A DNA stretch of 62,719 bases from an uncultured virus (IMG/VR IMGVR_UViG_3300002835_004837) (taxonomy: Duplodnaviria > Heunggongvirae > Uroviricota > Caudoviricetes), in the IMG/VR virus record IMGVR_UViG_3300002835_004837; one strand, 5' to 3'. The notes under the pieces were generated by a model, which was not told the origin of the DNA, searched no databases, and was given only the letters and a program-made list of their open reading frames with translations. The number at the start of each line of letters is the position of its first letter. The stretch's first letter is position 1. The position numbers and the translations under genes are program-made. Below are positions 1 to 62,719 of this stretch, piece by piece.

Positions 1-1991
1 GTGATAGTTGTTGCATTACCAGATATTATTAGATTGCCTGTAACTTGTAAGTCACCGGTAATTGTGCCACCAGATTTCTTAAAGTAGGTTGAATCTGAAT
101 ATATGTTTACTGAATTGGCCCAAGCATTGCTTGATGCACCAACAGTAATGGTGTAGTTGTTACCAGCAGTACCGACAGAAATGGTATAGTTATTACCTGA
201 GGTGCCGACTGTATTAGCCCAAGTATTTGATCTTGCGCCAATTGTGTTGGCCCATGCATTTGCGGCTGCACCAACTGCTACTGTATATGAGTTACCGGCT
301 GCACCAACTGCTACTGTATATGAGTTACCGGCTGTACCAACAGTATTTGACCAAGCGTTTGTTACTGCTCCTACGGATACAGTATAAGCATTACCGGCTG
401 TACCAACTGCTACTGTATATGAGTTACCTGAGGTACCAACAATGTTAGCCCAAGCATTTGAACTTGCACTGATTGTATTGGCCCAAGCATTAGCTGCCGC
501 ACCAGTTGCAATAGTATAGTTGTTGCCGGCTGCATTAACAGCAAGCATGTATGTATTACCTGACGAACCTACCGTATTAGCCCAAGCATTACTTGAAGCT
601 CCGACTGCTACTGTATAAGCATTACCTGATGCATTAACGGCAAGCATATATGTATTACCGGATGAACCTACTGTTGTGGCGACTGATAATGCATAAGCAT
701 TTGCGGCTGCTCCAACTGCTACAGTGTATGAGTTACCTGAGGCTCCAACTGCTACTGTGTAAGCATTACCGGCTGCACCAACTGCAACAGTATAAGCATT
801 ACCTGCGGCATTAACGGCAAGCATGTAAGTATTACCTGACGAACCTACTGTATTAGCCCAAGCATTTGAACTTGCACTGATTGTATTGGCCCATGCATTT
901 GATGATGCACCAACGGCTGTTGAATAAGCATTACCGGCTGTACCAACTGCTACAGTATAAGCATTACCGGCTGATCCGATTACAACTGAGTAAGCATTAC
1001 CAGCAGCACCAACAGAAATGGTATAGTTATTACCGGCGGCCCCGACTGTATTAGCCCATGTGTTTCCTGCTGTTCCAACTGCTACAGTATAAGAGTTACC
1101 TGATGATCCAACCGATGTAGCTGTTGATAAAGCATAAGCGTTACCGGCTTGTCCGACTTGTGTAGCTGTTGATAAAGCATAAGCGTTACCGGCTTGTCCG
1201 ACTTGTGTAGCTACTGATAATGCATAAGCATTGGCAGATGATCCAACTGTATTGGACCATGTATATGATCTTGCGCCGATTGTGTTAGCCCAGTTATTAC
1301 CTGCAACACCAACAGCAACAGTATATGCATTACCAGCAGCACCAACGGCATCGGTGTAATTATTACCTGCAACACCAACAGCAATCGTATAGTTATTACC
1401 GGCTGCGGCAACTGTAATGACATAAGCATTAGCACCAGCACCCGTATCTGTAATTCTATTATTTGCTAATTCAAAAAGATATCCGGAGTAAGCATTAGCG
1501 CCTATTCCTGTATCATACGCCAGAACATTTGCAGCATTCGCTTTATCGAATGCAGCATTGGCATTATCATAGGCGGCCGCCACATAGAGAACATCATTTG
1601 AAAGATTAGCACGATCAAATGCTGCTTGTGTTAAAGTAAGAGTGGTGTTAGTGCTATCAAATGCTGCCGAAGCAAGATCAATAGCAGGTGTCAGATTTGC
1701 AGAGATTGTAATTGCATCTGTGAGTGCCGAACTAGTAATCTCAATATTCTGTCCTTGATTAAAGGTAAGAATATCATTTGGGATATCTGCAATTACCAGT
1801 GTGCCGGCTGCATTGATGGTTCCGAAGTTGAAACCACCTTCACCACCAGAGATAGACTGAATGTTGCCGTTAATGTCCTTATAGTAAATAAGACCATCGG
1901 CATAGTTAATAGCAATTTCACCATTAGCTAGATCAGCCGGTGAAGATCCTGGAATAGATGATTTCTTTAGAGCAATTACTGTGTTGGTCAT
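1..1991 (-). CDS. Tail fibre-like protein with 11-aa repeat stalk (3' end runs off the window; absent from the ORF track)
   Basis: ATG at 1989-1991 overlaps the upstream TAA. Reads MTNTVIALKKSSIPGSSPADLANGEIAINYADG..., then about 40 (A/S)GN(A/S)YTVAVGA repeats, then YFKKSGGTITGDLQVTGNL as in the neighbouring fibres. Confidence 0.85.
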   Translation of the reverse strand, partial: MTNTVIALKKSSIPGSSPADLANGEIAINYADGLIYYKDINGNIQSISGGEGGFNFGTINAAGTLVIADIPNDILTFNQGQNIEITSSALTDAITISANLTPAIDLASAAFDSTNTTLTLTQAAFDRANLSNDVLYVAAAYDNANAAFDKANAANVLAYDTGIGANAYSGYLFELANNRITDTGAGANAYVITVAAAGNNYTIAVGVAGNNYTDAVGAAGNAYTVAVGVAGNNWANTIGARSYTWSNTVGSSANAYALSVATQVGQAGNAYALSTATQVGQAGNAYALSTATSVGSSGNSYTVAVGTAGNTWANTVGAAGNNYTISVGAAGNAYSVVIGSAGNAYTVAVGTAGNAYSTAVGASSNAWANTISASSNAWANTVGSSGNTYMLAVNAAGNAYTVAVGAAGNAYTVAVGASGNSYTVAVGAAANAYALSVATTVGSSGNTYMLAVNASGNAYTVAVGASSNAWANTVGSSGNTYMLAVNAAGNNYTIATGAAANAWANTISASSNAWANIVGTSGNSYTVAVGTAGNAYTVSVGAVTNAWSNTVGTAGNSYTVAVGAAGNSYTVAVGAAANAWANTIGARSNTWANTVGTSGNNYTISVGTAGNNYTITVGASSNAWANSVNIYSDSTYFKKSGGTITGDLQVTGNLIISGNATTI
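110..1500 (-). repeat. Coding 33-bp (11-aa) degenerate tandem repeats
   Basis: Recurring gcattaccggctgcaccaactgctacagtata-type units. Confidence 0.9.
1116..1212. repeat. Exact 45-bp tandem duplication (15-aa unit QVGQAGNAYALSTAT)
   Basis: tgtagctgttgataaagcataagcgttaccggcttgtccgacttg at 1116 and 1161, partial third copy at 1206. Confidence 0.9.
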
Positions 1992-2530
1992 TAAAAGTCG
2001 TCTGTCTTATCTTCCTGTTCCACAAAGGGCATTTCTATAATCTTTGTATTTATGTTCTTTTTAGACGGCTGTTTTTTGGGCTGAGGTGTTAACTTAATGA
2101 GTTGCTTATCTTTTGCTTGTAACTCATTCTTAACACTCGTTAGTTCATTGTTGGCTGTTTCTAGTTGTTGTTTCATAGATTCTACTAGAGAATTGAGTCT
2201 ATCAATATCTCTATTCTTATCAACAAACTGATTTCTTAGATCATTATATTGATTAGTCAAGGTGTCCATATGACTCACCTTGTTTTTCATGGCATTGTAT
2301 TCTTGTTCCCATTTTGTTGCATTTTCAGTTGCTTTTGAAAACTCTTGCTGATTTTTACTAGCATTTGTAAGTTCTTCTTTCAAAGTGGAAATGACCCCAT
2401 CTTTTTCGGCGATGAGGTCACTAGCCAACTTTGCTTGCGTTTTCAACTGTAGAATAGTATTGATTTGATCATGTAATGTTGAAACTGTAATATCAACATA
2501 AGTATTCATAAACTTGTTAGCATCACTCAT
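1991..2530 (-). CDS. Coiled-coil hypothetical protein
   Basis: 179-aa ORF rich in heptad-like Q/E/K/L; SD GGAG upstream. Confidence 0.7.
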   Translation of the reverse strand: MSDANKFMNTYVDITVSTLHDQINTILQLKTQAKLASDLIAEKDGVISTLKEELTNASKNQQEFSKATENATKWEQEYNAMKNKVSHMDTLTNQYNDLRNQFVDKNRDIDRLNSLVESMKQQLETANNELTSVKNELQAKDKQLIKLTPQPKKQPSKKNINTKIIEMPFVEQEDKTDDF

Positions 2531-2549
2531 AATAAAGTCTCCGTGTTAG

Positions 2550-3629
2550 TTAGAATGTTCCCCCATCTAGCATACCAAACGCTGGAACACCAAATGCATC
2601 GGCCTGTAGAACTTGTCCTTCAGTACCGGCAGAAGTAACCTGTAGAGAACCTGCATTGTTTCCGAATAGGATACCATTAGTTGTAAATAGATTCTTTCCG
2701 GTACCACCGTATGGAACAGTGATTGTGTCTGCATTCCATGTACCAGAAGTTAGAGTACCAACACCGGTGATTCCTGAGTATGTTCCCGAAACTCTTGCAG
2801 ATGCAATGATACCAGATACTAGATTTGCTGCATCAGAGAATGTCTGGAAGATTTTTGTGTTGACTGCATTGGTGTAAGCATTACCGGCTGTACCGACTGC
2901 TACAGTATAAGCATTACCAGCAGCACCAACGGCATCAGTGTAATTATTACCTGCAACACCAACGGCCTGTGCATAAGCATTGGCACTGGCTGCTACGCTG
3001 TTAACAAATGTGTTAGAAGCAATTTGGTGATATGTCGAACCATCATTAGTGAATGTCCAAACTGTCTGAGACTCGTCCCAAAGAATTGCGACATCGTTCT
3101 GATTACCACGATTAACTTCCATACCAGCATTTTCAGATGGTGAAGCACCTGCTGGAAGATCGGCATTTAGAACGAAGATGTTATCGCCAACATTCAATGT
3201 CTGAGTATTGGCATAAGTTGTAACACCTGAAATTGTTAGGTTACCAGAAACGACAACATCACCTGAAATGGTGCCGCCTGTCTTGGCATAGAATGTATCA
3301 GTTGCATATGTGTTAGCAGATGCACCAACAAATTCGGCGTAAGCATTACCTGAGGTACCAACTGTGTTAGCCCATGCATTACCAGAGGCTGCAACTGTGC
3401 CTAGCCATGCATTGGCAGCACTAGCCACCGAGTTTGCATGTTCAAAGGCAGCTATTGTGTGGTTTACCCAATAGGTACCACCGATTTCATTAACGCTTAG
3501 ACCATTTGCTGTGCCGATAAAGAGTCTATCGGAAGCGTAGGAATACGCTAGTTCTGCGGCAGAGAGCGAACCACCTGGTGGGGTGGTCGTCCCTGTTGAT
3601 CGTTTAATCTGAATTACTGTATTGCTCAT
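2550..3629 (-). CDS. Short tail fibre / virion structural protein
   Basis: N-terminal VIQIKRS...ELAYS motif, 11-aa repeats, GGTISGDVVVSGNL module, C-terminal DGGTF. Confidence 0.75.
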   Translation of the reverse strand: MSNTVIQIKRSTGTTTPPGGSLSAAELAYSYASDRLFIGTANGLSVNEIGGTYWVNHTIAAFEHANSVASAANAWLGTVAASGNAWANTVGTSGNAYAEFVGASANTYATDTFYAKTGGTISGDVVVSGNLTISGVTTYANTQTLNVGDNIFVLNADLPAGASPSENAGMEVNRGNQNDVAILWDESQTVWTFTNDGSTYHQIASNTFVNSVAASANAYAQAVGVAGNNYTDAVGAAGNAYTVAVGTAGNAYTNAVNTKIFQTFSDAANLVSGIIASARVSGTYSGITGVGTLTSGTWNADTITVPYGGTGKNLFTTNGILFGNNAGSLQVTSAGTEGQVLQADAFGVPAFGMLDGGTF

Positions 3630-3862
3630 TAGAAGGTTCCTCCGTTTACGATGGGCAATTCTCTAACTACAAATTTGTCACTCGCCTCATCATAAACAAT
3701 AGTTTCGTTGTTATTCAAGCTGGTAGCATCAACATCATTCAATTGTCTCAAATTTTCTTTAAGGTTTTGTTTACCTGACAATCCTACAGATTTAATATTT
3801 GACTGTTGCTGTATGTTGATAGAAATTCTATTCTTGGGTTGTGTTCTAACAATGATTGACAT
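3629..3862 (-). CDS. Small virion-associated protein
   Basis: L..LNDVD motif and C-terminal GGTF; coupled to the fibre gene. Confidence 0.6.
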   Translation of the reverse strand: MSIIVRTQPKNRISINIQQQSNIKSVGLSGKQNLKENLRQLNDVDATSLNNNETIVYDEASDKFVVRELPIVNGGTF

Positions 3863-3869
3863 TTTAGTC

Positions 3870-4214
3870 CTATCGAGTTATGCCATGTGTTACGAAAATC
3901 ACACCCTCTATTAGTCTCGTTGTTTCGTTTTGCGCTCTAGGGTTAACAACTTTAACATCAAAGAAATAGTTACCGGGTCTTAGATTAGCGGTATTCGCTG
4001 CCGTCATTGACAGTGATAGTTCGCCATTTGATCCATCTAATACTGAGCAAGTTAGATTGGCAGAGGCGTTTACGGACAGTAAAGAGCGTCTTAACTGACT
4101 TGTTATAACATACCCAGAAGTGTTCTGTGGCATATTCGTATTGTCATCATTTAATTCAATTACTACATTGAAATCCGCACCTCTGTCTATGTAAAGTTCT
4201 GCGTATTCTGCCAT
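3870..4214 (-). CDS. Small virion structural protein (fibre adaptor-like)
   Basis: LYIDRGADF...G.Y.FDV...R.IEG pattern typical of T4-like structural genes; ATAAATA at 4224-4230. Confidence 0.65.
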   Translation of the reverse strand: MAEYAELYIDRGADFNVVIELNDDNTNMPQNTSGYVITSQLRRSLLSVNASANLTCSVLDGSNGELSLSMTAANTANLRPGNYFFDVKVVNPRAQNETTRLIEGVIFVTHGITR

Positions 4215-4235
4215 TTACTTTCCTATTTATTCCTC

Positions 4236-7200
4236 TTATTTAGCTTTTAGCTCATCTAGCTCGGTCTTTAGTTCTTTGATTGCTTCAATTAGAAGCGGAA
4301 CAATACGATCATACTTGACTGCTTTGATTCCGTCTTCTCTAGTTGCAACAACTTCTGGAAGAACTGCTTCAATCTCTTGAGCGATAACACCAATATCATG
4401 CTTGCGAACAAAGTAATCATCTTCACCACCTTGGGCTTCAATGAAGGCGTCTGTCCAATCAAACTCAACACCATTGATCTTTTCGATCTTGGCAAGAGCA
4501 TTATCGATAGTCTTAACATTCTCCTTCAATGAAGCATCGGATGAATAGAATGCTGTAATATCGTTTGTTGCTCTAATCTGACCAGCAGTTCCAGAACCAG
4601 CGGTACCAACACCGATTGAGTTAAACTGTGAATTTTGAGTTGTGCTAGTAAATGTAACAGCCGATCCGTCAATACTAGTAATACCAGTTAGTGACTGTGC
4701 AGCCGAGGCTCTATTAAGAGCAATGGCGGTAGTACCAACATAAGTGGTTGCTCCTACAGCGGCAGCACCAATTTCGGCTAGTGACCATGAAACAGCAGCA
4801 GAACCATCCACGCTCTTTCCGGTTGAACCGATAGTGATTGTTCTGGCAGTTCCCCATGTAGCGGTAGTAATAGCAGCAGAACCGTTAAAGGCTGTACCGT
4901 TAATATTTCTTGCTGTTGTTAATGTAGCAGCCGATCCATCAATTGAAGTGATACCGGTTAGCGATTGTGCGGCTGATGCTCTATTGAGTGTGATGGCAGT
5001 AGTACCAACATAAGTAGTTGCTCCTACAGCGGCAGCACCAATTTCGGCCAATGACCAAGATACTGCGGCAGAACCATCAACAGACTTACCGGTCGATCCA
5101 ATTGTAATGGTTCTTGCAGTACCCCATGTGGCAGTAGTAATTGCTGCCGATCCATTGAATGCAGTACCGTTAATGTTTCTAGCGGTTGTTAGTGTAGCGG
5201 CTGAACCATCAATAGATGTAATACCAGTTAGTGACTGCGCTGCCGATGCTCTATTTAATACTATTGAAGTAGTACCAACATTGACAGTAGAATCGTTAGC
5301 GGCCACACCCATTTCGCTATGTGTCCAAGTATAGTTGCCTGAACCATCAACAGATTTTGCAGTATCGCCGAGGGTGATTGTTCTAGAAGTACCCCAAGTG
5401 GTAGTGGTGATATTACCCGTACCATTGAACGCTGTACCATTGATGTTTCTAGCGGTTGTCAATGATGCAGCGGAACCATCAATAGAGGTGATGCCGGTCA
5501 ATGACTGTGCTGCGGATGCTCTATTAAGTGTAATAGCGGTAGTACCAACATAAGTGGTTGCACCAACGGCTGCTGCACCAATTTCTGCTACTGTCCATGA
5601 TACAGCGGCCGATCCATCGACAGACTTACCGGTCGATCCAATGGTGATTGTTCTAGCAGTACCCCATGTTGCGGTAGTAATAGCAGCAGTACCATCAAAA
5701 TTAGTACCATTGATGGCTCTTGCTGTAGTTAGTTTAGCAGCCGAACCATCAATGGAGGTGATACCAGTTAGTGACTGCGCTGCTGAGGCTCTATTCAATA
5801 CGATTGATGTAGTACCAACATTGACAGTGGCATCATTTGCAGCAACACCCATTTCAGATAGTGTCCAAGTATAGTTTCCTGAACCATTAACTGATTTGCC
5901 AGTATCACCAATTGTAATAGTTCTAGCAGTACCCCAATTGGCAGTGGTGATATCAGCAGAACCATTAAATGCAGTTCCGTTAATATTTCTTGCTGTTGTT
6001 AGTGTGCCTGCTGAACCAGTTGTGTTCTGATTTAGTGTCGGGAAGGTACAGTTTATTAATGTACCAGAAGATGGTGTGCCTAGCGCACCACCATTTGTAA
6101 CAAACGCACCGGCTGAGCCAACTGCGGTAGCTAGTGCAGTAGCAACACCGGTACCAAGTCCAGATACACCGGTAGAGATTGGAATAGATGCTGTAATATT
6201 AGATGCTGATGTAATTCTTCCATAAGCATCTACAGTGTATGATGGTATGGTTGAAGCTCCGCCGTATGTACCGGCAGCAACACCAGATGTTGCAAGATCA
6301 ACGAATACAAGTTCATTACTTGAGGCATCAACAACATTATTGGCCCAAATTCTAGTAGTGTTATTGCTTGTAACAGCAGCAATCTTAGTATTGGCCCAGT
6401 TATTAGCAGCCGCAGCGACACCAATAACACCAATTTCAGATAGTGTCCAAGAAACATCGGCAGTGCCATTGAATGTCTTGCCAGTTGAACCAACAGTTAG
6501 GGTTCTGGCAGTTGTCAATGATCCAGCGGAACCAGTTGTGTTCTGGTTTAGAGTTGGGAAGGTACAGTTTCCTAGGTTACCACTTGATGGTGTACCGAGA
6601 GCACCACCATTGGTGACGAATGCTCCGGCAGTACCTACAGAGGTAGCTAGTGCAGTTGATACACCAGTTCCTAGTCCAGATACACCAGATGAGATTGGAA
6701 CAATCGATGTAACATTAGCTGATGATGTAATACGACCGTAAGCATCGACTGTAAATACTGGAGTAACAGTAGCACTACCATATGTGGTTGCTGTAACACC
6801 TGACTGAGCAAGGTCAATGAATACAAGTTCATTGCTTGATGCATCGGTGGTATTGTTAGCCCAAATTCTTGAGGTGCTATTACTTGTAACGGCACCAATC
6901 TTGGTATTAGCCCAGTTATTAGCACTGTTAGCCATTCTACCGGCTAGTGTATTGGCACTAACTGCGGTAAGCTGAATGCTTCCAGCGGCCCAAGCATTAG
7001 CACTCTCAACATGGGTATTGGTTGCAATACCATAGTTGCCTGTACCGTCATTAAGTGTCCATCTGTTTAAGGTTTCGTTCCATAGAACAGAGACAGCATT
7101 TGAAGTTAGACCACGATTAACTTCGATACCAGCATCTTCTGTAGGAATAACAGAACCGAACCAGTCAGCGTTTAGAACAATGATATTATCGCCAACCATT

Positions 7201-9383
7201 AGTGTTTGTGTATTGGCGTATGTTGTCTGTCCAGCGATGACAAGGTTGCCAGTTACGGTAACATCGCCACTAATTGTACCACCTGACTTGGTGTAGAAAG
7301 TTGCACCAGCATGTGAGTTAATAGAGTTAGCCCATGCATTTGATGATGCGCCAACTGATATTGCATATGCATTACCGGCTGCTCCAACTGCTACAGTGTA
7401 TGAATTACCGGCTGCGTTAACAGCAAGCATATAACTATTACCAGATGATCCAACGGTGTTGGCCCAGGTATTTGATCTTGCTCCAATTGTATTAGCCCAG
7501 CCATTAGCGGCTGCAACCATAGATTCTGAAACTTGGTTCTGATTTAGAGTTAAGTTCTGAATCTGTGCGTAAATTGCTGAATTGACGGTGTTGGCCCAAC
7601 CATTAGATGCTGCACCAATTGATACTGAGTAGTTATTACCGGCAGTGCCTACTGTATTAGCCCAGCTATTAGATGCTGCACCAACGGCTACTGTATAAGA
7701 ATTACCAGCAGCACCAACGGCTACTGTATAAGCATTTCCTGCGGCTCCAACTGCTACAGTATAAGCATTACCTGATGCATTAACGGCAAGCATATATGTA
7801 TTGCCGGATGAACCGACTGACTGAGCATAAGCATTACCTGATGTACCTACAGTGTTGGCCCATGCATTTGATCTTGCACCAATTGTGTTTGACCAAGCAT
7901 TAGCAGATGATCCGACAGCAATAGCATAATTATTACCAGCTGTTCCTACAGCAATAGCATATGCATTAGCAGATGATCCTACTGCTACAGTATAAGCATT
8001 GCCGGCAGCGCCAACAGCTATAGAGTATGCATTAGCAGATGATCCTACTGCTACTGTATAAGCATTTCCAGCGGCTCCAACGGCTACTGCATAAGAATTT
8101 CCTGCGGTTCCAACTGCTACTGTATAAGCATTACCAGCGGCTCCAACGGCTACAGAGTATGCATTTCCTGATGAGCCTACTGTATTAGACCAAGCGTTTC
8201 CTGATGCTCCGACTGCTACAGTGTAAGCATTACCTGATGTACCTACAGTATTAGCCCATGTATTGGATCTTGCACCAATTGTGTTTGACCAAGCATTACC
8301 AGCAGCGCCAACAGCTACAGTATAATTGTTTCCAGCTACGCCAACTGCTACAGTATATGAGTTACCTGATGTTCCTACTGTGTTTGACCATGCATTACTT
8401 GATGCACCAACTGTATTTGACCATGCATTAGCAGAAGCACCGACAGTGTTAGACCAAGCATTGCCAGCAGCGCCGACTGCTACCGTATAAGTATTACCAG
8501 CGACACCTACAGCGACAGTGTATGAGTTACCAGCAGCACCAACGGCTACTGTGTATGAATTTCCTGATGCTCCGACTGCTACAGTATAAGCATTACCTGA
8601 TGTGCCTACTGTATTGGCCCAAGTATTTGATCTTGCGCCAATGGTATTGGCCCATGCATTTGCGGATGCGCCGACAGTGTTAGACCAAGCATTACCAGAT
8701 GCTCCAACAAAATTAGTATAGACATTGCCTGCAACACCCACTGTATTAGACCAGGCATTGGCTGATGATCCAACAAATACTGTATAAGCATTTCCTGCAA
8801 CACCTACTGTATTAGACCATGCATTACCAGCAGCACCAACGGCTACTGTGTATGAATTTCCTGAGCTACCGACTGTATTAGCCCATGTGTTTGATCTTGC
8901 ACCAATTGTATTGGCCCAAGCATTAGCAGATGCACCGACAGTATTCGACCATGCATTACCAGCAGCACCAACGGCTACTGTATATGAATTTCCTGAGCTA
9001 CCGACAGTATTTGACCAAGCGTTACCCGAATCGGCTACTCTATCGATATAAACATTGGCAGAAGAAGCTAGATTGTTTGCCCATGCATTGGCACTAATAG
9101 CAACGCTGTTTACCTTAATCATGGTAGCGTTTGCTAGAGTGAATGTATTACCTACGACACGAATACCAGCAACATTAGATGATACTGTGTCGAGAACATT
9201 CTGAGAGGGGATAACATCAATGTAAATGATTTCGCCTACATTGATTGAGGCCGTGGTTCGAACAGATAAACTGTTAGAACGAGTTTGGGCTGTATTACCA
9301 CTGTATGCGTAAATAATCTGATTTGTTTTGATGCGCCATTGATCAAATGTGTCAGTGAACGCTACGTTTGGTAAGTTGGCCAT
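4236..9383 (-). CDS. Long tail fibre with C-terminal intramolecular chaperone (peptidase S74-like)
   Basis: N-terminal TDTFDQWRIKTN; 11-aa, 172-aa and 90-aa repeat tiers; C-terminal SDASLKENV...GVIAQEIE...LLIEAIKEL. Confidence 0.9.
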   Translation of the reverse strand: MANLPNVAFTDTFDQWRIKTNQIIYAYSGNTAQTRSNSLSVRTTASINVGEIIYIDVIPSQNVLDTVSSNVAGIRVVGNTFTLANATMIKVNSVAISANAWANNLASSANVYIDRVADSGNAWSNTVGSSGNSYTVAVGAAGNAWSNTVGASANAWANTIGARSNTWANTVGSSGNSYTVAVGAAGNAWSNTVGVAGNAYTVFVGSSANAWSNTVGVAGNVYTNFVGASGNAWSNTVGASANAWANTIGARSNTWANTVGTSGNAYTVAVGASGNSYTVAVGAAGNSYTVAVGVAGNTYTVAVGAAGNAWSNTVGASANAWSNTVGASSNAWSNTVGTSGNSYTVAVGVAGNNYTVAVGAAGNAWSNTIGARSNTWANTVGTSGNAYTVAVGASGNAWSNTVGSSGNAYSVAVGAAGNAYTVAVGTAGNSYAVAVGAAGNAYTVAVGSSANAYSIAVGAAGNAYTVAVGSSANAYAIAVGTAGNNYAIAVGSSANAWSNTIGARSNAWANTVGTSGNAYAQSVGSSGNTYMLAVNASGNAYTVAVGAAGNAYTVAVGAAGNSYTVAVGAASNSWANTVGTAGNNYSVSIGAASNGWANTVNSAIYAQIQNLTLNQNQVSESMVAAANGWANTIGARSNTWANTVGSSGNSYMLAVNAAGNSYTVAVGAAGNAYAISVGASSNAWANSINSHAGATFYTKSGGTISGDVTVTGNLVIAGQTTYANTQTLMVGDNIIVLNADWFGSVIPTEDAGIEVNRGLTSNAVSVLWNETLNRWTLNDGTGNYGIATNTHVESANAWAAGSIQLTAVSANTLAGRMANSANNWANTKIGAVTSNSTSRIWANNTTDASSNELVFIDLAQSGVTATTYGSATVTPVFTVDAYGRITSSANVTSIVPISSGVSGLGTGVSTALATSVGTAGAFVTNGGALGTPSSGNLGNCTFPTLNQNTTGSAGSLTTARTLTVGSTGKTFNGTADVSWTLSEIGVIGVAAAANNWANTKIAAVTSNNTTRIWANNVVDASSNELVFVDLATSGVAAGTYGGASTIPSYTVDAYGRITSASNITASIPISTGVSGLGTGVATALATAVGSAGAFVTNGGALGTPSSGTLINCTFPTLNQNTTGSAGTLTTARNINGTAFNGSADITTANWGTARTITIGDTGKSVNGSGNYTWTLSEMGVAANDATVNVGTTSIVLNRASAAQSLTGITSIDGSAAKLTTARAINGTNFDGTAAITTATWGTARTITIGSTGKSVDGSAAVSWTVAEIGAAAVGATTYVGTTAITLNRASAAQSLTGITSIDGSAASLTTARNINGTAFNGTGNITTTTWGTSRTITLGDTAKSVDGSGNYTWTHSEMGVAANDSTVNVGTTSIVLNRASAAQSLTGITSIDGSAATLTTARNINGTAFNGSAAITTATWGTARTITIGSTGKSVDGSAAVSWSLAEIGAAAVGATTYVGTTAITLNRASAAQSLTGITSIDGSAATLTTARNINGTAFNGSAAITTATWGTARTITIGSTGKSVDGSAAVSWSLAEIGAAAVGATTYVGTTAIALNRASAAQSLTGITSIDGSAVTFTSTTQNSQFNSIGVGTAGSGTAGQIRATNDITAFYSSDASLKENVKTIDNALAKIEKINGVEFDWTDAFIEAQGGEDDYFVRKHDIGVIAQEIEAVLPEVVATREDGIKAVKYDRIVPLLIEAIKELKTELDELKAK
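4660..6015 (-). repeat. Five tandem 270-bp (90-aa) coding repeats
   Basis: GSAATLTTARNINGTAFNG...QSLTGITSID recurs near 4660, 4930, 5200, 5470 and 5740. Confidence 0.9.
6015..6925 (-). repeat. Coding duplication with 516-bp (172-aa) period
   Basis: ANNWANTKI...DASSNELVF...TFPTLNQNTTGSAG occurs twice (cccagttatt at 6395 and 6911). Confidence 0.85.
7330..9090 (-). repeat. Coding 11-aa degenerate repeats
   Basis: About 50 GNAYTVAVGAA/ANAWSNTVGAS units in the translation. Confidence 0.9.
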
Positions 9384-9590
9384 TTACTTTACGAGTCCCT
9401 TTAGTAATTCTTTAATTTCGTTTATGTCTTCTTTTACCGTCTTCATATCTTGCTGTAAAGTATCTACAGCCATCATTCTTTGCTTGTTTCGCTTGTATGC
9501 ATTTAAAGCATCGGTATCTCTATTTATAAGTATTCCTTCAGAGACTTTATAGAGACCCGGAACTTCTGTTTTCTGTTCTTTATTTGTCAT
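9384..9590 (-). CDS. Small conserved T4-like hypothetical protein
   Basis: 68 aa, ILIN.D...Y...and coiled-coil C-terminus; typical neighbour of DUF4815 genes. Confidence 0.6.
   Translation of the reverse strand: MTNKEQKTEVPGLYKVSEGILINRDTDALNAYKRNKQRMMAVDTLQQDMKTVKEDINEIKELLKGLVK
9521..9528 (-). promoter_or_regulatory. T4-type late promoter TATAAATA upstream of the long fibre gene
   Basis: tatttata on the + strand. Confidence 0.65.
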
Positions 9591-10212
9591 TGTCTATGCA
9601 CCCGTGAAATTCTGCAACTTTGCTAAGTAGCTTCGCCCATTCTTCATCAACACCTTCGATGTTGGTTATCTGGCTAGGTGGTATAGCATACTCACCGAGA
9701 GTGATATGATGGTCGGTAATTACTATGTCAACATCAAAACCTAGAATAGCAACTGCTCGTCTAGTAACAATGTTGTTAGAGTTGATCTTAATGTTACCTG
9801 ATAAATCAGCATCGCCACAAACAATTGCTGAACCATATACTTGCGAATGGTTTCTCACCTTTGCATCTTCATAAACTTCGGCATCGCCGTAAATCATTGC
9901 ATTGTTACAAACTACTGCATTTCCATATACTTTAGAGTTACCTGATACTCTTGCACTGTTTGTAATAGTGGCATCGCCATATACTCTCGCCTTATCATAT
10001 ACTCTTGCATTACCGGAAACAACAGCATTTCCATACACTCTTGCATCTTCGCCAATGAAACAATCTTCATCAACTTTGGCAGTGTTAGCAACCCATCCTT
10101 TTCCTTTTGGGTGTCGATGGGCTGCTACTAATCCGTTGCCATCTTTGAAATCAAATAGTGTTTCATCAATATCAATTTCAATCACTTCAACTTCACTCAT
10201 ATTATTCTCCAA
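9580..10212 (-). CDS. Hexapeptide-repeat (left-handed beta-helix) protein
   Basis: Repeated ARVYGN/AVVSGN/AKVYGD hexapeptides. Confidence 0.8.
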   Translation of the reverse strand: MENNMSEVEVIEIDIDETLFDFKDGNGLVAAHRHPKGKGWVANTAKVDEDCFIGEDARVYGNAVVSGNARVYDKARVYGDATITNSARVSGNSKVYGNAVVCNNAMIYGDAEVYEDAKVRNHSQVYGSAIVCGDADLSGNIKINSNNIVTRRAVAILGFDVDIVITDHHITLGEYAIPPSQITNIEGVDEEWAKLLSKVAEFHGCIDNDK

Positions 10213-13200
10213 TTACATTTGCAATGCGATACATCTAATGTCGGCAACTCTTGGCACGATTGCTGTATCAGTTACGCCAGGATCTAGCAGTAGTCCAATC
10301 TTAATTGAGAACTGCTTGTAGCCTTCGAATATAGCACCAGTTGATGATGTATATGCGATTGCGCCGCCTGTGCCAGTCATGTTTGCACCAGGAATCTTAT
10401 ACTGATATTCTTTCCAATCATTTCTGCTTGTTTCAGAAATTGTTGAGAAGTTAAATTCGCCAGTAAGTTTTTCTAGTTCAATCCAAGGTCTATCTTCAAA
10501 TGAAGTAGAATCTTCACGATGCTTGAACTTTACCCATACCTTAATATCAGTTCCTCTTGGACGAAATGCTGAGAGATAAATTCTCAAATCTTCTGCGTCT
10601 TGATCATCAGCTAGTGTTACGGTTTTTGAAATATACTTATTGAGCATATTTCCGCCGTCAGGACTTGTCTCATTTGTATAGTCACTACTAATGATATTAT
10701 CAGTTGCGACAGCATTTGTTCCGTCGATGTTGATAATGGGCGAAATAACATTTGATGTGGTTGTCATAGAAATATGAACATTCATTGATCTATTGACACC
10801 ACGAAGTCTTTCATTTGAAATAGAAAGAACTGTTCTTTCGTTCAAATAGTTAAGCTGCTCACCAGGTGTCATTGCCTTTGTGTTTCTTGTAAAATCAGAC
10901 TTTGATGTTGATTCAATCTGATAAGAAACAGATGTTCCATTAAACTTGATAACATCTGGGTCATAAGTTGCAGTAGAATAGTCAAAGTTGAGCAATTCAT
11001 TGATAGTAGCATAGAATGTGGAATCACTAATGCTTCTAATTACCTGACCGACAACAAAGCCACCAGATGCACTTGAGAACTCTGCAATTGTTCCGGATTC
11101 ACCTGGTAGAGTGTAAACGCTAGTTAGTGTACCGAAGGCAACCTGAATGTTCTCTAGAACTCTAGTGAACTTAGCAGTATTGGCTGAATTGAATACATTA
11201 ACTGTTCCAGTTGAGAAGTTGGTGAAGCCAGTTAGTGTAACAACTTTTCCGCTAACAGATGCAACAGTACCTTGTGCAACAACGGTTGCACCGGACAACT
11301 TCTTAATGATATCGCCAGGAACAATGTTAGTTGTGCTATCTAGAACCAATCTATCAGGAATATGGAACATATCACCAAGAGCCGGTGTAAATTCTTTACT
11401 CATCGAAACAAGTCTAAGCTTATCAATTGGCTTGTTACCTAGTGTTGCGGTACCAAGTGAGTTTCTAACGAACTCCGCTCGTCTTAATCTAATGGTCATA
11501 TCAACATCAGGTTCCATATCCCAGTTCATATTATTGTTTGTTGTGTAATATGTTCCTGTGTATGGACGGCTTGTTCTTCTAGCACCTGTATTAACATCAA
11601 CCTCGCCTAGTTTGGCTGTCCAGATATAAGTATCTGGATCGGCTGCGTCAGAGTGAACAACGAATGCATATTGTGTATCATTGAACAAGAAAAGAGGATG
11701 ATTAAAAGTTATTGTCAAGCCATTATCGATTCCGTTTGTAGAAATCGGGATCTCAATATTTTCAAAATGCTTTTCTGAACCAGGTACCTGATTTCTTGTA
11801 ATGCCGCCGCCAGAGTCAATTTCTCTAACTTCAAACCAAATACCTCTTGAGGTTGAAGTTGACTTTCTTCCCACGAAGATAGTTGCGCTTGTTAAGAACA
11901 TACCTTCTTCGTTGTTTGGTGTTTTTGCCAAGAATGAATAGGCAGAGCAAGAGCCCATGAAAAGCCACCATGGGAATGGAGGAGGTGGTGGTGGATCTCT
12001 TGGAACTGTTTCGGAATCAAATGTTCTTCTCTGTTCATCGACAGGCTTGGTTACATTTTGAACTGTTGGAATCTTAATAACAGTTCTTTGTTTAATCATC
12101 TTTTGTCCAGCAGCCGTAAATGTTGCTGATGCGCCAGTAGTAATAGACTCTGATGGATCATCTAGACTTACGCCTGATTCAGAAATAATAACACGGCTAT
12201 CACCGATAATCATCTTTCTTTCACCAGTTCTAAACTGTCCCTGCTGTATTCTATAAGAGAAAAAGCACTTTCCATCTAGTCCAACAAAAATAGGTGTTCC
12301 TTCTGCCGGAAGATTACCTAAAGCAGCAGGAAGACTTGCTGTTACGAGGTTGTCAGTAATGTTAATGGATGAAATGAATACACCGTTAGCATCAACTGCC
12401 TGACTTAGTGCCTCACCTGGATTAACAGGACCTGATGAACCAAATCTATATGTGGTCAATGCTGTATTATACTGTGAGGCTGTTAGTGGGCGACAAGTAT
12501 TAGATACAGGAATGTTATCAAAGTAAACCCAAATTCTTGCATTTGGTTTTAGATTTGATGCTTCACAGTAAATGACCTGAGGTCTGATATAAGGAACGAT
12601 TTCAACGTCACGAACAGTAGCGTTCTGGACAATGAAAGAAGTCTGGTTGTTTCTTCCGTATTCGGTTCCTGTTCTATTCCAATCAATGTCAATAGCAATA
12701 TTAACAGATGAATTTGTGTTATACTGATCAGCAGTTCTTCTAGCTGTAGAGTAGTCGGTGCCTTGATAGACAATACCACCACCAGCAGGGTTACGAACGG
12801 TATAAGTTCTGTTAGTTACATACCAATCATTCCATGTCGTGGAAATCTTAGTGTAAGTACCACCGAGATTTTGCTGTGTAACAAACTCTGGAGTTGTTAG
12901 AACTTCGTCGGCTAGGAATGTTGTATCGGTCCAGATATCTCTATCGGGAGTTAGTTTCAACTGTCCCAAGAATAGATATGAGGCTCTTTCGAGATTTCTT
13001 TCAGATGTTGCGACATTCTGATTTAAAAATTGCATTTCAGAGTAGTTTAGAATAACCATTCTATCTCTAGCAACAACGCCCGATGATCTAATCAAATCGA
13101 ACATGAATGATTCTGAGGTATAGATTGGTCTATAGCTCTGTTCAACTGGATCTAGACACCACTGGCTTGATTTACCGTTGATGCTAAGTGTATCGTCTTT

Positions 13201-16200
13201 GAGTGAGTCAACAAAGATACCGTTTTTAAATCTATCAAGTCCGGCTTCGTCACGGACTGTTACGGTCGTTGCTGCCTTTTCAAGAGCATTCAATGTGGTG
13301 TAATATTCTAGATTCTCAATTCTATCTTGAAGAATACCAATATCACGCATCGTAAATCTATTGATCGCAGATGCCTTGGAGGCACATGATAAGTCTGATC
13401 TGCCCAGTCTATTACCGTAAGCTGGTGATAGTGATGGATAAGGAGGAATCTTCAATACAGATAGAGTCAACTTATCTGGATCAAACTTTGGTGTAATTGG
13501 TGTTAGTGATGGAACACCACCAACAACTGATAGTGATCCAGTCTTGTCTAGTGTAACAAGATCGATACGACCAAGATAGTTCTGAACATCAAATGTCAGA
13601 GGGTTCGATGGCATAGGAATCTTGATGCCCTGACTGACAAACTTAAATGTTGCCCAAGCAGCCTTAGGATATGTTGATATATATGCAATACCTGGATTTT
13701 CTGTTGCTGCTGATGGTAGAACCGCCGCAGTAGCAATGTTATTCTTGACAGGTCTAAAGTCTAGAACATTTCTTAGATCAATCAACTTACCGGTTGCAGT
13801 TCTGTATCTTGGAACATTCTCAGTTCTAATATTTGTCTCTGCATTGAATAGAGCATCATTGTCCTGAATAGGATAAGAATCGACAGAGAAGTAACCGCCA
13901 GTACCGGTAGCGGTATGATCAAAGTAATCCAACTCAATAAGAAGTCTATCGGTTGCTTCCATAGCTGATCTTGGTCTAATATAACCGTGATCATACATGT
14001 TATCTGTCTGTCCATTGTTGAAAATGAACGAAGATGTGACATCTGTTCCGCCAGTATTAGATGTTGGGTAAGAACCTGAGCCTTTTCTGATAGATTTAAT
14101 TCTATAGATATCACTGAAACCTAGATTGATAGGACCAGTTAGATTAGGTAGAGTTGATGCATTGATCTTAACATATCTATTGGTTCTAAGAACCTTTGAC
14201 ATTTCACGAGCGGTAACTCTTGCTACTGGGAATGTAACAGCAGCGGCTACAGTTGATGAGAATGTTTCTTTAAGATCGATTGTCAATGATGATGGAGTTG
14301 TGGTAACTGATCTAACAGTGCCAGTATTAGCACCCTTAGTTGTTAGATCGATGATATCACCAACTAGATAAACCTTGGTTACTGTATTGCCTGCTAGTGC
14401 AGGAATACCTGGGCTGACGATCAAATCTCTGTTATTTGCAGATGCAGTTGTAACAGTATAAGTCAAACTGTTGCCAGAGAATCTAACCTTGTCACCAACA
14501 TTCAATGTTAGGAAGTTTGTGCTTAGATCACCAAGAAGTCTGGTTGCACCCACAGTTCCGGTTACAGTTCCTGGAAGGCTGAGGTTTGTATTGGCTTTCA
14601 ATACGAGTTTGATTTCTCTCTTATCAGCACTTGCAAGAGTTGTCGTACCATAAGGTAGAGTTTCAATACCTGATGGTATAGTAATTGACAGTAGACCAGT
14701 TGTATCAATAGCAACAGTGTTATCGATACCCTCAGTCTTTAAGAATGAGAATGATGTTGCAGATGTAGTTGGATCATCCTTATCTCTAACGCTCTTGGTT
14801 GATAGTGAACCAGTATCGTAAAGAAGATATGAATCCTGTGCTTGTAGAACAAATGAACTGCCTACAATGTCTGCCTTAGCGCCAGTGGCAGGCATATAGA
14901 ACGATTGAACATTACCTGGACCATAACCAGAAACATATTGCACATCTGTTAGATAAAGATTATACTGAGCATCGTAGCCCTCTCTGCCATCAACATATTC
15001 TAGTGATAGAACTTTAGCATAACCAACTAGAGTTCCGGCAGCGGCACTAGTTGCTAATTTCTTATCAGTGATTGAGTTCTGTGCGGTATCATAAAGGTAA
15101 ATAACAGCACCCTTGTTCTGCTCCCACATACCGATAACTTCATTAACCACAACATATGAACCCATGGTTGTGGTAATGATATGAGTATCGCTGGCTACAT
15201 CAAGACCTTTTCTTGTTACAAGTTCCTGTGTAGTTTCATAATTGATTTCATAACCTTTGACATATGCAGTACCGGCTGATACAGAAACGGCTAGAAGCTG
15301 GTTATTACCGTTATCGTAACGACCGAAATTACTGCCTGTATTGTCATGCTCTCTAATCTGAACGGCCATACCACCTACAAGATAGTTGCCCGATTCATCA
15401 AAGGTTCTCTTTGCCATTTCATCGGCAATAATATTGTATTCTGGTCTATCGTTTCTTTCCGTTACGATACCATTTTCAATTCTAACAAGAGAAATAAAGT
15501 CCTGCTGATCAATCTGATCTGTTAGATTATATGTGTATAGAGTTGGTGAGATAGAAAATCTATCAGCACCAGGTGCGGCATAGTTTGATGATTCAAGAGC
15601 AGGATCGAGTAGTGAAGTATCTTCCTCAGAACTTACAATCTCCTCTGATAGAAGCATACCTACAATCTTTGATGGGTTTCTATTGTATCTTTCAATAATG
15701 ATAGACTGCTTTGGAAACTTGATGAAATGGTTCTTAGCGAATATAACACCTTCTTCAATCTGAAATCTTGAACCGAAGCCAGTTGGACTAGAAGCAAGAG
15801 CAACGGCAGTTCCTACACTTGAATTAAGAACTTCGTTTGGCTGAAATACTTTAAGTGCTGAGTTGGTTGATGCTCTAGTGTAACGAACATAAAGAGTCTT
15901 GGTGTTAGTTGATGTTTGAACACCATCTAGAACATCAATAACAATTGCCTGAATACCAGTTGTGGCACCAGTTAGAACAACATTCTTAAAGTTATTGACA
16001 TTTACTGTATTGTTTAGAGTATTAAGGTCTTTGATCTTAACATAATCGACAGCCGAACCACCAGATGCGAAGCCTTCACTTGTCTGAACTGAGAACCCAC
16101 CAGGAAGAACAATAGAACCCTCACGGAACATGTGACGACCGAACCGAGTAACCTGTTCTTGAAGGATAGTCTGTAGCTGTGTTAGCTCACGAGCCTGGAC

Positions 16201-16308
16201 GGCATAACCAGGCTTGAATAGAATGCGATAAAAATCTTTATTGAAATCATAATCATCATAGTAAGGACTTACATTGAAGTTAGTTGTCAATACAGTATTG
16301 GCTGCCAT
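10213..16308 (-). CDS. Large virion structural protein (DUF4815/VrlC-like)
   Basis: 2031 aa; PYYDDY...RILFKPGYAVQARELTQLQ N-terminus; RFKNGIFVD; YISKTVTL near the C-terminus. Confidence 0.8.
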   Translation of the reverse strand: MAANTVLTTNFNVSPYYDDYDFNKDFYRILFKPGYAVQARELTQLQTILQEQVTRFGRHMFREGSIVLPGGFSVQTSEGFASGGSAVDYVKIKDLNTLNNTVNVNNFKNVVLTGATTGIQAIVIDVLDGVQTSTNTKTLYVRYTRASTNSALKVFQPNEVLNSSVGTAVALASSPTGFGSRFQIEEGVIFAKNHFIKFPKQSIIIERYNRNPSKIVGMLLSEEIVSSEEDTSLLDPALESSNYAAPGADRFSISPTLYTYNLTDQIDQQDFISLVRIENGIVTERNDRPEYNIIADEMAKRTFDESGNYLVGGMAVQIREHDNTGSNFGRYDNGNNQLLAVSVSAGTAYVKGYEINYETTQELVTRKGLDVASDTHIITTTMGSYVVVNEVIGMWEQNKGAVIYLYDTAQNSITDKKLATSAAAGTLVGYAKVLSLEYVDGREGYDAQYNLYLTDVQYVSGYGPGNVQSFYMPATGAKADIVGSSFVLQAQDSYLLYDTGSLSTKSVRDKDDPTTSATSFSFLKTEGIDNTVAIDTTGLLSITIPSGIETLPYGTTTLASADKREIKLVLKANTNLSLPGTVTGTVGATRLLGDLSTNFLTLNVGDKVRFSGNSLTYTVTTASANNRDLIVSPGIPALAGNTVTKVYLVGDIIDLTTKGANTGTVRSVTTTPSSLTIDLKETFSSTVAAAVTFPVARVTAREMSKVLRTNRYVKINASTLPNLTGPINLGFSDIYRIKSIRKGSGSYPTSNTGGTDVTSSFIFNNGQTDNMYDHGYIRPRSAMEATDRLLIELDYFDHTATGTGGYFSVDSYPIQDNDALFNAETNIRTENVPRYRTATGKLIDLRNVLDFRPVKNNIATAAVLPSAATENPGIAYISTYPKAAWATFKFVSQGIKIPMPSNPLTFDVQNYLGRIDLVTLDKTGSLSVVGGVPSLTPITPKFDPDKLTLSVLKIPPYPSLSPAYGNRLGRSDLSCASKASAINRFTMRDIGILQDRIENLEYYTTLNALEKAATTVTVRDEAGLDRFKNGIFVDSLKDDTLSINGKSSQWCLDPVEQSYRPIYTSESFMFDLIRSSGVVARDRMVILNYSEMQFLNQNVATSERNLERASYLFLGQLKLTPDRDIWTDTTFLADEVLTTPEFVTQQNLGGTYTKISTTWNDWYVTNRTYTVRNPAGGGIVYQGTDYSTARRTADQYNTNSSVNIAIDIDWNRTGTEYGRNNQTSFIVQNATVRDVEIVPYIRPQVIYCEASNLKPNARIWVYFDNIPVSNTCRPLTASQYNTALTTYRFGSSGPVNPGEALSQAVDANGVFISSINITDNLVTASLPAALGNLPAEGTPIFVGLDGKCFFSYRIQQGQFRTGERKMIIGDSRVIISESGVSLDDPSESITTGASATFTAAGQKMIKQRTVIKIPTVQNVTKPVDEQRRTFDSETVPRDPPPPPPFPWWLFMGSCSAYSFLAKTPNNEEGMFLTSATIFVGRKSTSTSRGIWFEVREIDSGGGITRNQVPGSEKHFENIEIPISTNGIDNGLTITFNHPLFLFNDTQYAFVVHSDAADPDTYIWTAKLGEVDVNTGARRTSRPYTGTYYTTNNNMNWDMEPDVDMTIRLRRAEFVRNSLGTATLGNKPIDKLRLVSMSKEFTPALGDMFHIPDRLVLDSTTNIVPGDIIKKLSGATVVAQGTVASVSGKVVTLTGFTNFSTGTVNVFNSANTAKFTRVLENIQVAFGTLTSVYTLPGESGTIAEFSSASGGFVVGQVIRSISDSTFYATINELLNFDYSTATYDPDVIKFNGTSVSYQIESTSKSDFTRNTKAMTPGEQLNYLNERTVLSISNERLRGVNRSMNVHISMTTTSNVISPIINIDGTNAVATDNIISSDYTNETSPDGGNMLNKYISKTVTLADDQDAEDLRIYLSAFRPRGTDIKVWVKFKHREDSTSFEDRPWIELEKLTGEFNFSTISETSRNDWKEYQYKIPGANMTGTGGAIAYTSSTGAIFEGYKQFSIKIGLLLDPGVTDTAIVPRVADIRCIALQM

Positions 16309-16323
16309 TTTGTTCTTTTCCTT

Positions 16324-17646
16324 TTAGAAACTTAATACGATCTTGAAGTTCTCGGTCTGGTTCGGATCTCGTTGAACTGGTTCTATATTATCTATGTATA
16401 ATAGTTTACCTGAATTGGTTTCCAGTTCAGGCTGTTGTGTTACGGTGATTAGCTGACGAACAGCGGCTGATGAATAGCCTATCAATCTATCGTTTGTAGG
16501 TAGACCTTCAATACCGTATAGTCTAAGAGTATTAAAGCCATCCCAATCTGATACGATACCTCTGAATGATGAGGCTGTGAAAGACAACCCCTGATAGACA
16601 AACTCGTCCTTTTCATAGTTTACAGAAACACCAGAAACAGAAACGGTTGTTACTTGTGAGAATGTAGTATTCGTAAACGGAGTAGTTGATAGTCTTTTTG
16701 TTGGATCGGCAATAATAGCAACTTGTCTAAAGTCGTTAGCAACTGTTAGCTTGTTATTTTCAGATGCAGCGAGTTTAACAGAAATGATAAGATAAGAACC
16801 GCCTAGTTCTGTTACTGGGTCTGATCCGTGTCCACCTGGTGGAGGAATAACTGCTCTAGCAAATGCGCCCTGACCACCGCCGCCACTGATTACTACGCTT
16901 GCTCTGCTGTATCCGTATCCAGGATCATCGATAACGATTTCTGAAATATTATTAGCAGTTGTATTTCTAACAGCAAAAGCATTAGCATTGAAGCCGTCAC
17001 CAATAATACGAACATTGATATTAGATGAGGTATAATTAGCACCTCGGGTAACAACTCTAATGTTACTAATAGTTCCTTCGATGGTATTAGTCTGCACTGA
17101 CCACTGTGTAGAGCCGTCGGCAATTGTTAGAGTCTTAACTGGAATAAAGTTTGCGGTAGTGAACTGTGTCTGTTCTTCTGCACTAATAGAATACATATAC
17201 TTCCAAACATACTTGTCGGAAGTAGTGAATGGTAGAGAAGTAGGAGTGCCAGCAGGCTTTACGGTAGAAATACCACCATAGTTGTTAGACAAACATTTAT
17301 AGACATGAAAATCGTCTGTCACAACATAGAATTTATTGTTAGCGGCAGTTAGAGCCGATGAATCCCAAAAGTCTTCATACTGATTCCAGATTTCATTTGG
17401 AGTCCAGTTATATCTAGGAATACAATGTCTGATATCATTACCAGTGACTTTCTTACCACCAAGCATGTTCTTATAGATATCAACAATACTTGAAACGGAA
17501 GTGGTTGGAACAGGTGGATTAGTATCAGATGGCCATGGAGATGTTTTGCCAATTGTCATGTATAAATTGGTAACATTCTGAGCCACAGATGTTTTGAACA
17601 TCTTGGCATTATGAATTTCAAGGTCTTTTGAATGTGAAGATGGCAT
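16324..17646 (-). CDS. gp8: Baseplate wedge subunit gp8
   Basis: FYVVTDDFHVYKCLSNN, YVWKYMYSI, GHGSDP.ELG, C-terminal QTENFKIVLSF. Confidence 0.9.
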   Translation of the reverse strand: MPSSHSKDLEIHNAKMFKTSVAQNVTNLYMTIGKTSPWPSDTNPPVPTTSVSSIVDIYKNMLGGKKVTGNDIRHCIPRYNWTPNEIWNQYEDFWDSSALTAANNKFYVVTDDFHVYKCLSNNYGGISTVKPAGTPTSLPFTTSDKYVWKYMYSISAEEQTQFTTANFIPVKTLTIADGSTQWSVQTNTIEGTISNIRVVTRGANYTSSNINVRIIGDGFNANAFAVRNTTANNISEIVIDDPGYGYSRASVVISGGGGQGAFARAVIPPPGGHGSDPVTELGGSYLIISVKLAASENNKLTVANDFRQVAIIADPTKRLSTTPFTNTTFSQVTTVSVSGVSVNYEKDEFVYQGLSFTASSFRGIVSDWDGFNTLRLYGIEGLPTNDRLIGYSSAAVRQLITVTQQPELETNSGKLLYIDNIEPVQRDPNQTENFKIVLSF

Positions 17647-17673
17647 TACTATTCTCTTATTAATTTAATTGTA

Positions 17674-17925
17674 TTATTTAGCATCATTTGTCGGAGGGTC
17701 CCATTCCTCATCTTTTACTATCTCTAGCATTTCTTCATGAGTATAAGGACCATCGGTATTCTTTAGTTTAGATACGAAGTCTGGTTGATCGCCAATCCAT
17801 TTGATAAATGTCTTTTTGAGGTCTTTAGTGTATCTTAGATGTTCAACAGATGTTTCCAGAATTTGCTCGAAATCAACTTTCTTTAATTCTGAAACAGGTA
17901 GTATCAGATAGTTTCTATCTTCCAT
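17674..17925 (-). CDS. Conserved phage hypothetical protein
   Basis: KVDF.QILETS...KTFIKW...PYTH.E motif common in T4-like structural clusters. Confidence 0.6.
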   Translation of the reverse strand: MEDRNYLILPVSELKKVDFEQILETSVEHLRYTKDLKKTFIKWIGDQPDFVSKLKNTDGPYTHEEMLEIVKDEEWDPPTNDAK

Positions 17926-20873
17926 TATACACCAAATCTTTCTCTATCAGTATTGAAGTTTCGTTTAACTTCGGCTGCCGATAGCACACGGTTATAAACT
18001 CTCATGATTGAAATTCTACCGATTAGATAGCTCCAACGATAAATGTCGTTATATGCACCAGATGCACCGACAGATACACCACTATTATTTGTAGCAATAG
18101 TTCCTGCCAGTGCTGACGAAGCAACTAGAGTATTATTGACATATAGTCTTTGTGCGCCTGAGGTATATGTTAGCGCAATGTGTGTCCATCTATTGCTTCT
18201 AATATAGTCTTCTGCATTAAAGCCTGGACGAACAGCCGCATAGCCAGGAGGTGGCACTCTAGTTGCTGTTAGTGAGGCCGCCTGTTGCCATACACCATTA
18301 ATCTTAGCATTGAATACTAGATCACCCAATAGATTAAATTCTAGTGAGTATTGACTTCCGTTGGCACCCTTCTGGAAAATTACAGCATTCTGGAATGTAG
18401 AAGGAACATTGATCCAAGTTTCTAGTGTCAAATTCTGTAGATCAAGAGTTGTGCTATTTGGGAATCTAATAACATCATTTAAGCCGTCAAAGCGAATAAG
18501 ACCATTAGTTACAGAAACACCATTGAGCATTTCACCTTCATAACTTGTATTAATGAGGTTAGCAATTCTACCTGCTGTAGTTGTTCCAGTATTAGCAGCC
18601 GACATATGGAATATTAGACCAGTCTTTACTAGGTCTGGGTAATGGCTGCTACTGAATACTTGTGCGCCGTTTATATTTGTTGCTTCAATATCTTCCTTTT
18701 CATACTGACCAAACATCTTCATGCCGGCAGGATGTGTTAGCGACTTAAGTGTGTTTCTATACTTTGATAGAGGCTTGTCAGTTCTAACGACATAAGAGAA
18801 GTTCTGATAATAATCTCTATTCTGTAGGTAATTCTGGGCGCTGATAAAGCCATCGTCATTAATATAACGACCTGGGTATGAATAGATACCTGTAACAACC
18901 GAAGTATTAACGACAGCGACATTACCTGTATGACCTGTTGTTAGGTCAAGAATAGGTGGAACAGTGTAACCAGTTCCTGGGTTAACAATAGTAAATCTTC
19001 TGATGATACCAATATCTTCTGTTGTGAATGTAAATGAACCACCACGGCCCAGTGTGGTCATTGGCTGAACATTAGCGCCGGTTCCTGTTGCTGACTTAAT
19101 TACACAATAAGGCATCATTGTATAATCGTATCCCTCACCACCAATATAGTGACCAGAAATTTGAACCCATGCAACATTCATAATAGCGCCAGCAGCATTG
19201 ACTACGCTTACTCTGGCAGCCGCACCTGATCCGAAACTATTTGCTTCGTTTCTATTGTGGAACTCGATAACATCATTGACCTGATAATTTAGACCAGGAT
19301 TGAGTATCTTTAGTTTGCCGATGATGCCCATTTCTTGGACGATTGTATTTGCTTGAATGGTAAATGTAGGTGTACCGAAATAACTCTCACCAGGTTCGAC
19401 AACGAAACAAAATTTAGCTGCACCGGTATTTGAATATGACCAGTAACCAACGGCATCTGCAATAACAGTTTCGCCTACTGTAGAAGCACCATCAACAGTC
19501 AAACCACCGTTAGCGACCTCTGTAGCAAAGCCATACATGTCGCATCTAACATTAGCAACATCTGAAATTCTAGTGTTACAAATATTATATTGATTGGGAT
19601 GATAAATGTTTTCCCAAACGCTTTCTACTTCACCTAGAGCACCGATACCACCACCGCCAGATACAGTAATAAAATCGCCTCCTCTAGCTTCTGGACCGTC
19701 TTCTATACGACCACGATAGCCTGCACCACCATTATCTGGCAATGAACCTTCAATAAAGATTCTTTCAATACCACCGGCAGATACTCTTGAAATTCTTACT
19801 AGACCGCCAGTACCAGAACCATTTACTGGAATAATTGGAACAGTAGTACCTTCAACATAACCAGTACCACCATTAACAATATCAATATCGACAATCTGAC
19901 CGCCGAAGATACGAGCAGTAGCATATTTTACTTGTCCGTCTTCTTCGAATAGTGCATAGATTGATTCGTCAGATAGAAATGGCTTATTAGAGTTTGAAAT
20001 TCTTAGTTCGGTAACAAGTGTATTGTTATCATAGAATACATTAACTGCCTCGACTAGTGCAGTTGCTTTAGAAGTCAAGCCTTTAACTTCTTTATTCTGA
20101 AAATATGAATAGACCATAGAGTTGGCAACATTGTTAATAGCGCCGTTCTGGACTCTTAATGCTCTTTCAACATACCACTTACCGTCTGACGCTCTAAGAA
20201 CATCTTGCTTAGGATAATAAACCTCGGCAGTTGTATTATATAAGGCTCTCATCAAGAAACGAATAGACTTTTCCGAGCCTCTTGATCTATAGAAATCCTT
20301 GGCGTGTTTCAGCACAAGGTTCTTATCAGCCAACATATTCTTGGGAAGTAGCTTGATATAATTGTTATAGAGTGTTTGAAGGATCTGATCATTATCACGA
20401 GCGTTATCGACATCCATATAACGACCGAAATTCTTCATAATGTTTGTTAGATCGGCACCGGGTGCATTAGCAACAGTTTTGTAAACGAAAAATCTTTCAC
20501 CAACCAAACGCACTGGGTAACTATTACCTGTGATATTGAAGGTGTTGCTGCCTGGTACGACATTAGCTGCATAAGCACCAACATCTGTATTGGCTATTCT
20601 AATCTTGGTACCGTTAGCGATAGCAACATTTGATCTACCAACAGGAAGACTTACAACCACAGTGTTCGTATAATCTACGCCATATGGTGTTGTCGCACCA
20701 ATTACGGTACTGATTGTCAGATTAGAAGTGACTGGCTTGATATAACTTGGAGTTTCTAGAAATCTATAATAGCTTCTAACAAACTCCAAGAAGATTTCGT
20801 GTTCTTCTCTGACGAACCCCGGAACCTGTTGATCAATTAATACTGATGTTCTGTTATTTGAAATAAATGGCAT
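17925..20873 (-). CDS. gp7: Baseplate wedge initiator gp7-like with C-terminal LamG/ConA-like domain
   Basis: FLEFVRSYY, FYRSRGSEKS, YYQNFSYVV, HPAGMKMFG; lies between gp6 and gp8; C-terminal FDGLND...WTHIALTY...RVYNRVLS. Confidence 0.8.
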   Translation of the reverse strand: MPFISNNRTSVLIDQQVPGFVREEHEIFLEFVRSYYRFLETPSYIKPVTSNLTISTVIGATTPYGVDYTNTVVVSLPVGRSNVAIANGTKIRIANTDVGAYAANVVPGSNTFNITGNSYPVRLVGERFFVYKTVANAPGADLTNIMKNFGRYMDVDNARDNDQILQTLYNNYIKLLPKNMLADKNLVLKHAKDFYRSRGSEKSIRFLMRALYNTTAEVYYPKQDVLRASDGKWYVERALRVQNGAINNVANSMVYSYFQNKEVKGLTSKATALVEAVNVFYDNNTLVTELRISNSNKPFLSDESIYALFEEDGQVKYATARIFGGQIVDIDIVNGGTGYVEGTTVPIIPVNGSGTGGLVRISRVSAGGIERIFIEGSLPDNGGAGYRGRIEDGPEARGGDFITVSGGGGIGALGEVESVWENIYHPNQYNICNTRISDVANVRCDMYGFATEVANGGLTVDGASTVGETVIADAVGYWSYSNTGAAKFCFVVEPGESYFGTPTFTIQANTIVQEMGIIGKLKILNPGLNYQVNDVIEFHNRNEANSFGSGAAARVSVVNAAGAIMNVAWVQISGHYIGGEGYDYTMMPYCVIKSATGTGANVQPMTTLGRGGSFTFTTEDIGIIRRFTIVNPGTGYTVPPILDLTTGHTGNVAVVNTSVVTGIYSYPGRYINDDGFISAQNYLQNRDYYQNFSYVVRTDKPLSKYRNTLKSLTHPAGMKMFGQYEKEDIEATNINGAQVFSSSHYPDLVKTGLIFHMSAANTGTTTAGRIANLINTSYEGEMLNGVSVTNGLIRFDGLNDVIRFPNSTTLDLQNLTLETWINVPSTFQNAVIFQKGANGSQYSLEFNLLGDLVFNAKINGVWQQAASLTATRVPPPGYAAVRPGFNAEDYIRSNRWTHIALTYTSGAQRLYVNNTLVASSALAGTIATNNSGVSVGASGAYNDIYRWSYLIGRISIMRVYNRVLSAAEVKRNFNTDRERFGV

Positions 20874-22954
20874 TATGTCTCTGCAATAACGTCGAATTGA
20901 ATACTCTGTGGATTATCCACATCGATAGCTAGGATTCTATTTCTAGATGGCTTGATAATTTCCTGTGCAGGTACCGCACTGAAAGATACAACATCTGTAT
21001 CATAGAATGAATTGTTGGCAACATCTACTGGTCTAATATAATTTAGCACAACCTGGCCACGGTCATAATAGATCGTTCCTGCGTTGTTATCTACAATTAC
21101 CTGATCACCAGTTGATGTGGTGTAATATGTGCGAACTGTTCCTAGATTAGTCTCTAGAACTGGAACTGCCGCAGCACCTTCACCAAGACCTGTAATCTGC
21201 ACCTGCGCTCTAGTATAGTTGCGACCCTTGTTGGTTACATTGATCTTGATAACCTTTTCATCTACCACAACAGCGGTAGCAGTAGCACCAACACCGTCAC
21301 CGGTGATTGTGACTTTAGGAAGTTCTGTATAGCCGTCACCACCATTAATCATAGTGACAGAATTGATACCAGAGTTAGCACCTGGATCTTCTTCAAAATA
21401 AACATTTCTCTGATTTAGAGCGGTATCGATTACTTTGATCCATGGATATGAATTGAAACGATTGTATGCATCGCTTTTCATTAGAGGCATGTTATAGTTG
21501 ATGATGTATCTTCTCAACTCATCAACGATCATATCAACTCTTTTCTGGACATAAACATCGATATCTGAACCTGTAATGGCAGGATCTGATCCTTCAATAT
21601 ACTGCTGCAACTTAGACTTACGGAAAGTTGACTTAAAGGTATTCAACTCATCGTTATTATACTTAAGAATAGCAGCCCTTACGATTTCTCTAATCTCATT
21701 AGCTGTTTTTGATGTTCTGTTAGGATCGTATGTTACTCTACCAGTCAATACAACGAATACATAATCTGGATCGACAATCTCTGGTGTAACAGTGACAACA
21801 TTCTTATTTCTAACATAGTCACGCTTGATTATTTCTTTGTCCTGATCAGATAGCTTGTAATAGCCTTTGGTCTTAAATGACATAAAGACTTTGCCATATT
21901 GAATAGGAACATTATCTTCACCGCCCCAAACAGAAACGGCGTCGATATTTGGATAATTCTTAACAAGAGTTGATTCATAATCGGTTGTTGTAACAGCACG
22001 ATTTTGTGCAGTATAGAAATTAGGCGCACGAATACGAATTGTTTCGATATCTTCCTTATCCACCGCACCTCTTGATGCCTGTCTAGTGGTAACTCTAACA
22101 TCTTCACGATAATAACCACCAACTGGCTGAACGAACTTAAAGCCACCGATATTATTAGCGGCTGCTCCTGTTGTATCGAGATAGGTGATTTGAACAATGT
22201 TGCCGTTCTTAGGCTTATAACCTAGAACACCATCGCCAAAGTAAACAGTCCAATTAAGATTTTCGTTTTCTTCTACGAAATATACGAATGAGTCTGGTGA
22301 TAGTTCTGTCAAGTCATTTGCTAGTGAATATTCTTCACTGTATGAATTACTTGATGACTCGAATACTAGAACAGTAAGGGTTGATGTATCGACATTAGCA
22401 GAAGGCAATTCAAATCTTCTGTATGGATTAGATGCATCTACCTTAAACTGCTGAGTAATTGCCTCGCCTTGCTTAATAACGACATTAGAAAAGGTGAATG
22501 CGGAGGCAAACTTTGAAACAGTATTTGAGTTAACTGTTACGAAAGGATAATTAATACCATTAACATCTGTGCCTAGAAGTCTAGTATATTTCTCTAGTGT
22601 GATTGTAGGAATAGTTGTTATTTCATTTCTGGTTGGCTTAACATAAACATCGATAACTGCCTGTGAACCACGAGCGGAAGCAGGCACATATCCAATAGCC
22701 TTAGAATGTGATAGAATGTTCTGACGGATCTGTGCAGTATCTAGAAAAGACTCATTGGCAAGCATGTTCATATAGAAAGCATTGTAATAAGTGTTATAGG
22801 CAAGCATGTCTAATAGAACAGCAAGACCAGAACCTTCGAAGTCATAATCTTGAAAGGTATCTTGTGAACGAAGATATTCCTTAAGATTCTCTCTAATCGA
22901 TGTAAAGTCTAATTCTGTGACTCTTAGTGCTGCGTTTGAATTTGCGGATGCCAT
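20873..22954 (-). CDS. gp6: Baseplate wedge subunit gp6
   Basis: LDFTSI...DYDFEGSGL..LLDMLAYNTYY, QNRAVT..DY, VWGGED. Confidence 0.95.
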   Translation of the reverse strand: MASANSNAALRVTELDFTSIRENLKEYLRSQDTFQDYDFEGSGLAVLLDMLAYNTYYNAFYMNMLANESFLDTAQIRQNILSHSKAIGYVPASARGSQAVIDVYVKPTRNEITTIPTITLEKYTRLLGTDVNGINYPFVTVNSNTVSKFASAFTFSNVVIKQGEAITQQFKVDASNPYRRFELPSANVDTSTLTVLVFESSSNSYSEEYSLANDLTELSPDSFVYFVEENENLNWTVYFGDGVLGYKPKNGNIVQITYLDTTGAAANNIGGFKFVQPVGGYYREDVRVTTRQASRGAVDKEDIETIRIRAPNFYTAQNRAVTTTDYESTLVKNYPNIDAVSVWGGEDNVPIQYGKVFMSFKTKGYYKLSDQDKEIIKRDYVRNKNVVTVTPEIVDPDYVFVVLTGRVTYDPNRTSKTANEIREIVRAAILKYNNDELNTFKSTFRKSKLQQYIEGSDPAITGSDIDVYVQKRVDMIVDELRRYIINYNMPLMKSDAYNRFNSYPWIKVIDTALNQRNVYFEEDPGANSGINSVTMINGGDGYTELPKVTITGDGVGATATAVVVDEKVIKINVTNKGRNYTRAQVQITGLGEGAAAVPVLETNLGTVRTYYTTSTGDQVIVDNNAGTIYYDRGQVVLNYIRPVDVANNSFYDTDVVSFSAVPAQEIIKPSRNRILAIDVDNPQSIQFDVIAET

Positions 22955-22959
22955 AGCTA

Positions 22960-23373
22960 TTATCTAATCCTTTCTAGGAATACCGTCGTGACAACTGGCT
23001 CATTTCTATTTAGAATAACAAATTCAATGGTTATATCAAAACCATTTCTGTCTATATCTTCGCTGGCTCTAATATCTTGAACCTCAATTCTAGGCTCAAA
23101 TTCATTTAATACACGGCGTATTTCATCTTGAAGGACGAGTAGAGTTGTCGGTGTGAAGTTCTCAAATAGCAATGCTCTGATATTGGAACCAATACCAGAT
23201 TTAAAAGGTCTCTCATAGTAGTTAGTGAATACTAGATTGCGAACTGATCTAATAACAGCATCCCTACCGTGTTTAAGAATAAGCTGATTCGTCTTTGGAT
23301 GTTTCATGAAATCCAAATCTATATCGCAATAGTCTGGTACTCTTGAAATATACGGTACGCTTTGATCTGCCAT
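22960..23373 (-). CDS. gp25: Baseplate wedge subunit gp25
   Basis: DIDLDF..HP, SVRNLV.T...ERPF, FEPRI; CTAAATA late promoter at 23394-23400. Confidence 0.9.
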   Translation of the reverse strand: MADQSVPYISRVPDYCDIDLDFMKHPKTNQLILKHGRDAVIRSVRNLVFTNYYERPFKSGIGSNIRALLFENFTPTTLLVLQDEIRRVLNEFEPRIEVQDIRASEDIDRNGFDITIEFVILNRNEPVVTTVFLERIR

Positions 23374-23396
23374 TTATAGAACCCTATTTGTTATAT

Positions 23397-24461
23397 TTAG
23401 GCTAGTTTACTGAGCCATTCTTCCGAAGATGCTTCTGCAATTGGTTGATTTGCCATACCAGAATTAATAGAAGGAAGACCAGCAGCAGAAATCATTTCAG
23501 CAAAATTAAAGTCTAGTTGCGTTGCTTGTCCGCCTGCAAGATTAACTGTGCCACCATCAACATGTGTCGTTGTATCACCTTTAACATGAACTGTGGTACC
23601 AGAAACATGTGTAGTGGCGCCTTCAAGCGCAGCAGATGATCCACCTTTGAATTTAGCGGTATTCTGTGCTTCTACCTTAACATTTTCTTGGGCTTCTGTT
23701 TGAATATCCTTATCTGCTTGCGTATGAAGACTGCCGCCAGAAGCGACAAGAGAAACTTTTTGTTCGCCATCGGTTACCTTCATGTCTAGTTTGCCGTCTT
23801 TATTCTCGATATGTGTAGCGCCTTTGTTATTATAGACTGTCAATTGACCGTCTTCGCCAGGCATGTGAAGATTAGTGCCACCTCCACCACCAACATGAAC
23901 TTGGTCACCATGAGAAATAAACGATGCTGCGCCTTTAGCAACATGAGCAATAGCACCATGTGCCATCATACCAGAAGAACCTTCTAGTTTCTTTGTTTCA
24001 TTCTTGGCTTGTGTATCGATATTACCACGAACCATTCTGTTTAGGTTCTTGGCTGTGAAATTATAATCACCCATGACAGTTAGATTATAATTCTTGTGAC
24101 AGGTAACATTGTAGTCACCAAATACTCTAAGCGATGCATCACCTTTCACGGTAATATCTTGTGCGCCCGATACTGTAATACGATCTTCACCAAAGATAAC
24201 TTCATACTTACCATTGTGTGTAGTGAAATGCACAGAACCATCTGGCCGCATTTGAATAGCAGAACCAGAACGATGCTGAATAGTTACCGACTCATGATCT
24301 TTAGAGTCGTCCATGATGATATTATGTCCTGAGCGAGACTTGTAAGACCAATAATTAGGATATTTACCAGCGCCTTCTTCTTCACGGACATCTTTAGGCA
24401 CTTTATATTTCTTGGGCGTAGTCTTGCGCTCTGAGTTAGGATTAAACTTTTTTGTTGCCAT
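23397..24461 (-). CDS. gp5-like central spike, C-terminal beta-helix part
   Basis: KSRSGH.I.MDD...HRSGS motif followed by V.G-type beta-helix repeats; directly upstream of gp25. Confidence 0.75.
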   Translation of the reverse strand: MATKKFNPNSERKTTPKKYKVPKDVREEEGAGKYPNYWSYKSRSGHNIIMDDSKDHESVTIQHRSGSAIQMRPDGSVHFTTHNGKYEVIFGEDRITVSGAQDITVKGDASLRVFGDYNVTCHKNYNLTVMGDYNFTAKNLNRMVRGNIDTQAKNETKKLEGSSGMMAHGAIAHVAKGAASFISHGDQVHVGGGGGTNLHMPGEDGQLTVYNNKGATHIENKDGKLDMKVTDGEQKVSLVASGGSLHTQADKDIQTEAQENVKVEAQNTAKFKGGSSAALEGATTHVSGTTVHVKGDTTTHVDGGTVNLAGGQATQLDFNFAEMISAAGLPSINSGMANQPIAEASSEEWLSKLA

Positions 24462-25882
24462 TACATCATGCCCTTGAATAGTGATGGATCAAGTGGGTTA
24501 CCACCGTTAATAGTCTTCTTAACAATCTCAAATAGTTTATTCGAGTCTTGGTCGGTGTTTAGTTTCTCGTGCATATCTTTGGCGTTTTGTTCGCCTTGTG
24601 GAGCTAGACGCTTCATCATTTCCATAATCTGTCCTGATGACTGACCGAACATATTGCCAGAACCACCGCCACCTCCTCCAGAACCACTACCAGAACCACC
24701 ATATGGCATAGAACCGATACCCGGACTGGTATTATTACTTGTGATTGTATTGGCAAATGTATTAATGTTATTCAGAGTGTTTGCATCATATAGAATAGAA
24801 ATCTCGCCTTCGAAATCAATTACCTGTTTCGCTGCGCCCCAGGCAGTATCAATGGCTATTTCATAGTTTCTAAGATTTTCTCTACCAAATAGAGTAGTAT
24901 CATACTGCAAACGGTTTAGCGTTGTCATCATGTCATCTAATGTCTCACACTGTAGCAATAGACTTTCTGCCTGTTGTAAGTATGTGTTTGGATCGACTAC
25001 TTTATTGACAAAGTATGCAGAACCACTATCACCAATATCATAGCCCTGACATAGAATACTAAGATTTTGTAGAGCAGCGGCTAGTTCTGGTCTATTCTGT
25101 CTTTCATATTGCTGTGTGATATATTCAATTCTATTATTGCCAGTATTAGTTGCTGGTGGAACATTACCGTAACCACCACCGCCTTGTCCTGAACCACCAC
25201 GATTACCCATGAGACCTTGAAACATCTGACTCATTGACATGACTTGGCCCATTAGACCTTGCAGCATATCAGTTGTCATCATGCTATCGTTTGTCTGTTT
25301 AGCAGTAGGTACGCTACTAATCTCTGGCAATTTAAATCCAGCCATATCAAACAAAGCACCGTGAATAGGCAGTCCTTCTAATAGTTCAAAGCGGTGTTCT
25401 TCGTTCTTTTCTTTAATCTCTCTGATCTTTGTTCCGTCTTCTGCCTGTCCTTCTTTGACTTCTGGTGGAACTTTGATGCCCAACTTTCTTTGTTTCAGTT
25501 TACCAAATGTAGAGTTTTGGCCCATAAGACTGCCACCACCAGAACCAGTAGAAGGATTCTGTAGAGCATTAAGCTGCCCTAATACGATACCAGAAGCCGC
25601 ACCTTGTGTCTTTAATACGAGAACAGGTGTGCCAGGGTCCATAACACCAGGAAACGATTGTTGTCCGAACTGTGTAGGTGTCATGCTTAGTGGTGAGAAG
25701 TTTAGATGACCTAAATCAACCTGACCACTGTGATCCATAGGCGAATATAGTTTAGATGTGCATGATTGATCTGTAGGAAAATCACCATCTTCGGTGCCTT
25801 TCTTTTCAGGATCACCACCCGAACCAACTACACATACTTGAAATTGTCCTAGAGGACCAGGAAAATTATTTGGATCAGCCAT
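24461..25882 (-). CDS. Baseplate hub protein with putative gp5 N-terminal OB-fold
   Basis: Likely start MADPNN at 25882 (TAATG overlap); PGTPVLV...GIVLGQL resembles the gp5/VgrG OB-fold. Confidence 0.5.
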   Translation of the reverse strand: MADPNNFPGPLGQFQVCVVGSGGDPEKKGTEDGDFPTDQSCTSKLYSPMDHSGQVDLGHLNFSPLSMTPTQFGQQSFPGVMDPGTPVLVLKTQGAASGIVLGQLNALQNPSTGSGGGSLMGQNSTFGKLKQRKLGIKVPPEVKEGQAEDGTKIREIKEKNEEHRFELLEGLPIHGALFDMAGFKLPEISSVPTAKQTNDSMMTTDMLQGLMGQVMSMSQMFQGLMGNRGGSGQGGGGYGNVPPATNTGNNRIEYITQQYERQNRPELAAALQNLSILCQGYDIGDSGSAYFVNKVVDPNTYLQQAESLLLQCETLDDMMTTLNRLQYDTTLFGRENLRNYEIAIDTAWGAAKQVIDFEGEISILYDANTLNNINTFANTITSNNTSPGIGSMPYGGSGSGSGGGGGGSGNMFGQSSGQIMEMMKRLAPQGEQNAKDMHEKLNTDQDSNKLFEIVKKTINGGNPLDPSLFKGMM

Positions 25883-27144
25883 TAATTCATTACCCCTTGC
25901 AATACATCTTTTGATACACAATCCATAGTGGTTGTTGAATAACCACCGAGTTGAACCTTATGCATTAATTCTGTGACTAGATACTGACCTGAGCCATATA
26001 CTAGACCACCATCTTGCTTGTTCTCCCATTTAAGTTCGATCACTTGACCGACATGCATGTATGGGTTCCATGCTGTGACCATTCTTAGAGCCACTTTGTC
26101 TCTATCTAGTAGAGCCATTCTTGCTTGACGCTTCAATAGATATCTCTCAACATCTGTTTCGCATCCATAATCTTGGTGTGAATTGCCTTTATTGGTCCAT
26201 GATTGTTTCATATTGCCGCCCTCGAAGCAGCCATTTAGACCACCAGCAATACCTTGAACAGCACCGCCTCCACCTTGACCAAGAAAATTCATACCCATAT
26301 TAACTAGATTGAGAAATGTTCCTGTATTGATATTCTGACCAGACTTATTAACACCATTCAATAGATCAGTGAGATAATCAAAGTCACAAGGAAAGGTAAT
26401 CATAATAGGATATGGATTAGCAGGTGTGGTTGACGATGTTGAATCGGTTTCACCACCCTCAGAATAATAATAGGTCATCGATGAACCTTGATTGATTAGT
26501 TCTTTGAGTGATTTAAAGTTATGCTTGGTCTGACCGCCGTTTTCATATGTCATAAAGTGAACGAACGATGGATCATCACCGTCTAATGCCATATTTGCTT
26601 GCTGTGCAATGACACGGAATGGATGAATATTTTCTGCAATATAATCTCTCTGCGGCTCACACTGGCTAATTTCTCTAGAGCCTTGGTGTTTAACGCAATC
26701 GAGAGCCGCATTGACAATCTCATTAGGAGTTACACATTTCCATGACTTACTCATCAGATGTTTTGCGTCTTCTAGCAATGATTCGTCACAGGCATGAATA
26801 GTAAATTCTTCGACGGCAGAAGGACTCTGGCTAATCAAACGACGATTATCTAGGCGATATACGGTATTATTAACCGTCATATTCAATCCAGATGCACCAA
26901 AAGATTGTGTCAATGAACTAGACAAGGTAAGATTTAATTTCTCACCCTTCATGGTGTCTAGACTTTGCACAGGTGTATAGAGATATCGGTTGAATGTTAT
27001 GGCAGTTTGCACACTAGGATTTAAAATACTCTCGCCCAGAATGACTTCCTTTACAGTGGTGTCATCCATCTTGAAAGAGCCAATACTACCTTTTATCGAT
27101 ACACGAAACTGATCTTTGTATTGCGAATTTTTTGAAAATGCCAT
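25882..27144 (-). CDS. Baseplate hub protein (gp27-like)
   Basis: Position between gp53 and the gp5 genes; F.SLKEL, G.VIEL, SGQYLVTELMHK motifs. Confidence 0.6.
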   Translation of the reverse strand: MAFSKNSQYKDQFRVSIKGSIGSFKMDDTTVKEVILGESILNPSVQTAITFNRYLYTPVQSLDTMKGEKLNLTLSSSLTQSFGASGLNMTVNNTVYRLDNRRLISQSPSAVEEFTIHACDESLLEDAKHLMSKSWKCVTPNEIVNAALDCVKHQGSREISQCEPQRDYIAENIHPFRVIAQQANMALDGDDPSFVHFMTYENGGQTKHNFKSLKELINQGSSMTYYYSEGGETDSTSSTTPANPYPIMITFPCDFDYLTDLLNGVNKSGQNINTGTFLNLVNMGMNFLGQGGGGAVQGIAGGLNGCFEGGNMKQSWTNKGNSHQDYGCETDVERYLLKRQARMALLDRDKVALRMVTAWNPYMHVGQVIELKWENKQDGGLVYGSGQYLVTELMHKVQLGGYSTTTMDCVSKDVLQGVMN

Positions 27145-27983
27145 TAGATTAGCCTTCTAACAAAATCTTCCTTGTGACCAGTTAGAGTATTAAACTCCAA
27201 CATGATCTGAGAATAATACATAGGCTTAATAATTTTGATTTGCTTTTTCTTATCGTTCAATTCGTTTTCATAGTCATAGTTGGTGATAACATCGGCACGA
27301 GTATCAATAACAATAGTATCACCGTCAATGACCTCATACTCTCTAACGCCAGTAACCGATAGACCACCTTCTGTTCTTACGGAATCACGGTCGGCTGTAA
27401 ACTTTCTACTAATAGTATCAATGCGAGTAAGAGTGGTATCATCGGTCAGACTTGTTAGGTCTTGATCTGGTCCGTCTGGATAAGGAACTAGTGCCTGATC
27501 CCAGACATAATAATCAAATGGCTTACCAGCAGGATAATCTGTAAAGCGACGAGGTGAAATGATATATCTCGATTCAGTAACAGTATCCCATGTTAGATTA
27601 TGTCTAGTGACAACCTTTTCGACATGATGGACAGTCTGAACGGCTGCTTGGGAAGATCCATACTTGGCTTCAATATATGAATTGAATGCAGTATAGCCTA
27701 GAGGCCAATCGAATTGTGGATCGAAAATCTGATTGGTATATAATATGATCCAACCAGCCCCAGTATCACCATAGACCTTCTCCGCTATAATCTCTGGTGT
27801 TTCATTATCTTCAACAGTGTAAGTATAATATGTAGATAGGTTATTGATAACCTTCTTAAGAATGCCTATACGAAAGAAAATGTTGGTTACATTCTCAGTC
27901 TGTTCATATATTCTGTTCTTATTGATATCATACTTAATCGTAGGAAATACATCAAAGAACTTTGATTGTCTATTAGATGCCAT
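27144..27983 (-). CDS. gp53: Baseplate wedge protein gp53
   Basis: FF..FP.IKY, ETPEIIAEKVYGD...WIIL..N.I.DP.FDWP, TNYDYE..LND.K. Confidence 0.9.
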   Translation of the reverse strand: MASNRQSKFFDVFPTIKYDINKNRIYEQTENVTNIFFRIGILKKVINNLSTYYTYTVEDNETPEIIAEKVYGDTGAGWIILYTNQIFDPQFDWPLGYTAFNSYIEAKYGSSQAAVQTVHHVEKVVTRHNLTWDTVTESRYIISPRRFTDYPAGKPFDYYVWDQALVPYPDGPDQDLTSLTDDTTLTRIDTISRKFTADRDSVRTEGGLSVTGVREYEVIDGDTIVIDTRADVITNYDYENELNDKKKQIKIIKPMYYSQIMLEFNTLTGHKEDFVRRLI

Positions 27984-27988
27984 TTAGA

Positions 27989-28501
27989 TTACCTTTTAAA
28001 TACCCAATCTTCTACTGGTAGCTGTATTGCTTTTTCGTATTCATAAGAATATATTTCAACAAATCTCGACTTACAATGACTAAACATATACCTATGAATA
28101 CAAGGTTTAGATAACGACTCAATACCATATGTTGATTGCAGCAAATCATAATTAATAACAAATCTGGTCGACTCATCATAACGATCATTATTTCTAAATC
28201 TAGACAAACTGGCTAGCAATGCAGTTCTCTCACCGACACTAAGATAATGTAGATTCAATCCTATGAAGCCGTTAGGAACCATCTTAAATGGTATGCACAT
28301 AGGAAACTTATCATACTTGGGCAGATATGCTTTGCCCTTAGGATCATACTTAAAGAAATACATACGACCTATAATCGTGGAACTTCTGCTGCGTTCATCA
28401 GATGTGATTAGATTTCTTCTGGCAACATAAGGTTGTGCGCTTAGTGCCTTTTCTTCTAACCAATCAGATAGTTCGTCCGATGTATATTGTTTTGTTGCCA
28501 T
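27989..28501 (-). CDS. gp2: DNA end protector gp2
   Basis: GRMYFFKYDPK...LP.YDKFP, GLNLHYL, PCIHRY; ATAAATA at 28508-28514. Confidence 0.9.
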   Translation of the reverse strand: MATKQYTSDELSDWLEEKALSAQPYVARRNLITSDERSRSSTIIGRMYFFKYDPKGKAYLPKYDKFPMCIPFKMVPNGFIGLNLHYLSVGERTALLASLSRFRNNDRYDESTRFVINYDLLQSTYGIESLSKPCIHRYMFSHCKSRFVEIYSYEYEKAIQLPVEDWVFKR

Positions 28502-28515
28502 AAAGGTTATTTATC

Positions 28516-28965
28516 TTACTTTTTGCCAAACAGTTCCGTTTCTGTTATAATCTGAAATTCCCAACCTTTAAACTCACAATACTCTCTAGCCGCTTTCCAC
28601 TTGGCTTGATTAACGCCATAGGTCATAACCTCAGAGATAAATCTTTTAGTGCGTCTCTTAGGCACCTTAGGCTCTAATGTTTGTGCCTTGGGTTTAACCT
28701 CTAATAGCATAGTCTTTATCGATCCATCAGGCAACATAGCTTCCACATAGAAATCGACAAAGTATCTGTGTAGTCTACCGTCAACTGGTGATCTATATGG
28801 TATTACTATTTCTTCCGAAGACCATGCTACGATACTAGAGTTCTCATCTAGATTTTTCATTACTTGCTTCTCCCAACCAGAACGATATACGATATTGGTT
28901 GGGTCACCTCTATACTTTTTGGGAAACATTGGTTTGAAGAAGCCTTGTTTGTATTCTCTTGCCAT
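28516..28965 (-). CDS. gp4: Head completion nuclease gp4
   Basis: KYRGDP..I.YRSGWE, WSSEE..IPY, HRYFVDF, EVKP, NQAKW. Confidence 0.92.
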   Translation of the reverse strand: MAREYKQGFFKPMFPKKYRGDPTNIVYRSGWEKQVMKNLDENSSIVAWSSEEIVIPYRSPVDGRLHRYFVDFYVEAMLPDGSIKTMLLEVKPKAQTLEPKVPKRRTKRFISEVMTYGVNQAKWKAAREYCEFKGWEFQIITETELFGKK

Positions 28966-28977
28966 CTATATACCTCA

Positions 28978-28984
28978 CTAAATA
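28978..28984 (+). promoter_or_regulatory. Late promoter variant CTAAATA for the gp48-gp54-gp26-gp51 operon
   Basis: ctaaata about 26 nt before the ATG, with SD GGAG. Confidence 0.6.
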
Positions 28985-29010
28985 ATATGTAGTTTACTAG
29001 GAGACAATAA

Positions 29011-29727
29011 ATGGCCATATATGAGTTTCCGTCACATCTTTATGATGATAGAAACGGGCATTACATGCGTATTACTGCTACGCCTGGCGCTATATCAGGA
29101 TCAACATTTAATCCGGCGCAAGCTGATACATTTGTATTGCCTATGCCTATGGGAAAAGATAGTTACTCATATAAGCAGAGACATACTTATGGCGATGTTA
29201 AGTTGTCACGAGTTGCACTAGGTATGATGGGTATGAGCGGCTATGCAGACGCTATTGAAACAACCGCATCATTGCTAGGCGCACCTCTAAACCCTGCAAT
29301 TGAAGTTATTTACGAAAGCACAAACCTCAGAGAGTTCACATTCGCTTTTCTATTTGCACCAGAAACAGAACAAGAATCAATTGCAGTAGAAAATATCTGT
29401 AGAAGAATGAGATTCCATGCTGCACCTGAAATTCTAGGTGGCGGTACTACTGGTGCTAGACAGGGTTGGTTCGCTGCATCACCATCAAAATTTAAAATTG
29501 ACTATAATGTATTGGTCAATGGTAGATGGGAAAGAAATGATACATCTGGCACACCCAAACTACCAAAGATATACGAAGGTTACATTGATGCTATTGGTGT
29601 CAACTATGCTCCCGCTGAAGGACTGTATAGCACATTCTCGAACGGTTACCCCGTTGCAGTAGAAATGGCTATCAGTTTCAAAGAAACAAGAATTATCGAC
29701 AAGAGAATGATCAACGATGGCTATTAA
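29011..29727 (+). CDS. gp48: Baseplate tail-tube cap gp48
   Basis: LPMP, NP..EV.Y....LREFTF.F.F.P....E, P.AVEM.ISFKE. Confidence 0.8.
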   Translation: MAIYEFPSHLYDDRNGHYMRITATPGAISGSTFNPAQADTFVLPMPMGKDSYSYKQRHTYGDVKLSRVALGMMGMSGYADAIETTASLLGAPLNPAIEVIYESTNLREFTFAFLFAPETEQESIAVENICRRMRFHAAPEILGGGTTGARQGWFAASPSKFKIDYNVLVNGRWERNDTSGTPKLPKIYEGYIDAIGVNYAPAEGLYSTFSNGYPVAVEMAISFKETRIIDKRMINDGY

Positions 29728-30382
29728 TTTTCCCAATAAACCTACCAGACTAGGACTAGATTACTTCCAGTCTTCATTGAATGATATGGGTGGTATTTCA
29801 AAACTCGCTCGCTTTGCGGTTCAGATTAAGCCTATCGGGTCAAACAGATTGACTAGTCGTCCGTATTATAGCCAGTTAAACAATCTTCTCTATGCATGTT
29901 ACGCCACAGAATTTCCTGGCAGAGGCTTTGATCTATTATCAACCAGATATTACGGTGCACCTCAGACATTTCCTATCAACTCTAAGTATGGCACAGCGGC
30001 ATTCTCTTTTATCTGCCGCAACAACAGCCTAGAAAGACAGGTGTTTGACGATTGGCAGAGTATCATCAATCCAACGACGACCTTTAATTTTGAGTATCCT
30101 AATAGCTATTACAGTGATATTGTCATGTATCATTATTCAGAAATTGGCGAACCTAATAGACCACAAAATTCATCTGAATTACAATTGAACTATGCATGGA
30201 CACTCAGAAAAGCCTGGCCGTCTCTTGTAAAGCCTCAGCCAGTGACATGGATGGATACCGACTTTCTATTCTTAGAAGTAGAGTTCACATATCGTTATTG
30301 GGATTACGGTGATGTTGCAGCAATCACAGGTGAATATGCCGGAGAGACAAACGCACCAGAACCTAGACCACCGAATGTTTAA
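29717..30382 (+). CDS. gp54: Tail tube initiator gp54 (tail-tube fold)
   Basis: FPGR, ER..FDDWQ, L.KAWP, VEFTYRYW; follows gp48. Confidence 0.7.
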   Translation: MAINFPNKPTRLGLDYFQSSLNDMGGISKLARFAVQIKPIGSNRLTSRPYYSQLNNLLYACYATEFPGRGFDLLSTRYYGAPQTFPINSKYGTAAFSFICRNNSLERQVFDDWQSIINPTTTFNFEYPNSYYSDIVMYHYSEIGEPNRPQNSSELQLNYAWTLRKAWPSLVKPQPVTWMDTDFLFLEVEFTYRYWDYGDVAAITGEYAGETNAPEPRPPNV

Positions 30383-30398
30383 TTAATGGAGATTTATT

Positions 30399-31121
30399 AT
30401 GGAGTTACCTAAGATTGATTTGCCAACATATGATGTGAAAATACCATCAACTGGTAAAGAGATTAAAGTCAGGCCATTCACTGTAAAAGAAGAAAAGCTT
30501 TTGCTGATGGCTGTAGAGTCAAAGAACCCAAACGAGATTATTCAAACAGTCAAACAGATTATCAATAACTGTATCGTGTCTGGCAAGTTTGATGTTAACA
30601 AAGCACCTTTCTATGATGTAGACTTTTTGTTTATCTATCTTAGAGCAAAGTCTATGGGTGATAGCGTAGATATCAATCTGACATGTAAGAATGTGGTTGA
30701 TGGTGTTGAATGTGGGAATGTGTTTCCTGCAAAACTCAACATTGCCAATGCTGTTATAGAGAAGGATGATAGTATCAGTAATAAGATAGAACTGACAAAT
30801 ACTACCGGTGTTAAGATGACCTATCCAACATACGATGTTATGAAAAGAATGGAATCTAATAACTCGGTAGATGTTAAGTCAAGCATCATCGCCGCTAGTA
30901 TCGAAAGCATATACGATGAAAAGGGTGTGTATAAGTCTTCCGATTACAAGTTCGAACAGCTAAAAGAATTTGTTGAAGGACTAACAGAAGAAAAGTTTAG
31001 AGTCTTGGAAAAGTATGTTGATAACTTTCCATCGTTTGCTGTAGAACTTAAAGAGAAATGCACCAAATGTGGCTTTGAGCATAATGTGAGGTACAAAGAC
31101 TTCTATGATTTTTTTTTCTAA
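30399..31121 (+). CDS. gp26: Baseplate hub assembly protein gp26
   Basis: LPKID.PTY...PSTGK..K.RPF.VKEEK.LL, LRAKS.G, two Cys pairs, DFFF end. Confidence 0.92.
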   Translation: MELPKIDLPTYDVKIPSTGKEIKVRPFTVKEEKLLLMAVESKNPNEIIQTVKQIINNCIVSGKFDVNKAPFYDVDFLFIYLRAKSMGDSVDINLTCKNVVDGVECGNVFPAKLNIANAVIEKDDSISNKIELTNTTGVKMTYPTYDVMKRMESNNSVDVKSSIIAASIESIYDEKGVYKSSDYKFEQLKEFVEGLTEEKFRVLEKYVDNFPSFAVELKEKCTKCGFEHNVRYKDFYDFFF

Positions 31122-31123
31122 TT

Positions 31124-31363
31124 ATGGGGCAAGACAGTCTTTCTACTTTGTTTAGAACCAACTTTGCTCTAATGCAGCATCATAAGTGGGGATTGAATGA
31201 AATAGAAAGTATGATGCCATGGGAAAGATATGTTTATATCGATCTATTGGAACAGCACATTAAAGAAGAAGACGCCAAACAAAGAGATTATGAAGCACAG
31301 GCGAGAACAAATCAGAATGTCAGCAGGGTCAATATGCAACCTGCAAAGAACAGGGTAAGGTAA
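31124..31363 (+). CDS. gp51: Baseplate hub assembly chaperone gp51
   Basis: TNFALMQHHKW...EIE.MMPWER.VY..LL. Confidence 0.88.
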   Translation: MGQDSLSTLFRTNFALMQHHKWGLNEIESMMPWERYVYIDLLEQHIKEEDAKQRDYEAQARTNQNVSRVNMQPAKNRVR

Positions 31364-31366
31364 TAA

Positions 31367-33940
31367 ATGCTTAAGTCACAATCAATATCTTTTCAGTTGT
31401 TTAAGATATTGCCTATTCAGAAAAGAATGGATCTTGCTCAAAGTCCTGATGCAGGTGCAAGCCTTCTATCTGCATTGACTCCTACTCAATTTGCCGAGTT
31501 GTTCCCAAAGTATTATCAGAGAGCATTGCCTGATGTTGAAGGCTTTCAGTTAGCCGTAACAAAAAGAACTAGAGAGCAACAGCAAAAGGCCGACGGACAG
31601 TTACAAGAAAGATTGGCTAGCCTAGAATCAACCAACTCTGAATTAAGACAGGGTATGGAAAAGCTAGGTGTAGCTAGAGCAAAAGAATTACCTAAGCTAT
31701 CACCAGAGCAAGAGGCGGCATATAATACAATTAGAACGGCTGATGTTCCTGTTAATTCCGAACAGGGTAAAATGTTTGCCTCTTTAGATAACGAAAAACT
31801 TGCCTCCGTGGGTATTACAAAGACCAAAAATGAAAAGGGTGAAGAGGTATTACATTATACTGCTCCCGTCTCTACAAGAGAAGAGGCTGTTAGCAGACTG
31901 CAAACATCTGGCGGATCAGGTGCATCTATCGGCGAGCGCCTGGCGTTTTATAGACAATATGCTGCATCAAAAGGTGTTGATCCTGACCTAGTAACGGGTA
32001 TCGTTATGAGAGAAGGTGGTGGCACCAAGAATAGAATGCAAAGATGGGCAAACGATGATCCATCGAAGTCTGGTAAGCCCGGTACTGCATATGGCGATTT
32101 CCAATTAAATGTTGGTACAACTGTTCACAGAATGGGAAATGATTTTCTCAAAAAAGGTATTCCAATGGATTCTGCACATTGGAAAGAACAAGGTATGTTC
32201 GCTATCGATCAGATTAAGAATGGTCGTGTTCATGAGTGGATGTCTGTTAAAGACAACGGCGGCATTGAGAGAATTTCTCAGATAGGTTCCAATGAATGGA
32301 GAACCCACGCTTCTTCTGCTACACCTACAAAACCCGAAGGACCAAACGGACAATATTCTGACAAGCAGATTGCAGAAATGATATCACAACTCAATCAAGA
32401 AAAAGATGCAGCACGCCGTCAGCAACTTGCCAATGTTCTACAGGGTCAAGGTGTTCAAGTTCCTCCAGGAGCTACATCATCTGGTGCTGCCCGTGTTCCT
32501 GGTAGCGTCATCGGCGGGTTCTATGGCGAATCTCAACAATGTGTGGCACTATCTAAGCACTTTGCGCCACAAGTAGGTCCTGCCTCTAGCTGGAAAATCA
32601 ATTACGATTCTTCTGGCTCAGGTATCAAGCCTGGTTCTGTCATTGCTACTACATCATATAACGATGGCTCTGGTGGTAAGATGGCTAGAACAATGCCTGA
32701 TCATCGCAGCCACTATCATACAGGTATTGCTCTATCTGCACCAGATGCTCAAGGCAATGTTCTTATTCTAGATCAGTCTGCCGGTCGTGCCGCACAGATT
32801 CATAAGGTAAACATTCACAACTATAATGGTGAGAAGTGGGGACTTGTGCCTGGTGGACAGCCAACACCACGCTCAATGCAAGCCGTTCATATGGCTATGG
32901 GCAGTGCCAATGATATCGAGAAGACAGCTATTAGCGATTCACTAGCTGGCAAAGCACCTACAGCACAATCAACCGCACCTGTTCAAGAGGTGAAGCAGGT
33001 AACAGAGGCAACTAATACTGTTCCTAAAACTACTGAGAAGCAAGACCCTACTCCTGTATCTAATGCACCTGCGGCTGATGCAAAACAGCAAGCACAGGAA
33101 GCAAACAAGACTGCCGTTGTTGAGAAGACAGAACAGGCTCAGCCTGCCACACAAGATACAGCAAAGACGGCCGAAGTTGCTAAGCCTGCTGAAAAAGGTC
33201 CTAGTTCATACATGCTCAATAGAAATGAATTGATTTCTGCTATTAGAAACACCGATGAATTTAAGAACACTTTTGGATCTTCACTTGCTACAGATAGCAT
33301 GATCTATGAAGGCTTCTTTAATGATGCCCGCACTCAAAAGATTATGAAAGACACTGGATCAACATATGATGCTGCATCAGGCACAGTGAAGATTGGTGAT
33401 TATAAGAAGCTACAGGAAGCCATGCCTGATATGAATGTCAGTAAGTTCCTCAAGCCACTTAAGGGTGCTGCTAGAGGTGGTAACTTTAATGTTCCTGATG
33501 GTGGTCTAACCGCTTATCGTGCTATGGAAGGTAAAGACAATACTCTAGTTGTCGATAAGAATCAAAAGCCACTATTCACTATGAATGATAAGGAAGCTGC
33601 ATCTTTTGATCCTTCACAGAATAAAGTGAAGATTGATCCTAGCTTGAAAGCAAAAGGTGATATGAGAGGACAACAGCCTTCTCAAACGACTGGTGATAAT
33701 TCAGAAGTCATGAATAGCATCAACTCACTTAGAAATGATATGATGGCGAGACTTAACAGCACTCCAGCGCCTACACCAATGCAGATTAGACCTGGTATGT
33801 CGGACACAGGCAACATGATTAATAACTTGCATGATATGACTAGAACGCCATATCTGAACCCTGCATTTGAAAGAGCGGTCAGAACTGCAAATGATGGGCA
33901 GCCTTCAAATCACTTTAATTTCGGTAACAAAAACGGATAA
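31367..33940 (+). CDS. gp29-position hub/tape-measure-like protein with lysozyme-like and Cys-His amidase domains
   Basis: Synteny after gp51; GVDPDLV..IV.REG..YG.FQL (SLT-like); QCVAL...HTGI...ILDQ (Tae/BPSL0067-like). Confidence 0.6.
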   Translation: MLKSQSISFQLFKILPIQKRMDLAQSPDAGASLLSALTPTQFAELFPKYYQRALPDVEGFQLAVTKRTREQQQKADGQLQERLASLESTNSELRQGMEKLGVARAKELPKLSPEQEAAYNTIRTADVPVNSEQGKMFASLDNEKLASVGITKTKNEKGEEVLHYTAPVSTREEAVSRLQTSGGSGASIGERLAFYRQYAASKGVDPDLVTGIVMREGGGTKNRMQRWANDDPSKSGKPGTAYGDFQLNVGTTVHRMGNDFLKKGIPMDSAHWKEQGMFAIDQIKNGRVHEWMSVKDNGGIERISQIGSNEWRTHASSATPTKPEGPNGQYSDKQIAEMISQLNQEKDAARRQQLANVLQGQGVQVPPGATSSGAARVPGSVIGGFYGESQQCVALSKHFAPQVGPASSWKINYDSSGSGIKPGSVIATTSYNDGSGGKMARTMPDHRSHYHTGIALSAPDAQGNVLILDQSAGRAAQIHKVNIHNYNGEKWGLVPGGQPTPRSMQAVHMAMGSANDIEKTAISDSLAGKAPTAQSTAPVQEVKQVTEATNTVPKTTEKQDPTPVSNAPAADAKQQAQEANKTAVVEKTEQAQPATQDTAKTAEVAKPAEKGPSSYMLNRNELISAIRNTDEFKNTFGSSLATDSMIYEGFFNDARTQKIMKDTGSTYDAASGTVKIGDYKKLQEAMPDMNVSKFLKPLKGAARGGNFNVPDGGLTAYRAMEGKDNTLVVDKNQKPLFTMNDKEAASFDPSQNKVKIDPSLKAKGDMRGQQPSQTTGDNSEVMNSINSLRNDMMARLNSTPAPTPMQIRPGMSDTGNMINNLHDMTRTPYLNPAFERAVRTANDGQPSNHFNFGNKNG

Positions 33941-33965
33941 AAAAGGGGAGCATTTCTGCTCCCCT
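33938..33965 (-). terminator. Intrinsic terminator after gp32, between convergent genes
   Basis: AGGGGAGCA-GAAA-TGCTCCCCT followed by a T-run on the minus strand. Confidence 0.9.
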
Positions 33966-33971
33966 GTATTA

Positions 33972-34922
33972 TCAGTCATCTACTAGATCACGGAACATCT
34001 TGAGGTCTTCATCTTCGTCCTCATCCGCAACTGGCGCAGGAGCCTTCTTGGCAACAGGCTTAGACTCGGTAAATGGAGTTTCTTCCACTTCCTCTTCAAA
34101 AGTATCTGCTACCTTACGACGAGCAACAGGGGCCTCACTAACACCACAAACATCATCCAGCTTACGCTTTAGTTCCTCGTAAGTCTTGAAATGCTTGCGA
34201 TCAACAATCTCCTTCAACGATGGCTCTGACTTCCAGATGTTCTCTAGCTCGGAGTCATCATCAGATAGAGGAGCAGGTGCTAGGAATACAGACTCATCAT
34301 AGTTGGGGAAGCTAACATTGCGTCCACCAATATTGACATTCTGACGAGTCATCTTCAACTTGAAGTTAGCGCCATTCCAAAGATCAAATGGATTGACCTT
34401 CTGTTCGGACTCAAGATCAGGATTCATCATCTTAGTGATCTTATCAAAGATTTTCTTACCAAACTTGAAATAGAAAATCTTACCTTCTGCACCCTTGTTC
34501 TGTGGGTCATTGATAACCTGAATGACAGAAACATAATGCAGACGGCGCTTCTGATCACGAGCCTGCTTACGCTCTGGTGCATTCTCATCCTGTGTTGAGT
34601 TCCAGAGTTTTGAGTTATACTCAGAAACAGGATCCTTCTCATCAAAGGTCGTTAGTGACTTCTCAATATACCACTTACCGGTAGCCTTGTTCTGAAAGCC
34701 GTGATCCCAGTAACGAACCCAGGGAAGAGCATCGTCACCATCGACGGCAGGACCGGGAAGGAAACGAATAACAGCAAGTGCATTGCCTGACTTGTCTGGA
34801 GTTGGCTTCCAATAAAGATCGGTTGTGTCGTCTTTTTCGTATGTGGGGTTATTGAGCTTGTCCACTTCCTTGAGGAGATTGTCGAAGGACTTGGACTGTT
34901 TCTTGAGGTTTGCAAAATTCAT
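33972..34922 (-). CDS. gp32: Single-stranded DNA-binding protein gp32
   Basis: WKP..DK.GN..AVIRFLP, WYIE.SLTT, FGKKIFDKI, PFD.W.GANFKLK, acidic tail. Confidence 0.97.
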   Translation of the reverse strand: MNFANLKKQSKSFDNLLKEVDKLNNPTYEKDDTTDLYWKPTPDKSGNALAVIRFLPGPAVDGDDALPWVRYWDHGFQNKATGKWYIEKSLTTFDEKDPVSEYNSKLWNSTQDENAPERKQARDQKRRLHYVSVIQVINDPQNKGAEGKIFYFKFGKKIFDKITKMMNPDLESEQKVNPFDLWNGANFKLKMTRQNVNIGGRNVSFPNYDESVFLAPAPLSDDDSELENIWKSEPSLKEIVDRKHFKTYEELKRKLDDVCGVSEAPVARRKVADTFEEEVEETPFTESKPVAKKAPAPVADEDEDEDLKMFRDLVDD

Positions 34923-34985
34923 TGTATGTTCCTTGTATTAGCGTTGTATAGTTTCTTATCCACATTATCATCATATAAGAAGTGT

Positions 34986-35025
34986 ATTGTAACAGAACAA
35001 TCTCGTCCTGTCAAGTGGTATTTAG
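34986..35025 (-). promoter_or_regulatory. gp32 promoters: sigma70-type plus late CTAAATA
   Basis: TTGACA(35014-35009)-17 nt-TACAAT(34991-34986); CTAAATA at 35025-35019. Confidence 0.75.
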
Positions 35026-35337
35026 TCACCACTCCATGCGAGGATCATTTAGATCCTCCCATTCCCATTTGCCGATAGAGTCTCGGTTTGTCTGCTCAAC
35101 TGCGGAGCATTCAAAGCGAATCTCTTGCCATGTCTTATCTCCCCATACACGGCGAGGATTACCACACCAAATACATCCAGATACACCACAATCCATTGCA
35201 TCCATCTTATGAAAGCGATGTGGCTGAATAGTATCTCCATACTTATTGAACCAGTATGATGACTTTTTCACCTTGACTTGTCTATCGATGTGTCGCTTCT
35301 TTTGTTGAAATCTTTTCTGTCTCTTTTCTTTACTCAT
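35026..35337 (-). CDS. Conserved phage hypothetical protein with Cys cluster
   Basis: Basic N-terminus; CG...C..CGNPR motif. Confidence 0.65.
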   Translation of the reverse strand: MSKEKRQKRFQQKKRHIDRQVKVKKSSYWFNKYGDTIQPHRFHKMDAMDCGVSGCIWCGNPRRVWGDKTWQEIRFECSAVEQTNRDSIGKWEWEDLNDPRMEW

Positions 35338-35515
35338 TCAGGATAATCTCCAAGAAGTATTCTGTTTCTTCGTTTGGCAGATAACTTAGACCATTCTCCC
35401 TTTCATATATTTCAATCTGTGAAACTCTCACACCGTCATACTTATAGAAGACTTCGTATTGTCCATCGACCCAAGCTTTTAGGATATCAGATGCGTTTCC
35501 CTCTAGTGTTTTCAT
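35330..35515 (-). CDS. Hypothetical protein
   Basis: 61-aa ORF overlapping both neighbours in the operon. Confidence 0.5.
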   Translation of the reverse strand: MKTLEGNASDILKAWVDGQYEVFYKYDGVRVSQIEIYERENGLSYLPNEETEYFLEIILNE

Positions 35516-36104
35516 CGACCTTCTCCTTCAGTATGTGTTTGAATTTCTCCTTATCATACTTTAGAAATGGTCTATACTTTTTCACCTTGAGTGAAACCTT
35601 AGGCCAAATCACATCATTGTCATAGTATTTATCAAACTTATCAGCATATCCTGTGAAGTCATTTAGAATTGTCATCGTCTCAATTGAGATTGACTTGCGT
35701 AGAAATAGAATCACAATATCTGGATATCTATCATTACTCACATTGAAGGACACTCTCGGATCATCTTCTTTGAAGACCTTTTGTATGTCATCGGCAAAGA
35801 GATAAGACAAACTCTGTCTCCGTCTTGTATAGGCAGTATGAACATCATTTGCTTCTTCGCTTGCAAACTCTAATATGTAATGCTTGTCATCTAGAAGATT
35901 GGCAACATAGTGATCACGCAATTCTTCTGCATTGTATTCTTTGGCTAGTTTCTCATAGAACCATTTGTCATTTCGTTTTAGATATGACTCCTTGTTTGCA
36001 CGGAGTTTACCGTTCATTTGAAAGAAGTCATACTTTTGACTGGTGAAATGAGTCCTAAGTGCCAAGAATAGCAAATAGGACCCATAGCCTGTGAAATGTT
36101 TCAT
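35487..36104 (-). CDS. gp59: Helicase loader gp59
   Basis: Y..FLAL..HFT..YDFF..NGK, KR.DK.F, ISIET, KY.PFL; gp33-gp59-gp32 synteny. Confidence 0.9.
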   Translation of the reverse strand: MKHFTGYGSYLLFLALRTHFTSQKYDFFQMNGKLRANKESYLKRNDKWFYEKLAKEYNAEELRDHYVANLLDDKHYILEFASEEANDVHTAYTRRRQSLSYLFADDIQKVFKEDDPRVSFNVSNDRYPDIVILFLRKSISIETMTILNDFTGYADKFDKYYDNDVIWPKVSLKVKKYRPFLKYDKEKFKHILKEKVDENTRGKRI

Positions 36105-36937
36105 CGAGTCTGTAGGTAAGGATCAATGTTCATTACTTCATCAACGGTCTGTGCTACGAAACCTTGGGACTGCTGCTGCATTGGAGGAAGACCATATGAG
36201 TCTAACATCTTGGCTGCCATTTCTTCTTTTATCTTATTATAAGAATCCTTGATCATATCAGATGTGAGACCTCTTAGATTTGAATACGGCTCATTAGGTG
36301 TTTCTAACACCCAACCTTCATTGAGGAACTTGTTCTTACGGTATATCTGATTTGGGTGTTCAAGTTGTTTATGGTTCCACTTGAGGACCTTATTCTTGAT
36401 ACAGTCAAAGGTCTCACGGTTGATATAGAGTTTATCCTCTAGAGGATCATATGACACCTTGCAATGCTTATAATCAAAGTGTGCTAGTAGTTCCTCACGA
36501 GTCTGATACTTGGTGAGAATATACTGTGCCTGCGTTCTATGATTATTGATCACATCAACAATGTTTGTATTGTGCATATAAGACATCATTTCGGAACGTG
36601 ACCATTCCGTGTCTGCAAAAGGAACATCATCAAAGATTGAATTGATAGGTGTGATAGGATTGTAGGCGGCCGCCATTGCCTTTTTCGCCGCTTCTTCTCT
36701 TTCACTCTGCTTCTTGAAACCTTCTGTCAGGTGGTTATAAACACCAACATCATTATTCAATACAAAGATATCAATGTCCTTGAACTTAATATTCTTTAGG
36801 ACATTTGTAAAGAATCCACCAGCAATCACAACATTATTGCCATACAGACCCGATAAGAGATTTCGTGTTTTGATTAGAGATTTGATTGCTCTTTTGGATT
36901 CTTCAATATCATACTTTTCATTATCACTAAACATCAT
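36101..36937 (-). CDS. Nucleotidyltransferase-fold protein (poly(A) polymerase/CCA head-like)
   Basis: VVIAGGF...KDIDIF and later HFDY..C motifs. Confidence 0.65.
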   Translation of the reverse strand: MMFSDNEKYDIEESKRAIKSLIKTRNLLSGLYGNNVVIAGGFFTNVLKNIKFKDIDIFVLNNDVGVYNHLTEGFKKQSEREEAAKKAMAAAYNPITPINSIFDDVPFADTEWSRSEMMSYMHNTNIVDVINNHRTQAQYILTKYQTREELLAHFDYKHCKVSYDPLEDKLYINRETFDCIKNKVLKWNHKQLEHPNQIYRKNKFLNEGWVLETPNEPYSNLRGLTSDMIKDSYNKIKEEMAAKMLDSYGLPPMQQQSQGFVAQTVDEVMNIDPYLQTR

Positions 36938-36946
36938 GTCACCATA

Positions 36947-37171
36947 TTAAAGAGGGAGTTGGGAGGTATCCGATTTCTTGAGGAAGTGTAGATTTTCGGC
37001 TTCTAGTTTGATTTTGGATTTAAGAACACCAGAGACTAACTTAGCGGCTACTTCTACCTCAAAACCGTTTTCGTCGCAATACATACAGATTGCATCGATA
37101 TAAGGTATGTCTTTCATATAGACCATTTCTTCAATGGCCATAGAAAAGCGATTGATATCTTCGGCGTTCAT
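36947..37171 (-). CDS. gp33: Late transcription coactivator gp33
   Basis: True start MNAED (37171); F...IE.....YIDAI..YC.E...E.E...KL....LK.KI..EA..L.FL. Confidence 0.9.
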   Translation of the reverse strand: MNAEDINRFSMAIEEMVYMKDIPYIDAICMYCDENGFEVEVAAKLVSGVLKSKIKLEAENLHFLKKSDTSQLPL

Positions 37172-37362
37172 ACAAACATACCAAAGATGCCAGAGAGAAG
37201 GGAGATTGTGATAGCAGAGGCGATAGTGATTTCGATTACTCCTGTTGCCCAATAACCAAGAATAGAACCTAGAAACAAACCAGCGAAGGCACAGATATAG
37301 ACATTGGTGCTTAGAGCAAAGTTAAACTCACGCATACCAGTGTATTTGTCTTTCTCACTCAT
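37168..37362 (-). CDS. Small membrane protein
   Basis: Two hydrophobic segments; SD AAGGA. Confidence 0.6.
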   Translation of the reverse strand: MSEKDKYTGMREFNFALSTNVYICAFAGLFLGSILGYWATGVIEITIASAITISLLSGIFGMFV

Positions 37363-37382
37363 AATATAATCCTTTCATGAAA

Positions 37383-37533
37383 GCGGGCCCGTTCTGTTTC
37401 GAGGTGGAGCCCATACCCAAAGGATTACGCTGCTAGAGCGAAAGCCTCATATGCATTGTTGTCGTTTGCATTTACGATTTGCTTTCGATCTCCTTACGAC
37501 CTTACTGAATCCTGTCGAACCTGAATCCGGCCC
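37383..37533 (-). ncRNA. ssrA: Two-piece tmRNA, coding piece (tag ANDNNAYEAFALAA*)
   Basis: 5' GGGCCGGATTCAGGTTCGAC at 37533; resume codon GCA at 37469, stop at 37425; 3' ...CCACCTCGAAACAGAACGGGCCC resembles alphaproteobacterial coding-piece ends (3' boundary approximate). Confidence 0.93.
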
Positions 37534-37534
37534 A

Positions 37535-37969
37535 TCATAAAGAAACATGAGGATTGGTTTTCTTCATTACAGATTTCAATCTGCCTCTCCACCATCCTAC
37601 AGGATGTTCATTCAAAGAAAACTGACCTTCAGCGTAGCCATCATTGAACCAATATCTTTGAGTTCTAATCTTACGACCATCAGTTCCCGTAGGATACTTT
37701 CTCTCTTTCTTTGAATGGTTTGCCCATCTAAGAGTGTTCGTAAGTTCTGCTCCTTTTTTGGCGCCTTCATTGATTGCGATAAAAGAACATTCATCGGAAG
37801 TTAGTAATCCCAACAAACCTTTCCAAGCAATCAAATCTTGCCAGTGTCCATGTTCCTCATATAGTTTCTTATGCGCTTCGGCATGTTCCTCTATAGTGAG
37901 TTCAACGATATTTTCTGGTTCATCATTCCCACCCATATGTTTAGGAATGATATGGTGCTTATGTTTCAT
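37535..37969 (-). CDS. HNH homing endonuclease inside the tmRNA intervening segment
   Basis: HHIIPKHMGG.D...N...LT.EEHAEAH..L HNH motif; C-terminal W.NDG...P.GW..GR DNA-binding-type motif. Confidence 0.88.
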   Translation of the reverse strand: MKHKHHIIPKHMGGNDEPENIVELTIEEHAEAHKKLYEEHGHWQDLIAWKGLLGLLTSDECSFIAINEGAKKGAELTNTLRWANHSKKERKYPTGTDGRKIRTQRYWFNDGYAEGQFSLNEHPVGWWRGRLKSVMKKTNPHVSL

Positions 37970-37975
37970 AATAAT

Positions 37976-38009
37976 CTCCTGTCGATATTACTATTTATAA
38001 ATCGACAAG
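37976..38009 (-). promoter_or_regulatory. Late promoter TATAAATA inside a hairpin that sequesters the HNH RBS
   Basis: CTTGTCGAT-ttataaatagtaat-ATCGACAGG(ag): the stem covers the start of SD AGGAG (37980-37976); promoter at 37999-37992. Confidence 0.8.
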
Positions 38010-38025
38010 TTTTCACATTTCCTTA

Positions 38026-38090
38026 TGGTGGACCGGGTGGGAACTGCCCCCACGTCCAAGAAGCCTATATTCCGTCTCTCAACGATCTAA
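38026..38090 (-). ncRNA. ssrA: Two-piece tmRNA, acceptor piece
   Basis: GAC-GTGGG-GGCAGTT-CCCAC T-arm, then CCGGTCC-A-CCA pairing with GGGCCGG and giving G3-U70 (5' boundary approximate). Confidence 0.92.
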
Positions 38091-38096
38091 GCATAT

Positions 38097-38127
38097 TATT
38101 TATAACATACGGTGAGTTTTTTGTCAA
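38097..38127 (-). promoter_or_regulatory. Overlapping sigma70 and late promoters for tmRNA
   Basis: TTGACA(38127-38122)-17 nt-TATAAA; the -10 is part of TATAAATA (38104-38097). Confidence 0.8.
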
Positions 38128-38129
38128 GA

Positions 38130-38444
38130 CTAAAGTGGTGCAAAAGTTTTATTATGTCCGTCTATTGATAGAGTTATGGAACGGACATAGCCACACTCTT
38201 TGGTTCCAGGAATGGAGAACTCACCGCTACCATGCCTGTGAAATGAAGGAGCATTACACTCACCACCATTAATACTAGCCAACGAAACATCAATCACCTT
38301 CTTCGCTTTACAGTGGATGATATGACTATCACTAACTTTCTTTTCACATGAAACATCTTCTGACGCCAATGCTGGTGTGTTACTCAGTATCAAGAGTATT
38401 TTCAAAATCCTCAATGAGAGGGACCGGGGGTTCTTTAGTTGCAT
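38130..38444 (-). CDS. Putative secreted protein (start may be a few codons downstream)
   Basis: Signal-like ILLILSNTPALA, then a mature region with 4 Cys. Confidence 0.5.
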   Translation of the reverse strand: MQLKNPRSLSLRILKILLILSNTPALASEDVSCEKKVSDSHIIHCKAKKVIDVSLASINGGECNAPSFHRHGSGEFSIPGTKECGYVRSITLSIDGHNKTFAPL

Positions 38445-38554
38445 GGCTTACTAGTCGTGTCCCGTATAATGCACTCACCGACGGTCGCCACCAGACAACC
38501 AGACAAGCCCAAACTAAGAAACACCAATGCGATTGCTAGATATACTTTCTTCAT
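38435..38554 (-). CDS. 39-aa lipoprotein (not in the ORF track)
   Basis: MKKVYLAIALVFLSLGLSGC-LVATVGECIIRDTTSKPCN; lipobox LSGC; ATGA coupling and SD GGAGG. Confidence 0.7.
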   Translation of the reverse strand: MKKVYLAIALVFLSLGLSGCLVATVGECIIRDTTSKPCN

Positions 38555-38754
38555 TTGAATACCTCCCAAAACTGGTTCATTGCCTTTTCGTAACCGGCAA
38601 TCATTTCTTTTGCTTCTTTTAATGTATCACACATCTTCAATAGTTTGACACCTTGCGGATCATTTTCCATATACGCAAATTGACCTGTATATGTCATTGC
38701 ACAGACCACCTTACGATCATCGGAATGAAAAACTGTATCGCTCAACCGTTTCAT
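38551..38754 (-). CDS. Hypothetical protein
   Basis: 67-aa ORF in the operon. Confidence 0.5.
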   Translation of the reverse strand: MKRLSDTVFHSDDRKVVCAMTYTGQFAYMENDPQGVKLLKMCDTLKEAKEMIAGYEKAMNQFWEVFK

Positions 38755-39014
38755 TTATACACCCTTTCTACATGTCCACATCGTTTACATCGTTTCCAAT
38801 GATCTATAGGATTGCTCTTAAGAAAAGGTTCAACCCTATAATAGTTATGACCAAAGATTTTGCAAAACCATTTTATCATTCAAATCTTTCTTTGCTTCTT
38901 TTGTTCGCTCCTTATCTCTAAGGTCTCGAACGACACAACATTTACATGATAAGAGTTTATACTTTTTGCCTTTGAGGTTAGTCTGACCCGCTACGTTTCC
39001 AATATGCAAAGATT

Positions 39015-39692
39015 TCATATTGCAGTTTCCTCTCTAAACTGTTTCACCTTTCGTGCTAACTCTGGAATATAATCCCTGCGATTGCGCACGAACACTTGAG
39101 GTGATTCGTGATCGACGGAGATTAATACCACAATTTGCTTGCACTGGATGCCTGTCATTTCTTCATACATCAAAGAGTAACAGGTACATTGTTCAAAGTA
39201 GTTTAGAATCCATTCTTCCTTCTTAGGCTTTAAAGATGTTTTAAAGTCAATAATAGAAGGGACGCCATCAAACTCGGCAATACAATCCACCTGACCAGCA
39301 AGACCAAGAATTTCACTATAAAGCATAGTTTCCAAGTAATGGACATTATCAATCCTGTCAATAGTAGGTCTGATATCCAGAAATGCATGTTGCATGTCTG
39401 GCATTACATCTTCTTCGGTGAGAAACCCTTTCTCGTTAGATATATAAGATTCCATAAGAGAATGGAATTTTGTACCTCGGCGGCTTGCTCGTGCCGAGAT
39501 TTTGTTCGCTTCTTCTTCGCCGACTTTCTTTCTCCACTTTTGGATCGAGTCACCTTTGAAATGAGATAGAAAAGTAGTAACCGACGGGAGTTTAACACCA
39601 TTTGGCGAGACATAATATCGTTTTCCATTATATTCTTCTCTTTTCAGATTCACTAACACTGGGTCATTGTTTATATGTGTAAATGTTTTCAA
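39015..39692 (-). CDS. PD-(D/E)XK exonuclease (Cas4-like T4-type exonuclease)
   Basis: R.Y..P.G..LPSVTT, RGT.FH...E, AGQVDCIAE, IIDFKTS, YF.Q...Y. Confidence 0.88.
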   Translation of the reverse strand: MKTFTHINNDPVLVNLKREEYNGKRYYVSPNGVKLPSVTTFLSHFKGDSIQKWRKKVGEEEANKISARASRRGTKFHSLMESYISNEKGFLTEEDVMPDMQHAFLDIRPTIDRIDNVHYLETMLYSEILGLAGQVDCIAEFDGVPSIIDFKTSLKPKKEEWILNYFEQCTCYSLMYEEMTGIQCKQIVVLISVDHESPQVFVRNRRDYIPELARKVKQFREETAI

Positions 39693-39952
39693 CAGCCTAC
39701 ATCTTGATCTTCTTCATGGTGCTTGGCCCAATTGCCAAAAAATCCACTTGCATATCTAAAGTCACCCGCACGTGCCTTCTTTAGATATTCATCTACAGAA
39801 AGAGCGACATATGATCTATCTGAGTTTGACACGACTTTCTTTGTCGTAGTGCGAAAGACATGACCAAGGTAATCAAGAGATTGTTCCTTGGTCAGATTTG
39901 ATTTATTTAGTTCGGCGATTAGAAGATTGATGTTATTTTCCACAGTGTTCAT
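39689..39952 (-). CDS. Hypothetical early protein
   Basis: 87 aa with SD GAGG, downstream of a consensus sigma70 promoter. Confidence 0.55.
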   Translation of the reverse strand: MNTVENNINLLIAELNKSNLTKEQSLDYLGHVFRTTTKKVVSNSDRSYVALSVDEYLKKARAGDFRYASGFFGNWAKHHEEDQDVGC

Positions 39953-40044
39953 AACAATACCTCACATCATTTGGTGGTGAATTTCGGCCTATTAGCGGAT
40001 GGTTTCCTTGGATTAAATTCCGTTTGGAATGGAGCATCTTTTAC

Positions 40045-40073
40045 ATTATATGCGGTTTTACCAACATTGTCAA
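40045..40073 (-). promoter_or_regulatory. Perfect-consensus sigma70 promoter
   Basis: TTGACA-17 nt-TATAAT. Confidence 0.85.
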
Positions 40074-40077
40074 CCTT

Positions 40078-40650
40078 TTAACTTATTGTTTGATAAGCAC
40101 CGGAGAGATCAAAATGACTTGTGTTTGATGTCGCTCCAACTGGTGTGGTATTTTTCCAGGCCAAATCTGTGGTACTACCTGAATAGTAGAGTTTCATAAC
40201 TGTGTTGCTTGTGTCTATATCAGTGATACCAGCAATATGATATTTGGCATCACCATTTGCTTGATGTAATGTACCGGCTCTAACCGTTATTGTTGCGACA
40301 GAAGGCGCTGGCAAAACAATCTGATACTGCCCACCAACATTGAAAGATGCGGCATTACAATTAGCAAAATCTACATTAATTCTAAAGTGTGTAATAAGAC
40401 CTTGCTTTACATAAGACCCTGTAGTAACTACACCAGGAACGTTGGCACCATTTGCTGTAAATTGAGGATCAAAAGTTTGATTGATAGAAAGTATACTAAA
40501 AGGAATACCACCAGGAGTCTCTCCATCCGAAAGTCGGAGAGGTGTCTGACCATCTGTATCATAGAATATTTCACCGGGTCTTCCGATGTATTCGGTGGCC
40601 TGGGTTCCGCCCATATGGGCAGCGAACATTTTGAAGGTAACATTTGACAT
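40078..40650 (-). CDS. Late, probably virion-associated protein with fibre-type N-terminal motif
   Basis: GEIFYDTD...LRLSDG.TPGG motif; TATAAATA at 40686-40679. Confidence 0.6.
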   Translation of the reverse strand: MSNVTFKMFAAHMGGTQATEYIGRPGEIFYDTDGQTPLRLSDGETPGGIPFSILSINQTFDPQFTANGANVPGVVTTGSYVKQGLITHFRINVDFANCNAASFNVGGQYQIVLPAPSVATITVRAGTLHQANGDAKYHIAGITDIDTSNTVMKLYYSGSTTDLAWKNTTPVGATSNTSHFDLSGAYQTIS

Positions 40651-40700
40651 TGTAGAAACTCCTGGTGTAATTTACTTCTATTTATATAACATGTAAACTA

Positions 40701-41417
40701 TCATAGTCCCATTTCAGTTTTTTGAATGATATATTCTTTAACTGTACCAGAACGAACAATGTCTTCAATACCAAATTCGATATGGTCGAATGATGACATA
40801 CGGCGAGTTATTGCCATCAGTTCTCTAATACCAGTCTTGTCATGTGGTTTGTGTAGATCACTCTGACGGTAATCACCACAAAAGACGATACGAGAGTTGG
40901 TACCTATACGGGTCATAACAGTATCGATTTCTTGGAAGTTCATGTTGTTACATTCGTCAACGATGATAATGGAATCATTGAAGGTCGTACCACGGAGGAA
41001 CGATGTAGTGGTGAACTCGACCATTCTTTTCATCTTTAGTATCTTCCAACCATCACCACGACCAAATAGATCGTCACAAATTTCCTGATAGGGTTGTTCG
41101 TAAACTTCCGCTTTCTGTTTTTCCGAACCGGGCAAGAAGCCCATGTCTCTTGATGGAACTACCGAACGGATGATAACGACCCTCTTATATGTCTCCTCGA
41201 TTAGCACCTCCCTTAGTGCAAGATATGATGATAGAAAAGTTTTACCGGTGCCGGCATAACCATGTAGCATGAGATTTGAACCGGCTTCGTAGGCGTCCCA
41301 TACTCTCTGTTGATTGACAGTGAGTGGCTTAATGTGACGAAGTTCGAAGTGGTTTCTCTCAGCCTGATTTTGAGGCTGATGCTGTTGTTGGTTATTTCTT
41401 TTCGACTTTCTTGACAT
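40701..41417 (-). CDS. phoH: PhoH-like ATPase
   Basis: Start MSRKSK (41417); G.AGTGKT, GFLPG, FLRGTTF, DECNN, GD..QSDL, DIVRSG. Confidence 0.93.
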   Translation of the reverse strand: MSRKSKRNNQQQHQPQNQAERNHFELRHIKPLTVNQQRVWDAYEAGSNLMLHGYAGTGKTFLSSYLALREVLIEETYKRVVIIRSVVPSRDMGFLPGSEKQKAEVYEQPYQEICDDLFGRGDGWKILKMKRMVEFTTTSFLRGTTFNDSIIIVDECNNMNFQEIDTVMTRIGTNSRIVFCGDYRQSDLHKPHDKTGIRELMAITRRMSSFDHIEFGIEDIVRSGTVKEYIIQKTEMGL

Positions 41418-41458
41418 ATATTTTACCTTATTGTTATCGTTATTCACATCTCCATAAA

Positions 41459-41495
41459 CAAAAGAGGTCGATGCCTTTTTACGGGCACGACCTCT
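41459..41495 (-). terminator. Stem-loop with U-tract upstream of phoH
   Basis: AGAGGTCGTGCC...GGCATCGACCTCT-TTTG. Confidence 0.6.
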
Positions 41496-41526
41496 AAACT
41501 TTTTACTGTGATGTTCTGTTGTCAGG

Positions 41527-41790
41527 TTAAATCTCCTTGGGAATGTCCCAACGCTTGCTTGCAACGGCAGATGCCTCTGGCACAGCGGACTTGATTCGAC
41601 CGAGAACATACTTTTGAAAATCTGCTGGCGGCTTTGTGATACCGACATTCACCGGATCAACCATTGTAAAGTTGCGTAGCACTTGACGAAGTTGGGGATT
41701 ATTCTTTTCAAACTCATCACGCTCGGCAATGGTCATTGTGTTGGTGAACTCCTCACCAGTCTCTTTATTTTCCCATGTGTAATTAGGCAT
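41527..41790 (-). CDS. FmdB-like small regulatory protein
   Basis: MPNYTWENKETGEEF...E...NP.L.Q...F..VL.RIK. Confidence 0.7.
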   Translation of the reverse strand: MPNYTWENKETGEEFTNTMTIAERDEFEKNNPQLRQVLRNFTMVDPVNVGITKPPADFQKYVLGRIKSAVPEASAVASKRWDIPKEI

Positions 41791-41983
41791 CAACATTGTC
41801 CTTTGGATCATAAAATTTATTGTTGTTTATTCCACCGTTCATGTTAGCACCGAGAAACATAGGTGCTGATAACAGTTTTTCTAGTTCAGGATGGTTTGTT
41901 AGAAACTCATCCAGTTCGGAGACAGACATGAAAACATCAAATGTCTCCCCGGTTTGCTTATCACGAAACGAATAAGTTGGCAT
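41783..41983 (-). CDS. FmdB-like small protein (paralogue of the neighbour)
   Basis: MPTYSFRDKQTGETF..FMS.SELDEFL..HP. Confidence 0.7.
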   Translation of the reverse strand: MPTYSFRDKQTGETFDVFMSVSELDEFLTNHPELEKLLSAPMFLGANMNGGINNNKFYDPKDNVDA

Positions 41984-41985
41984 TG

Positions 41986-42531
41986 TTACTCCATAATCCA
42001 GTCTGGTGCGGTAGCTGGCGCTTTCCATGAATGAAGGTGTGCCTTGCCTACCTTGTAGTAGTTGCGATAGTTCACAACTGCGTCTTCCGATATGATGTAT
42101 TTAGCATCCATGGCACTTGGAGGTTGTGTCTTATAGCCAACAGGAATGTTATTTGGCAGAGCAGCGAGGATGCCTTTAAGACCGCTTTCTTCGATCTTAT
42201 GTACCTTGCCATAACGGCGAGTGTATTCACGACAATGCTCATCTAGATAACACCACAGCCAGTTGTAGTTGTTATTGGACTCACGAGCCCAAACGGCCGA
42301 CGGGTGATTGATATGCGTGGCAGAATACAAAGAAGTCTCACGACTATCAGATAAACGCCATCTTTTGACACTCCGACCGGTCTTCGTTTTGTCGGTATAT
42401 TGAACGCCGTCAATAACACGGTGAGCAGTAGAAAGCAACTGTGCAGCCTCAAGAATCATCTTGACGACATGACGATCAACAGCCCACTGGGCGCACATTT
42501 TAGGATCAGAGTGAATATAAAAGATATTCAT
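41986..42531 (-). CDS. Pyrimidine-dimer DNA glycosylase / endonuclease V-like protein
   Basis: MNIFY...DP...A....D.HVVKMILE.AQLLST.H, TH.NHPS..W.R, EYT.RYGK.H. Confidence 0.8.
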   Translation of the reverse strand: MNIFYIHSDPKMCAQWAVDRHVVKMILEAAQLLSTAHRVIDGVQYTDKTKTGRSVKRWRLSDSRETSLYSATHINHPSAVWARESNNNYNWLWCYLDEHCREYTRRYGKVHKIEESGLKGILAALPNNIPVGYKTQPPSAMDAKYIISEDAVVNYRNYYKVGKAHLHSWKAPATAPDWIME

Positions 42532-42746
42532 CTTACGATACATCCTTTTAGGTCGGAGAGTAAACCATTTAGAACAGCCCGTGTAAAGGCATCTTCGTTA
42601 CCATTTAAAAGATTGTGAAGGTTCATGGCATAATAGGCTGCATTATCACCACGAATGAACACGCCGGGCCAGTCATCACCAATCTGGGTCGGACCGGTCT
42701 CTACTCGTTTGTCAAGTTCAACATCAATTTTACGAATCTCAGGCAT
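42528..42746 (-). CDS. Hypothetical protein
   Basis: RVETGP.Q.GDDWPGVFIRGDNA conserved-looking motif. Confidence 0.6.
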   Translation of the reverse strand: MPEIRKIDVELDKRVETGPTQIGDDWPGVFIRGDNAAYYAMNLHNLLNGNEDAFTRAVLNGLLSDLKGCIVR

Positions 42747-43131
42747 AACGATCCTTTAGAAAGTTTTCCATGTAGTGACGGATATTTGCCGCACCGATAG
42801 GATTGGCACTGTGAACATTATACGAGAAGCCATCTAGGTTGTCAACATTCTCCATGATCCAATCGCACAGCCACTTGGCGAAGTCATACCCGGTAAACTC
42901 ACGAGGCGCACCAGTGCGAGGTGCACCGTCCATATACTCGTCCATAGGACCGTATGCAGACTCCAGATTGTAATGAACATCTGCAAGGTCATGATCGAAC
43001 GATACATGATACGGAAGACCATAGTTCTTCACATACCAAACAGCATCATGATAGTTCCGTGCCAGGCGCCAATCTGAATCAAGATCAGGCAGATTGCGCA
43101 GGTCATCCAGATAGAGTTTATACATCATCAT
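42739..43131 (-). CDS. Cyclic-phosphate-processing receiver-like domain protein
   Basis: LYLDD.R, SFDHDL, TGYD..KW, VHSANP.G. Confidence 0.8.
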   Translation of the reverse strand: MMMYKLYLDDLRNLPDLDSDWRLARNYHDAVWYVKNYGLPYHVSFDHDLADVHYNLESAYGPMDEYMDGAPRTGAPREFTGYDFAKWLCDWIMENVDNLDGFSYNVHSANPIGAANIRHYMENFLKDRYA

Positions 43132-43276
43132 AAAACATATCCCAGTAACCTTGATCCCAATAATTGGCGAGAGCGAGACTTACACCATCGTATGGATTAT
43201 CCACTAGATTGATGCCATCTTCAAAATAAGCCTCACAACCTTCATTGTAGGCAATTTGTTTTAGTTCGTCGGTCAT
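43118..43276 (-). CDS. 52-aa Rmf/CrpP-fold-like protein (not in the ORF track)
   Basis: MTDELKQIAYNEGCEAYFEDGINLVDNPYDGVSLALANYWDQGYWDMFYDDV; ATGA-coupled to ligase. Confidence 0.6.
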   Translation of the reverse strand: MTDELKQIAYNEGCEAYFEDGINLVDNPYDGVSLALANYWDQGYWDMFYDDV

Positions 43277-44391
43277 AGGTCTCTCTTACCTTTCCAGAAA
43301 GCAACGACAACGGGGAAGCGGAGTTTGCCGTCTTCCGTTTTGTTCTGATACCGTACCGTTACGCTTGTATAACCATAATCATTATACAATAGGTCTTTAA
43401 GGAAGTCAAACTTCCCACGCACTCCTGCAAACTGTGTGGTTCCGTCTTTCAAACGGATTTCAATCCGCTTGACAGCACCTGCCCAATTGCCTTTACCTTC
43501 TTCCATAGAAACGATTTCAAATTCATCGTCCTCAAATTCCTTATGCTTGATAAGGTTCTTTGAACGCTTACCTTCATAAAGAGAGTCAGGAACACGAAGC
43601 ATTTGACCTTCATATCCTTCTTCAAGGTTCCAAGAAAGATTTTCCATAATTTGTTCTTCGCTTTCTGCAATTGTAGATTCTACAAAACGGATACATGGAG
43701 AAGGATGATCTTCCAACAAAACAGCACCTAAAAATTCTTTACGGTTCATAAAAGTCCAATTGCGATCATAATCAATCATATCATAAACATGATATTGGAT
43801 CGTCTTTCTGGACTCTTCCAGATCATCAACAGTCGGTTTAGTCTTACGAGCAAGAGAAATAATCTTCTCAAAGTCGTTTTTTAGTTCATGATTATACAGT
43901 TCTCCATCAAGAACAATTTCGGGATATTCCCGAAAGAACGGTTCGAGTGCTTCATGAATATGAGGCGCAGAAAGAATAGGCTTGCCGTTGCGTGACTGCA
44001 TACCGTCTTTTGATACGAGACAACGAACACCATCAAGTTTCGGCTGCGAGTAATAAGGGAACTTGTTATGCTTTGCAGGGTTATATTTGTCGGCAAGCAT
44101 ACACTCAACGAACTTGGCACCATTCTTAGCCCAAGTGGTAGTCTGATGATACTTGCCTTGATATTCTTTCTTTGTGATTTCAGAAAGCACTTCTAACTCA
44201 ACCTGTTCTTTCACAGTGGTTGCGTTAGCACGACCGACATTCTTGGCCTCTGGATACTTCCACCCAGAAACTACAATCTTGCCATCTTTGATGCCGGAAT
44301 GAGTGCGATACTTTGTATCGTCATACTCCATCCACCACACACGGGTGTTACCTTTAGAGTCAATCTTGTAAAGTTTCTGGGTGGCTTTCAT
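43273..44391 (-). CDS. lig: ATP-dependent DNA ligase
   Basis: QPKLDGVR, LDGELY, EGYEGQMLR, KRS.NL.K.K, LRFP. Confidence 0.93.
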   Translation of the reverse strand: MKATQKLYKIDSKGNTRVWWMEYDDTKYRTHSGIKDGKIVVSGWKYPEAKNVGRANATTVKEQVELEVLSEITKKEYQGKYHQTTTWAKNGAKFVECMLADKYNPAKHNKFPYYSQPKLDGVRCLVSKDGMQSRNGKPILSAPHIHEALEPFFREYPEIVLDGELYNHELKNDFEKIISLARKTKPTVDDLEESRKTIQYHVYDMIDYDRNWTFMNRKEFLGAVLLEDHPSPCIRFVESTIAESEEQIMENLSWNLEEGYEGQMLRVPDSLYEGKRSKNLIKHKEFEDDEFEIVSMEEGKGNWAGAVKRIEIRLKDGTTQFAGVRGKFDFLKDLLYNDYGYTSVTVRYQNKTEDGKLRFPVVVAFWKGKRDL

Positions 44392-44400
44392 ATTATCCTC

Positions 44401-45228
44401 TTATGGTTTCAGGACACTACGCATAAAGTCGAGACCTTTCATTTCAAGGCTCGTATCTTTTAGTTCGTGGCCGCCGTCGAATGTATAGAACTTGTGATAT
44501 ACACCGAGTTGATTCAACTTTGTTGCCACCATAACAGACTGTGCATAAGGCACAATATCATCTTTTGTTCCGTGTATGATACAAGTTGGAGGGAACAAAG
44601 CGGTGACTGCATAGATGGGCGAAGCAGATTGATACAGTCCGGGGTTTTGCTCATATGTTGTATTGTTGAACAGCGGCAAAACACCAATAAGGTCTTTCAT
44701 CTTTGCTCCGCCAAGGTCGCAAGGGCCGAAAACATCAAGAATGCAACTTGCACTAGGGCTAAAATTAGAATGTAAATGACTCCTATCGCCGGGGATAGTA
44801 TTAGGATTAGCACCAACCATAAGCGCCAAATGACCACCGGCAGAATCACCTCCAACTCCAATGCGATTAGGATCGATACGAAAGTTGACAGCATTGGATC
44901 TTACCCATCTAATGGCATTTTGAACATCTTGAAACTGGGCTGGCCATTGCGTTGTCTTGTCCTCATATGTGGCAAGACGGTAGTTTATTGCAATGACATG
45001 AAAACCGGCCAGAGCATAGCGTCTAGCACGGCCCTCGTATGCGGATTTATCACCAGCAGACCAACCACCACCGTGGATAAACACAACCACAGGACGAACC
45101 CCTCGATTAAGGAGATAGAGGTCAGCGGTCTCCGATTTCGACACACCATATGGGATATCCTTATAAACTGTCCAGTTGGGTTTGATGATGTTAGAGAAGT
45201 ATGGAAGAATGTAGTTAAGTGGGTTCAT
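44401..45228 (-). CDS. Alpha/beta hydrolase (HSL-family esterase/lipase)
   Basis: IHGGGW, NYRLA, GDSAGGHLA, HGTKDDIVP..QS, GGH. Confidence 0.92.
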   Translation of the reverse strand: MNPLNYILPYFSNIIKPNWTVYKDIPYGVSKSETADLYLLNRGVRPVVVFIHGGGWSAGDKSAYEGRARRYALAGFHVIAINYRLATYEDKTTQWPAQFQDVQNAIRWVRSNAVNFRIDPNRIGVGGDSAGGHLALMVGANPNTIPGDRSHLHSNFSPSASCILDVFGPCDLGGAKMKDLIGVLPLFNNTTYEQNPGLYQSASPIYAVTALFPPTCIIHGTKDDIVPYAQSVMVATKLNQLGVYHKFYTFDGGHELKDTSLEMKGLDFMRSVLKP

Positions 45229-45250
45229 GATTGACTCCTTTCAATCTTAT

Positions 45251-45622
45251 CTAGCAATCCTCCGATAAGATTTCACGGCCAACATCAGGACCCCAATTTA
45301 CTTCCTTGCTTACCTGATCTTCCCGATGTTTAACACTATCGAAGATAAAACGCAACTTGTTTTCTGTTGGCCAGAAACTTAGATAAGCGTTTTCACGATC
45401 AAATAGTTCCAGATATTCTTTCTCCGTGATAACACGATGGGAAAAGATATCTTCCGCAATATGATTCTGTGATACTTCTTCTAGTTTGTCTTGATAAGTT
45501 CCGGCTGTAATAGCGTCGGTCACATCATCAAGAGCATAATCATTTGGCTCACTATCAGGTAGTCGCACAACATATGTGTGGCGGAATGTGGAAACAGTTT
45601 CGACTAGGACAAGTTTGGACAT
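45251..45622 (-). CDS. Conserved phage hypothetical protein
   Basis: LVETVSTFRH.YVV...ALD.V...SQ.H..E.I motif. Confidence 0.65.
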   Translation of the reverse strand: MSKLVLVETVSTFRHTYVVRLPDSEPNDYALDDVTDAITAGTYQDKLEEVSQNHIAEDIFSHRVITEKEYLELFDRENAYLSFWPTENKLRFIFDSVKHREDQVSKEVNWGPDVGREILSEDC

Positions 45623-45626
45623 TATA

Positions 45627-45833
45627 TCAACTCCGTTCGATTAAGTCAAGTAGATTAGTTAGGAAACGTTCCTCTTGACTACACTGACCGACAATACCTT
45701 CCCACACAGGATCAATCTTTGCAGTCTGGGCAAAATCATGTTTGATACGCCGCAGATCGGCTAGTCTATTATAAATCTTTTCTTTGATTTCGATTAGTGC
45801 CACATCGGCGCTTTTAGTTAGAAACTCTGTCAT
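45627..45833 (-). CDS. Hypothetical protein
   Basis: 68-aa coupled ORF. Confidence 0.55.
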   Translation of the reverse strand: MTEFLTKSADVALIEIKEKIYNRLADLRRIKHDFAQTAKIDPVWEGIVGQCSQEERFLTNLLDLIERS

Positions 45834-46246
45834 TCTACCACCTCTAGTTTATCTTTATTTACTTTCAATGTCACTTTCTTAGCAGCATTGATATCACCAC
45901 TCAATTTCGTATAGTCACGACCACCATCAATAGCAACTGGGCCGCACTCCCGATAATCGTGACGATAACGAGAATAATATACATCATCACCAATCTGAAT
46001 GCCCTCGAAAGGTTCAGTGGCAGAGATACCATTGGTGATCATAAACTGTTCACCATTATTATACAAGGCAAAGTAGTTTGAACCCTGCGGGTGTGCTTCT
46101 TCTGTATAAAAGATAGCAGCAGGAAAGTTGGCCCAGCCATGCTTGCCTTTGATACAAGACTCCATAACGAATGTAGCCTTATACATATTCTCAACCTTAG
46201 CAATGCCATCAGGCTTTAGAAAGGTGCATTCATTATGGATTTTCAT
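45830..46246 (-). CDS. Conserved phage hypothetical protein
   Basis: HP.GSNYFAL, YSRYRHDY, IDGGRDY. Confidence 0.65.
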   Translation of the reverse strand: MKIHNECTFLKPDGIAKVENMYKATFVMESCIKGKHGWANFPAAIFYTEEAHPQGSNYFALYNNGEQFMITNGISATEPFEGIQIGDDVYYSRYRHDYRECGPVAIDGGRDYTKLSGDINAAKKVTLKVNKDKLEVVE

Positions 46247-46455
46247 TACTCACCTTTCAGGTTCAGATCGACATTGTTATTGCGGAAGTTATCAGTCATA
46301 ACATTATATTTGAAACAAGCCTGACTTTTCATGTCACCACTATTCACACAATCCATTTTCAACTGAAAATCATACCAAGCGCCAAATATAATGCAGCCGA
46401 ACATGACCGCAAAAAGAAGGCAGAGGAAGGCGAAGAACCAATCAAAGTGACGCAT
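46246..46455 (-). CDS. Small membrane-anchored protein
   Basis: N-terminal hydrophobic helix. Confidence 0.55.
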   Translation of the reverse strand: MRHFDWFFAFLCLLFAVMFGCIIFGAWYDFQLKMDCVNSGDMKSQACFKYNVMTDNFRNNNVDLNLKGE

Positions 46456-46801
46456 TTTTAACTCCGTCTATATGAGAACAGTGATTGCGATATTTGTATG
46501 CCGTGCAGGTGCATGAATAACGATTCAGCGGACCCGCAGTTACGACATATTTGCTATCCACGATTTTAACATTATCACTAACATTTGACCTGTCGACCCA
46601 TGCTTGGATAATGTTTCGCTTATCAAGTATGCGGACCGGTGCATCCATATCTCCAGTTGTTAGAAAGAACTCATTCTCGGATAGCCATGATTGACGAGGC
46701 ACTACCCAGCCCATATATACTACTTCTTTGGGGTAACGGTAAGTTGCTATGTGTGGATAGTCACACATAGCACTTCGATATTTTAATTTTAGATACGCCA
46801 T
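46442..46801 (-). CDS. SWIM zinc-finger protein
   Basis: C-terminal CTC..Y.YR..C.HI. Confidence 0.7.
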   Translation of the reverse strand: MAYLKLKYRSAMCDYPHIATYRYPKEVVYMGWVVPRQSWLSENEFFLTTGDMDAPVRILDKRNIIQAWVDRSNVSDNVKIVDSKYVVTAGPLNRYSCTCTAYKYRNHCSHIDGVKNASL

Positions 46802-46815
46802 ATGGCACTCCGAAA

Positions 46816-47403
46816 TTAAATGCCAAGAGCCTTGAGGTCAAGGCCTTCAATCGAGTCCCAATCACGATCAATGTTGAACGAAGTGCCAACTTCACCGCTA
46901 GTGCCGAAAGTCTCGGTCACATCGTCAAATTCACGGACATTCTTGGGCTTGAACTTAGCACCGACTGCCTTGAGCTTTGCAAGGTTAGCTGCCTTGATAT
47001 CAGCAACGGACTTTTTAGCAGCGACCTTCTTAGGAGCAGCCGCAGCAGCCTTCTTAGCAGCAAATTCCTTGCTGGTCTTTGCGACAATCGTAGAAAGCTT
47101 AACAGTCTTTTGCTTGGGAGCCTTAGCAGCCTTCGGAGCAGCAGCCTTACGGGCAGCGCCGTGGACAGTGTTACGAATAGCCTCAGCGTTAGAGGGTTCA
47201 GCGATTAGCGTATAAGACGCAACCTGGCGACCGTCTTTTTGCTTAGTGATGGTAAAGCCAAGCTTGCCGAGGTACCAGACATGCTTAGACGCATAATCGC
47301 CATCGCCGACATGAGCATTAATCTCGGCCGGGGTAACGGGAACATTCATCTTGATAACCTGAAGGACCTTGACAACAGTAGGAGAGATAGTCAGATTTGC
47401 CAT
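46816..47403 (-). CDS. Early winged-helix-like protein with histone H1-like Ala/Lys/Pro linker
   Basis: wHTH-like N-terminus; KAAAPKAAKAPK...KKAAAAAPKKVAAKK; first gene after a strong promoter. Confidence 0.6.
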   Translation of the reverse strand: MANLTISPTVVKVLQVIKMNVPVTPAEINAHVGDGDYASKHVWYLGKLGFTITKQKDGRQVASYTLIAEPSNAEAIRNTVHGAARKAAAPKAAKAPKQKTVKLSTIVAKTSKEFAAKKAAAAAPKKVAAKKSVADIKAANLAKLKAVGAKFKPKNVREFDDVTETFGTSGEVGTSFNIDRDWDSIEGLDLKALGI

Positions 47404-47434
47404 AGTTAAGACCTCGCTTTTTTGATTTATGCTC

Positions 47435-47502
47435 TATTATAGGACAGTTTGGGACCCCTTGCAAGGGAAAAATGCCCGAAAAAGTGCGACATGATGACGC
47501 AC
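47435..47502 (-). promoter_or_regulatory. Early promoter 1 with palindromic box
   Basis: GTGCGACAtgaTGACGCAC at 47484-47502; TTGCAA-17-TATAAT. Confidence 0.75.
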
Positions 47503-47509
47503 CCCTAGT

Positions 47510-47731
47510 CTATCGATTAGGTAGACTATTCAAGGCTTGGACTGGGCCATACCGGTCGTCCATGTCATAATACAGGGAATCGATAATCCCCCCGACCATG
47601 TCACGGTCGACCTTGAGAGCGGACCGGGCGTTTACATACTCGACCACATCGCCGAGATAATAAGCGCCAGCTTCAATAGCATCGCCCACGAGTTCCACGA
47701 TTTCGGTATAAGCATCAGACATGCGAGACAT
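47510..47731 (-). CDS. Hypothetical early protein
   Basis: SD GGAGG; acidic 73 aa. Confidence 0.6.
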   Translation of the reverse strand: MSRMSDAYTEIVELVGDAIEAGAYYLGDVVEYVNARSALKVDRDMVGGIIDSLYYDMDDRYGPVQALNSLPNR

Positions 47732-47747
47732 ATTATTCCTCCTTCAA

Positions 47748-47957
47748 TCAGCAATCGGGGTCAAAATCATGCCACTCCTGCATTTCATCAGGCTGGCCAT
47801 CATAATCATCTTCCCCGTCCTCGTCAGACAGATTGACGTCATAAAACTCTTCCACATCGGACTCGCTCATCCAGCAGAGCAATTCACGGATAAGAGTATC
47901 ACGATCCAGCATACCTTCATCGACCATTTCGATGATCTTATTCGTATAAGAGCGCAT
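47748..47957 (-). CDS. Acidic hypothetical early protein
   Basis: WMSESDV; C-terminal DGQPDE.QEWHDFDPDC motif. Confidence 0.65.
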   Translation of the reverse strand: MRSYTNKIIEMVDEGMLDRDTLIRELLCWMSESDVEEFYDVNLSDEDGEDDYDGQPDEMQEWHDFDPDC

Positions 47958-48081
47958 TATATTATTCTCCCAAACTTAGATATGATCATAGTCACGATAA
48001 GAGCGGCGAACAAAAAGGCGACCGTAGCCCATTCAGGAAAGAATGCATAAGCTGGCCAGCCTTTGGGGATTACGATTGTCA

Positions 48082-48315
48082 TTAGGCGTTCCAACCCATC
48101 CAGTCTTCAATCTGATTCTGTGACACTTCAACAGCCACAGCACCATCAAGCCACTTGTTGATATGCTTTGAGGTAGTGCGAGAGAATTTAGTGGAGGTGC
48201 GATAAAACTTGCCTTTGACATAAGCAGCAACAGGCGTCTTATATGAAACGAGAAAGGCATTCTCGCCATGACGGATTTCAATCTGATTTGAACCGATAGA
48301 AGCAGCACGAAGCAT
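48082..48315 (-). CDS. Conserved phage early protein
   Basis: IGSNQ.E...SY.TPVAA...SRTTSKHINKWL. Confidence 0.7.
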   Translation of the reverse strand: MLRAASIGSNQIEIRHGENAFLVSYKTPVAAYVKGKFYRTSTKFSRTTSKHINKWLDGAVAVEVSQNQIEDWMGWNA

Positions 48316-48343
48316 TTAATTTCCTTTCCTCATTGTTGAACAT

Positions 48344-48411
48344 ATCATAGGACATATTCCGTCAAGAGTCAATAGGAAAACGACTAAAAGAGGTGTGACA
48401 GATTGTCGCAC
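48344..48411 (-). promoter_or_regulatory. Early promoter 2 with palindromic box
   Basis: GTGTGACAgatTGTCGCAC at 48393-48411; TTGACT-17-TATGAT. Confidence 0.7.
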
Positions 48412-48560
48412 CCCTTATGGCCACGCTTACGGTCGTATTTGACCTTGGACTTGACTATTCGTTGCCTGAATTGCCCATTTTTGAGCGCAAAAGCCACGGG
48501 GTTGGCAGCACCGGTGGTGCGTTTGCCCCGCTGGCTCGTGGTACCCCCGCTTTTTGACAT
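48384..48560 (-). CDS. 58-aa ArfA-like ribosome rescue factor (not in the ORF track)
   Basis: SD GAGGAG; NPVAFALKNGQFRQRIVKSKVKYDRKRGHK aligns with the ArfA core N...ALL..PLFRQRV.K.KK...Y.RK.KH. Confidence 0.7.
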   Translation of the reverse strand: MSKSGGTTSQRGKRTTGAANPVAFALKNGQFRQRIVKSKVKYDRKRGHKGCDNLSHLF

Positions 48561-48582
48561 ATCGACGCTCCTCGGTCGTTGG

Positions 48583-48619
48583 TATGGCCCAGTCCAAGAT
48601 CGACTTAAGCTGGGCCATA
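48583..48619. repeat. Perfect 10-bp inverted repeat between rtcB and the ArfA-like gene
   Basis: tatggcccag ... ctgggccata. Confidence 0.8.
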
Positions 48620-48649
48620 TTCTATATGGTTAAGTTCAAGGTGAAGGGA

Positions 48650-49873
48650 TTAACCCTTCACATTTAGCACCTGACGGAGACGATGCACGATTTCCACAAG
48701 GTCATCCTGTGCAGCCATGACCGCACCAATGTCCTTGTAGGCAGCCGGTGACTCGTCAATTACATCAGCGTCCTTACGGCATTCGATACCCTCGGTCGCC
48801 TTGATATGATCATCCAGCGTGATTGCCTTACGAGCCGCATTGCGGGACATACGACGACCAGCACCATGAGAACACGAACAAAACGAATCCTGGTTACCAA
48901 GACCACGGACAATGAACGAACCCGTACCCATCGAACCCGGGATAATACCCAGATCGTCCTTACGGGCACGAACCGCACCCTTACGGGTCACCCACACATT
49001 CTTGCCAAAGTGGTTCTCCTTAGCAATATAGTTGTGGTGACAGTTCACAGCCTTTTCATCAGAAACAACGAAAGCCGGTAAACGCTCACGAAGAACCTTT
49101 AGCACGGCATCCATCATTAACTGACGGTTAAGAGCAGCAAACTCCTGTGCCCAAGATACAGCCTCTACATAATCATCGAACAGTTCCGTATGTTCTACAA
49201 GATAGGACAAGTCCTGATCCGGTAGATACGGCAGGATATGATAGCGTTCCATTTCACGCTTTGCAGCATCAATGAAATACTGACCAATCTTGTTACCTAC
49301 ACCACGGGACCCGGAGTGCAGCATTACCCACACATAGTCATCCTCATCAAGACACAGTTCGATAAAGTGGTTGCCCGTTCCCAGGGTACCCAGGAACTCA
49401 ACATCCTTATGGGACTTGATCTTCGGGTGCTTCTCAACGATCTTCGCATAGCGATCCGCCAGAATGTTCCATGCACCAGCAACATTCAGCGGCATATCAA
49501 GCCAGGTACCACGATCATTCTTACCACCGTTGTCGGTACGACCATGCGGAACCACGGACTCGATATGAGAACGCAGCGAGTGAAGGTTGTCCGGTAGATC
49601 GTTCGCCGTCAATGACAGACGAACAGCCATCATACCACAACCGATATCAACACCAACAGCAGCCGGCACAACTGCACCAACCGTCGGAATAACCGACCCA
49701 ACCGTTGCACCCTTGCCAAGATGGACGTCCGGCATAACAGCAACATGGCCCGCAATAAACGGGAGTGACGCAATGTTATCTAACTGGGTACGAGCATCAG
49801 CCTCGACCTCAACACCCTCGCACCACATCTTTAAACGCCCACCACGAGCGCCATCCACATACTGATATGCCAT
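48650..49873 (-). CDS. rtcB: RtcB RNA ligase
   Basis: MPDVHLGKG, VGVDIGCGM, LGTLGTGNHFIE, LHSGSRG, HHNY, RKGA, IPGSMG, SHGAGR, DESP.AYK. Confidence 0.97.
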   Translation of the reverse strand: MAYQYVDGARGGRLKMWCEGVEVEADARTQLDNIASLPFIAGHVAVMPDVHLGKGATVGSVIPTVGAVVPAAVGVDIGCGMMAVRLSLTANDLPDNLHSLRSHIESVVPHGRTDNGGKNDRGTWLDMPLNVAGAWNILADRYAKIVEKHPKIKSHKDVEFLGTLGTGNHFIELCLDEDDYVWVMLHSGSRGVGNKIGQYFIDAAKREMERYHILPYLPDQDLSYLVEHTELFDDYVEAVSWAQEFAALNRQLMMDAVLKVLRERLPAFVVSDEKAVNCHHNYIAKENHFGKNVWVTRKGAVRARKDDLGIIPGSMGTGSFIVRGLGNQDSFCSCSHGAGRRMSRNAARKAITLDDHIKATEGIECRKDADVIDESPAAYKDIGAVMAAQDDLVEIVHRLRQVLNVKG

Positions 49874-49888
49874 TTAATTTCTCCTTGT

Positions 49889-50071
49889 TTATTCTATAAC
49901 TTCAACTCTATCTTCTGCCTGCATATACCAATCAGGTGCAGTATCGCTAACATTCTGTTCGTTTACAAACTTAATACGAGATTTTGCTTCTTCATAAGTA
50001 TTGTATTCTTCGGTCCAATACTCTTGTCCCCAACCACGTTCCGACTCTAAAAGAAAGATACGATATCTCAT
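49889..50071 (-). CDS. Hypothetical protein
   Basis: MRYRIF..ESERGWGQ...APDWY. Confidence 0.6.
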   Translation of the reverse strand: MRYRIFLLESERGWGQEYWTEEYNTYEEAKSRIKFVNEQNVSDTAPDWYMQAEDRVEVIE

Positions 50072-50235
50072 TACCGAACCTCCACACAATTGCCACTATA
50101 ACCAGACTTAAGAAGGTAGTAATTTATATAGCGTTTAACAGCTACTCTGGAAATGCCTCGAAAGACAATATCCTTATTAGCACCCATATAGATTGTCAGA
50201 TTGAAAGTCTGCACATTAGCCATTATATATCTCCT

Positions 50236-50463
50236 TTAGAAGTGAGCCGAGTCATCGTATGTAAATTCGTTAATATCATTACCATTAGGACCGAATGCCT
50301 GCGACTCATCACCTTTAGCAAAGACAATCACATCACCTTCCGCAATCTCTCGCTGTGCCCTACGGTCCCAGAACCTATGAATAAAGTCTGGTTTGCCAAA
50401 CACTTTGACGGCATTATTGTAACGGTCATCTTTGAAACCGACAAAGTGTAAAGCATTTTTCAT
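50236..50463 (-). CDS. Conserved phage hypothetical protein
   Basis: HFVGF..D.Y..AV.VFG.PDFIHR.WD.RA. Confidence 0.65.
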   Translation of the reverse strand: MKNALHFVGFKDDRYNNAVKVFGKPDFIHRFWDRRAQREIAEGDVIVFAKGDESQAFGPNGNDINEFTYDDSAHF

Positions 50464-50652
50464 TTAGTTCATCCCATCAAGATAAGCGATAAACAGGACG
50501 CCGATTGTAAGACCGACCGTGAGTGTCATAAGAGCGACAATCTGCACAAACTTTGAATCATCAATCATATTAGTCCTCCATGTTCAAGAGTGCGACAAGG
50601 GCGAGAATGCTGGGAACGCCAAACAGGATTATAAACATTATAAGGTCTGTCA

Positions 50653-50859
50653 TTATACAACCTCTCCTATTGCATCACCATAGTTATCAAACTCATTCAC
50701 ATCGATTCCGATCTTCGTGATATACACTTCATCGGACGAGTTATCAGACAAATAGCTGATTTCAGCTTCACGAGCCTTTGCATAGTCGGAATATATGCCT
50801 AAGCAGATATCACAACCCTCATAAGCATCAACAGCGTACCACAATCCGAAAACTTGCAT
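50653..50859 (-). CDS. Hypothetical early protein
   Basis: YEG....GIYS...A motif. Confidence 0.55.
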   Translation of the reverse strand: MQVFGLWYAVDAYEGCDICLGIYSDYAKAREAEISYLSDNSSDEVYITKIGIDVNEFDNYGDAIGEVV

Positions 50860-50863
50860 AAGA

Positions 50864-51031
50864 TTATCCTTTCACATTGATAGACTTGCCACGGGTAATG
50901 CCGCTCTTGGGGCGTTTAGCGGGCTTAGCCACTTTAATAGTGCCACCCTTTTCAAAATAGTTAATGAGAGCATTGAGAGTGGCCAGGTCGGACTTGAGGA
51001 GACCCTTGTTAACGAAGCGAGCATTAGACAT
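50864..51031 (-). CDS. 55-aa basic early peptide with SutA-like motif (not in the ORF track)
   Basis: MSNARFVNKGLLKSDLATLNALINYFEKGGTIKVAKPAKRPK...; SD AAGGA; first ORF after promoter 3. Confidence 0.6.
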   Translation of the reverse strand: MSNARFVNKGLLKSDLATLNALINYFEKGGTIKVAKPAKRPKSGITRGKSINVKG

Positions 51032-51063
51032 GATGTTTTCCTTTGTTTCTCGATTATGGGTAT

Positions 51064-51110
51064 ATCATACAGGAACGGAACCGATTTGTCTATGCGACAT
51101 GTTGTCGCAC
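51064..51110 (-). promoter_or_regulatory. Early promoter 3 with palindromic box abutting the -35
   Basis: TGCGACAtgtTGTCGCAC at 51093-51110; TAGACA-17-TATGAT. Confidence 0.7.
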
Positions 51111-51114
51111 CCTG

Positions 51115-51357
51115 TCACAGTCTCTTACTGCTAAGGCCCCGCTTAAGCAAGCGGAGGATTTTTGCCTCGATTTGCCATACCCTATGGTCAGATATACCGA
51201 TTTCCTCAGCGATAGCGCCCAAAGTCTGGTTTTGATAGAAGCGCCTAACAGCGACAAAACGCTGGCGGGGTTCGAGACTTTCAATTGCCTCTTTAAGGAC
51301 AATCTTAAGGTCCATTTCGTGCATATTGATAAGATCGACAAAGATGGGATTAGACAT
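51115..51357 (-). CDS. Stand-alone sigma70 region-4 HTH protein
   Basis: L..L.PRQR.V...RF....TL..IAEE.GIS..RV.QIE.K.LR.LK. Confidence 0.85.
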   Translation of the reverse strand: MSNPIFVDLINMHEMDLKIVLKEAIESLEPRQRFVAVRRFYQNQTLGAIAEEIGISDHRVWQIEAKILRLLKRGLSSKRL

Positions 51358-51450
51358 TTTAAACTCCCAGTTTGAATGCGGCTTGAAATGCTACGAAGTC
51401 AGAAAATGACTCCGCATTTTCGATTATTAGAATATAGAAGCGATGTTTCA

Positions 51451-51771
51451 TTATCGAACATCCGTGTTAAGTTTCGGTTTACGAGTGCGGATCAATTCAC
51501 GCTCAATTTCATGAGCATTTGATTTGCCACGAACGATTTGAACCACCTCAACAGTGAATGCCTCAGGGCCATACTTGCGAATTGCAAGCGACAATTTCCA
51601 CGCTTTATCTTCTGACATGGCCCGCTGGACATGTTTCTGCCAGCGGCGCTTAAGGGACTTAGACGGGGAACGATCATTAACAATCGTGACCCCGATATAT
51701 TCCCGCTTGCCAATAGCCAAGCTATAGATTATGTGATTCGTGTCGCTGCGGCGTTTGCGTTTCTTGATCAT
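51451..51771 (-). CDS. Small GIY-YIG nuclease
   Basis: HIIY...EYIGVT...RW.KH...AIRKYG...AH..E.ELI...LN; start probably at 51771. Confidence 0.75.
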   Translation of the reverse strand: MIKKRKRRSDTNHIIYSLAIGKREYIGVTIVNDRSPSKSLKRRWQKHVQRAMSEDKAWKLSLAIRKYGPEAFTVEVVQIVRGKSNAHEIERELIRTRKPKLNTDVR

Positions 51772-51777
51772 GCTCAT

Positions 51778-51879
51778 ATAATAGGACAAAACGGAACGGA
51801 AGTCAAGCGAAAAAAGTGCGACAAGATGTCGCACCTCTAAGTCTTTGATTTTATTAGAGATTTCTGTAAGTGCTTGATT
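51778..51879 (-). promoter_or_regulatory. Early promoter 4 with palindromic box and two IHF-consensus sites
   Basis: TTGACT-17-TATTAT; GTGCGACAagaTGTCGCAC at 51816-51834; AATCAAnnnnTTA at 51838-51850 and 51867-51879. Confidence 0.7.
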
Positions 51880-51906
51880 TTGCTTAGGATTGATCTATGT
51901 CAATCT

Positions 51907-52449
51907 CTACAAAATTGGTAGACTATTCCGCTGAAATGTCACCCACCGAGTTTCGGTCGTTTCGACCTTCTCTGGCGTAAAGAGGCACCATCCACATCTT
52001 ACGGTGCCGTTACCATTTACAATTCTACCGTCTTCGGTTTCGAACTTGATCAGGCTGCTAACGATATGCAGTTTGGATAGTTGTTTGGTATATGCATTGC
52101 GCTTTTGCGTGGACAAAGGCTCAATTCTAATCAGCAGGAGAGCAGGGATCTTCCATTCATATAGACAACGATCCAGCAATTCATATTGGGCAAAGAAAGG
52201 AGGGTTGGTCACAACAGCATCGATATTCGCTGGCTTATCGCATGTGAGCATATCCAGCTTATCGATACCATCACACATAGGATAAATGTCAGATGCATAT
52301 GACACACCCGACAAGTTTTTGCTAATAGCACCATCGCCAGCGCATGGCTCCCACCATCTAAGGTTTGGGTCCATTAGATCCTTTGCCAGTAATACCGCAT
52401 CAACCGGTGTTCTGTAAAAGTCACGGTCTGCACGGTCTCTCTTTCTCAT
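51907..52449 (-). CDS. DNA amino-methyltransferase (N6-adenine type)
   Basis: DFY.TP, WEPCAGDGAI (motif I), VTNPPF (motif IV); ATGA-coupled to the upstream nuclease. Confidence 0.85.
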   Translation of the reverse strand: MRKRDRADRDFYRTPVDAVLLAKDLMDPNLRWWEPCAGDGAISKNLSGVSYASDIYPMCDGIDKLDMLTCDKPANIDAVVTNPPFFAQYELLDRCLYEWKIPALLLIRIEPLSTQKRNAYTKQLSKLHIVSSLIKFETEDGRIVNGNGTVRCGWCLFTPEKVETTETRWVTFQRNSLPIL

Positions 52450-53099
52450 ATGTTCCAATCCTTATGGTTGTTCAGGCCATTGTTTCTAACAGTTTCTTCG
52501 TCAAGAAACAGCCAATTGCTTCTCAGCTTGATCTTACCCGTCTTATTGATAGAGCATGAGGGTGTGGTCTTTGAACCAGCTTTGCCAGCAGACGGCTTCG
52601 GCCAATCGTTTTCGGTTAGCTTGTCAGTGTATGTAATGCCAACAATGAACGGCACACCATTCTTCCACATCCATATGACATTCAAAACAGAGGTCGTATA
52701 GACATGGTGAGCAGATGCATTCGTATCAATCTTAGCATCTTCGGCAATGAACTTTGATTTAACATCAAAGCCACCCTTCTTAAAGTCTTCTAATGTAGGA
52801 GACTCTAGCCACTTTTTAGCTTCTTTTGTATTGGGAAGAATGTCGGGATAGCCATCCGGATGGGGATTCGTCTTCAAGTCATCCGATTCATCGACCAACA
52901 TTTGTGCAAATGCTTCGCCAATCCCGCCCGAGATATTTCTCATCGGAACATAGTTCGCAGGATCATACTTATGCCGCTTTTTGTAGGCATCTTTAAATAT
53001 GGCGTGTGATTTGTTTAAGACTTTCTCAAGCTTGTCCATATCGAACTTATGGACAGGCGAGAACTTTAGATAAGCCTTGTTATTCCGTAAATAAGCCAT
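52446..53099 (-). CDS. Putative restriction endonuclease-like PD-(D/E)XK nuclease
   Basis: GE...YPD...FDVK catalytic pattern; coupled to an MTase. Confidence 0.6.
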   Translation of the reverse strand: MAYLRNNKAYLKFSPVHKFDMDKLEKVLNKSHAIFKDAYKKRHKYDPANYVPMRNISGGIGEAFAQMLVDESDDLKTNPHPDGYPDILPNTKEAKKWLESPTLEDFKKGGFDVKSKFIAEDAKIDTNASAHHVYTTSVLNVIWMWKNGVPFIVGITYTDKLTENDWPKPSAGKAGSKTTPSCSINKTGKIKLRSNWLFLDEETVRNNGLNNHKDWNI

Positions 53100-53104
53100 G
53101 ACTT

Positions 53105-53161
53105 ATTCCTTTTCCTCAGCGACTATAACTTCTATTATACACTAAGGAAAAGGAATGTCAA
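53105..53161 (-). promoter_or_regulatory. sigma70 promoter bracketed by a 12-bp inverted repeat
   Basis: TTGACA-16-TATAAT; attccttttcct (53105-53116) / aggaaaaggaat (53145-53156). Confidence 0.75.
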
Positions 53162-53179
53162 GGACTTTTTTGTTGTCAA

Positions 53180-53377
53180 TCAATGCTCATAAAAATCATC
53201 AACCTCATCGAAGTCATCCGTGTGTTCCATCCAGGCTTTCTTGAGGTTCTTGATGGGACGCTTTTTGTTAACATCGGTTTGCGGCCTTTCGAGTCGCTTA
53301 CCACCATACTTCTTATCTTCCTCATATAGTTCGGCATATAGAGGATCGTGCTTGAAACTAGGAGACTTGTTTTTCAT
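53180..53377 (-). CDS. Hypothetical protein
   Basis: Likely start MKNKSPSF just after the SprT-like gene. Confidence 0.5.
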   Translation of the reverse strand: MKNKSPSFKHDPLYAELYEEDKKYGGKRLERPQTDVNKKRPIKNLKKAWMEHTDDFDEVDDFYEH

Positions 53378-53378
53378 A

Positions 53379-53783
53379 TCATGCAACCCTATAAAGTTTA
53401 AGTCCTTTAAGTTGAAGGTTATCACTCCAGGCTCGGAATGACGGACCATGTCCGAGTGGTTCATTGAATGTATGTTGGAATAAGTGTATCATTTCATGTG
53501 CTAGAATTTCTACAAACTCCTTCTTGCTACTAAACACCTTTGTCATTACTAGGATCGATCCTTTTTCTTTATCTCCTGGCCAGTAGAGAAAAAGAGCATG
53601 GACCCCCCTCGGTCGACCAATACGTATTTCATCGAACTCGGATAGTTTGTTGCCGAAAATTTGTTGATTAAGTATGACGAACCATTCTTTGATGTCACCA
53701 ATTGTTGGGCGGTATTTGGTACTGTCATACGCCAACTCCTTTAGAAGTTTACGATTGTGGTAGTAGTCCGGGGAACGCTTCAT
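53379..53783 (-). CDS. SprT-like zinc metalloprotease
   Basis: LN..IFGNKL, ILAHEMIH..Q, HGPSF. Confidence 0.8.
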   Translation of the reverse strand: MKRSPDYYHNRKLLKELAYDSTKYRPTIGDIKEWFVILNQQIFGNKLSEFDEIRIGRPRGVHALFLYWPGDKEKGSILVMTKVFSSKKEFVEILAHEMIHLFQHTFNEPLGHGPSFRAWSDNLQLKGLKLYRVA

Positions 53784-54183
53784 TGACCAACAACGGGGTT
53801 AGATATGGAACATTTAAATCTTTCTTGAGCATACCAGCAAACACATCGGCTTCCTTTTCCTCAAGAGACTCCAAAATCTGAATTAGAATTTCAGTCTTTC
53901 TCTTATCGGTTAGGTCAGGCGACACTCGTGGGTTACCCTTAACGAAAAGATATACCCGTGATAAAGCCTCAGTCATATGTCCGTAAGACATGCCAGCAGG
54001 CATTTGTTCACGCTTGAATGCAGGAATCTCAGTCACAGTATATTGAATGTCTGGGTTGAATGTGCCTAGCAATACATTTCGTAGTGCATAGGAGTCATTC
54101 TTACGGAGAACATCGATCCTATCCTGCTTTGTCTTAACATTGCGAAAGTCATCTAGGACTTCATAGATATTTTTGATTGCCAT
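53749..54183 (-). CDS. Conserved T4-like hypothetical protein adjacent to rnh
   Basis: I.EVL...YLFVKGN...K.E...IQ.LE.L...EA...V.EAFPGL. Confidence 0.75.
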   Translation of the reverse strand: MAIKNIYEVLDDFRNVKTKQDRIDVLRKNDSYALRNVLLGTFNPDIQYTVTEIPAFKREQMPAGMSYGHMTEALSRVYLFVKGNPRVSPDLTDKRKTEILIQILESLEEKEADVFAGMLKKDLNVPYLTPLLVNEAFPGLLPQS

Positions 54184-54191
54184 TGTTTCCT

Positions 54192-55052
54192 CTAAAAATC
54201 GTTTATGCTTTCAATCATCACTTTAAGGCCTTTGTCAATAAAGTAATTAAGCATCTTCTCTTTTGACGCAGGCTTAGCGTTATCAAAGGCCTCTACAATC
54301 TTCGCCTGTATCTCATTAGGTATATAGTCAAAATCAACCAACATCTGATTACGCTTATAACCACGAAGCATATCATCCGTAGTGCAAAACTCAGTGGCAT
54401 CCTTCTGCACCCATTCGTTAAGCTTTTTGCTATTTATGGGCTTCTGTCTTTCACCAGCAGCGAATGTATTGTCAGCAGATAGAAAGTTAGGAATGCCATC
54501 GCCACGATCACCCTTAATGATATGCTCCTTGATAAACACGGAGGGATTATCAATCTTGATGAACCGCTTTAGAATAGGAGAATACTGGGTGACATTGGGA
54601 TACTTCTGCAACTGACCGAAGTCCTTGTCACTTGAAAGAATGAGGACCTGATCATGGTTTGCATAACGAGCCGATAGGACTGCAATCACATCGTCAGCCT
54701 CGGCACCATCAACATCGATAACCCTGTAGGGGAAATATTCTTTTAGTTCGTCACGGATACGATTGAGAGTATCGAAGATCAAACCCCAATCAAGGCCCGA
54801 AGCCTCACGGTCGACCTTACGCTGCGACTTATAGAAGGGAAAATAGTCACGACGCCAGTAATGCTTAGAGTCACAGCAAAGCACCACATTAGGATACTTA
54901 GACTTGAACTGGCGCACATTTGAGCGAATGGTATTGATGCACATATGGCGAATCAATGCCTCATTCATTTCGTTTTCTTTTGTAGCAAACTTGAGGTGCT
55001 GCATCAAGTTTGAGATTAGAACCTGATTGAGGTCTACAAACATGTAAGACAT
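54192..55052 (-). CDS. rnh: T4-type RNase H (5'-3' exonuclease)
   Basis: VDLNQ, YWRR..FP.YK..R, EADD.I, SSDKDF.QL, GD.GDGIPN. Confidence 0.95.
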   Translation of the reverse strand: MSYMFVDLNQVLISNLMQHLKFATKENEMNEALIRHMCINTIRSNVRQFKSKYPNVVLCCDSKHYWRRDYFPFYKSQRKVDREASGLDWGLIFDTLNRIRDELKEYFPYRVIDVDGAEADDVIAVLSARYANHDQVLILSSDKDFGQLQKYPNVTQYSPILKRFIKIDNPSVFIKEHIIKGDRGDGIPNFLSADNTFAAGERQKPINSKKLNEWVQKDATEFCTTDDMLRGYKRNQMLVDFDYIPNEIQAKIVEAFDNAKPASKEKMLNYFIDKGLKVMIESINDF

Positions 55053-55085
55053 AATATATTCCTTTTTGAGCGTAGATTTATTCTA

Positions 55086-55487
55086 TCACTCTTCCTCTTC
55101 GGTGTCAAGACTTTCCTTTGCTTCGGAAAGTTCTTTTATCACCGTTTCAATCCGTTCACGGAGGTCTTCCTTAGACATATCCTCTAGATCACCCTCGATT
55201 ACGGTAATGTTCTTATCAACAAAATCGTGCAGGTGATGGTCGATATCAAACTGTCTATATACGGCTGCCTTTAGTGCATCCACAACTAGGATAAAGTCTT
55301 TAGCAAACTGTTTGTCCTGTACCTCGACATAGTAGTTATCCAGTTCTGTAATGATAAGACCTGTAATTTCATCCACAATTGTATCGGCCAGCTTTTGATC
55401 TGCCTTCGCCTGCCGAGCCTTTAGATGCTCCTCGGGCACTTCACGAACGACCTTATTCTTTGGAAATTCTATTACCTTGTCTGTCAT
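55086..55487 (-). CDS. Conserved hypothetical protein
   Basis: KVIEFP N-terminus; H.LH..VD; usual neighbour of rnh. Confidence 0.6.
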   Translation of the reverse strand: MTDKVIEFPKNKVVREVPEEHLKARQAKADQKLADTIVDEITGLIITELDNYYVEVQDKQFAKDFILVVDALKAAVYRQFDIDHHLHDFVDKNITVIEGDLEDMSKEDLRERIETVIKELSEAKESLDTEEEE

Positions 55488-55589
55488 TTTTATTCCTTAT
55501 TTCTATGTATGTACCATACAAGATAAGGCCAACGGTGATGACACCGGTAGCCATACCAAGATAGATCATAAACCAGATGCAATCAATGA

Positions 55590-56711
55590 TCATTTCACCA
55601 CCCGCAGTAGGATTGTATCCATGTTGATACGACCGTTAGCCTTAGCTTCTTTTGTTGTGATATTGTCCATAACCTTGCGAAGATAAATCTTACCACCTTC
55701 AAGCAGAGGCTTGATTACTGCTTCGGGTTTACGAAGTTTTTTGGTGATAGAAGTAGCTTCATCATATCCCGTAATGGTAGTCCCTCGGACACTAAGGCCC
55801 GAATGACCCACGGCATTATACACAGATAGATTGCGAGTTTTAACATTGAACACCCAAAGTTGTTCAGCACCAATAATAGTCTTGGGATCGACACTCTTAG
55901 CATATAGACAATCCTCGTGTTCGACACAATAACTCATTTTAGCCACTAGAACATGGGCAGGCTTCACCTTCTTCTTACGGGGCTTGCGAACAGCCTGACC
56001 CGCAGAATCCAGTTCAACCATATGATCAATGATACGCTTTATGAATAGAACCATGATCTTAAGAACCGGCTTACGCCAGTGCTTATACGAGTCAGCCAGT
56101 TCTTTGTCTTTGCCTTCGATGGCCTGACAGATTTCTTCGTATTGAGGACGGAAGTGTTCTGCAATCCTCTTCGCAATTTGCGGTTTAATTCCCTTCTCAA
56201 GGGTCCACTTCTTAACATCAAACTGAATAACTCCTTCTTGAAAGAAGACATCCAGTTGTTCTTCCAGTTCACCGATAAGATCGGATGCCTTGTGATTGAT
56301 ACGATCTTGGATCGAGATTACCTTCGTGACGGGCGCTTCCTCTCCTTCAACCACTTCATCGCTTCCTGATGCCGAGGATGCGAAGGATCGAATACGCTCA
56401 ATCGTTGTGTCCCAGAGATTATCAGGGAGAGTGGACCCTGCTTCAAGGAGTCGGCAGTTCCATCCGATCCAGTTGTTGAACTCATGGGGCTTGACTCGGG
56501 AGAGTTTGGTAATGATTTCTTTATCATACTTGATAGACTTGAGGTAGGAGATAGCGAACTTGAGAGAATCCTCGGAAGAATAGAAGTAGTTAAACCAGGT
56601 GTAGGCATTAGATAACTCCACCTGTGTAGAGTCCTCAGTAAGGCTCGGTTCGGGACCGAGATACTTTTCATCAGTGAACTTGGGGCGGCGAACAGCGGTA
56701 GCCTTTTTCAC
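55590..56711 (-). CDS. Conserved T4-like hypothetical protein
   Basis: GTG start after GGAG; W.NYFY, SIQDR, IIGA..LWVFN.KTR.L, KKLRKP, GRIN..TILL. Confidence 0.7.
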   Translation of the reverse strand: MKKATAVRRPKFTDEKYLGPEPSLTEDSTQVELSNAYTWFNYFYSSEDSLKFAISYLKSIKYDKEIITKLSRVKPHEFNNWIGWNCRLLEAGSTLPDNLWDTTIERIRSFASSASGSDEVVEGEEAPVTKVISIQDRINHKASDLIGELEEQLDVFFQEGVIQFDVKKWTLEKGIKPQIAKRIAEHFRPQYEEICQAIEGKDKELADSYKHWRKPVLKIMVLFIKRIIDHMVELDSAGQAVRKPRKKKVKPAHVLVAKMSYCVEHEDCLYAKSVDPKTIIGAEQLWVFNVKTRNLSVYNAVGHSGLSVRGTTITGYDEATSITKKLRKPEAVIKPLLEGGKIYLRKVMDNITTKEAKANGRINMDTILLRVVK

Positions 56712-56721
56712 TTTTTTCTCC

Positions 56722-57015
56722 TTATCCGAAGATGTAGCCATAGTCCTTGAACTCGTTGATAACACAAATTCCGTCTTCAAGGTATCCATAATCATAGCCC
56801 ATTTCCTCGGCCTTGTCAAGAGCCTCATTTAAGGAAAAGAACACTTCTGATTTTTCAAAGACGGATTTGATTGTCTGAATGTCGCCATCATAACGGAAAG
56901 TTTCCTCATTAAACTTACCGTAAATGGAATCGATAGCATGAGCATAAGCTACCCGATATTCGGGACCCTTTTCACTCTCGGTGAAAAGGACATAGATTCC
57001 GTTATCAGCAGACAT
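56722..57015 (-). CDS. Conserved phage hypothetical protein
   Basis: MSADNGIY...EYRV.YA.AID...LEDGI. Confidence 0.65.
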   Translation of the reverse strand: MSADNGIYVLFTESEKGPEYRVAYAHAIDSIYGKFNEETFRYDGDIQTIKSVFEKSEVFFSLNEALDKAEEMGYDYGYLEDGICVINEFKDYGYIFG

Positions 57016-57251
57016 TATTCTTCCTCCGGAAGATGATTAGAGAAAAAGGTGAAGATAACCAGACGGAAGAGCCAATGTAGCATGAAAGGTGCCCAAAGCG
57101 GCGATAGAGCCGCTACCCAGGTCCAGTCATCAAGATGGCCAGTTAGTTTAAGACCGATAAACAGTAGAGCAAGAGCATCCATGAAATTCACAGGTGCCTG
57201 ACTTGGGCTCAGATTAATCACTCGCACATTTTCTAGCTTGTTCATGTTCAT
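57015..57251 (-). CDS. Membrane protein
   Basis: LLFIGLKLTG..D.W.W...LSPLW.P. Confidence 0.7.
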   Translation of the reverse strand: MNMNKLENVRVINLSPSQAPVNFMDALALLFIGLKLTGHLDDWTWVAALSPLWAPFMLHWLFRLVIFTFFSNHLPEEE

Positions 57252-57255
57252 CTAA

Positions 57256-57354
57256 TTACTTCCTCTTTTGACCTTTAGTCCGACGCATCTTGCGCTTTGT
57301 AGATCCTACCTTACGACGACCCTTGCGAGGTCTATTCTTATGTGGCCACGGCAT
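57256..57354 (-). CDS. 32-aa very basic peptide (not in the ORF track)
   Basis: MPWPHKNRPRKGRRKVGSTKRKMRRTKGQKRK; SD AAGGAG; fills the intergenic gap. Confidence 0.65.
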   Translation of the reverse strand: MPWPHKNRPRKGRRKVGSTKRKMRRTKGQKRK

Positions 57355-57357
57355 ATA

Positions 57358-57630
57358 TCACTCCTTCAATAGTTGCTTCACGGAATCAAGACGAAAGGAG
57401 CGCCAGCCACCTGCATCGATATCCCATACTGCTTGCACATTGTCATTTAGCTGCCGAGCATTCTTTGGTACCTGACCATCATACTCGGAAAGCATAGCAG
57501 GCTCAACCTGCGGAACATATAGATCGGAAAGTGTGGCTCGCATAGTGCGTTCCGTTCCGTCTGCCTTTTCAAAAACAACGGTAACAACACCGTTCTTTAG
57601 GTCTTCCTTTAGAGCATACTTATCAATCAT
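57358..57630 (-). CDS. WYL-like SH3 beta-barrel protein (DUF2693-type)
   Basis: V.V.FEK.DGTER.MRATL...VWDID..GWRSFR.D. Confidence 0.8.
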   Translation of the reverse strand: MIDKYALKEDLKNGVVTVVFEKADGTERTMRATLSDLYVPQVEPAMLSEYDGQVPKNARQLNDNVQAVWDIDAGGWRSFRLDSVKQLLKE

Positions 57631-57850
57631 CTTCTTTCTCCCACTCATAATCTTCATCTGCTTCATAGACATAAACATCACAGGAAAAATCTTCGTTTAC
57701 CATTTCGAGCATGGTCGTTTCGGTTTCTCCATCGGAAACTTTCGTTTCACGCAACCATTTATCGGTACCGACACATGCATCAGCATATGACGGATAAGTT
57801 CCAATTCTAACAGTGCCTAACATAGCAGATTCGAGTTCGGATACCCACAT
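57623..57850 (-). CDS. Acidic hypothetical protein
   Basis: 75-aa coupled ORF. Confidence 0.5.
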   Translation of the reverse strand: MWVSELESAMLGTVRIGTYPSYADACVGTDKWLRETKVSDGETETTMLEMVNEDFSCDVYVYEADEDYEWEKEDD

Positions 57851-57853
57851 GCT

Positions 57854-58081
57854 TTAGTTTCCTTCGCTGAACAATTTTTCTAACTCATTATAGCCCCCAA
57901 TATACTTTTTGTCAAGTGTTATTATTGGGAAAGTTCGAGCGTCAGGAAACATTTCCAGGATAGTATCCCGATCAAAATCCTTACCGAGTTTATACTCAGT
58001 AAATTCCTTGGCCTTTAGTTTCAGTAGTGTTCTCGCTTTATCGCAAAACACACACTGGTCTTTTGAATACACTGTAATCAT
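57854..58081 (-). CDS. nrdC: Glutaredoxin
   Basis: YSK..CVFC..A, ARTFP.I, YIGGY.EL. Confidence 0.92.
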   Translation of the reverse strand: MITVYSKDQCVFCDKARTLLKLKAKEFTEYKLGKDFDRDTILEMFPDARTFPIITLDKKYIGGYNELEKLFSEGN

Positions 58082-58087
58082 TCTTCC

Positions 58088-58486
58088 TCACTTCTTTTTC
58101 ACATGGGACTTTCTAACTCGCACCATAATCCATTCGTTATAGTATTGCTCGGAGATTAGCGCATCCCTATCAAACTGTTCCTTAGCCTCATAATACGACG
58201 CTTCGCCTTTGCTCTTACATAGACGGATGATTTCTCGGGTGAACTTCTCCTTACCGAAGATTTCCACGTGGTGTAAAAGTTCTTTATTGCTGCCATAGTA
58301 ATCCTGCCAATCGGAGTCGACCTGCTTCTTTACTCGCTTACCTTTCTTCTTGGTAGTGCGAGTGAATTTGAATAGTTTCTTCCCAATATATTTTCGCCCT
58401 GTAGGAACACAGGTGATGCAATATACGAAAGCTTGATAGCCTTCTGGGATTTCTTCTAAGGGTTTGTTCTCGTATGTCCATGTCAT
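58088..58486 (-). CDS. GIY-YIG family nuclease (conserved T4-like)
   Basis: FVYCIT...GRKYIGKK, SDW..YYGS, F.REI, YYN.WI. Confidence 0.8.
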   Translation of the reverse strand: MTWTYENKPLEEIPEGYQAFVYCITCVPTGRKYIGKKLFKFTRTTKKKGKRVKKQVDSDWQDYYGSNKELLHHVEIFGKEKFTREIIRLCKSKGEASYYEAKEQFDRDALISEQYYNEWIMVRVRKSHVKKK

Positions 58487-58498
58487 ACGAGTATATAG

Positions 58499-58717
58499 TT
58501 ATTCTTCGTAGTCTTCTATTTCAGGCGGAAACTTCTCGTTAAACACCTCATCAAATGCTGGATCGATATCAAGATAGCCGTCCATGCCTTTGATATCAAA
58601 CTCCTCAAGCACTTCTAAAAGAACCCTATAGACTTGTTCCCTTTCTAGAATGCCAACATCGCTTTCAACTAACTGTTCAATAAACTGTCCAAATATTGCG
58701 GCTCGTTCTCCTGCCAT
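58499..58717 (-). CDS. Acidic hypothetical protein
   Basis: 72-aa ORF, DPAFD motif. Confidence 0.55.
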   Translation of the reverse strand: MAGERAAIFGQFIEQLVESDVGILEREQVYRVLLEVLEEFDIKGMDGYLDIDPAFDEVFNEKFPPEIEDYEE

Positions 58718-59061
58718 CAGTCTTTATCCTTTCTGAAATAGGACATATAGGCTTGGAACGAATCTACCATTATATTATAACCGATGTTGGTTATCATCAA
58801 AATATTTCTGTACCACATATGAGTGGTACTCCTTGCCAGTATGTCTGGATCTTTTTCTTTTTTCTTTCGTTTAAATTTCTTTCGTAATAATGTTTTGTCA
58901 CTTATCATATTCTCGATGTATTGTGTTCTTTTTTCATTCAATACTTGTAGAGTGAGCAAGGTGGGATCAGGACCCATCACCCTCCTTGCCTTTCTCATTT
59001 TCTTTGCTAAGTGTCTAGCAATATGCAACTGTTCATGTAAAATTTCATCCAGTTCATTCAT
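58717..59061 (-). CDS. Hypothetical protein
   Basis: 114-aa coupled ORF. Confidence 0.5.
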   Translation of the reverse strand: MNELDEILHEQLHIARHLAKKMRKARRVMGPDPTLLTLQVLNEKRTQYIENMISDKTLLRKKFKRKKKEKDPDILARSTTHMWYRNILMITNIGYNIMVDSFQAYMSYFRKDKD

Positions 59062-59423
59062 AAAAGGTCCATTGTGAATAATGCACGAACATACTTGTTA
59101 GCATCGAACACAATTCGGTTTCTTGCGAATACAACGAAACCAAAGTCGCCCTTGCTCATTGCTTCATTCATGCTTGTGCCAGTTGTCCATACATCGTCAA
59201 CAACCAGACGAATAGGGTTCTTAGGGTCAGCATACTTTTCTAATGCTTTGGCTAGCTTCTCTCCTCCACGAGGAATACCATATACACGACCAAACTGGGT
59301 GCGTTCGCTAATCATCTTAGCAAGACATTCCCAATCTTCATCTGTCAAGGCGTCACACTCAATCTTCCAATCAAGTTCCTTGCCAGCATGTGAGGTGAAT
59401 TTGCCGAGTTGAAATAGGTTCAT
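59058..59423 (-). CDS. Minimal phosphoribosyltransferase-fold protein
   Basis: F.SHAG..L.WKIECD, GIPRGG, LVVDDVWTTGTSM (PRPP-binding motif). Confidence 0.8.
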   Translation of the reverse strand: MNLFQLGKFTSHAGKELDWKIECDALTDEDWECLAKMISERTQFGRVYGIPRGGEKLAKALEKYADPKNPIRLVVDDVWTTGTSMNEAMSKGDFGFVVFARNRIVFDANKYVRALFTMDLL

Positions 59424-59776
59424 TGGTTCTGCCCCTTTAGTGTAAAAAGAATCTTTCTAAATTTGTCTGAAACTTCATAGTTCTTCTGCGAACGATACTC
59501 TTGCATATATGCCTCTGAAAGAGCTATCACCATTTGGATGATTTTGTCTGTATCAGTAATCTTTTGTTCCGCCAGAGAAACTATTCGGTTCAAGTCAACC
59601 TTTTCACCTAGGTCTGCAAGACCATTCTGATATTGCGAGAGAAGATGCCTGCCATCTTCGGCAAGTATCTCTTGCTTTCTTTGTAAAAGGTCATCACGGT
59701 AATGGGTTTCCTCATTGACGCCATTCATAATAGCATTTAGAGTTACCCAATCACGCAATTTTTGTTTCCATGTCAT
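59420..59776 (-). CDS. Hypothetical protein
   Basis: 118-aa coupled ORF. Confidence 0.5.
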   Translation of the reverse strand: MTWKQKLRDWVTLNAIMNGVNEETHYRDDLLQRKQEILAEDGRHLLSQYQNGLADLGEKVDLNRIVSLAEQKITDTDKIIQMVIALSEAYMQEYRSQKNYEVSDKFRKILFTLKGQNQ

Positions 59777-60171
59777 GGTACAATCCTAATTGTTGTATCG
59801 GGATCCTGCTTTACGATCTGATATAGAGTAGCAGCATTCCCTGGAGAAAGGCGAACGCAGCCGTGAGAAGCGGGTCTGCCCAAAGCACCAACATGAGGAG
59901 TAGCGTGAATTGCATAACCACCGCTAAAAAAGATAGAGTGAGGCATTGGGGCATTGTCGAACTTCTTTGAGTAGTGCATTAGTTGAAGGGAGTAGGGGCG
60001 GAAAGTTCCAGTAGGTGTATAATAACCTCGGCGGGCAGTTGAGACGGGCCATTGATACGACCCATAATCACTATCAACCTGCATCAACTGGTGAGACTTG
60101 CTGATGGTGATATCTGTCTGTGCCATAGCTGGTGTTGTTAGTAGCATTGCTGCAATAAGTAGTTTCTTCAT
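59773..60171 (-). CDS. Secreted L,D-transpeptidase (YkuD family)
   Basis: Signal MKKLLIAAMLLTTPAMA; WPVSTA, TP.G, MP.SIFF.GGYAIHAT, LG.PASHGCVRL. Confidence 0.92.
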   Translation of the reverse strand: MKKLLIAAMLLTTPAMAQTDITISKSHQLMQVDSDYGSYQWPVSTARRGYYTPTGTFRPYSLQLMHYSKKFDNAPMPHSIFFSGGYAIHATPHVGALGRPASHGCVRLSPGNAATLYQIVKQDPDTTIRIVP

Positions 60172-60193
60172 TTCACTTTCTCCATTTTCTTCT

Positions 60194-60442
60194 CTATTTA
60201 CGATATTTGTCCATAATTGCATTGGCATCATCGTTATGTTGTTGAGCCATTTTTCTGTGGTGATCCTGAGATATAGGACTCTTAGTGCCCTTTGCTTTAG
60301 CGAGTCTATTTGCTTCCATATTTCTAAGAGAAATATATTTTCTTCTATCATTAGAATCTGTAATCGACTTAGATTCTTCATCTAAACTTTCTTCCCTAAG
60401 AGAACGGAACTTTTCTATGAAACTTTCTTTGATATCGGACAT
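60194..60442 (-). CDS. Hypothetical protein
   Basis: 82-aa ORF with SD AGGA. Confidence 0.55.
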   Translation of the reverse strand: MSDIKESFIEKFRSLREESLDEESKSITDSNDRRKYISLRNMEANRLAKAKGTKSPISQDHHRKMAQQHNDDANAIMDKYRK

Positions 60443-60460
60443 TTGTAAATCCTATGTTTG

Positions 60461-60528
60461 CTAAATAGAGGTGTAGGTCACAGGGCCGCATACCCTCACC
60501 TACTCTAACGCTAACTTGGAGCGCCAGC
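60461..60528 (+). promoter_or_regulatory. Late promoter CTAAATA and structured leader of the endonuclease gene
   Basis: GTAGGT...ACCTAC stem enclosing AGGG/CCCT; CGCT/AGCG stem over SD GGAG. Confidence 0.55.
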
Positions 60529-61179
60529 ATGTCTATTTATAGATCCCATCAACCACAGCGTCTAAATCAACCGAACGGTATGATTCCTCTTCCAAGCAAG
60601 GAAGAGTTCCTCCACCTATACCAAGACCAAAACAAATCCCGACAAGAGTTAGCATTATACTACAAAGTTCATAAAGGTACAATAGACAACTGGTGTAAAA
60701 AGTTTGGTGTAAAGAAAACCAAACAGCAACAGATTGACTTGGCATTACGGAATACTCCAAAGTTTAACAAAAGGAATGGAAAGTATAGTGAAAGTATTTT
60801 CCGCAAACGACCATATCTAAAAGACAAACCTGCCACATTCTACATCATTAGAGTTTATAATGATACGGAATCATTTTATAAGTTTGGTATTACCATACAC
60901 GACGCCAAAACAAGATACAAAGGCCGGTTTAGACAATACAAGTATGAAGTAATAGAAGAAAAGAAAATGTGTCTGTATGATGCCTTTCTTTTAGAATCCG
61001 CTTGCGTAGATTACAAGAACTCTAACAGACACATTTCTTATGAACCTCTACATCATTTTGAGGGACATACCGAGTGTGTTAGATGTCACACCCTCCTGCC
61101 GAACAAGCCAGGTTTTGCACGCCTTCCGTCTCATCCTCAAACTCTTGGAGAGTGTCCCAGTCCAAATGGGTTGGGATAG
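60529..61179 (+). CDS. Putative free-standing homing endonuclease (HTH plus GIY-YIG-like domain)
   Basis: HTH LY..Q.KS..ELA..Y.V..GTI..W; FYII...ESFYKFGIT...R; F.GHTEC; opposite strand to all neighbours. Confidence 0.7.
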   Translation: MSIYRSHQPQRLNQPNGMIPLPSKEEFLHLYQDQNKSRQELALYYKVHKGTIDNWCKKFGVKKTKQQQIDLALRNTPKFNKRNGKYSESIFRKRPYLKDKPATFYIIRVYNDTESFYKFGITIHDAKTRYKGRFRQYKYEVIEEKKMCLYDAFLLESACVDYKNSNRHISYEPLHHFEGHTECVRCHTLLPNKPGFARLPSHPQTLGECPSPNGLG

Positions 61180-62719
61180 TTGGCAACATTGCTTCGTAAA
61201 GGTCTTTACTGATTTCTTCATAGGGTGCCTGGCGGTAACTGCCTCCATCATAAGGTAAGAACGAAACGCCGGACATTTCATCAAAGTGTTCGTAAACCCA
61301 AGCACCGACCTTCATCCATTCTTCTTCTTTGACATTGATGGTAACAGATGGCTTATGTTCTGCCCATGCTTCCTGATAGACGGCCCATAGTTCCAGGTGC
61401 TTGATAGCGTCAATATCATCACGAACAACTGCACCCTTTGGTGCTTTCATTGGGAAAGAGAATACAGTTGTGGAGTCTGGCTTCATAACATCTGGCTCCC
61501 ATGGCACACCCTTGTCCTTCATGAACTGTGTTAGTGGATCCTTGTTATCAGCACGGACACGACGAATATAATATTGGCTATGGCGAGGATGAATACCAGA
61601 AGCCGAGTCACATAACTGAGATACTGTTCCAGAGGGCTTAACACAAGTAATAGCAGCAGCAGGATTAATCCCAAGTTTATCAGCGAGAACATTGTTTACC
61701 TCAACAGCATAGTCACGGAGAGAAGCAAGGCGTTCTTTGATGCCCTTGTCCTCTGGATTGTTGAATAGTTTGGAGTCATAGATGCCTGTAAGAGAAACAC
61801 CAAGTAGTCTTTCTTCTTCGGCGTTCTTAACCCAAATCTTTCTTAGATACGGGAAATCAGTGAGAGTAGATTGGAAAGTACCGAGAATAGTAGCAACCTC
61901 AATCTTTTCTTTAATCTGTTCAATGGTGTCTGCGGCTCTGATAACCACTTCCGTGAGGTTGCAAAATCCATATGGTCTAAGGATGATTTCGCTACACGGA
62001 TTTGTGCCGAATAACTGATCATGATTGCGTCTTCCGTTTCTTTTGGCAATTTTCTGACATGCTTCACGACTAAATAATCCTCTCTCTCCTGATTTGCTTT
62101 CGTATAGTGAAACCCATTCCTGCATGAATGTGCCGACTTCTGGCTTCTCATTATACACAGCACTATTGTTTGATAGGGCTCGCTGTGGATTTGCTTCCCA
62201 CCAAGCACCTGCTTTAGCATGACGCATACGGTCATCTGATAAGTTAGATAGGCTGATCATTGCGGAGCGACGAACGCCTCCGACTACTACGACCTCGCCT
62301 ATCTTACACATGATGTCATGGCACTCAAGGGATGTGAGGCGTCGACCATGTGCGTTCTTAAACATCTTAACAACAAACTTAAACAATTCTGAAAGCGGGC
62401 CAGGACCTGACGAACGACCACCAAATGTCTTTAGAGGAGCACCTGCTGGTCGAACCTTTGTCAGATCCCACTTGGGAATCTCACCCGTGTATAGCAATGC
62501 GATAAGCATACGCAAAGCCTTGGCCCATCCTTCCTTACTATCACGGACAGATATGATAGTTTCAGAATCAAACATCTTCTCTGGAATCTCTGGTAGTTGA
62601 TTGATGAACTGACGTTCAACAGAGAATCCAACACCAGTACCACATAGAAGAATAAACATGGCTTCGTCAAAAGCCTTTGGATCATCGATAGGTAGGAATG
62701 AACAGTTATAACCACAAGT
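61079..62719 (-). CDS. nrdJ: Class II (B12-dependent, monomeric-type) ribonucleotide reductase; 5' end off the window
   Basis: GYNCS, GTGVGFS, GGVRRSA, TNPCSE, FCNLTE, VKPSGTVS, C-terminal C...GC. Confidence 0.95.
   Translation of the reverse strand, partial: TCGYNCSFLPIDDPKAFDEAMFILLCGTGVGFSVERQFINQLPEIPEKMFDSETIISVRDSKEGWAKALRMLIALLYTGEIPKWDLTKVRPAGAPLKTFGGRSSGPGPLSELFKFVVKMFKNAHGRRLTSLECHDIMCKIGEVVVVGGVRRSAMISLSNLSDDRMRHAKAGAWWEANPQRALSNNSAVYNEKPEVGTFMQEWVSLYESKSGERGLFSREACQKIAKRNGRRNHDQLFGTNPCSEIILRPYGFCNLTEVVIRAADTIEQIKEKIEVATILGTFQSTLTDFPYLRKIWVKNAEEERLLGVSLTGIYDSKLFNNPEDKGIKERLASLRDYAVEVNNVLADKLGINPAAAITCVKPSGTVSQLCDSASGIHPRHSQYYIRRVRADNKDPLTQFMKDKGVPWEPDVMKPDSTTVFSFPMKAPKGAVVRDDIDAIKHLELWAVYQEAWAEHKPSVTINVKEEEWMKVGAWVYEHFDEMSGVSFLPYDGGSYRQAPYEEISKDLYEAMLPTIPTHLDWDTLQEFEDETEGVQNLACSAGGCDI

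Follow-up and report, generated by a model that had tools for sequence, protein, structure and literature searches.

Can the discarded spacer of a permuted tmRNA gene house a homing endonuclease gene? Homing endonuclease genes escape selection in three ways, by residing in introns, in inteins or between genes. We analysed a stretch of 62,719 nucleotides (the window) from the 174.5-kb (174,499-base) record of a freshwater T4-like phage, in which an HNH gene lies within a tmRNA locus on the minus strand. The earlier note had described this locus as a permuted tmRNA gene with an HNH gene in its intervening segment (IVS), and the Rfam call, the open reading frame (ORF) and our reading of the sequence bore out this description, positions included (Table 1). 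The most probable account is that the phage has one working tmRNA gene, a two-piece gene of the circularly permuted alpha type, in whose IVS an HNH gene of the free-standing homing-endonuclease type has settled.

Table 1 Features of the tmRNA gene and of the HNH gene in its IVS, in window positions.
Feature	Position	Strand	Description
tmRNA promoter	38097..38127	-	TTGACA at 38127-38122, 17-nt spacer, TATAAATA at 38104-38097; read by eye and by motif match
Acceptor piece, 3' half of tRNA-like domain	38026..38090	-	T-arm, CCGGTCC, discriminator A, CCA ending at 38026
IVS	37534..38025	-	492 nt, between CCA end and G1; 70-126 nt in relatives
Closing stem, 5' strand	38013..38025	-	UAAGGAAAUGUGA; 13-bp duplex with 37538-37550, -12.6 kcal/mol; present in full-precursor fold
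Hairpin	37978..38009	-	TATAAATA (37992-37999) in loop; fold z -3.0
HNH endonuclease ORF	37535..37969	-	144 aa plus TGA at 37537-37535; intact
Closing stem, 3' strand	37538..37550	-	Also the last HNH codons (..HVSL)
Coding piece	37383..37533	-	GGGCCGG 5' acceptor strand, conserved GGUUCGACAGG region, tag frame, 3' tail; RF01849 match to 37382
Tag reading frame	37425..37469	-	ANDNNAYEAFALAA, then stop TAA

Rfam called one permuted alpha-type tmRNA gene at 37382-38131 (-) despite the 492-nt IVS. Both permuted-tmRNA covariance models, to which the earlier note had pointed as a check, gave full-length matches spanning the insertion, RF04321 with 62.5 bits (cut-off 47, E 1e-9; alignment beginning at 38087) and RF01849 with 51.4 bits (cut-off 50, E 2e-11). 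With scores above the cut-offs, the tmRNA match is not due to chance. The coding piece is downstream of the acceptor piece, and its GGGCCGG (from 37533) completes a 7-bp acceptor stem with G3-U70. The elements of the acceptor stem, discriminator A, encoded CCA and T-arm (GTGGG/GGCAGTT/CCCAC) are paired in the Rfam alignment and also when the 708-nt precursor is folded, its minimum-energy structure retaining the T-arm, the acceptor stem and the closing stem (z -4.7). The tag frame opens at an Ala resume codon and ends in ..ALAA and a stop, and ARAGORN reported the identical tag in nine of the 13 empty relatives with a tmRNA call. The sigma-70-like promoter, whose -10 region doubles as a T4 late-promoter word (TATAAATA), is kept in 6 of 8 aligned alleles; a consensus promoter scan did not call it because its rule requires the second hexamer to end in T. 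The record of 174,499 bases contains no other tmRNA locus, the two matches within its own genome being the halves of this one gene. Among 24 runs, four are RNA or possible-RNA runs; these contain 0.04 of the sampled words, and the locus is present in no RNA run.

ARAGORN found no tmRNA in the window, nor in the two occupied contigs L014 and L018; the short-IVS relatives were called. Standard annotation therefore misses the long-IVS gene. The absent call would also suit a tmRNA killed by the insertion, in which case the two halves would be a pseudogene in decay, broken up by a mobile gene, as would Rfam scores that lie 30-40 bits under those of empty alleles, RF01849 being only 1.4 bits above its cut-off. 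However, the score drop is an insertion penalty, with no damage to the aligned parts, the relatives have an identical tag frame, changes in the acceptor stem are compensated on both strands, the closing stem is retained though one of its strands is coding, the precursor still folds the tRNA-like domain, and the layout persists in six lineages with HNH dS >1.4. We thus regard a dead tmRNA gene as very improbable.

The HNH ORF fills 88% of the IVS, the rest consisting of the closing stem and the hairpin, and its stop falls 1 nt short of the mature 5' end, as had been noted from the letters, with the single base 37534 between TGA and G1 (37533). The protein matches PHROG 655 "homing endonuclease" (E 7e-13). 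Pfam HNH (PF01844) scores 18 bits (E 0.003) on the window protein, below the cut-off of 21.4, and matches 23 of 24 relatives at E<=0.01; a profile of these relatives matches the HNH domain of the group II intron maturase 6me0 (E 7e-5), and H5, H6, N20, H29 and H33 are invariant (24 relatives). The AF2 model (pLDDT 79.7) comprises strands at residues 3-6 and 21-24, followed by a helix at 26-40. Searched with this model, Foldseek returned HNH nucleases in its top rows with E>=2, none significant, and the best HNH row in VIA-align, Cas8-HNH (Z 3.7, rmsd 1.0 over 42 residues), was not significant either. Nested HNH ORFs are under purifying selection, with dN/dS of 0.11-0.25 in six pairs, figures that are rough because dS is saturated. 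The gene, of which the phage genome has one copy, is thus intact, as the earlier note claimed; in addition, its putative catalytic residues are invariant and it is under purifying selection.

Intron-form tmRNA genes offer a different model for such an insert. As described in the consulted part of PMC11915505, group I intron tmRNA genes exist, some with LAGLIDADG endonuclease genes, and they resemble the present locus in having a homing-type endonuclease gene inside a tmRNA gene, on a segment absent from the mature RNA. That the insert is likewise a self-splicing group I or group II intron with its endonuclease is nevertheless hardly credible. No family among the group I and group II intron models, including the group I fold that the earlier note had set against its own reading, matched 37300-38250 even at E<=10, and beyond the ORF the IVS has room for only the closing stem and the hairpin. 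In addition, the intron form self-splices in the T-loop to give a one-piece RNA (PMC11915505, as far as consulted), whereas the insert of the window has no intron fold, is bounded by the CCA end and G1, the natural RNA ends of a permuted gene, at which ordinary end processing would remove it, and has the same boundaries in short-IVS relatives.

The earlier note had called the spacer a neutral haven. Residence in the spacer holds, but neutrality is too simple a description, since the conserved closing stem has the last codons of the ORF as one of its strands and the HNH gene has an apparent late promoter of its own and a hairpin over its ribosome-binding site. Each of the 17 distinct alleles examined has a closing stem of 9-13 bp, and the own ends of an IVS pair with a mean of -12.4 kcal/mol, versus -4.7 for 1432 cross pairs. 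The 3' arm of the hairpin extends over the start of the HNH Shine-Dalgarno sequence AGGAG (37976-37980). The same hairpin design occurs in L042, L046 and L048, which together with the window make four lineages (z -3.0 to -5.3); L037 and L041 have neither the hairpin nor the inner promoter. Over the whole genome, TATAAATA shows a strand bias of 11:1, and for 10 of 25 ATAAATA words, versus 1.5 expected, an ORF start follows within 60 nt; across the window TATAAATA is not enriched (5 found vs 4.4 expected). Operator mimicry as in I-TevI was also considered, the leader hairpin and the conserved 5' region of the coding piece having the 9-mer TCGACAGGA in common. This 9-mer is only weakly unusual (among 500 shuffles each, 11 equalled it for the window and 32 for L042) and is absent from L046 and L048, and the idea was kept as a lead only.

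The prediction that related phages would carry empty ssrA alleles was confirmed. Of 31 loci having an 18-mer of the coding piece in common, 26 hold both tmRNA pieces; 24 of these 26 contigs carry empty alleles with an IVS of 70-126 nt, and the remaining two carry, like the window, the identical 492-nt IVS with the HNH gene. The short-IVS alleles were called by ARAGORN and by Rfam (75-105 bits). Four runs, all DNA contigs, were examined for co-occurrence of the alleles. Contigs from runs X19 and X8 have loose ends at 38024, where the sequence continues as in the empty IVSs of the L007 and L004 types, and both alleles therefore coexist in the same lake samples. In X19, depth is 3.2 in the HNH gene versus 82-125 on the tmRNA parts (contig depths, rough). 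One X20 contig contains a joint skipping 37537-38511 (depth 5.8, side 28), which we judged too weak for a deletion allele.

No empty allele was found on a near-identical genome; the empty relatives are different phages with flanks ~80-86% identical, and recent gain or loss is therefore undocumented. The mature tmRNA parts are more conserved, with 93-95% identity to relatives versus 80-86% for the flanking DNA. Compared with the nearest empty alleles, the window carries three fully compensated flips at acceptor pairs 4-6 (GGGCCGG vs GGGGGCG), to which the flank mosaicism of its own allele is confined. A role of these flips in target-site immunity was rejected, because GGGCCGG occurs in 36 short-IVS alleles, including a 73-nt-IVS allele of the window's own tmRNA lineage.

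Further analysis of HNH relatives linked this nuclease family to the tmRNA gene. A permuted tmRNA is present at 29 of 80 loci of HNH relatives; the HNH gene is nested at 13 of them (six lineages including that of the window), directly upstream on the same strand at four, directly upstream and divergent at seven, and 0.8-2.2 kb from the tmRNA at five. The C-terminal domain type of the HNH protein follows its position relative to the tmRNA. When the window is compared with L037, 10-13 of 20 positions match within 40 nt of the IVS on either side, versus 17-20 of 20 further out; L037 has a divergent central cassette (inner tmRNA flanks plus HNH) in an otherwise near-identical backbone, with an HNH dS of 1.95 versus 0.38-0.71 for five flanking genes. 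This mosaic looks typical of co-conversion. The traits expected of a homing gene are seen here in part at the locus itself, as presence/absence polymorphism, and in part at the relative L037, as signs of horizontal transfer with flank co-conversion. In cultured phages, matches restricted to the HNH domain occur in 11 Synechococcus phage records, and in the three contexts inspected there was no tmRNA, the HNH relatives being free-standing endonuclease genes among unrelated genes. Among 185,579 bacterial species genomes, two loci matched, both on short MAG contigs and with an N-terminal match only, and ARAGORN found no tmRNA on either.

These surroundings bear on whether the nuclease moves itself. 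The IVS may be a general cassette slot of which HNH is one cargo among many, transferred when the conserved tmRNA halves recombine in the ordinary way rather than through its own nuclease. Indeed, unrelated ORFs are placed in the same way, encoding hydrophobic peptides of 23-24 aa (L134, L142, L128 and L141), products of 31-37 aa (L145 and L153) and 64 aa (L143), and a membrane-like protein of 84 aa (L138), and a scan for further small-peptide IVS variants yielded no contig beyond seven already known. Moreover, the middles of empty IVSs are hypervariable, with 42 distinct IVSs among 72 alleles, and the conserved flanks would allow homologous exchange. On the other hand, the HNH clade also sits just outside the permuted tmRNA at 11 loci with putative DNA-binding tails that vary by position, which suits a nuclease aimed at the tmRNA gene better than passive cargo, and the putative catalytic residues are invariant and the ORFs selected. 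We therefore consider passive carriage alone unlikely, while noting that a cassette slot and homing can both be true together.

Purifying selection across six lineages, the single copy in the phage genome and an apparently tight, late-gene style of expression would likewise fit an HNH protein domesticated by the phage, which would attack host ssrA or host DNA or act in phage DNA metabolism, homing having been lost. Such a role appears quite improbable, since the gene is absent from 24 of the 26 close tmRNA alleles and is the minority form in X19, and is therefore dispensable, and since in cultured Synechococcus phages its relatives are free-standing endonuclease genes of the ordinary kind. The view that an endonuclease has colonised a discarded RNA-processing spacer, favoured by every computational check that the earlier note proposed, is thus supported by the covariance models, the lack of an intron match, the empty alleles and the intact, selected HNH gene, and the case is stronger than the earlier note could know, because relatives of the HNH protein with 45-66% identity occupy the IVS of five further tmRNA lineages.

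Under this homing reading, the precursor would be transcribed from the upstream promoter, and the acceptor stem and the 13-bp closing stem would join the two halves. RNase P, presumably acting at 37534/37533, would cut before G1 (37533), the 3' end would presumably be trimmed to the CCA (38026), and the 492-nt spacer would be discarded, so that the insertion would cost the tmRNA nothing and the spacer would play the role of an intron without splicing chemistry. In the long precursor, the hairpin would partly close the ribosome-binding site of the HNH gene, and a shorter late transcript from the T4-type late promoter TATAAATA in the hairpin loop would leave this site free. During mixed infection, the enzyme would cut or nick tmRNA genes without HNH, and repair would then transfer the HNH gene to the recipient together with part of the tmRNA sequence beside it.

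The nearest known counterpart is T4 segB, a free-standing GIY-YIG homing endonuclease gene within the T4 tRNA gene cluster (PMC2330249 and PMC2988022, in the parts consulted). Like the HNH gene, segB belongs to a T4-like phage and lies in the spacer of a stable-RNA unit cut by tRNA-processing enzymes; its target is in the tRNA region of relatives without segB, and it has a late promoter and a hairpin hiding the ribosome-binding site. In contrast, segB lies between separate tRNA genes, whereas the HNH gene of the window lies within one RNA gene, between halves that must pair; SegB is a GIY-YIG enzyme with demonstrated cleavage, whereas the nuclease of the window is a predicted HNH enzyme. In the T4 scheme for I-TevI, segB and others, as given in the consulted part of PMC2988022, a late promoter yields a short transcript with a hairpin-free ribosome-binding site. 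The present locus is similar in that TATAAATA lies in or beside a hairpin occluding the Shine-Dalgarno sequence of an endonuclease gene inside an earlier transcription unit, but here we infer the scheme from the letters of four lineages.

Alpha-type permuted tmRNAs in T4-like aquatic phages, which the window resembles in this respect, are described for the OM43 phage Melnitz and pelagimyophages, together with 53 two-piece ARAGORN calls in 18,146 phage genomes (PMC9004378). The available text of that paper describes no protein gene in the spacer and contains the words "homing", "HNH" and "intervening" 0 times, and since long-IVS tmRNA genes escape ARAGORN, they would be absent from its count. 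For permuted tmRNA genes, the unusual IVS contents given in the consulted part of PMC11915505 are limited to a tRNA-Ala gene and a repetitive element. Our search of the openly accessible literature found no endonuclease gene described in the IVS of a permuted tmRNA.

More tentatively, the discarded spacer may be a general protein-coding slot and the pre-tmRNA a dual-use molecule, first a messenger and then a stable-RNA precursor, a possibility to which we give some weight but would not expect to hold. The 5' strand of the closing stem would then provide the Shine-Dalgarno sequence (UAAGGA, AAAGGAG) and the conserved leader UGAU directly before G1 the stop codon, so that stem folding and RNase P cleavage would compete with translation. 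In two nested lineages, the HNH frame extends into the mature tmRNA, by 27 nt in L046 and 15 nt in L048. There, RNase P cleavage would turn the HNH message into a non-stop mRNA, a substrate of the flanking tmRNA, and this conversion could be a built-in brake on the endonuclease.

The finding bears on both phage tmRNAs and homing genes. Because ARAGORN misses long-spacer genes, phage tmRNAs with long spacers are under-counted, and an ORF inside such a gene is entered in annotations as a stand-alone "HNH endonuclease". For experiments, the same lakes provide natural alleles of both kinds, empty and occupied, and there are six independent occupied lineages to draw on; related nucleases are found at three positions around the same target gene. 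If the homing reading is true, the spacer of a permuted tmRNA gene would be a fourth refuge for homing endonuclease genes, one inside a gene, and since the segment would be removed by the ordinary tRNA-end processing of a permuted RNA gene, no splicing chemistry would be needed.

The window comes from a virus record of 174,499 bases whose gene content, including gp59 (both domains), a gp32-type single-strand DNA-binding protein, baseplate wedge proteins and ribonucleotide reductase, is that of a T4-like myovirus. Rfam located one permuted tmRNA gene, which scored 62.5 bits with RF04321 (cut-off 47) and 51.4 bits with the alpha-type model RF01849 (cut-off 50). Both matches are full length and span the long insertion, bearing out the permuted tmRNA proposed in the earlier note. 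ARAGORN called no tmRNA over the window, and the only tmRNA matches in the 174,499-base record are this gene's two halves. Reading of the sequence confirmed every element that had been listed for the gene, namely promoter, T-arm loop, CCA end, spacer, GGGCCGG with G3-U70 and tag frame, and also that the ORF of the HNH endonuclease stops 1 nt short of the mature 5' end, one base separating its TGA from G1, the first base of the coding piece. The tmRNA is followed, some 450 nt downstream, by an ORF that matches a phage 'nucleotidyltransferase' family but no Pfam family; that it acts at the CCA end is a speculation. An RtcB-type RNA ligase and an ATP-dependent DNA ligase are also encoded in the window.

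Features of the permuted tmRNA locus (window coordinates) and ORFs in the spacers of other phage tmRNA genes (by locus)
Feature	Position or locus	Strand	Detail
Permuted tmRNA gene	38131-37382	-	Rfam
tmRNA promoter	38127-38097	-	TTGACA, 17 nt, TATAAATA; sequence reading
T-arm of acceptor piece		-	loop GGCAGTT; sequence reading
Acceptor piece end	CCA at 38026	-	CCGGTCC-A-CCA
Intervening segment (IVS)	38025-37534	-	492 nt
Hairpin 5' of HNH ATG	38009-37978		z -3.0
HNH ORF	37969-37535	-	144 aa, within IVS
Coding piece start	37533	-	GGGCCGG, forms 7-bp acceptor stem with G3-U70
Tag frame	37469-37425	-	ANDNNAYEAFALAA
Nucleotidyltransferase-like ORF	36101-36937	-	278 aa; PHROG 1614, E 5e-9
RtcB-type RNA ligase	48650-49873	-	PHROG 1075, E 1e-149
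ATP-dependent DNA ligase	43273-44391	-
Spacer ORFs	L134, L142, L128, L141		IVS 87-88 nt; 23-24-aa hydrophobic peptides
Spacer ORFs	L153, L145		IVS 120-121 nt; 31-37 aa
Spacer ORF	L143/L148		IVS 218 nt; 64 aa
Spacer ORF	L138		IVS 279 nt; 84-aa membrane-like

The HNH ORF matched PHROG 655 'homing endonuclease' (E 7e-13) and, weakly, Pfam HNH (18 bits, under the 21.4 cut-off). Alignment of the window HNH with 23 relatives showed residues 1-52 to be nearly invariant, H5, H6, N20, H29 and H33 included, and 23/24 of the aligned proteins reach E<=0.01 with Pfam HNH. Against PDB, the HNH profile matched the HNH domain of a group II intron maturase (E 7e-5), and fold searches with an AlphaFold model of the protein (pLDDT 79.7) gave no significant match. 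A permissive Rfam search (E<=10) of 37300-38250 gave, besides three chance matches, just the two tmRNA models and no intron family; the insert is accordingly read as an HNH gene and not as an intron, in keeping with the splicing-free spacer inferred in the earlier note.

Searching with 18 bases of the coding piece yielded 31 viral contigs, from which four truncated at the contig end and L026, a chance match with no upstream acceptor piece, were excluded. The IVS is 70-126 nt in 24 of the 26 two-piece contigs, so that empty spacers, lacking HNH, do exist in related phages as supposed, and an identical 492-nt IVS with HNH is present in the other two. ARAGORN called the short-IVS genes as permuted tmRNA, with a tag mostly the same as the window's, and their Rfam scores are 75-105 bits. 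The mature tmRNA parts are 93-95% identical between the window and its relatives, versus about 80-86% for flanking DNA. Judged by sequence, the empty-allele relatives are related but different phages, and no near-isogenic empty partner of the window was found among the 26 contigs. Two hairpins resembling T-arms in the 98-nt empty IVS of L009, GGTGGTTCGATTCCACC and GAGGTTCGATTCCTC, may be relics of tRNA-like sequence. ARAGORN found no tRNA gene in the whole 62.7-kb window, whereas tRNA-Arg(TCT) adjoins or lies near the tmRNA in L007, L008, L010 and L030.

Twenty DNA runs of lake or freshwater origin, dated 2016-2024, each contained at least 94% of sampled words, and fifteen of these runs are possible sources of the window DNA itself. 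The occupied allele was unchanged in the four DNA runs examined. Loose contig ends at 38024 continue into an empty IVS, of the L007 type in run X19 and of the L004 type in run X8; therefore, both allele forms occur in the same water. Contig depths, which are rough, suggest that only a small fraction of alleles carry HNH in X19 (HNH depth 3.2 versus 82-125), whereas most do in X20 (191 versus 230-308).

A scan for relatives of the HNH protein gave 188 confirmed viral stretches, and 80 loci were retained from these; nhmmer profiles of both tmRNA pieces were run on all 80 and Rfam on 67, and seven non-duplicate loci outside the Rfam set were negative with ARAGORN. A permuted tmRNA is present at 29 of the 80 loci, while the published frequency of two-piece tmRNA is 53/18,146 phage genomes (available text of PMC9004378). 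The HNH gene is nested in the IVS, in the same orientation as the tmRNA, at 13 loci (L034-L035, L036-L040, L041, L042-L044, L046, L048), which represent six lineages including the window's, L034-L035 being identical to the window. The tmRNAs of L042, L044 and L046 fall under the Rfam cut-off and were recognized by nhmmer and by reading of acceptor stems, T-arms and tags. HNH lies immediately upstream of the tmRNA on the same strand at four loci (L045, L070, L088, L108), immediately upstream and divergent at seven (L047, L050, L052, L053, L057, L059, L078) and 0.8-2.2 kb away at five. Among weaker relatives in L055-L104, whose match is confined to the N-terminal part, only L062 has a tmRNA. The C-terminal halves sort into types by position relative to the tmRNA: one is restricted to the IVS set (window, L037, L041, L042), another (WYHNP...GWIRGQGKK) is found in L046, L048 and L070, and a third is common to all divergent-upstream genes. 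The cultured-phage relatives belong to Synechococcus phages, match in the HNH domain only and are free-standing endonuclease genes of the ordinary kind; bacterial genomes hold next to none. For several HNH-adjacent tmRNAs (L060, L062, L068, L047, L050, L052, L070), the beta-type model RF01850 scored best (92-145 bits); therefore, the nuclease clade is not limited to alpha-type tmRNAs.

Pairwise dN/dS of the nested HNH genes is 0.11-0.25, with dS saturated (>1.4). Between the window and L037, a nested relative, dS is 1.95 for HNH and 0.38-0.71 for five flanking genes. The L037 tmRNA gene is a mosaic, in which 10-13/20 positions match the window in the 40 nt either side of the IVS and 17-20/20 match in the adjoining promoter, outer acceptor piece, tag and tail. 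Such a central cassette (both inner tmRNA flanks plus HNH) in a shared backbone is the pattern expected after gene conversion from a divergent donor.

The IVS ends are joined by a 9-13-bp stem beside the acceptor stem in all 17 distinct alleles, empty and occupied. The mean closing-stem energy is -12.4 kcal/mol for own end pairs (39 distinct) versus -4.7 for 1432 cross pairs, and a leader NTGAT precedes G1 in 36/39 distinct end pairs. In the window, the last HNH codons make up the 3' strand of this stem, and the leader TGA serves as the HNH stop codon. The hairpin 5' of the HNH ATG holds TATAAATA in its loop, its 3' arm covering the start of the Shine-Dalgarno; the same design with other stem sequences is found in L042, L046 and L048 (z -4.1 to -5.3), while L037 and L041 lack it and start 10-11 nt past CCA, within the closing stem. 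Genome-wide, TATAAATA has an 11:1 strand bias, and ATAAATA lies <=60 nt upstream of an ORF start in 10/25 cases versus 1.5 expected; therefore, the word acts promoter-like in this genome. This leader resembles the hairpin/late-promoter scheme described in the available text of PMC2988022 for T4 I-TevI, I-TevII, I-TevIII and segB and for Aeh1 mobE. In the window and L042, a 9-mer, TCGACAGGA, is common to the HNH leader hairpin (37970-38012 (-)) and the conserved 5' coding-piece region (37512-37520 (-)). The sharing is weakly unusual (11/500 shuffles for the window, 32/500 for L042) and absent from L046 and L048; the 9-mer may be due to chance or may mark an operator similar to the homing site.

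Unrelated ORFs occupy other phage tmRNA spacers, with the Shine-Dalgarno in the 5' strand of the closing stem and the stop within or close to the TGAT leader, as for HNH. The L134 and L142 peptide ORFs differ by six synonymous and two conservative changes, a pattern indicative of real coding. In L046 (2501-2977) and L048 (2501-2959), the nested HNH frame extends beyond G1 to a stop that ends 27 nt (L046) or 15 nt (L048) within the mature coding piece, and RNase P cleavage would strip the HNH message of its stop codon.

Permuted tmRNA in aquatic myophages (PMC9004378), tmRNA group I introns with endonuclease genes and a permuted-gene IVS containing a tRNA gene or repeat (both PMC11915505) were already known, and segB sits in the T4 tRNA cluster (PMC2330249), according to the available text of these sources. 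No description of an endonuclease gene in the IVS of a permuted tmRNA came up in our full-text literature search. We conclude that the window tmRNA is functional. We propose that its HNH gene is carried in a segment removed via RNase P and 3' trimming, because such processing is established for two-piece tmRNA in the available text of PMC11915505. HNH would be expressed mainly late, driven by its own promoter, and, as the population and comparative patterns lead us to propose, may spread through cutting of tmRNA genes without HNH.
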